Below, one piece after another: positions 1 through 52,150 of a DNA stretch of 52,150 nt. Each line of letters opens with the position of its first letter. The first letter of the stretch is position 1. The stretch spans positions 66,030-118,179 of the forward strand of contig NW_004797614.1 in assembly GCF_000002075.1 (NCBI RefSeq), in the 5' to 3' direction. The notes under the pieces are model-generated. The model did no database searches and was not told the DNA's origin. It was given only the letters and a program-made list of their open reading frames with translations. The stretch comes from Aplysia californica (Eukaryota). Both the position numbers and the translations under genes were made by a program.

Positions 1-28
<28 letters not shown>
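1..28. repeat. (GT)n microsatellite
   Basis: Perfect GT dinucleotide run at the window start. Confidence 0.95.
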
Positions 29-34
<6 letters not shown>

Positions 35-905
35 TGTTTTTTTGTGTGTGTGTTATTTTTGTTTTTGGTGGTTTTCTCTCACTTATTCTATCTTTGCTAT
101 CCAAGTCTCCTCCTCCCCCCCCCCACGACCTTTGTGTGCGAAGTATGTTAATGAATGTATGCTTTTGAAGGCGTAACCATCTGCTGGTGTTTGTACTTAT
201 ATACAAATCGGTGTATACCTGTTTAACATATTGGTTCGTATTGTTTACTGTTTTGCACCAGTGCATAATTAATGGTTTATGAACAAACACGGCTAAAACA
301 AGGGAGGAGATTCATTCCTTAATAGTTAATAGTGGGTTATTGAAAACAGCGGGTTATCTTCCTCTTTGCATCAAAGTAAGTTGTCCATTGAGTTCATAAT
401 ACACAAGCGAGCAAAAGAAACGCAAAATCCTGTTTACCTTTGCAATGGTGATCATGTTCGTTTTCCATTTGTAACAAAATGGGGGAATTTGAACACAAAC
501 TGTTTTTTTGTATTATGAAAGGATTTGTGGGGCATCACTTTGAATATTGGATTTTAGCGAAATACATTTTCAACTTCCAGTTAATGCATCAAAATGCTCA
601 GTAGTGGTTTTGGTTACAATTAGATCGGATAACGGCCGTGGATCTCCGGTACAAGGAAGTCACTGATAAAACATAACGGGATCTGCCTCCACATCTCCCT
701 CATGGTCACACCCAGTCCATTCGTGGTTCTCGGCCTTGGTTGTCTCCTCTCGGTGCGTCGTTTGATTTTGTCCTAAAAATGCTTAATTGGGATTAAATCC
801 GAGATAAAGAGAGGGTGAGGCTGCAGAGTTATACCACGGTGTTGGAGGAAATCCTGTATAACACGGAAAGTGTTCACACCAATATTATCTGGCTGGAACC
901 GGAAG

Positions 906-1659
906 TTAACATTTGACTGTGTAGAGGGGCCTAAGAACTTTTGCTATGCAACGGGCAGCATTAACACCTTGACCTCGATCTTGGCCTTGATTTGGAAAGA
1001 TCATCGGTCCTATTTTGTGTTTCCACATATTCCCACCCCAGACCATGACGCAATGTCTTTCCCAGCAATTCCTTTCTATGACACAGTTGTCACAATAACG
1101 TTCGCCTTCCTCTTGATAAACTCTGAGGTTCCTGTTTATTGTATCTAAGGAGAACAGTATTCGTCCGAAAATGAGAACCAAAGACCAGTCTCTCAGACGG
1201 CTGTTGACATGGTGCTGGGCAGAATTGAAACGCTCTTGGAGATGGTGTGCGGTTAAGACTGGATCATGGTAAGGTTGACGGCGACGAAGGCTTACCTGAG
1301 GCAATCGTCGGTTTACTGTGTGTCGACTTATGGCTTTTCCATGGGTACCCCTTATGAAATATGATGTTCTTATACATGTCTGAGGTCGATCTGAGCGATA
1401 CATCCGGACAATGTACAAACGTATTTGTATGCACGAGCATCGGTCTCTCTGGGTTGACCTGACCTTTTTCGGTCCGACGTTGAAAATTCGTAAGTTGAAA
1501 ACCGGTTATGAGATTGTGGATTGTCGAGATGTGAACACCACAATGATAGGCCTTTCTCCATCCTCCAAATGGCCTATTGCTCTTTCTTGATGTATAGCCC
1601 TTTAATGTGGCATTATCGTGGTAAATGCAGGCGAAACAACCGTACCGATTTTTTACCAC
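906..1659 (-). mobile_element. Degenerate Tc1/mariner transposase fragment
   Basis: Overlapping minus-strand ORFs give ISRHTVNRRL...PVLTAHHLQERF...WSLVL...RVYQEEGERYCDNCVIER...VMVWGG...VNAARCIAKVLRP. This matches the Tc1 pattern TVRRRL..P.LT..H...RL.WA....W..VLFSDES...ERY...CV.E....GGGSVMVWG...NA..Y...L.P. It is frameshifted, the first catalytic D motif is destroyed, and it is truncated before the QDNA motif. No TIRs recognised. Confidence 0.8.
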
Positions 1660-1860
1660 GGCCTTTATAGCTTAGTTCAGGAGAATACTTTTCATCCTTT
1701 TTTCACCCATTTAGAACGTGTTTCGAAGGAACCACTTGGCTTTTTCCACACTTCAATTAAGGGACAATAACTCTAGTTGCCGGTGACAAGCCAGACAGGA
1801 AACTTTTTATTTCCAAAGACAATATGACATGCTATCGATTGTGTAAACTTAAGTCTTCTA

Positions 1861-2049
1861 CCGTGCTGATGTCCAAGACGAATAAAGACCTATTGTTTCC
1901 TTCTCCAAGGTGTGAAACAACATCACTGGAGGGTGAAACAACGCTGAAACGGCCTTTGTTGTCCAGTATTCACAACGTCTTCGTGTTGTTGGCTGCATGT
2001 TGCAATAGCGGCCAGCGTGTCATAAGGATTCCATTGAGCCAACTCTGCC
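1861..2049 (-). pseudogene. Pseudo-exon A of an unidentified gene (3'-truncated here; full copy at 7362-7618 and in each later unit)
   Basis: Follows a pyrimidine-rich ...TACTCAG acceptor and reads QSWLNGILMTRWPLLQHAANNTKTL*ILDNKGRFSVVSPSSDVVSHLGEGNNRSLFVLDIST. It has an internal stop and is homologous at protein level to pseudo-exon B. Confidence 0.5.
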
Positions 2050-2720
2050 CTGAGTATCAAAACAAATAAAATTACCCTGAAGCTACACGTGCTTACTAAA
2101 ATCAACAACCTTTTGTCATTATTGAAATCCAAACAGTGAGGGTATGGGGGAGGGATGTAGGACAATACAGATAATTAAGAGCAAGATAGTGTTCCGATAC
2201 TATAATCTTGAGCATGAAATTCCTCACAAGAATAGAAAATACTCACTTTAAAACTACATTTCAAGTTCCACATAAAAAAAGCAGAAATCTGTAGATTCTG
2301 TGTGGGTGCGTGTGTGTATGCGTATGCTTGAGTGTGTATGTGAGAGAATCGTGTGAGAGACGAGACTGAGAGTGGGTCTGCCTGCGAGTTTGTTTCTCGG
2401 TTTATTTGAGTGGTGAAAAATGGAATTTCACAGAAAACGTAATGCTGGTAAAAATTAAAAAAACAACAACCTAACTAACCAACGAAAACGAAGGACGGGC
2501 TTTTCAGAGTACGAATTGAGGGGAAAGTTTATCTAAGTAAACAGCACTTGGTGGGACTTGTTCTCCATATGATATAACAAAAACCAAACTTTTTAATCTT
2601 TACGCCGCTAAATTTTGTTACATTTTTTTTCCGTTCGATGTTGGCTCACTGAGAGAAAGTCCCTGGAGCAAATGATCTTTTAAAAAATGGGATACATGCT
2701 TGGGGCTAAAAAAAAGAGGA

Positions 2721-2975
2721 TTAACTCAGCCAGGTCAGTTGTTTTTTAATAGTAGATGTCTCCGTGGCTAGCATTTTTCTGTGACTGATCGTGCTGTAGT
2801 CGAAAATGAATAAAGATCTATTGTTTCCATCTCCAAGATATGAAACAACATCGTCTCAGGGTGAAAAAACACTGGAATGGCTTTTGTTGAAGTGTTTATA
2901 ACATCTGGTTGTTGGTTGCTGTATGACGCAGTAGCGGCCAGCACATCATTAGGACACCATTAAGAGTACTCTGTT
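2721..2975 (-). pseudogene. Pseudo-exon B, a diverged paralogue of pseudo-exon A (repeated in each unit)
   Basis: Reads QSTLNGVLMMCWPLLRHTATNNQML*...(frameshift)...FSP*DDVVSYLGDGNNRSLFIFDYSTISHRKMLATETSTIKKQLTWLS*. The terminal TAA aligns exactly with that of copy A. Confidence 0.5.
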
Positions 2976-3964
2976 ATAGCAGGTATTTTTTTAAAAAACG
3001 CTCAGGATTTTCAAAGACCCATAAACAAACGAAGTGACACGAGCTTAAAAAAACCAAAAGTCTTTTGTTGACGTTGAAATCAAAACAGTGCGGTTAGGCT
3101 AGAGGGATATCGGGCAGAACAAATTAATGAGCAAGGTAATAGGCAGCTACCAGAATTTTGAGTAAGAAATTACTTAAATGAAAATTCATTACCTGGAAAA
3201 CTACATTTCAGCTTCATGACAAAAAGTATAGAATTCNNNNNNNNNNNNNNNNNNNNNNNNNNNNNNNNNNNNNNNNNNNNNNNNNNNNNNNNNNNNNNNN
3301 NNNNNNNNNNNNNNNNNNNNNNNNNNNNNNNNNNNNNNNNNNNNNNNNNNNNNNNNNNNNNNNNNNNNNNNNNNNNNNNNNNNNNNNNNTGGGAGATGTT
3401 GTTTGAAAGTTGAAAAAAGTCTGCCTGTAAGTATGCATCTGTGTCAATTTTCTGTGAGAGGCTGATAACGAAATTTTACAGAAAACTGAACAACAGTTAG
3501 TAACAAAAACAAAATGAAAGGTGTTTTAGAGGACAACACGAGGGAATAGCTTAATTAAGTGATCAAGGGAACTGCACATCGCGTGACTTGTTCTCAAGGT
3601 TAAAGAAAACCAAACTTCTTCACCCATTAATTCTTGACCTAAAAGTTTATAACATTTGGATGCAAATGAAAGGATTCAAGTTGTATTTGCATCGATTAAA
3701 AAGTTCTTACTTTTTAAGCCCCTGAAAGTCTGTTCCATTAATGGAGCGCTGTGTACGAGAGGTTGCGTGCTTTTTCGTATGTGTGTGTGCTGGGGGGGGG
3801 GGTATGCCGTATGCAATAGAATGCATATCTCAGACAGGTCACAATAAAAACAAAACTAAAACTAAGGAGGCCATTTCCTGTTTTTAACACAATATCCAAG
3901 TGCACAGAGTGTATCTGTTGGGGAAATACAATTTTTACAATAAAATAATGATTTTAAAGCAAGA

Positions 3965-4742
3965 ACTTCTTTGGCGGTGCCGTCTTTTCTTGAAATGTTC
4001 AGCAATACTGATTGCAATGGGTCTTGCTTCTTGTTTTAGTTCAGTTCAAAGATTGTTCAGATTTTCCTCCTCATTTATTGATATTATTCTCATAATTTAT
4101 TTTATGTATTTTGATTAAGGTAGCTTTGTCTGTTTCTAAGTTGTTAATTTCTCTGTGTCGCCTACTTTTCCATGGGGTTTACTTTGCTTTGCTACTCCTC
4201 AAAGAAAACTGCTCTTTACGGATGTTGTAGACAACATCCCCAAACACCTCCAGACATTGACGGTAATTGTTGTTGCCCAGCTTTGCCTGAAGTACTCAAA
4301 TGATGAAAGATTTTGCCAGGATCCTTTTGAGTTGGGAGGAAGAAAATCATTCTGCGACATATGGTTTGTGACATTCCTCAATCTCCAACAGTCTACGTCT
4401 GCACGATACTGTGAACTTGATCCATTCCGTGGTTTTCCGATGTCTTATCTGTGGGTACATAGTGCTGCTGTTGAGAGCTTGGTTGTGTGGCACAACACAT
4501 GTTTGTCCTGTGAACCTTTCTGCATTTATGTATTTTGGTTGGGCTACGGGCATTCTAACCTTCCAACCTATTGGAGTTGAAATAATCCTTACCGTGTGAT
4601 TTGGAGTGGTATTTGCACAACGCTACACTTCGAGCAGGAAACAAAAACATGTCTTAGTAATGAGATGCTATACAGACTTCTGAATGGAGTTACAAAACAT
4701 ACCGATGAAATAAAACTACATTGTTTTTTATGTTGGCATCAT
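3965..4742 (-). mobile_element. Decayed 5' ORF region of a Hero/R2-superfamily (RLE-type) non-LTR retrotransposon; shortened to ~425 bp in units 2-9
   Basis: Broken minus-strand translation: SCSKCSV...TR*GLFQLQ..GRLEC (N-terminal zinc-finger-like), HKPY../PPNSKGSWQNL, KLGNNNYRQCLEVFGDVVYNIRKEQF...PWKSRRHREINNL, EEENLNNL*TELKQ...AEHFKKRRHRQR. This resembles, as I recall it, the pre-RT region of Hero-clade elements (FGDIVY...F...SRRQ.E...L...AE..RKRR). Many stops and frameshifts; no RT domain in the window. Confidence 0.6.
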
Positions 4743-4820
4743 CGCCTTTTCCCTCTCAGTTTCCACGGGCTTGGGACCGTCTCAGGGTACACTGTACACC
4801 GAGGCCTGATTAAAAAGACG
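4743..4820 (-). ncRNA. Twister ribozyme (type P1), copy 1
   Basis: RNA: CGUCUUUU U^AA UCAG GC CUCGGUGUACAGUGUACCCUGAG ACGG UCCCAAGC CCGU GGAAA CUGA GAGGG AAAAGGCG. P1 is CGUCUUUU/AAAAGGCG, P2 UCAG/CUGA, P3 a hairpin, P4 ACGG/CCGU. Loop UCCCAAGC and the GAGGG segment match the rice twister core as I recall it and supply both pseudoknots. Predicted cut between 4812 (U) and 4811 (A). Confidence 0.9.
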
Positions 4821-5647
4821 GCGCTACCGAGCGCTCACGTCTGGGGTATGTTAGTTGTTAGTCAGTTTAAGAATGTTAGTGTTATGGGTTGGGTCAGTCA
4901 ACAAATTGGATGTTAGAAATTAGTATATTTTGCTAATTAAAGTAAGTTATAGCTACAGTTTGCATTCTAGTGATTTAACGATTGAGTAGTTGTTATTGAA
5001 ACAGCTGAAAAAAGACAAAACAAAGTAGCCGATTAAACCAAGCGCTGCCCCCACAGTGGCTGGAATAATTTCGGCTCGTTAGTAACACATTAATGAAAAC
5101 ACAGAAATGCACGTACAAGACAAGACATTTCAGTGTTAGATAAAATGGAAACTTTTTAGTTACTGTGAGACAACTATGTTAGTAAAGTAAAATAGAGAAA
5201 ATGCTGTGTCCACTTCGTAGGTAGCAGGTCCCCCCTCAGCGGTAGTGAGGGTAACAACTCACCAGCAACATGTGTAAAGTCCTCGTCAACTCCCCATTAC
5301 TCACATGATGACTTCAGCTGGTGATGTACAGGCCCTGAGCTTGCCTTGGTGTGTCCAAGACACCTGCTTCCTGCCTCATTGAGTTTTCTGTTGGTTACGA
5401 CAAACACGAGTGCAAAATATGTGTCGTTGGGTGGACAAATTTGTAAGTAAAGTAAAAGTTAAAGTAGTGTAGTACATTTCAAAAACCAAAATAGCAATTC
5501 AATTCAATTATTAGGTGAATTAGGTAAACGGAAATGGGTGAAATATAAGAAAACTAGAAACAACTTCAACACCATATTTTGTTAGAAAGTGCTAAAATGA
5601 AGAAAGAAAAGAGGAAAAAAAGTATGCAAATACAGCACTTGCACTCG

Positions 5648-7170
5648 TTACAGAGAGTCTATGATTACCCTGAACTGCTGAAAGCGCTCACGAAGGAATT
5701 CCAGGAGATGGCAGACTGAAAGTCGGAGTCGTGGGTTGTTCTGTACAAGCCTGTAGAGCACAAACCTGTGGAGTAAGCAAAAATACTAAGATAAATAATC
5801 GGCAACCTCAAGTGAAAGCAAGTATTCATATTATGGTAAATGGAAATTTCTGAATATTCTACGTAACAGACTACAAGTATGTATTTTCTTTAAAAAACCA
5901 ACATATTACTATTTTATTTTTCATTTACAAGGAATCAACAGCACTCATCTAAAAGTAAAGAAAGCTGCATTGGGTTAGGATCAAAAGTAAAGAATGTCTC
6001 GTTACCTGAAGAAGCCCAAGAGCGGCATTAGGGTTCTGTCGGATTTCACAGCGTGCAGAAGATCCTCTCCATCGCGAGGTTTTCGTTTGAAGACAAGAAA
6101 CCACAGCGTTGCTCCAAGTGCGTACGCGTCCGTCTGTAGAGAATAAGTGGAAAAAAGAGTTGGTCAATAGTGAGCAAATGGTTCCAAGCAACAGCATATT
6201 GCTGCAGTATACAAAGACCTTCAGGGAGCACACAGAAAAAAAGAAAGGGAAAATACAATTATCTACTAGTACGCAATAGTGACAAACAAGATTACACCAG
6301 ACAAACAAAGAAAGGATGTTATGCATATTATAACCCAATAACAAAAGCCACAGCGCATTTACAATTTTAAAATAAAATTACTTGTTTACAACAGAATAAA
6401 AACATACAATAAATTTACAGCAGAAACAAAGCCACAAAAACATACCGACAGACAAACAAACAAACCAAACATCAGGACAACTTTTACACAACATTAAACT
6501 TAAACAAATCAAACACGCAAATAAACAAGCTCACTAAGTAGAAAACTCTGCAGTTACTCACCAGAAAAGGATCTACGGTGATGTCAGTCTGGATCTCTGG
6601 AGCGAGATAGCCTTTTGTTCCGAGTACGTTCTTGCTGCTCACTCTGTTTTGTCCGTGTGCCAGAAGGCGGGACATTCCCAGGTCACCGAGAATAGCGTTG
6701 TTGGATTCATCCAGGAATACGTTGGCAGGCTTCACGTCCCCGTGTACAGCCCACCTGTTGTGAAGATATCTCAGTGCACAGGCGGTCTGCACGAAGCAGC
6801 GCTCTAACTGCTCCCTGTTGAGACGGTGACGCGCATCATGCAAAGATCCTCGTGAGCACAGAGGCATGCAGATAGCTACAAAGTCCTTGCACTTTACTGC
6901 CCAGTCCATCTTCATGATGTGCGGATGCGAAGCGTAGTCCATGAAACTGATTTCGTGAAAAATCTCCAGCCAACTGTCCCGGCCTTGGCAGTCTGTGAGA
7001 CGTATCTTCTTGATGGCCTTGCGAATGGAGTTGTCGTCTTCCATTGCCGCTTCCAGAACTTGAACCGGCGTGATCGTCTTCTGGCACAGAACGCGCACTT
7101 GCCTCATCTTCACGGATGACCAAAAGTCACCAGAAATGAACTTCACCAAAGGAACTGAAGAACTTTCCAT
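5648..7170 (-). CDS. Atypical non-RD Ser/Thr-type protein kinase, copy 1 (284 aa, 3 exons)
   Basis: Exons 7170-6562 (donor GTGAGT, phase 0), 6133-6006 (acceptor TCTCTACAG, donor GTAACG, phase 2) and 5765-5648 (acceptor CTCCACAG, stop TAA). Motifs: KAIKK, alphaC HEI, HGDVKPANV, DLGMSR, GTKGYLAPE, TDAYALG, NPRLRLS. Confidence 0.9.
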
Positions 7171-7256
7171 ACTTGAAAATTCACGACAGATGTTGAGAAA
7201 CGATACTCAGGCACACTGAAAAAGCAACGACCTCTCACTGTAAAAGCGTTACGGTG

Positions 7257-7327
7257 AACTGGAGGATGTCCAGGTCGGCTGACTTTATATTCCCTGTTGC
7301 TCCTCCCTTTCCCCTATCACCGCCAAT
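7257..7327 (-). promoter_or_regulatory. Pol II core promoter of the kinase gene (TATA + Inr + CCAAT); same layout upstream of copies 2-8
   Basis: TATAAAG at 7289-7283, Inr-like CCAGTT with A at 7260 (29 nt from the TATA start), and an inverted CCAAT at 7323-7327 (~-65). Implies a ~90-nt 5' UTR. Confidence 0.7.
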
Positions 7328-8827
7328 CAAAATCCTAGTAAGGTTCATGTCAAATGAAGGATTAACGAAGTGTGGCTAGTTGATTATGCGTAGTTGTTAT
7401 TTACATGGCTAGAGTTTTTGTAACACCGACCGTGCTGTTGTCCAAGACGAATAAAGACCTATTGTTTCCTTCTCCAAGGTGTGAAACAACATCACTGGAG
7501 GGTGAAACAACGCTGAAACGGCATTTGTTGTCCAGTATTCACAACGTCTTCGTGTTGTTGGCTGCACGTTGCAATAGCGGCCAGCATGTCATAAGGATTC
7601 CATTGAGCCAACTCTGCCCTGAGTATCAAAACAAATAAAAACACCCTGAAGCTACACGTGCTTACTAAAATCAACAACCTTTTGTCATCATTGAAATCCA
7701 AACAGTGAGGGTATGAGAGAGAGAGAGAGAGAGCGATGTTGGACAATACAGATAATTAAGAGCAAGATAGTGTTCCGATACTATAATCTTGAGCATTAAA
7801 TTCCTCACAAGAAAAGAAAATACAAGAAAAGAAAATACTCACTTTAAAACTACATTTCAAGTTCCATATCTAAAAGCAGAAATCTGTAGATTCTGTGTGG
7901 GTGCGTGTGTGTATGCGTATGCTTGAGTGTGTATGTGAGAGAATCGTGTGAGAGACGAGACTGAGAGTGGGTCTGCCTGTGAGTTTGTTTCTCTGTTTAT
8001 ATTAGTGGTGAAAAAGTGAATTTCACAGAAAACGTAATGCTGATAAAAATTTAAAAAAACAACAACCTAACTAACCAACGAAAACGAAGGACGGGCTTTT
8101 CAGAGTACGAATTGAGGGGAAAGTTTAACTAAGTAAACAGCACTTGGTGGGACTTGTTCTCCATATGATATAACAAAAACCAAACTTTTTAATCTTTACG
8201 CCGCTAAACTTTGTTACATTTTTTTCCGTTCGATGTTGGCTCACTGAGAGAAAGTCCCTGGAGCAAATGATCTTTTAAAAAATGGGATACATGCTTTGGG
8301 CTAAAAAAATTTTTTAAAGGATTAACTCAGCCAGGTCAGTTTTTTATATTTAAAATAGTAGATGTTTCCGTGGCTAGCATTTTTCTGTGACTGATCGTGC
8401 TGTAGTCGAAAATGAATAAAGATCTATTGTTTCCATCTCCAAGATATGAAACAACATCGTCTCAGGGTAAAAAACCCACTGAAATGGCTTTTGTTGAAGT
8501 GTTTATAACATCTGGTTGTTGGTGGCTGTATGACGCAGTAGCGGCCAGCACATCATTTGGACTCCATTGAGAGTACTCTGTTATAGCAGGTATTAAAAAA
8601 ATACGCTCAAGATTCAAGTCTTTTGTTGACGTTGAAATCAAAACAGTGAGGTTTGGCTAGAGGGAAATCGGCAGAACAAATTAATGAGCAAAGTAATAGG
8701 CAGCTCCCAGAATTTTGAGTAAGAAATTACTTACAACTAATGAAAATTAATTACTTGGAAAACTACATTTCAGCTCCATGACAAAAAGGATAGAATTCTT
8801 GATTCTGTATGGGTCCTGTATGCGCGC

Positions 8828-8829
<2 letters not shown>

Positions 8830-8877
<48 letters not shown>
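8830..8877. repeat. (GT)n microsatellite; the equivalent position is an N-run in all other units
   Basis: Visible only in unit 2. N-runs starting at 3237, 13597, 18441, 23336, 28156, 33044, 37925, 42799 and 45084 have the same flanks. Confidence 0.9.
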
Positions 8878-8880
<3 letters not shown>

Positions 8881-9591
8881 TGTTTGTAAGGGAGAGTGTG
8901 TCTGGGAGATGTCGTTTGAAAGTTGAAGTGTCTGGGAGATGTCGTTTGAAAGTTGAAAAAAGTCTGCCTGTAAGTATGAGGCTGATAAGGAAATTTTACA
9001 GAAAACTGAACAACAGAATGAAAGGTGTTTTAGAGGACAACACGAGGACAACACGAGGGAATAGCTTAATTAAAAACAGAATGAAAGGTGTTTTAGAGGA
9101 CAACACACGAGGGAATAGCTTAATTAAGTGATCAAGGGAACTTTATAACCTTTGGATGCAAATGAAAGGATCCTTTTGAGTTAGGAGGAAAAAAATAATT
9201 CTGGGCCATATGGTTTGTGACATTCCTCAATCTCCAACAGTCTACGTCTGCACGATACTGTGAACTTGATCCATTCCGTGGTTTTCCGATGTCTTATCTG
9301 TGGGTACATAGCGCTGCTGTTGAGAGCTTGGTTGTGTGGCACAACACATGTTTGTCCTGTGAACCTTTCTGCATTTATGTATTTTGGTTGGGCTACGGGC
9401 ATTCTAACCTTCCAACCTATTGGAGTTGAAATAATCCTTACCGTGTGATTTGGAGTGGTATTTGCACAACGCTACACTTCGAGCAGGAAACAAAAACATG
9501 TCTTAGTAATGAGATGCTATACAGACTTCTGAATGGAGTTACAAAACATACCGATGAAATAAAACTACATTGTTTTTTATGTTGGCATCAT

Positions 9592-9669
9592 CGCCTTTTC
9601 CCTCTCAGTTTCCACGGGCTTGGGACCGTCTCAGGGTACACTGTACACCGAGGCCTGATTAAAAAGACG
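9592..9669 (-). ncRNA. Twister ribozyme (type P1), copy 2
   Basis: Identical to the 78-nt motif at 4743-4820. Confidence 0.9.
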
Positions 9670-10496
9670 GCGCTACCGAGCGCTCACGTCTGGGGTATGT
9701 TAGTTGTTAGTCAGTTTAAGAATGTTAGTGTTATGGGTTGGGTCAGTCAACAAATTGGATGTTAGAAATTAGTATATTTTGCTAATTAAAGTAAGTTATA
9801 GCTACAGTTTGCATTCTAGTGATTTAACGATTGAGTAGTTGTTATTGAAACAGCTGAAAAAAGACAAAACAAAGTAGCCGATTAAACCAAGCGCTGCCCC
9901 CACAGTGGCTGGAATAATTTCGGCTCGTTAGTAACACATTAATGAAAACACAGAAATGCACGTACAAGACAAGACATTTCAGTGTTAGATAAAATGGAAA
10001 CTTTTTAGTTACTGTGAGACAACTATGTTAGTAAAGTAAAATAGAGAAAATGCTGTGTCCACTTCGTAGGTAGCAGGTCCCCCCTCAGCGGTAGTGAGGG
10101 TAACAACTCACCAGCAACATGTGTAAAGTCCTCGTCAACTCCCCATTACTCACATGATGACTTCAGCTGGTGATGTACAGGCCCTGAGCTTGCCTTGGTG
10201 TGTCCAAGACACCTGCTTCCTGCCTCATTGAGTTTTCTGTTGGTTACGACAAACACGAGTGCAAAATATGTGTCGTTGGGTGGACAAATTTGTAAGTAAA
10301 GTAAAAGTTAAAGTAGTGTAGTACATTTCAAAAACCAAAATAGCAATTCAATTCAATTATTAGGTGAATTAGGTAAACGGAAATGGGTGAAATATAAGAA
10401 AACTAGAAACAACTTCAACACCATATTTTGTTAGAAAGTGCTAAAATGAAGAAAGAAAAGAGGAAAAAAAGTATGCAAATACAGCACTTGCACTCG

Positions 10497-12018
10497 TTAC
10501 AGAGAGTCTATGATTACCCTGAACTGCTGAAAGCGCTCACGAAGGAATTCCAGGAGATGGCAGACTGAAAGTCGGAGTCGTGGGTTGTTCTGTACAAGCC
10601 TGTAGAGCACAAACCTGTGGAGTAAGCAAAAATACTAAGATAAATAATCGGCAACCTCAAGTGAAAGCAAGTATTCATATTATGGTAAATGGAAATTTCT
10701 GAATATTCTACGTAACAGACTACAAGTATGTATTTTCTTTAAAAAACCAACATATTACTATTTTATTTTTCATTTACAAGGAATCAACAGCACTCATCTA
10801 AAAGTAAAGAAAGCTGCATTGGGTTAGGATCAAAAGTAAAGAATGTCTCGTTACCTGAAGAAGCCCAAGAGCGGCATTAGGGTTCTGTCGGATTTCACAG
10901 CGTGCAGAAGATCCTCTCCATCGCGAGGTTTTCGTTTGAAGACAAGAAACCACAGCGTTGCTCCAAGTGCGTACGCGTCCGTCTGTAGAGAATAAGTGGA
11001 AAAAAGAGTTGGTCAATAGTGAGCAAATGGTTCCAAGCAACAGCATATTGCTGCAGTATACAAAGACCTTCAGGGAGCACACAGAAAAAAGAAAGGGAAA
11101 ATACAATTATCTACTAGTACGCAATAGTGACAAACAAGATTACACCAGACAAACCAAGAAAGGATGTTATGCATATTATAACCTAATAACAAAAGCCACA
11201 GCGCATTTACAATTTTAAAATAAAATTACTTGTTTACAACAGAATAAAAACATACAATAAATTTACAGCAGAAACAAAGCCACAAAAACATACCGACAGA
11301 CAAACAAACAAACCAAACATCAGGACAACTTTTACACAACATTAAACTTAAACAAATCAAACACGCAAATAAACAAGCTCACTAAGTAGAAAACTCTGCA
11401 GTTACTCACCAGAAAAGGATCTACGGTGATGTCAGTCTGGATCTCTGGAGCGAGATAGCCTTTTGTTCCGAGTACGTTCTTGCTGCTCACTCTGTTTTGT
11501 CCGTGTGCCAGAAGGCGGGACATTCCCAGGTCACCGAGAATAGCGTTGTTGGATTCATCCAGGAATACGTTGGCAGGCTTCACGTCCCCGTGTACAGCCC
11601 ACCTGTTGTGAAGATATCTCAGTGCACAGGCGGTCTGCACGAAGCAGCGCTCTAACTGCTCCCTGTTGAGACGGTGACGCGCATCATGCAAAGATCCTCG
11701 TGAGCACAGAGGCATGCAGATAGCTACAAAGTCCTTGCACTTTACTGCCCAGTCCATCTTCATGATGTGCGGATGCGAAGCGTAGTCCATGAAACTGATT
11801 TCGTGAAAAATCTCCAGCCAACTGTCCCGGCCTTGGCAGTCTGTGAGACGTATCTTCTTGATGGCCTTGCGAATGGAGTTGTCGTCTTCCATTGCCGCTT
11901 CCAGAACTTGAACCGGCGTGATCGTCTTCTGGCACAGAACGCGCACTTGCCTCATCTTCACGGATGACCAAAAGTCACCAGAAATGAACTTCACCAAAGG
12001 AACTGAAAAACTTTCCAT
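10497..12018 (-). CDS. Atypical protein kinase, copy 2 (284 aa)
   Basis: Exons 12018-11410, 10982-10855, 10614-10497; frame and splice sites intact. Confidence 0.9.
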
Positions 12019-14419
12019 ACTTGAAAATTCACGACAGATGTTGAGAAACGATACTCAGGCACACTGAAAAAGCAACGACCTCTCACTGTAAAAGCGTTAC
12101 GGTGAACTGGAGGATGTCCAGGTCGGCTGACTTTATATTCCCTGTTGCTCCTCCCTTTCCCCTATCACCGCCAATCAAAATCCTAGTAAGGTTCATGTCA
12201 AATGAAGGATTAACGAAGTGTGGCTAGTTGATTATGCGTAGTTGTTATTTACATGGCTAGAGTTTTTGTAACACCGACCGTGCTGTTGTCCAAGACGAAT
12301 AAAGACCTATTGTCTCCTTCTCCAAGGTGTGAAACAACATCACTGGAGGGTGAAACAACGCTGAAACGCCCTTTGTTGTCCAGTATTCACAACGTCTTCG
12401 TGTTGTTGGCTGCACGTTGCAATAGCGGCCAGCGTGTCATAAGGATTCCATTGAGCCAACTCTGCCCTGAGTATCAAAACAAATAAAAACACCCTGAAGC
12501 TACACGTGCTTACTAAAATCAACAACCTTTTGTCATCATTGAAATCCAAACAGTGAGGGTATGAGAGAGAGAGAGAGAGCGATGTTGGACAATACAGATA
12601 ATTAAGAGCAAGATAGTGTTCCGATACTATAATCTTGAGCATTAAATTCCTCACAAGAAAAGAAAATACTCACTTTAAAACTACATTTCAAGTTCCATAT
12701 CTAAAAGCAGAAATCTGTAGATTCTGTGTGGGTGCGTGTGTGTATGCGTATGCTTGAGTGTGTATGTGAGAGAATCGTGTGAGAGACGAGACTGAGAGTG
12801 GGTCTGCCTGTGAGTTTGTTTCTCTGTTTATTTTAGTGGTGAAAAAGTGAATTTCACAGAAAACGTAATGCTGATAAAAAATTTAAAAAACAACAACCTA
12901 ACTAACCAACGAAAACGAAGGACGGGCTTTTCAGAGTACGAATTGAGGGGAAAGTTTAACTAAGTAAACAGCACTTGGTGGGACTTGTTCTCCATATGAT
13001 ATAACAAAAACCAAACTTTTTAATCTTTACGCCGCTAAATTTTGTTACATTTTTTTCCGTTCGATGTTGGCTCACTGAGAGAAAGTCCCTGGAGCAAATG
13101 ATCTTTTAAAAAATGGGATACATGCTTTGGGCTAAAAAAATTTTTAAAAGGATTAACTCAGCCAGGTCAGTTTTTTATATTTAAAATAGTAGATGTTTCC
13201 GTGGCTAGCATTTTTCTGTGACTGATCGTGCTGTAGTCGAAAATGAATAAAGATCTATTGTTTCCATCTCCAAGATATGAAACAACATCGTCTCAGGGTA
13301 AAAAACCCACTGAAATGGCTTTTGTTGAAGTGTTTATAACATCTGGTTGTTGGTGGCTGTATGACGCAGTAGCGGCCAGCACATCATTTGGACTCCATTG
13401 AGAGTAGTCTTTTGTTGACGTTGAAATCAAAACAGTGAAGATTCAAGTCTTTTGTTGACGTTGAAATCAAAACAGTGAGGTTTGGCTAGAGGGAAATCGG
13501 ATGAACAACTAATGAAAATTAATTACTTGGAAAACTACATAATGAAAATTAATTACTTGGAAAACTACAAAGGATAGAATTCTTGATTCTGTATGGNNNN
13601 NNNNNNNNNNNNNNNNNNNNNNNNNNNNNNNNNNNNNNNNNNNNNNNNNNNNNNNNNNNNNNNNNNNNNNNNNNNNNNNNNNNNNNNNNNNNNNNNNNNN
13701 NNNNNNNNNNNNNNNNNNNNNNNNNNNNNNNNNNNNNNNNNNNNNNNNNNNNNTGGGAGATGTGTCTGGGAGATGTCGTTTGAAAGTTGAAAAAAGTCTG
13801 CCTGTAAGAAAACTGAACAACAGTTAGTAACAAAAACAGAATGAAAGGTGTTTTACAGAAAACTGAACAACAGTTAGTAACAAAAACAGAATGAAAGGTG
13901 CATCGTGTGACTTGTTCTCAAGGTTAAAGTAACCCAAACATCTTCACCCATTAATTCTTGACCTAAAAGTTTATAACCTTTGGATGCAAATGAAAGGATC
14001 CTTTTGAGTTAGGAGGAAGAAAATAATTCTGGGCCATATGGTTTGTGACATTCCTCAATCTCCAACAGTCTACGTCTGCACAATACTGTGAACTTGATCC
14101 ATTCCGTGGTTTTCCGATGTCTTATCTGTGGGTACATAGCGCTGCTGTTGAGAGCTTGGTTGTGTGGCACAACACATGTTTGTCCTGTGAACCTTTCTGC
14201 ATTTATGTATTTTGGTTGGGCTACGGGCATTCTAACCTTCCAACCTATTGGAGTTGAAATAATCCTTACCGTGTGATTTGGAGTGGTATTTGCACAACGC
14301 TACACTTCGAGCAGGAAACAAAAACATGTCTTAGTAATGAGATGCTATACAGACTTCTGAATGGAGTTACAAAACATACCGATGAAATAAAACTACATTG
14401 TTTTTTATGTTGGCATCAT

Positions 14420-14497
14420 CGCCTTTTCCCTCTCAGTTTCCACGGGCTTGGGACCGTCTCAGGGTACACTGTACACCGAGGCCTGATTAAAAAGACG
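14420..14497 (-). ncRNA. Twister ribozyme (type P1), copy 3
   Basis: Identical to copy 1. Confidence 0.9.
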
Positions 14498-15324
14498 GCG
14501 CTACCGAGCGCTCACGTCTGGGGTATGTTAGTTGTTAGTCAGTTTAAGAATGTTAGTGTTATGGGTTGGGTCAGTCAACAAATTGGATGTTAGAAATTAG
14601 TATATTTTGCTAATTAAAGTAAGTTATAGCTACAGTTTGCATTCTAGTGATTTAACGATTGAGTAGTTGTTATTGAAACAGCTGAAAAAAGACAAAACAA
14701 AGTAGCCGATTAAACCAAGCGCTGCCCCCACAGTGGCTGGAATAATTTCGGCTCGTTAGTAACACATTAATGAAAACACAGAAATGCACGTACAAGACAA
14801 GACATTTCAGTGTTAGATAAAATGGAAACTTTTTAGTTACTGTGAGACAACTATGTTAGTAAAGTAAAATAGAGAAAATGCTGTGTCCACTTCGTAGGTA
14901 GCAGGTCCCCCCTCAGCGGTAGTGAGGGTAACAACTCACCAGCAACATGTGTAAAGTCCTCGTCAACTCCCCATTACTCACATGATGACTTCAGCTGGTG
15001 ATGTACAGGCCCTGAGCTTGCCTTGGTGTGTCCAAGACACCTGCTTCCTGCCTCATTGAGTTTTCTGTTGGTTACGACAAACACGAGTGCAAAATATGTG
15101 TCGTTGGGTGGACAAATTTGTAAGTAAAGTAAAAGTTAAAGTAGTGTAGTACATTTCAAAAACCAAAATAGCAATTCAATTCAATTATTAGGTGAATTAG
15201 GTAAACGGAAATGGGTGAAATATAAGAAAACTAGAAACAACTTCAACACCATATTTTGTTAGAAAGTGCTAAAATGAAGAAAGAAAAGAGGAAAAAAAGT
15301 ATGCAAATACAGCACTTGCACTCG

Positions 15325-16847
15325 TTACAGAGAGTCTATGATTACCCTGAACTGCTGAAAGCGCTCACGAAGGAATTCCAGGAGATGGCAGACTGAAAGT
15401 CGGAGTCGTGGGTTGTTCTGTACAAGCCTGTAGAGCACAAACCTGTGGAGTAAGCAAAAATACTAAGATAAATAATCGGCAACCTCAAGTGAAAGCAAGT
15501 ATTCATATTATGGTAAATGGAAATTTCTGAATATTCTACGTAACAGACTACAAGTATGTATTTTCTTTAAAAAACCAACATATTACTATTTTATTTTTCA
15601 TTTACAAGGAATCAACAGCACTCATCTAAAAGTAAAGAAAGCTGCATTGGGTTAGGATCAAAAGTAAAGAATGTCTCGTTACCTGAAGAAGCCCAAGAGC
15701 GGCATTAGGGTTCTGTCGGATTTCACAGCGTGCAGAAGATCCTCTCCATCGCGAGGTTTTCGTTTGAAGACAAGAAACCACAGCGTTGCTCCAAGTGCGT
15801 ACGCGTCCGTCTGTAGAGAATAAGTGGAAAAAAGAGTTGGTCAATAGTGAGCAAATGGTTCCAAGCAACAGCATATTGCTGCAGTATACAAAGACCTTCA
15901 GGGAGCACACAGAAAAAAAGAAAGGGAAAATACAATTATCTACTAGTACGCAATAGTGACAAACAAGATTACACCAGACAAACAAAGAAAGGATGTTATG
16001 CATATTATAACCCAATAACAAAAGCCACAGCGCATTTACAATTTTAAAATAAAATTACTTGTTTACAACAGAATAAAAACATACAATAAATTTACAGCAG
16101 AAACAAAGCCACAAAAACATACCGACAGACAAACAAACAAACCAAACATCAGGACAACTTTTACACAACATTAAACTTAAACAAATCAAACACGCAAATA
16201 AACAAGCTCATTAAGTAGAAAACTCTGCAGTTACTCACCAGAAAAGGATCTACGGTGATGTCACTCTGGATCTCTGGAGCGAGATAGCCTTTTGTTCCGA
16301 GTACGTTCTTGCTGCTCACTTTGTTTTGTCCGTGTGCCAGAAGGCGGGACATTCCCAGGTCACCGAGAATAGCGTTGTTGGATTCATCCAGGAATACGTT
16401 GGCAGGCTTCACGTCCCCGTGTACAGCCCACCTGTTGTGAAGATATCTCAGTGCACAGGCGGTCTGCACGAAGCAGCGCTCTAACTGCTCCCTGTTGAGA
16501 CGGTGACGCGCATCATGCAAAGATCCTCGTGAGCACAGAGGCATGCAGATAGCTACAAAGTCCTTGCACTTTACTGCCCAGTCCATCTTCATGATGTGCG
16601 GATGCGAAGCGTAGTCCATGAAGCTGATTTCGTGAAAAATCTCCAGCCAACTGTCCCGGCCTTGGCAGTCTGTGAGACGTATCTTCTTGATGGCCTTGCG
16701 AATGGAGTTGTCGTCTTCCATTGCCGCTTCTAGAACTTGAACCGGCGTGATCGTCTTCTGGCACAGAACGCGCACTTGCCTCATCTTCACGGATGACCAA
16801 AAGTCACCAGAAATGAACTTCACCAAAGGAACTGAAAAACTTTCCAT
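15325..16847 (-). CDS. Atypical protein kinase, copy 3 (284 aa)
   Basis: Exons 16847-16239, 15810-15683, 15442-15325; carries the QNKVSS and EIQSD variants. Confidence 0.9.
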
Positions 16848-19291
16848 ACTTGAAAATTCACGACAGATGAGAAACGATACTCAGGCACACTGAAAAAGCA
16901 ACGACCTCTCACTGTAAAAGCGTTACGGTGAACTGGAGGATGTCCAGGTCTGCTGACTTTATATTCCCTGTTGCTCCTCCCTTTCCCCTATCACCGCCAA
17001 TCAAAATCCTAGTAAGGTTCATGTCAAATGAAGGATTAACAAAGTGTGGATAGTTGATTATGCGTAGTTGTTATTTACATGGCTAGAGTTTTTGTAACAT
17101 CCATTGTGCTGATGTCCAAGACGAATAAAGACCTATTGTTTCCTTCTCCAAGGTGTGAAACAACATCACTGGAGGGTGAAACAACGCTGAAACGGCCTTT
17201 GTTGTCCAGTATTCACAACGTCTTCGTGTTGTTGGCTGCATGTTGCAATAGCGGCCAGCGTGTCATAAGGATTCCATTGAGCCAACTCTGCCCTGAGTAT
17301 CAAAACAAATAAAAACACCCTGAAGCTACACGTGCTTACTAAAATCAACAACCTTTTGTCATCATTGAAATCCAAACAGTGAGGGTATGAGAGAGAGAGA
17401 AGAGAGAGAGAGCGATGTTGGACAATACAGATAATTAAGAGCAAGATAGTGTTCCGATACTATAATCTTGAGCATTAAATTCCTCACAAGAAAAGAAAAT
17501 ACTCACTTTAAAACTACATTTCAAGTTCCATATCTAAAAGCAGAAATCTGTAGATTCTGTGTGGGTGCGTGTGTGTATGCGTATGCTTGAGTGTGTATGT
17601 GAGAGAATCGTGTGAGAGACGAGACTGAGAGTGGGTCTGCCTGTGAGTTTGTTTCTCTGTTTATTTTAGTGGTGAAAAAGTGAATTTCACAGAAAACGTA
17701 ATGCTGATAAAAATTTAAAAAACAACAACCTAACTAACCAACGAAAACGAAGGACGGGCTTTTCAGAGTACGAATTGAGGGGAAAGTTTAACTAAGTAAA
17801 CAGCACTTGGTGGGACTTGTTCTCCATATGATATAACAAAAACCAAACTTTTTAATCTTTACGCCGCTAAATTTTGTTGCATTTTTTCCGTTCGATGTTG
17901 GCTCACTGAGAGAAAGTCCCTGGAGCAAATGATCTTTTAAAAAATGGGATACATGCTTTGGGCTAAAAAAAATTTTAAAAGGATTAACTCAGCCAGGTCA
18001 GTTTTTTATATTTAAAATAGTAGATGTTTCCGTGGCTAGCATTTTTCTGTGACTGATCGTGCTGTAGTCGAAAATGAATAAAGATCTATTGTTTCCATCT
18101 CCAAGATATGAAACAACATCGTCTCAGGGTAAAAAACCCACTGAAATGGCTTTTGTTGAAGTGTTTATAACATCTGGTTGTTGGTGGCTGTATGACGCAG
18201 TAGCGGCCAGCACATCATTTGGACTCCATTGAGAGTACTCTGTTATAGCAGGTATTAAAAAAATACGCTCAAGATTCAAGTCTTTTGTTGACGTTGAAAT
18301 CAAAACAGTGAGGTTTGGCTAGAGGGAAATCGGCAGAACAAATTAATGAGCAAAGTAATAGGCAGCTCCCAGAATTTTGAGTAAGAAATTACTTACAACT
18401 AATGAAAATTAATTACTTGGAAAACTACATTTCAGCTCCANNNNNNNNNNNNNNNNNNNNNNNNNNNNNNNNNNNNNNNNNNNNNNNNNNNNNNNNNNNN
18501 NNNNNNNNNNNNNNNNNNNNNNNNNNNNNNNNNNNNNNNNNNNNNNNNNNNNNNNNNNNNNNNNNNNNNNNNNNNNNNNNNNNTGGGAGATGTCGTTTGA
18601 AAGTTGAAAAAAGTCTGCCTGTAAGTATGCATCTGTGTCAATTTTCTGTGAGAGGCTGATAAGGAAATTTTACAGAAAACTGAACAACAGTTAGTAACAA
18701 AAACAGAATGAAAGGTGTTTTAGAGGACAACACGAGGGAATAGCTTAATTAAGTGATCAAGGGAACTGCACATCGCGTGACTTGTTCTCAAGGTTAAAGT
18801 AACCCAAACATCTTCACCCATTAATTCTTTACCTAAAAGTTTATAACCCTTGGATGCAAATGAAAGGATCCTTTTGAGTTAGGAGGAAAAAAATAATTCT
18901 GGGCCATATGGTTTGTGACATTCCTCAATCTCCAACAGTCTACGTCTGCACGATACTGTGAACTCGATCCATTCCGTGGTTTTCCGATGTCTTATCTGTG
19001 GGTACATAGCGCTGCTGTTGAGAGCTTGGTTGTGTGGCACAACACATGTTTGTCCTGTGAACCTTTCTGCATTTATGTATTTTGGTTGGGCTACGGGCAT
19101 TCTAACCTTCCAACCTATTGGAGTTGAAATAATCCTTACCGTGTGATTTGGAGTGGTATTTGCACAACGCTACACTTCGAGCAGGAAACAAAAACATGTA
19201 TTAGTAATGAGATGCCATACAGACTTCTGAATGGAGTTACAAAACATACCGATGAAATAAAACTACTTTGTTTTTTTTGTGTTGGCATCAT

Positions 19292-19369
19292 CGCCTTTTC
19301 CCTCTCAGTTTCCACGGGCTTGGGACCGTCTCAGGGTACACTGTACACCGAGGCCTGATTAAAAAGACG
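19292..19369 (-). ncRNA. Twister ribozyme (type P1), copy 4
   Basis: Identical to copy 1. Confidence 0.9.
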
Positions 19370-20196
19370 GCGCTACCGAGCGCTCACGTCTGGGGTATGT
19401 TAGTTGTTAGTCAGTTTAAGAATGTTAGTTTTATGGGTTGGGTCAGTCAACAAATTGGATGTTAGAAATTAGTCTATTTTGTTAATTAAAGTAAGTTATA
19501 GCTACAGTTTGCATTCTATTGATTTAACGATTGAGTAGTTGTTATTGAAACAGCTGGAAAAAGACAAAACAAAGTAGCCGATTAAACCAAGCGCTGCCCC
19601 CACAGTGGCTGGAATAATTTCGGCTCGTTAGTAACACATTAATGAAAACACAGAAATGCACGTACGAGACAAGACATTTCAGAGTTAGATAAAATGGAAA
19701 CTTTTTAGTTACTGTGAGACAACTATGTTAGTAAAGTAAAATAGAGAAAATGCTGTGTCCACTTCGTAGATAGCAGGTCCCCCCTCAGCGGTAGTGAGGG
19801 TAACAAATCACCAGCAGCATGTGTAAAGTCCTCGTCAACTCCCCATTACTCACATGATGACTTCAGCTGGTGATGTACAGGCCCTGAGCTTGCCTTGGTG
19901 TGTCCAAGACACCTGCTTCCTGCCTCATTGAGTTTTCTGTTGGTTACGACAAACACGAGTGCAAAATATGTGTCGTTGAGTGGACAAATTTGTAAGTAAA
20001 CTAAAAGTTAAAGTAGTGTAGTACATTTCAAAAACCAAAATAGCAATTCAATTCAATTATTAGGTGAATTAGGTAAACGGAAATGGGTGAAATATAAGAA
20101 AACTAGAAACAACTTCAACACCATATTTTGTTAGAAAGTGCTAAAATGAAGAAAGAAAAGAGGAAAAAAAGTATGCAAATACAGCACTTGCACTCG

Positions 20197-21720
20197 TTAC
20201 AGAGAGTCTATGATTACCCTGAACTGCTGAAAGCGCTCACGAAGGAATTCCAGGAGATGGCAGACTGAAAGTCGGAGTCGTGGGTTGTTCTGTACAAGCC
20301 TGTAGAGCACAAACCTGTGGAGTAAGCAAAAATACTCAGATAAATAATCGGCAACATCAAGTGAAAGCAAGTATTCATATTATGGTAAATGGAAATTTCT
20401 GAATATTCTACGTAACAGACTACAAGTATGTATTTTCTTTAAAAAACCAACATATTACTATTTTATTTTTCATTTACAAGGAATCAACAGCACTCATCTA
20501 AAAGTAAAGAAAGCTGCATTGGGTTAGGATCCAAAGTAAAGAATGTCTCGTTACCTGAAGAAGCCCAAGAGCGGCATTAGGGTTCTGTCGGATTTCACAG
20601 CGTGCAGAAGATCCTCTCCATCGCGAGGTTTTCGTTTGAAGACAAGAAACCACAGCGTTGCTCCAAGTGCGTACGCGTCCGTCTGTAGAGAATAAGTGGA
20701 AAAAAGAGTTGGTCAATAGTGAGCAAATGGTTCCAAGCAACAGCATATTGCTGCAGTATACAAAGACCTTCAGGGAGCACGCAGAAAAAAAAGAAAGGGA
20801 AAATACAATTATCTACTAGCACGCAATAGTGACAAACAAGATTACACCAGACAAACAAAGAAAGGATGTTATGCATATTATAACCCAATAACAAAAACCA
20901 CAGCGCATTTACAATTTTTAAATAAAATTACTTGTTTACAACAGAATAAAAACATACAATAAATTTACAGCAGAAACAAAGCCACAAAAACATACCGACA
21001 GACAAACAAACAAACCAAACATCAGGACAACTTTTACACAACATTAAACTTAAACAAATCAAACACGCAAATAAACAAGCTCACTAAGTAGAAAACTCTG
21101 CAGTTACTCACCAGAAAAGGATCTACGGTGATGTCACTCTGGATCTCTGGAGCGAGATAGCCTTTTGTTCCGAGTACGTTCTTGCTGCTCACTCTGTTTT
21201 GTCCGTGCGCCAGAAGGCGGGACATTCCCAGGTCACCGAGAATAGCGTTGTTGGATTCATCCAGGAATACGTTGGCAGGCTTCACGTCCCCGTGTACAGC
21301 CCACCTGTTGTGAAGATATCTCAGTGCACAGGCGGTCTGCACGAAGCAGCGCTCTAACTGCTCCCTGTTGAGACGGTGACGCGCATCATGCAAAGATCCT
21401 CGTGAGCACAGAGGCATGCAGATAGCTACAAAGTCCTTGCACTTTACTGCCCAGTCCATCTTCATGATGTGCGGATGCGAAGCGTAGTCCATGAAACTGA
21501 TTTCGTGAAAAATCTCCAGCCAACTGTCCCGGCCTTGGCAGTCTGTGAGACGTATCTTCTTGATGGCCTTGCGAATGGAGTTGTCGTCTTCCATTGCCGC
21601 TTCCAGAACTTGAACCGGCGTGATCGTCTTCTGGCACAGAACACGCACTTGCCTCATCTTCACGGATGACCAAAAGTCACCAGAAATGAACTTCACCAAA
21701 GGAACTGAAAAACTTTCCAT
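20197..21720 (-). CDS. Atypical protein kinase, copy 4 (284 aa)
   Basis: Exons 21720-21112, 20682-20555, 20314-20197. Confidence 0.9.
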
Positions 21721-24141
21721 ACTTGAAAATTCACGACAGATGTTGAGAAACGATACTCAGGCACACTGAAAAAGCAACGACCTCTCACTGTAAAAGCGTT
21801 ACGGTGAACTGGAGGATGTCCAGGTCTGCTGACTTTATATTCCCTGTTGCTCCTCCCTTTCCCCTATCACCGCCAATCAAAATCCTAGTAAGGTTCATGT
21901 CAAATGAAGGATTAACAAAGTGTGGATAGTTGATTATGCGTAGTTGTTATTTACATGGCTAGAGTTTTTGTAACATCGATTGTGCTGATGTCCAAGACGA
22001 ATAAAGACCTATTGTTTCCTTCTCCAAGGTGTGAAACAACATCACTGGAGGGGGAAACAACGCTGAAACGGCCTTTGTTGTCCAGTATTCACAACGTCTT
22101 CGTGTTGTTGGCTGCACGTTGCAATAGCGGCCAGCGTGTCATAAGGATTCCATTGAGCCAACTCTGCCCTGAGTATCAAAACAAATAAAAACACCCTGAA
22201 GCTACACGTGCTTACTAAAATCAACAACCTTTTGTCATCATTGAAATCCAAACAGTGAGGGTATGAGAGAGAGAGAGAGAGCGATGTTGGACAATACAGA
22301 TAATTAAGAGCAAGATAGTGTTCCGATACTATAATCTTGAGCATTAAATTCCTCACAAGAAAAGAAAATACTCACTTTAAAACTACATTTCAAGTTCCAT
22401 ATCTAAAAGCAGAAATCTGTAGATTCTGTGTGGGTGCGTGTGTGTATGCGTATGCTTGAGTGTGTATGTGAGAGAATCGTGTGAGAGACGAGACTGAGAG
22501 TGGGTCTGCCTGTGAGTTTGTTTCTCTGTTTATTTTAGTGGTGAAAAAGTGAATTTCACAGAAAACGTAATGCTGGTAAAAATTAAAAAAAAAAACAACC
22601 TAACTAACCAACGAAAACGAAGGACGGGCTTTTCAGAGTACGAATTGAGGGGAAAGTTTAACTAAGTAAACAGCACTTGGTGGGACTTGTTCTCCATATG
22701 ATATAACAAAAACCAAACTTTTTAATCTTTACGCCGCTAAATTTTGTTGCATTTTTTTCCGTTCGATGTTGGCTCACTGAGAGAAAGTCCCTGGAGCAAA
22801 TGATGTTTTAAAAAATGGGATACATGCTTTGGGCGAAAATTTTTTTAAAAAAGGATTAACTCAGCCAGGTCAGTTTTTTATATTTTAAATAGTAGATGTT
22901 TCCGTGGCTAGCATTTTTCTGTGACTGATCGTGCTGTAGTCGAAAATGAATAAAGATCTATTGTTTCCATCTCCAAGATATGAAACAACATCGTCTCAGG
23001 GTAAAAAACCCACTGAAATGGCTTTTGTTGAAGTGTTTATAACATCTGGTTGTTGGTGGCTGTATGACGCAGTAGCGGCCAGCACATCATTTGGACTCCA
23101 TTGAGAGTACTCTGTTATAGCAGGTATTAAAAAAATACGCTCAAGATTCAAGTCTTTTGTTGACGTTGAAATCAAAACAGTGAGGTTTGGCTAGAGGGAA
23201 ATCGGCAGAACAAATTAATGAGCAAGGTAATAGGCAGCTCCCAGAATTTTGAGTAAGAAATTACTTACAACTAATGAAAATTAATTACTTGGAAAACTAC
23301 ATTTCAGCTCCATGACAAAAAGGATAGAATTCTTGNNNNNNNNNNNNNNNNNNNNNNNNNNNNNNNNNNNNNNNNNNNNNNNNNNNNNNNNNNNNNNNNN
23401 NNNNNNNNNNNNNNNNNNNNNNNNNNNNNNNNNNNNNNNNNNNNNNNNNNNNNNNNNNNNNNNNNNNNNNNNNNNAAAAGTCTGCCTGTAAGTATGCATC
23501 TCATCTGTGTCAATTTTCTGTGAGAGGCTGATAAGGAAATTTTACAGAAAATTTTACAGAAAACTGAACAACAGTTAGTAAGAGGACAACACGAGGGGTG
23601 TTTTAGAGGACAACACGAGGGAATAGCTTAATTAAGTGATCAAGGGAACTGCACATCGCGTGACTTGTTCTCAATTAAAGTAACCCAAACATCTTCACCC
23701 ATTGGATGCAAATGAAAGGATCCTTTTGAGTTAGGAGGAAGAAAATAATTCTGGGCCATATGGTTTGTGACATTCCTCAATCTCCAACAGTCTACGTCTG
23801 CACGATACTGTGAACTTGATCCATTCCGTGGTTTTCCGATGTCTTATCTGTGGGTACATAGCGCTGCTGTTGAGAGCTTGGTTGTGTGGCACAATACATG
23901 TTTGTCCTGTGAACCTTTCTGCATTTATGTATTTTGATTGGGCGACGGGCATTCTAACCTTCCTACCTATTGGAGTTGAAATAATCCTTACCGTGTGATT
24001 TGGAGTGGTATTTGCACAACGCTACACTTCGAGCAGGAAACAAAAACATGTCTTAGTAATGAGATGCTATACAGACTTCTGAATGGAGTTACAAAACATA
24101 CCGATGAAATAAAACTACTTTGTTTTTTATGTTGGCATCAT

Positions 24142-24219
24142 CGCCTTTTCCCTCTCAGTTTCCACGGGCTTGGGACCGTCTCAGGGTACACTGTACACCG
24201 AGGCCTGATTAAAAAGACG
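24142..24219 (-). ncRNA. Twister ribozyme (type P1), copy 5
   Basis: Identical to copy 1. Confidence 0.9.
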
Positions 24220-25046
24220 GCGCTACCGAGCGCTCACGTCTGGGGTATGTTAGTTGTTAGTCAGTTTAAGAATGTTAGTGTTATGGGTTGGGTCAGTCAA
24301 CAAATTGGATGTTAGAAATTAGTACATTTTGCTAATTAAAGTAAGTTATAGCTACAGTTTGCATTCTAGTGATTTAACGATTGAGTAGTTGTTATTGAAA
24401 CAGCTGAAAAAAGACAAAACAAAGTAGCCGATTAAACCAAGCGCTGCCCCCACAGTGGCTGGAATAATTTCGGCTCGTTAGTAACACATTAATGAAAACA
24501 CAGAAATGCACGTACGAGACAAGACATTTCAGAGTTAGATAAAATGGAAACTTTTTAGTTACTGTGAGACAACTATGTTAGTAAAGTAAAATAGAGAAAA
24601 TGCTGTGTCCACTTCGTAGGTAGCAGGTCCCCCCTCAGCGGTAGTGAGGGTAACAACTCACCAGCAACATGTGTAAAGTCCTCGTCAACTCCCCATTACT
24701 CACATGATGACTTCAGCTGGTGATGTACAGGCCCTGAGCTTGCCTTGGTGTGTCCAAGACACCTGCTTCCTGCCTCATTGAGTTTTCTGTCGGTTAAGAC
24801 AAACACGAGTGCAAAATATGTGTCGTTGGGTGGACAAATTTGTAAGTAAACTAAAAGTTAAAGCAGTGTAGTACATTTCAAAAACCAAAATAGCAATTCA
24901 ATTCAATTATTAGGTGAATTAGGTAAACGGAAATGGGTGAAATATAAGAAAACTAGAAACAACTTCAACACCATATTTTGTTAGAAAGTGCTAAAATGAA
25001 GAAAGAAAAGAGGAAAAAAAGTATGCAAATACAGCACTTGCACTCG

Positions 25047-26569
25047 TTACAGAGAGTCTATGATTACCCTGAACTGCTGAAAGCGCTCACGAAGGAATTC
25101 CAGGAGATGGCAGACTGAAAGTCGGAGTCGTGGGTTGTTCTGTACAAGCCTGTAGAGCACAAACCTGTGGAGTAAGCAAAAATACTCAGATAAATAATCG
25201 GCAACATCAAGTGAAAGCAAGTATTCATATTATGGTAAATGGAAATTTCTGAATATTCTACGTAACAGACTACAAGTATGTATTTTCTTTAAAAAACCAA
25301 CATATTACTATTTTATTTTTCATTTACAAGGAATCAACAGCACTCATCTAAAAGTAAAGAAAGCTGCATTGGGTTAGGATCCAAAGTAAAGAATGTCTCG
25401 TTACCTGAAGAAGCCCAAGAGCGGCATTAGGGTTCTGTCGGATTTCACAGCGTGCAGAAGATCCTCTCCATCGCGAGGTTTTCGTTTGAAGACAAGAAAC
25501 CACAGCGTTGCTCCAAGTGCGTACGCGTCCGTCTGTAGAGAATAAGTGGAAAAAAGAGTTGGTCAATAGTGAGCAAATGGTTCCAAGCAACAGCATATTG
25601 CTGCAGTATACAAAGACCTTCAGGGAGCACACAGAAAAAAAGAAAGGGAAAATACAATTATCTACTAGTACGCAATAGTGACAAACAAGATTACACCAGA
25701 CAAACAAAGAAAGGATGTTATGCATATTATAACCCAATAACAAAAGCCACAGCGCATTTACAATTTTTAAATAAAATTACTTGTTTACAACAGAATAAAA
25801 ACATACAATAAATTTACAGCAGAAACAAAGCCACAAAAACATACCGACAGACAAACAAACAAACCAAACATCAGGACAACTTTTACACAACATTAAACTT
25901 CAACAAATCAAACACGCAAATAAACAAGCTCACTAAGTAGAAAACTCTGCAGTTACTCACCAGAAAAGGATCTACGGTGATGTCACTCTGGATCTCTGGA
26001 GCGAGATAGCCTTTTGTTCCGAGTACGTTCTTGCTGCTCACTCTGTTTTGTCCGTGTGCCAGAAGGCGGGACATTCCCAGGTCACCGAGAATAGCGTTGT
26101 TGGATTCATCCAGGAATACGTTGGCAGGCTTCACGTCCCCGTGTACAGCCCACCTGTTGTGAAGATATCTCAGTGCACAGGCCGTCTGCACGAAGCAGCG
26201 CTCTAACTGCTCCCTGTTGAGACGGTGACGCGCATCATGCAAAGATCCTCGTGAGCACAGAGGCATGCAGATAGCTACAAAGTCCTTGCACTTTACTGCC
26301 CAGTCCATCTTCATGATGTGCGGATGCGAAGCGTAGTCCATGAAACTGATTTCGTGAAAAATCTCCAGCCAACTGTCCCGGCCTTGGCAGTCTGTGAGAC
26401 GTATCTTCTTGATGGCCTTGCGAATGGAGTTGTCGTCTTCCATTGCCGCTTCCAGAACTTGAACCGGCGTGATCGTCTTCTGGCACAGAACGCGCACTTG
26501 CCTCATCTTCACGGATGACCAAAAGTCACCAGAAATGAACTTCACCAAAGGAACTGAAAAACTTTCCAT
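25047..26569 (-). CDS. Atypical protein kinase, copy 5 (284 aa)
   Basis: Exons 26569-25961, 25532-25405, 25164-25047. Confidence 0.9.
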
Positions 26570-29010
26570 ACTTGAAAATTCACGACAGATGTTGAGAAAC
26601 GATACTCAGGCACACTGAAAAAGCAACGACCTCTCACTGTAAAAGCGTTACGGTGAACTGGAGGATGTCCAGGTCTGCTGACTTTATATTCCCTGTTGCT
26701 CCTCCCTTTCCCCTATCACCGCCAATCAAAATCCTAGTAAGGTTCATGTCAAATGAAGGATTAACAAAGTGTGGATAGTTGATTATGCGTAGTTGTTATT
26801 TACATGGCTAGAGTTTTTGTAACATCGATTGTGCTGATGTCCAAGACGAATAAAGACCTATTGTTTCCTTCTCCAAGGTGTGAAACAACATCACTGGAGG
26901 GGGAAACAACGCTGAAACGGCCTTTGTTGTCCAGTATTCACAACGTCTTCGTGTTGTTGGCTGCATGTTGCAATAGCGGCCAGCGTGTCATAAGGATTCC
27001 ATTGAGCCAACTCTGCCCTGAGTATCAAAACAAATAAAAACACCCTGAAGCTACACGTGCTTACTAAAATCAACAACCTTTTGTCATCATTGAAATCCAA
27101 ACAGTGAGGGTATGAGAGAGAGAGAGAGAGCGATGTTGGACAATACAGATAATTAAGAGCAAGATAGTGTTCCGATACTATAATCTTGAGCATTAAATTC
27201 CTCACAAGAAAAGAAAATACTCACTTTAAAACTACATTTCAAGTTCCATATCTAAAAGCAGAAATCTGTAGATTCTGTGTGGGTGCGTGTGTGTATGCGT
27301 ATGCTTGAGTGTGTATGTGAGAGAATCGTGTGAGAGACGAGACTGAGAGTGGGTCTGCCTGTGAGTTTGTTTCTCTGTTTATTTTAGTGGTGAAAAAGTG
27401 AATTTCACAGAAAACGTAATGCTGGTAAAAATTAAAAAAAAAACAACCTAACTAACCAACGAAAACGAAGGACGGGCTTTTCAGAGTACGAATTGAGGGG
27501 AAAGTTTAACTAAGTAAACAGCACTTGGTGGGACTTGTTCTCCATATGATATAACAAAAACCAAACTTTTTAATCTTTACGCCGCTAAATTTTGTTGCAT
27601 TTTTTCCGTTCGATGTTGGCTCACTGAGAGAAAGTCCCTGGAGCAAATGATCTTTTAAAAAATGGGATACATGCTTTGGGCTAAAAAAAAATTAAAAAGG
27701 ATTAACTCAGCCAGGTCAGTTTTTATATTTTAAATAGTAGATGTTTCCGTGGCTAGCATTTTTCTGTGACTGATCGTGCTGTAGTCGAAAATGAATAAAA
27801 ATCTATTGTTTCCATCTCCAAGATATGAAACAACATCGTCTCAGGGTAAAAAACCCACTGAAATGGCTTTTGTTGAAGTGTTTATAACATCTGGTTGTTG
27901 GTGGCTGTATGACGCAGTAGCGGCCAGCACATCATTTGGACTCCATTGAGAGTACTCTGTTATAGCAGGTATTAAAAAAATACGCTCAAGATTCAAAAGT
28001 CTTTTGTTGACGTTGAAATCAAAACAGTGAGGTTTGGCTAGAGGGAAATCGGCAGAACAAATTAATGAGCAAGGTAATAGGCAGCTCCCAGAATTTTGAG
28101 TAAGAAATTACTTACAACTAATGAAAATTAATTACCTGGAAAACTACATTTCAGCNNNNNNNNNNNNNNNNNNNNNNNNNNNNNNNNNNNNNNNNNNNNN
28201 NNNNNNNNNNNNNNNNNNNNNNNNNNNNNNNNNNNNNNNNNNNNNNNNNNNNNNNNNNNNNNNNNNNNNNNNNNNNNNNNNNNNNNNNNNNNNNNNNNNN
28301 NNNNNNNNNNNNNNNNNNNNNNNGTTGAAAAAAGTCTGCCTGTAAGTATGCATCTGTGTCAATTTTCTGTGAGAGGCTGATAAGGAAATTTTACAGAAAA
28401 CTGAACAACAGTTAGTAACAAAAACAGAATGAAAGGTGTTTTAGAGGACAACACGAGGGAATAGCTTAATTAAGTGGAACAACAGTTAGTAACAAAAACA
28501 GAATGAAAGAAGGTTAAAGTAACCCAAACATCTTCACCCATTAATTCTTTACCTAAAAGTTTATAACCCTTGGATGCAAATGAAAGGATCCTTTTGAGTT
28601 AGGAGGAAAAAAATAATTCTGGGCCATATGGTTTGTGGCATTCCTCAATCTCCAACAGTCTACGTCTGCACAATACTGTGAACTTGATCCATTCCGTGGT
28701 TTTCCGATGTCGTATCTGTGGGTACATAGCGCTGCTGTTGAGAGCTTGGTTGTGTGGCACAATACATGTTTGTCCTGTGAACCTTTCTGCATTTATGTAT
28801 TTTGATTGGGCGACGGGCATTCTAACCTTCCTACCTATTGGAGTTGAAATAATCCTTACCGTGTGATTTGGAGTGGTATTTGCACAACGCTACACTTCGA
28901 GCAGGAAACAAAAACATGTCTTAGTAATGAGATGCTATACAGACTTCTGAATGGAGTTACAAAACATACCGATGAAATAAAACTACTTTGTTTTTTTATG
29001 TTGGCATCAT

Positions 29011-29088
29011 CGCCTTTTCCCTCTCAGTTTCCACGGGCTTGGGACCGTCTCAGGGTACACTGTACACCGAGGCCTGATTAAAAAGACG
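29011..29088 (-). ncRNA. Twister ribozyme (type P1), copy 6
   Basis: Identical to copy 1. Confidence 0.9.
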
Positions 29089-29915
29089 GCGCTACCGAGC
29101 GCTCACGTCTGGGGTATGTTAGTTGTTAGTCAGTTTAAGAATGTTAGTGTTATGGGTTGGGTCAGTCAACAAATTGGATGTTAGAAATTAGTACATTTTG
29201 CTAATTAAAGTAAGTTATAGCTACAGTTTGCATTCTAGTGATTTAACGATTGAGTAGTTGTTATTGAAACAGCTGAAAAAAGACAAAACAAAGTAGCCGA
29301 TTAAACCAAGCGCTGCCCCCACAGTGGCTGGAATAATTTCGGCTCGTTAGTAACACATTAATGAAAACACAGAAATGCACGTACGAGACAAGACATTTCA
29401 GAGTTAGATAAAATGGAAACTTTTTAGTTACTGTGAGACAACTATGTTAGTAAAGTAAAATAGAGAAAATGCTGTGTCCACTTCGTAGGTAGCAGATCCT
29501 CCCTCAGCGGTAGTGAGGGTAACAACTCACCAGCAACATGTGTAAAGTCCTCGTCAACTCCCCATTACTCACATGATGACTTCAGCTTGTGATGTACAGG
29601 CCCTGAGCTTGCCTTGGTGTGTCCAAGACACTTGCTTCCTGCCTCATTGAGTTTTCTGTTGGTTAAGACAAACACGAGTGCAAAATATGTGTCGTTGGGT
29701 GGACAAATTTGTAAGTAAACTAAAAGTTAAAGTAGTGTAGTACATTTCAAAAACCAAAATAGCAATTCAATTCAATTATTAGGTGAATTAGGTAAACGGA
29801 AATGGGTGAAATATAAGAAAACTAGAAACAACTTCAACACCATATTTTGTTAGAAAGTGCTAAAATGAAGAAAGAAAAGAGGAAAAAAAGTATGCAAATA
29901 CAGCACTTGCACTCG

Positions 29916-31431
29916 TTACAGAGAGTCTATGATTACCCTGAACTGCTGAAAACGCTCACAAAGGAATTCCAGGAGATGGCAGACTGAAAGTCGGAGTCGT
30001 GGGTTGTTCTGTACAAGCCTGTAGAGCACAAACCTGTGGAGTAAGCAAAAATACTCAGATAAATAATCGGCAACATCAAGTGAAAGCAAGTATTCATATT
30101 ATGGTAAATGGAAATTTCTGAATATTCTACGTAACAGACTACAAGTATGTATTTTCTTTAAAAAACCAACATATTACTATTTTATTTTTCATTTACAAGG
30201 AATCAACAGCACTCATCTAAAAGTAAAGAAAGCTGCATTGGGTTAGGATCCAAAGTAAAGAATGTCTCGTTACCTGAAGAAGCCCAAGAGCGGCATTAGG
30301 GTTCTGTCGGATTTCACAGCGTGCAGAAGATCCTCTCCATCGCGAGGTTTTCGTTTGAAGACAAGAAACCACAGCGTTGCTCCAAGTGCGTACGCGTCCG
30401 TCTGTAGAGAATAAGTGGAAAAAAGAGTTGGTCAATAGTGAGCAAATGGTTCCAAGCAACAGCATATTGCTGCAGTATACAAAGACCTTCAGGGAGCACA
30501 CAGAAAAAAAGAAAGGGAAAATACAATTATCTACTAGTACGCAATAGTGACAAACAAGATTACACCAGACAAACAAAGAAAGGATGTTATGCATATTATA
30601 ACCCAAAAACAAAAGCCACAGCGCATTTACAATTTTTAAATAAAATTACTTGTTTACAACAGAATAAAAACATACAATAAATTTACAGCAGAAACAAAGC
30701 CACAAAAACATACCGACAGACAAACAAACAAACCAAACATCAGGACAACTTTTACACAACATTAAACTTCAACAAATCAAACACGCAAATAAACAAGCTC
30801 ACTAAGTAGAAAACTCTGCAGTTACTCACCAGAAAAGGATCTACGGTGATGTCACTCTGGATCTCTGGAGCGAGATAGCCTTTTGTTCCGAGTACGTTCT
30901 TGCTGCTCACTCTGTTTTGTCCGTGTGCCAGAAGGCGGGACATTCCCAGGTCACCGAGAATAGCGTTGTTGGATTCATCCAGGAATACGTTGGCAGGCTT
31001 CACGTCCCCGTGTACAGCCCACCTGTTGTGAAGATATCTCAGTGCACAGGCGGTCTGCACGAAGCAGCGCTCTAACTGCTCCCTGTTGAGACGGTGACGC
31101 GCATCATGCAAAGATCCTCGTGAGCACAGAGGCATGCAGATAGCTACAAAGTCCTTGCACTTTACTGCCCAGTCCATCTTCATGATGTGCGGATGCGAAG
31201 CGTAGTCCATGAAACTGATTTCGTGAAAAATCTCCAGCCAACTGTCCCGGCCTTGGCAGTCTGTGAGACGTATCTTCTTGATGGCCTTGCGAATGGAGTT
31301 GTCGTCTTCCATTGCCGCTTCCAGAACTTGAACCGGCGTGATCGTCTTCTGGCACAGAACGCGCACTTGCCTCATCTTCACCAAAAGTCACCAGAAATGA
31401 ACTTCACCAAAGGAACTGAAAAACTTTCCAT
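29916..31431 (-). pseudogene. Atypical protein kinase, copy 6, with a 7-bp frameshift deletion near the start (pseudogene or N-truncated form from Met22)
   Basis: Plus-strand CGGATGA is missing at ~31381, so the ATG at 31431 gives MESFSVPLVKFISGDFW-TGA. The downstream ATG at 31375 is in the kinase frame. Exons end at 30830, then 30401-30274 and 30033-29916. Confidence 0.8.
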
Positions 31432-33849
31432 ACTTGAAAATTCACGACAGATGTTGAGAAACGATACTCAGGCACACTGAAAAAGCAACGACCTCTCACT
31501 GTAAAAGCGTTACGGTGAACTGGAGGATGTCCAGGTCGGCTGACTTTATATTCCCTGTTGCTCCTCCCTTTCCCCTATCACCGCCAATCAAAATCCTAGT
31601 AAGGTTCATGTCAAATGAAGGATTAACAAAGTGTGGATAGTTGATTATGCGTAGTTGTTATTTACATGGCTAGAGTTTTTGTAACACCGACCGTGCTGTT
31701 GTCCAAGACGAATAAAGACCTATTGTTTCCTTCTCCAAGGTGTGAAACAACATCACTGGAGGGTGAAACAACGCTGAAACGGCCTTTGTTGTCCAGTATT
31801 CACAACGTCTTCGTGTTGTTGGCTGCACGTTGCAATAGCGGCCAGCGTGTCATAAGGATTCCATTGAGCCAACTCTGCCCTGAGTATCAAAACAAATAAA
31901 AACACCCTGAAGCTACACGTGCTTACTAAAATCAACAACCTTTTGTCATCATTGAAATCCAAACAGTGAGGGTATGAGAGAGAGAGAGCGATGTTGGACA
32001 ATACAGATAATTAAGAGCAAGATAGTGTTCCGATACTATAATCTTGAGCATTAAATTCCTCACAAGAAAAGAAAATACTCACTTTAAAACTACATTTCAA
32101 GTTCCATATCTAAAAGCAGAAATCTGTAGATTCTGTGTGGGTGCGTGTGTGTATGCGTATGCTTGAGTGTGTATGTGAGAGAATCGTGTGAGAGACGAGA
32201 CTGAGAGTGGGTCTGCCTGTGAGTTTGTTTCTCTGTTTATTTTAGTGGTGAAAAAGTGAATTTCACAGAAAACGTAATGCTGATAAAAATTTAAAAAAAC
32301 AACAACCTAACTAACCAACGAAAACGAAGGACGGGCTTTTCAGAGTACGAATTGAGGGGAAAGTTTAACTAAGTAAACAGCACTTGGTGGGACTTGTTCT
32401 CCATATGATATAACAAAAACCAAACTTTTTAATCTTTACGCCGCTAAATTTTGTTACATTTTTTTCCGTTCGATGTTGGCTCACTGAGAGAAAGTCCCTG
32501 GAGCAAATGATCTTTTAAAAAATGGGATACATGCTTTGGGCTAAAAAAAATTTTAAAAGGATTAACTCAGCCAGGTCAGTTTTTTATATTTAAAATAGTA
32601 GATGTTTCCGTGGCTAGCATTTTTCTGTGACTGATCGTGCTGTAGTCGAAAATGAATAAAGATCTATTGTTTCCATCTCCAAGATATGAAACAACATCGT
32701 CTCAGGGTAAAAAACCCACTGAAATGGCTTTTGTTGAAGTGTTTATAACATCTGGTTGTTGGTGGCTGTATGACGCAGTAGCGGCCAGCACATCATTTGG
32801 ACTCCATTGAGAGTACTCTGTTATAGCAGGTATTAAAAAAATACGCTCAAGATTCAAGTCTTTTGTTGACGTTGAAATCAAAACAGTGAGGTTTGGCTAG
32901 AGGGAAATCGGCAGAACAAATTAATGAGCAAAGTAATAGGCAGCTCCCAGAATTTTGAGTAAGAAATTACTTACAACTAATGAAAATTAATTACTTGGAA
33001 AACTACATTTCAGCTCCATGACAAAAAGGATAGAATTCTTGATNNNNNNNNNNNNNNNNNNNNNNNNNNNNNNNNNNNNNNNNNNNNNNNNNNNNNNNNN
33101 NNNNNNNNNNNNNNNNNNNNNNNNNNNNNNNNNNNNNNNNNNNNNNNNNNNNNNNNNNNNNNNNNNNNNNNNNNNNNNNNNNNNNNNNTGGGAGATGTCG
33201 TTTGAAAGTTGAAAAAAGTCTGTATCAATTTTCTGTGAGCGGCTGAACAACAGTTAGTAACAAAAACAGAATGAAAGGTGTTTTAGAGGACAGAATGAAA
33301 GGTGTTTTAGAGGACAACACGAGGGAATAGCTTAATTAAGTGATCAAGGGAACTGCACATCGCGTGACTTGTTCACCCATTAATTCTTGACCTAAAAGTT
33401 TATAACCTTTGGATGCAAATGAAAGGATCCTTTTGAGTTAGGAGGGAAAAAATAATTCTGGGCCATATGGTTTGTGACATTCCTCAATCTCCAACAGTCT
33501 ACGTCTGCACAATACTGTGAACTTGATCCATTCCGTGGTTTTCCGATGTCTTATCTGTGGGTACATGGCGCTGCTGTTGAGAGCTTGGTTGTGTGGCACA
33601 ACACATGTTTGTCGTGTGAACCTTTCTGCATTTCTGCATTTTGATTGGGCGACGGGCATTCTAACCTTCCTACCTATTGGAGTTGAAATAATCCTTACCG
33701 TGTGATTTGGAGTGGTATTTGCACAACGCTACACTTCGAGCAGGAAACAAAAACATGTATTAGTAATGAGATGCTATACAGACTTCTGAATGGAGTTACA
33801 AAACATACCGATGAAATAAAACTACTTTGTTTTTTTATTTTGGCATCAT

Positions 33850-33927
33850 CGCCTTTTCCCTCTCAGTTTCCACGGGCTTGGGACCGTCTCAGGGTACACT
33901 GTACACCGAGGCCTAATTAAAAAGACG
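33850..33927 (-). ncRNA. Twister ribozyme (type P1), copy 7 (one C>U change in P2)
   Basis: Plus-strand G>A at 33915 turns a P2 C-G pair into a U-G wobble; otherwise identical. Confidence 0.88.
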
Positions 33928-34749
33928 GCGCTACCGAGCGCTCACGTCTGGGGTATGTTAGTGGTTAGTCAGTTTAAGAATGTTAGTGTTATGGGTTGGG
34001 TCAGTCAACAAATTGGATGTTAGAAATTAGTATATTTTGCTAATTAAAGTAAGTTATAGCTACAGTTTGCATTCTAGTGATTTAACGATTGAGTAGTTGT
34101 TATTGAAACAGCTGAAAAAAAAAAAGTAGCCGATTAAACCAAGCGCTGCCCCCACAGTGGCTGGAATAATTTCGGCTCGTTAGTAACACATTAATGAAAA
34201 CACAGAATTGCAAGTACGAGACAAGACATTTCAGAGTTAGATAAAAATGGAAACTTTTTAGTTACTGTGAGACAACTATGTTAGTAAAGTAAAATAGAGA
34301 AAATGCTGTGTCCACTTCGTAGGTAGCAGGTCCCCCCTCAGCGGTAGTGAGGGTAACAACTCACCAGCAACATGTGTAAAGTCCTCGTCAACTCCCCATT
34401 ACTCACATGATGACTTCAGCTGGTGATGTACAGGCCCTGAGCTTGCCTTGGTGTGTCCAAGACACCTGCTTCCTGCCTCATTGAGTTTTCTGTTGGTTAA
34501 GACAAACACGAGTGCAAAATATGTGTCGTTGGGTGGACAAATTTGTAAGTAAACTAAAAGTTAAAGTAGTGTAGTACATTTCAAAAACCAAAATAGCAAT
34601 TCAATTCAATTATTAGGTGAATTAGGTAAACGGAAATGGGTGAAATATAAGAAAACTAGAAACAACTTCAACACCATATTTTGTTAGAAAGTGCTAAAAT
34701 GAAGAAAGAAAAGAGGAAAAAAAGTATGCAAATACAGCACTTGCACTCG

Positions 34750-36272
34750 TTACAGAGAGTCTATGATTACCCTGAACTGCTGAAAGCGCTCACGAAGGAA
34801 TTCCAGGAGATGGCAGACTGAAAGTCGGAGTCGTGGGTTGTTCTGTACAAGCCTGTAGAGCACAAACCTGTGGAGTAAGCAAAAATACTCAGATAAATAA
34901 TCGGCAACATCAAGTGAAAGCAAGTATTCATATTATGGTAAATGGAAATTTCTGAATATTCTACGTAACAGACTACAAGTATGTATTTTCTTTAAAAAAC
35001 CAACATATTACTATTTTATTTTTCATTTACAAGGAATCAACAGCACTCATCTAAAAGTAAAGAAAGCTGCATTGGGTTAGGATCAAAAGTAAAGAATGTC
35101 TCGTTACCTGAAGAAGCCCAAGAGCGGCATTAGGGTTCTGTCGGATTTCACAGCGTGCAGAAGATCCTCTCCATCGCGAGGTTTTCGTTTGAAGACAAGA
35201 AACCACAGCGTTGCTCCAAGTGCGTACGCGTCCGTCTGTAGAGAATAAGTGGAAAAAAGAGTTGGTCAATAGTGAGCAAATGGTTCCAAGCAACAGCATA
35301 TTGCTGCAGTATACAAAGACCTTCAGGGAGCACACAGAAAAAAAGAAAGGGAAAATACAATTATCTACTAGTACGCAATAGTGACAAACAAGATTACACC
35401 AGACAAACAAAGAAAGGATGTTATGCATATTATAACCCAATAACAAAAGCCACAGCGCATTTACAATTTTAAAATAAAATTACTTGTTTACAACAGAATA
35501 AAAACATACAATAAATTTACAGCAGAAACAAAGCCACAAAAACATACCGACAGACAAACAAACAAACCAAACATCAGGACAACTTTTACACAACATTAAA
35601 CTTAAACAAATCAAACACGCAAATAAACAAGCTCACTAAGTAGAAAACTCTGCAGTTACTCACCAGAAAAGGATCTACGGTGATGTCAGTCTGGATCTCT
35701 GGAGCGAGATAGCCTTTTGTTCCGAGTACGTTCTTGCTGCTCACTCTGTTTTGTCCGTGTGCCAGAAGGCGGGACATTCCCAGGTCACCGAGAATAGCGT
35801 TGTTGGATTCATCCAGGAATACGTTGGCAGGCTTCACGTCCCCGTGTACAGCCCACCTGTTGTGAAGATATCTCAGTGCACAGGCGGTCTGCACGAAGCA
35901 GCGCTCTAACTGCTCCCTGTTGAGACGGTGACGCGCATCATGCAAAGATCCTCGTGAGCACAGAGGCATGCAGATAGCTACAAAGTCCTTGCACTTTACT
36001 GCCCAGTCCATCTTCATGATGTGCGGATGCGAAGCGTAGTCCATGAAACTGATTTCGTGAAAAATCTCCAGCCAACTGTCCCGGCCTTGGCAGTCTGTGA
36101 GACGTATCTTCTTGATGGCCTTGCGAATGGAGTTGTCGTCTTCCATTGCCGCTTCCAGAACTTGAACCGGCGTGATCGTCTTCTGGCACAGAACGCGCAC
36201 TTGCCTCATCTTCACGGATGACCAAAAGTCACCAGAAATGAACTTCACCAAAGGAACTGAAAAACTTTCCAT
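34750..36272 (-). CDS. Atypical protein kinase, copy 7 (284 aa)
   Basis: Exons 36272-35664, 35235-35108, 34867-34750. Confidence 0.9.
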
Positions 36273-38767
36273 ACTTGAAAATTCACGACAGATGTTGAGA
36301 AACGATACTCAGGCACACTGAAAAAGCAACGACCTCTCACTGTAAAAGCGTTACGGTGAACTGGAGGATGTCCAGGTCTGCTGACTTTATATTCCCTGTT
36401 GCTCCTCCCTTTCCCCTATCACCGCCAATCAAAATCCTAGTAAGGTTCATGTCAAATGAAGGATTAACAAAGTGTGGCTAGTTGATTATGCGTAGTTGTT
36501 ATTTACATGGCTAGAGTTTTTGTAACATCCATTGTGCTGATGTCCAAGACGAATAAAGACCTATTGTTTCCTTCTCCAAGGTGTGAAACAACATCACTGG
36601 AGGGGGAAACAACGCTGAAACGGCCTTTGTTGTCCAGTATTCACAACGTCTTCGTGTTGTTGGCTGCATGTTGCAATAGCGGCCAGCGTGTCATAAGGAT
36701 TCCATTGAGCCAACTCTGCCATGAGTATCAAAACAAATAAAAACACCCTGAAGCTACACGTGCTTACTAAAATCAACAACCTTTTGTCATCATTGAAATC
36801 CAAACAGTGAGGGTATGAGAGAGAGAGAGAGCGATGTTGGACAATACAGATAATTAAGAGCAAGATAGTGTTCCGATACTATAATCTTGAGCATTAAATT
36901 CCTCACAAGAAAAGAAAATACTCACTTTAAAACTACATTTCAAGTTCCATATCTAAAAGCAGAAATCTGTAGATTCTGAAATCTGTAGATTCTGTGTGGG
37001 TGCGTGTGTGTATGCGTATGCTTGAGTGTGTATGTGAGAGAATCGTGTGAGAGACGAGACTGAGAGTGGGTCTGCCTGTGAGTTTGTTTCTCTGTTTATT
37101 TTAGTGGTGAAAAAGTGAATTTCACAGAAAACGTAATGCTGGTAAAAATTAAAAAAAAAACAACCTAACTAACCAACGAAAACGAAGGACGGGCTTTTCA
37201 GAGTACGAATTGAGGGGAAAGTTTAACTAAGTAAACAGCACTTGGTGGGACTTGTTCTCCATATGATATAACAAAAACCAAACCTTTTAATCTTTACGCC
37301 GCTAAATTTTGTTGCATTTTTTTCCGTTCGATGTTGGCTCACTGAGAGAAAGTCCCTGGAGCAAATGATCTTTTAAAAAATGGGATACATGCTTTGGGCT
37401 AAAAAAAAATTAAAAAGGATTAACTCAGCCAGGTCAGTTTTTATATTTTAAATAGTAGATGTTTCCGTGGCTAGCATTTTTCTGTGACTGATCGTGCTGT
37501 AGTCGAAAATGAATAAAGATCTATTGTTTCCATCTCCAAGATATGAAACAACATCGTCTCAGGGTAAAAAACCCACTGAAATGGCTTTTGTTGAAGTGTT
37601 TATAACATCTGGTTGTTGGTGGCTGTATGACGCAGTAGCGGCCAGCACATCATTTGGACTCCATTGAGAGTACTCTGTTATAGCAGGTATTAAAAAAATA
37701 CGCTCAAGATTCAAAAGTCTTTTGTTGACGTTGAAATCAAAACAGTGAGGTTTGGCTAGAGGGAAATCGGCAGAACAAATTAATGAGCAAGGTAATAGGC
37801 AGCTCTGAGCAAGGTAATAGGCAGCTCCCAGAATTTTGAGTAAGAAATTACTTACAACTAATGAAAATTAATTACCTGGAAAACTACATTTCAGCTCCAT
37901 GACAAAAAGTATAGAATTCTTGATNNNNNNNNNNNNNNNNNNNNNNNNNNNNNNNNNNNNNNNNNNNNNNNNNNNNNNNNNNNNNNNNNNNNNNNNNNNN
38001 NNNNNNNNNNNNNNNNNNNNNNNNNNNNNNNNNNNNNNNNNNNNNNNNNNNNNNNNNNNNTGGGAGATGTCGTTTGAAAGTTGAAAAAAGTCTGCCTGTA
38101 AGTATGCATCTGTGTCAATTTTCTGTGAGAGGCTGATAAGGAAATTTTACAGAAAACTGAACAACAGTTAGTAACAAAAACAGAATGAAAGGTGTTTTAG
38201 AGGACAACACGAGGGAATAGCTTAATTAAGTGATCAAGGGAACTGCACATCGCGTGACTTGTTCTCAAGGTTAAAGTAACCCAAACATCTTCACCCATTA
38301 ATTCTTGACCTAAAAGTTTATAACCTTTGGATGCAAATGAAAGGATCCTTTTGAGTTAGGAGGAAAAAAATAATTCTGGGCCATATGGTTTGTGACATTC
38401 CTCAATCTCCAACAGTCTACGTCTGCACGATACTGTGAACTTGATCCATTCCGTGGTTTTCCGATGTCTTATCTGTGGGTACATAGCGCTGCTGTTGAGA
38501 GCTTGGTTGTGTGGCACAACACATGTTTGTCCTGTGAACCTTTCTGCATTTATGTATTTTGATTGGGCGACGGGCATTCTAACCTTCCAACCTATTGGAG
38601 TTGAAATAATCCTTACCGTGTGATTTGGAGTGGTATTTGCACAACGCTACACTTCGAGCAGGAAACAAAAACATGTCTTAGTAATGAGATGCTATACAGA
38701 CTTCTGAATGGAGTTACAAAACATACCGATGAAATAAAACTACTTTGTTTTTTTATGTTGGCATCAT

Positions 38768-38845
38768 CGCCTTTTCCCTCTCAGTTTCCACGGGCTTGGG
38801 ACCGTCTCAGGGTACACTGTACACCGAGGCCTGATTAAAAAGACG
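38768..38845 (-). ncRNA. Twister ribozyme (type P1), copy 8
   Basis: Identical to copy 1. Confidence 0.9.
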
Positions 38846-39672
38846 GCGCTACCGAGCGCTCACGTCTGGGGTATGTTAGTTGTTAGTCAGTTTAAGAATG
38901 TTAGTGTTATGGGTTGGGTCAGTCAACAAATTGGATGTTAGAAATTAGTACATTTTGCTAATTAAAGTAAGTTATAGCTACAGTTTGCATTCTAGTGATT
39001 TAACGATTGAGTAGTTGTTATTGAAACAGCTGAAAAAAGACAAAACAAAGTAGCCGATTAAAACAAGCGCTGCCCCCACAGTTGCTGGAATAATTTCGGC
39101 TCGTTAGTAACACATTAATGAAAACACAGAAATGCACGTACGAGACAAGACATTTCAGAGTTAGATAAAATGGAAACTTTTTAGTTACTGTGAGACAACT
39201 ATGTTAGTAAAGTAAAATAGAGAAAATGCTGTGTCCACTTCGTAGGTAGCAGGTCCCCCCTCAGCGGTAGTGAGGGTAACAACTCACCAGCAACATGTGT
39301 AAAGTCCTCGTCAACTCCCCATTACTCACATGATGACTTCAGCTGGTGATGTACAGGCCCTGAGCTTGCCTTGGTGTGTCCAAGACACCTGCTTCCTGCC
39401 TCATTGAGTTTTCTGTTGGTTAAGACAAACACGAGTGCAAAATATGTGTCGTTGGGTGGACAAATTTGTAAGTAAACTAAAAGTTAAAGTAGTGTAGTAC
39501 ATTTCAAAAACCAAAATAGCAATTCAATTCAATTATTAGGTGAATTAGGTAAACGGAAATGGGTGAAATATAAGAAAACTAGAAACAACTTCAACACCAT
39601 ATTTTGTTAGAAAGTGCTAAAATGAAGAAAGAAAAGAGGAAAAAAAGTATGCAAATACAGCACTTGCACTCG

Positions 39673-52150: not shown

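Follow-up and report, generated by a model that had tools for sequence, protein, structure and literature searches.

The sole role found in the literature for the twister ribozymes of animals is a tie to retrotransposition. In Perere-3, an RTE element of Schistosoma mansoni, a twister variant forms the 5' end of the element, and the 5' strand of its P1 stem is supplied by variable target DNA, according to the published description (PMC8501958). Roles of self-cleaving RNAs in host genes rest on few cases, such as CPEB3 and Clec2. In the host gene family Clec2, a hammerhead follows the stop codon in the 3'-UTR and is predicted to detach the mRNA from the sequence beyond it, and the HDV-like ribozyme of CPEB3 and the intronic hammerheads of amniotes are conserved host-gene ribozymes near splicing signals, as one account summarizes them (PMC6765202). 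No paper on a twister in Aplysia or behind a kinase family was found in the literature search; published supplementary hit lists may include the loci described here, and the main text of a 2026 bioRxiv survey makes no mention of Aplysia or molluscs.

The DNA analysed in this paper, referred to as the window, is a stretch of 52,150 nt from Aplysia californica (contig NW_004797614.1, positions 66,030 to 118,179). It contains a predicted twister under clear purifying selection. In two distant clades of a host kinase family, such a twister occupies a fixed place behind the gene, and naturally broken copies serve as controls. Judged from the sequence, host-linked retention of an active ribozyme is quite probable. 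As the main reading, to which a probability of roughly one half is given, the twister would cut the kinase transcript shortly after the predicted last splice acceptor and thereby set a tail-less 3' end. The positions of all features are displayed in Table 1.

Table 1. Positions of the kinase exons, the predicted twisters and their parts, and the downstream elements in the window.
Feature	Position	Strand	Remarks
Kinase exon 1	6562..7170	(-)	Pfam Pkinase, E 5e-27; 99% to P0004
Kinase exon 2	6006..6133	(-)	splice sites conserved in 7 paralogues; matches P0004
Kinase exon 3 with stop codon	5648..5765	(-)	conserved splice sites; matches P0004
Tract with 5 ACTAAY motifs, branch-point-like	4850..5083	(-)	motif count
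Predicted 3' splice acceptor AG	4841..4842	(-)	29 nt before cut
5-bp hairpin directly 5' of P1	4821..4834	(-)	invariant in 9/9 units
Twister, unit 1	4743..4820	(-)	type-P1; Rfam RF03160, E 3.7e-12
P1	4820-4813/4750-4743	(-)	8 bp, one U-G
Predicted cut	4812^4811 (U^A)	(-)	Rfam alignment and presumed twister chemistry
P2	4809-4806/4759-4756	(-)	can form in unit 1
P3	4803-4781	(-)	long; one U-C mismatch
P4	4780-4778/4767-4765	(-)	can form in unit 1
Pseudoknots	4775-4773/4753-4751 and 4805-4804/4770-4769	(-)	both can form
Twister, unit 2	9592..9669	(-)	identical to unit 1
Twister, unit 3	14420..14497	(-)	identical to unit 1
Twister, unit 4	19292..19369	(-)	identical to unit 1
Twister, unit 5	24142..24219	(-)	identical to unit 1
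Twister, unit 6	29011..29088	(-)	identical to unit 1
Twister, unit 7	33850..33927	(-)	one change, P2 C-G to U-G
Twister, unit 8	38768..38845	(-)	identical to unit 1
Twister, unit 9	43649..43726	(-)	identical; kinase side of unit rearranged
Spacer	4519..4742	(-)	common only to kinase-locus paralogues; outside dispersed repeat
Decayed N-terminal RLE-clade non-LTR ORF fragment	3850..4518	(-)	via L178, tblastn E 3.9e-7
Right part of ~2-kb non-autonomous DNA transposon carrying the fragment	3623..4518	(-)	right end 3623

The window consists of nine tandem units of ~4.85 kb with one predicted twister in each (9/9), and a kinase exon-1 ORF is present on the minus strand of eight units, the ninth being rearranged on its kinase side. 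The twister of unit 1 matches the twister-P1 model at 4747-4816 of the minus strand, and model positions 1-68 of 68 are covered. Its score of 58 bits lies below the Rfam gathering score of 67.2 bits, and a search of the window at the gathering threshold gave no match. The genome-wide Rfam search, which scored 62 of ~35,000 candidates, gave no twister match above 67.2 bits, and the twister counts in this paper are consequently lower bounds. The columns U10, A11 and G67 agree with the Rfam consensus; we take U10/A11 to be the U^A cut site and G67 the catalytic G. The predicted cut lies 836 nt past the kinase stop codon in unit 1. The first-pass annotation had described the twister stems as intact, with a single variant among the nine copies (33915), and this description holds: all four stems and both pseudoknots can form, and the variant, equivalent to 4808, leaves a U-G pair in P2. 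The 5' strand of P1 and the preceding GCGCU-CGGU-AGCGC hairpin, also noted at that time, are indeed present and invariant throughout the nine units.

Pairing was also counted in 26 genomic twister variants, and a search model was built from 26 genomic twisters. Per helix, 93-100% of the cells are paired, pseudoknot T2 is paired in 26/26, and T1 reaches 98.7%, 12 rows having U-A in place of C-G. Two-sided (compensatory) changes across lineages can be seen in P1, P2, P4 and T1. Overall, 95.8% of the cells are paired, compared to 30-59% in slid controls; a shuffle test on the same pairing is inflated by related rows. The folding energy of the whole region is no better than that of shuffles (z 0.0) and is uninformative.

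The kinase of the window has a public model in Aplysia californica, P0004 (99% identical), which starts at the second Met, at 7107. Its dN/dS is 0.24-0.35 in five pairs. Most kinases have the motifs HRD and DFG; the window clade (6484-7206, minus strand), whose kinase activity is putative, has HGD and DLG instead. Public names are inconsistent across the paralogues (NUAK2-, CDC5- and ppk34-like). The proteins P0009-P0011 and P0028 are placed within two clades, A and B, and the clade-B kinase is ~30% identical to the window kinase of clade A; the root support for A and B as sisters is 79/81, which is short of showing sisterhood. P0009 and P0011 are clade-A kinases from other sources; as they are continuous across the position of intron 1, they may derive from spliced RNAs of related species. 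When metagenomes were searched with the kinase alignment, a single weak locus was obtained, and it has no twister. Several further features lie upstream of kinase starts: an internal duplication (1862-2342 and 2743-3236, ~67% alike) ahead of each start in the window, a TATA-like motif near 7290 (minus strand), and a minisatellite directly before the start in the C127 clade (L091 8300-8700).

According to their core sequences, the twisters near kinases can be divided into two lineages. The exact 14-nt core of type A occurs 46 times in the genome, and 40 of these occurrences lie within 12 kb 3' of a clade-A kinase on the same strand, most of them at 1.8-2.1 kb. The chance of such proximity is ~0.0006 per core, the copies not being independent. 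Of the six unlinked cores, one is a doubtful match, two are degenerate copies and one belongs to unit 9 of the window. Seen from the other side, a twister is located downstream of 40/52 clade-A kinase hits, one dead copy counted. At 20 kinase loci without the exact core, the 26-variant model finds a twister at three, and the remaining loci are for the most part truncated, broken or gapped at the expected place, so that absence there is not scorable. The second core, lineage B, also occurs 46 times: 19 lie within 12 kb of exon 1 of a clade-B kinase, 4 more follow exon 2, and for 23 no kinase exon was found in the DNA examined, many of them being near assembly gaps. Two intact lineage-B twisters (C60, C711) that are kinase-free in the DNA examined are 96% identical to a linked copy. 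Since the copies are duplicates, these figures represent about six sub-branches and not 90 events. One twister per unit is seen in the arrays on C344, C170, C934, C127, C436 and C2028, and solo and divergently oriented copies (C804, C343, C326) retain it as well. From this distribution, it is likely that the ribozyme belongs with the upstream kinase gene and not with the neighbouring relic.

Other arrangements were also observed. In lineage B, the 3' module is tandemly duplicated at several loci (L117, L123, G000:C815:163150-176736, C102, C1589), giving several twisters behind one kinase or arrays in which no kinase was found. A third small twister group (C13, C116, C134, C180, C384) showed no link to a kinase; its members (L107, L108, L124, L125, L126) are without P3 and have no kinase nearby. 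Some of them are accompanied by a second degenerate copy 220-470 nt away, and L108 has a 1067-aa repetitive ORF upstream.

In the first-pass annotation, a Hero/R2-like coding relic immediately 3' of the twister was regarded as its decayed parent retrotransposon. The decay itself is evident: every frame of 3965-4518 contains 6-12 stops, the relic of units 2-9 breaks off at the position equivalent to 4318, and 15/201 relic sites vary between units. The non-LTR identity is reached indirectly. The relic gave no direct match to Pfam, the protein database or an intact RLE family (E 0.01), and its relative L178 extends into RT, zinc-knuckle and RLE sequence and has a match (E 5e-72) to an intact RT element of 1122 aa; because of this continuation, the relic can be assigned as a fragment of an RLE-type non-LTR element. 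The Hero label is presumably appropriate. The immediate adjacency was not borne out, as no dispersed repeat copy aligns to 4742-4519. The repeat homology starts at least 225 nt from the twister, or ~300 nt after it in undeleted paralogues, and unit 1 is without ~250 bp between 4518 and 4528 that are present in two older paralogues. Since dispersed copies align only from 4518 downwards, the region is composed of a ribozyme, a non-repeat spacer and a relic.

Decayed relatives of the relic exist across the genome, and most are parts of a ~2-kb repeat, 1,985 bp in L177, with CCC...GGG ends and short terminal inverted repeats. It is flanked by TTAA or decayed variants, no copy having a perfect TTAA on both sides. 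The repeat resembles a non-autonomous DNA transposon by which an RLE N-terminal fragment was captured, and this carrier may be piggyBac-like. In the element (3623-4518 of the window; L177 4650-6640) an internal inverted repeat was observed, and about 20 old copies were examined. Of the kinase paralogues, only those on C344, C464, C170 and C287 were found to have the relic, and these form one young sub-branch; in C804b an intact twister and spacer are followed by the far flank without the relic insert. With the 26-variant model, no twister was found in 22 dispersed relic-family loci or in 20 loci of related, older and intact RLE elements, including full-length ORFs. A young intact RLE-type non-LTR family (L222-L231, e.g. 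G000:C198:1062262-1065627), with a 1122-aa ORF in dozens of near-identical copies, was also observed, and no Rfam ribozyme was found at its 5' end. Because the relic is absent in C804b, the RLE loci have no twister and the 5' strand of P1 is conserved, the twister is likely older than the relic beside it.

Within the window, 1/78 twister sites and 15/201 relic sites are variable (Fisher p 0.048), and conservation among nine young units is weak evidence, as had been cautioned from the start. Older paralogues provide more. An older copy on C344 differs from the window at 1/78 twister sites and at 13% of its flanks. In C934, C804a and C804b (3/78 each), C326 (4/78), C343 (5/78) and C92 (6/78), the twister has changed little compared with its non-coding flanks, which diverge by 23-26% (binomial P from 1e-6 to 5e-5; because they share a branch, these pairs are not independent). 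In C127, C436 and C2028, the twister differs at 6/78 sites, the introns are not alignable and fourfold sites differ by 52-58%; the dS of this clade is 1.3-1.4, with synonymous sites near saturation. Twister divergence thus rises with kinase divergence, from 1 to 3-6 to 6 of 78. Decay was found beside two of the four broken kinases. In C287, which has a frameshifted kinase, a 24-nt deletion and 8/54 changes equal the flank rate, as do the 14/78 changes in C2451, whose kinase contains stops; C326 and C92 also have broken kinases, yet their twisters remain well below the flank rate. The lineage-B copies C77, C854 and C244b have broken stems, and no kinase was found near them. Selection retaining the ribozyme is well supported by these comparisons, which carry far more weight than the nine young copies. 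The earlier proposal of selection for a host function is thus strengthened by the older paralogues, and its assumption that the decayed retrotransposon is the parent of the ribozyme is not supported.

The sequence 5' of the predicted cut is also conserved. Its last 29 nt are nearly identical across clade A, and the AG of the putative acceptor is found 29 nt before the cut in 11/12 type-A loci scanned; this acceptor is predicted from sequence and has no long U-rich tract. ACTAAY, presumably also a STAR/Quaking-type motif, occurs five times in 266 nt, a count reached by 0/5000 shuffles, and in 12 type-A loci the upstream side has 2-17 such motifs per 300 nt, the downstream side 0-1. The lineage-B copies have an acceptor-like CAG 11-91 nt ahead of the cut, and most of them have a hairpin of 5-7 bp, different in sequence and similar in place. 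In both twister lineages, the cut is closely preceded by an acceptor-like site and in most cases by a short hairpin. In C627 (lineage B), the stop codon is followed by a donor, an intron and an acceptor, which lies 11 nt ahead of the cut; the public model P0027, which may be ab initio, maps across that junction. In type A, bases of the acceptor site can pair with the 5' strand of P1, 1-4 kcal/mol more weakly than P1 itself in three loci, so splicing and cutting may be coupled. The 5' cleavage product is predicted to fold as a -11.7 kcal/mol stem-loop with a U tail. Elsewhere in the kinase 3' region, donor- and acceptor-like sites at 5260-5390 (minus strand) are partly conserved in paralogues, which suggests non-coding 3' exons; introns after the stop codon could make the kinase RNA a decay target.

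In the main reading, transcription would run from the kinase through the twister site, the predicted acceptor would be used so that a short last exon is spliced on, and the twister would cleave at 4812^4811 in the cell. The 5' product would have no poly(A) tail; its end would consist of the hairpin and a short run of U residues carrying a 2',3'-cyclic phosphate. In a further and rather doubtful extension, a spliced-in, self-cutting terminal exon would replace cleavage and polyadenylation, the hairpin and U-tract would protect the end, and pairing between acceptor and P1 would couple splicing to the cut. Three poly(A) raw-read runs of one study gave 24, 24 and 11 partly fitting reads (90-95% identity), none across kinase exons, which fits either silence in those samples or tail-less RNA and was counted for neither. 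The contig runs X4-X7 cover intron sequence and X10 one exon piece, and none contains an exon joint. Should the mRNA end indeed be formed by the cut, poly(A) sequencing would overlook these transcripts. With the conserved twister and its natural broken copies, the question of what domesticated ribozymes do becomes testable in an established neurobiology animal.

The same host-linked retention can also be read with a different purpose for the cut. As an off-switch or termination aid of the Clec2 kind, limiting the output of many gene copies, the twister would remove or pre-empt a downstream poly(A) site, or clear read-through behind an upstream one. This is possible, though less likely than the main reading. 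All of the constraint evidence fits it equally well, Clec2 is a described precedent as far as its account goes (PMC6765202), and hexamers are suitably placed: most type-A paralogues have them 87-330 nt past the cut, and in 8/12 type-A loci an AATAAA or ATTAAA stands between stop codon and cut, the remaining 4, the window included, having none there. Because of these upstream hexamers, many copies could be polyadenylated before the cut, and the general rule that no poly(A) signal lies upstream of it was dropped. Such a function leaves unexplained why an acceptor-like site and a hairpin are conserved 5' of the cut, and in unit 1 of the window the first hexamer is only reached 710 nt beyond the cut, in the stretch lost from units 2-9. 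A role in the arrays themselves, in which array read-through is cut into unit-length RNAs with 5'-OH and cyclic-phosphate ends that become circles or spread as a selfish kinase-plus-ribozyme cassette, is unlikely. The arrays of six contigs do have one twister per unit, cassettes are scattered over many contigs, and tandem ribozyme repeats are described as yielding circular RNAs in animals (PMC7229834). Against it, solo and divergent copies keep the twister, dispersed copies retain their introns, no RT or transposase ORF was seen in the unit, and the dN/dS of the kinase is about 0.3.

The remaining explanations dispense with retention for the host. A 120-nt module recently transferred or converted among paralogues, or a small mobile element, could imitate selection, since between the window and C127, C436, C688 and C2028 almost only 4742-4862 aligns (91-93%), and some copies of lineage B are not near a kinase. 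The module is nevertheless embedded in continuously aligned flanks in six paralogues, its divergence grows with that of the kinase and its differences mostly keep the structure; the same pattern is repeated in lineage B, and two pseudogene copies decay. This origin of the conservation is thus improbable. Descent of the twister from the adjacent Hero/R2-like element, as a 5' ribozyme kept after the decay of the latter, is very improbable. The relic is of RLE type, and twister and relic share strand and order with Perere-3 as described (PMC8501958). The spacer, the position of the relic within a DNA transposon in one sub-branch, the empty site in C804b and the 42 twister-free element loci argue against it, and the 5' strand of P1 is conserved, unlike the variable target DNA reported in that description of Perere-3.

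The ribozyme of the window agrees with the twister-P1 family (RF03160) over the full model, in P1-P4, in the two pseudoknots and in the U^A site, self-cleavage being predicted here; it differs in its score, its long P3, its location behind host protein genes and its conserved 5' hairpin and acceptor-like site. The relic is like RLE-clade non-LTR elements and its carrier, with CCC...GGG ends and TTAA-like flanks, may be of the piggyBac-like kind, the Hero and piggyBac labels being assumed, and neither type was found with a twister in this genome. Perere-3 likewise presents an animal genomic twister with retroelement sequence downstream, and what distinguishes the Aplysia twister from its description (PMC8501958) is a P1 5' strand that is conserved and covarying and a tie to the upstream gene. 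The hammerhead of Clec2 and the twister described here are both self-cleaving RNAs, predicted in the present case, that follow the stop codon in a family of host genes. In relation to the Clec2 account (PMC6765202), the kinase twister belongs to another ribozyme class, is compact and not split, is apparently located at the start of the last exon, and exists in two kinase clades that are ~30% identical. The ribozymes of CPEB3 and amniotes are intronic in the same account, whereas the kinase twister is found beyond the 3' end of the coding sequence, in a family of many copies.
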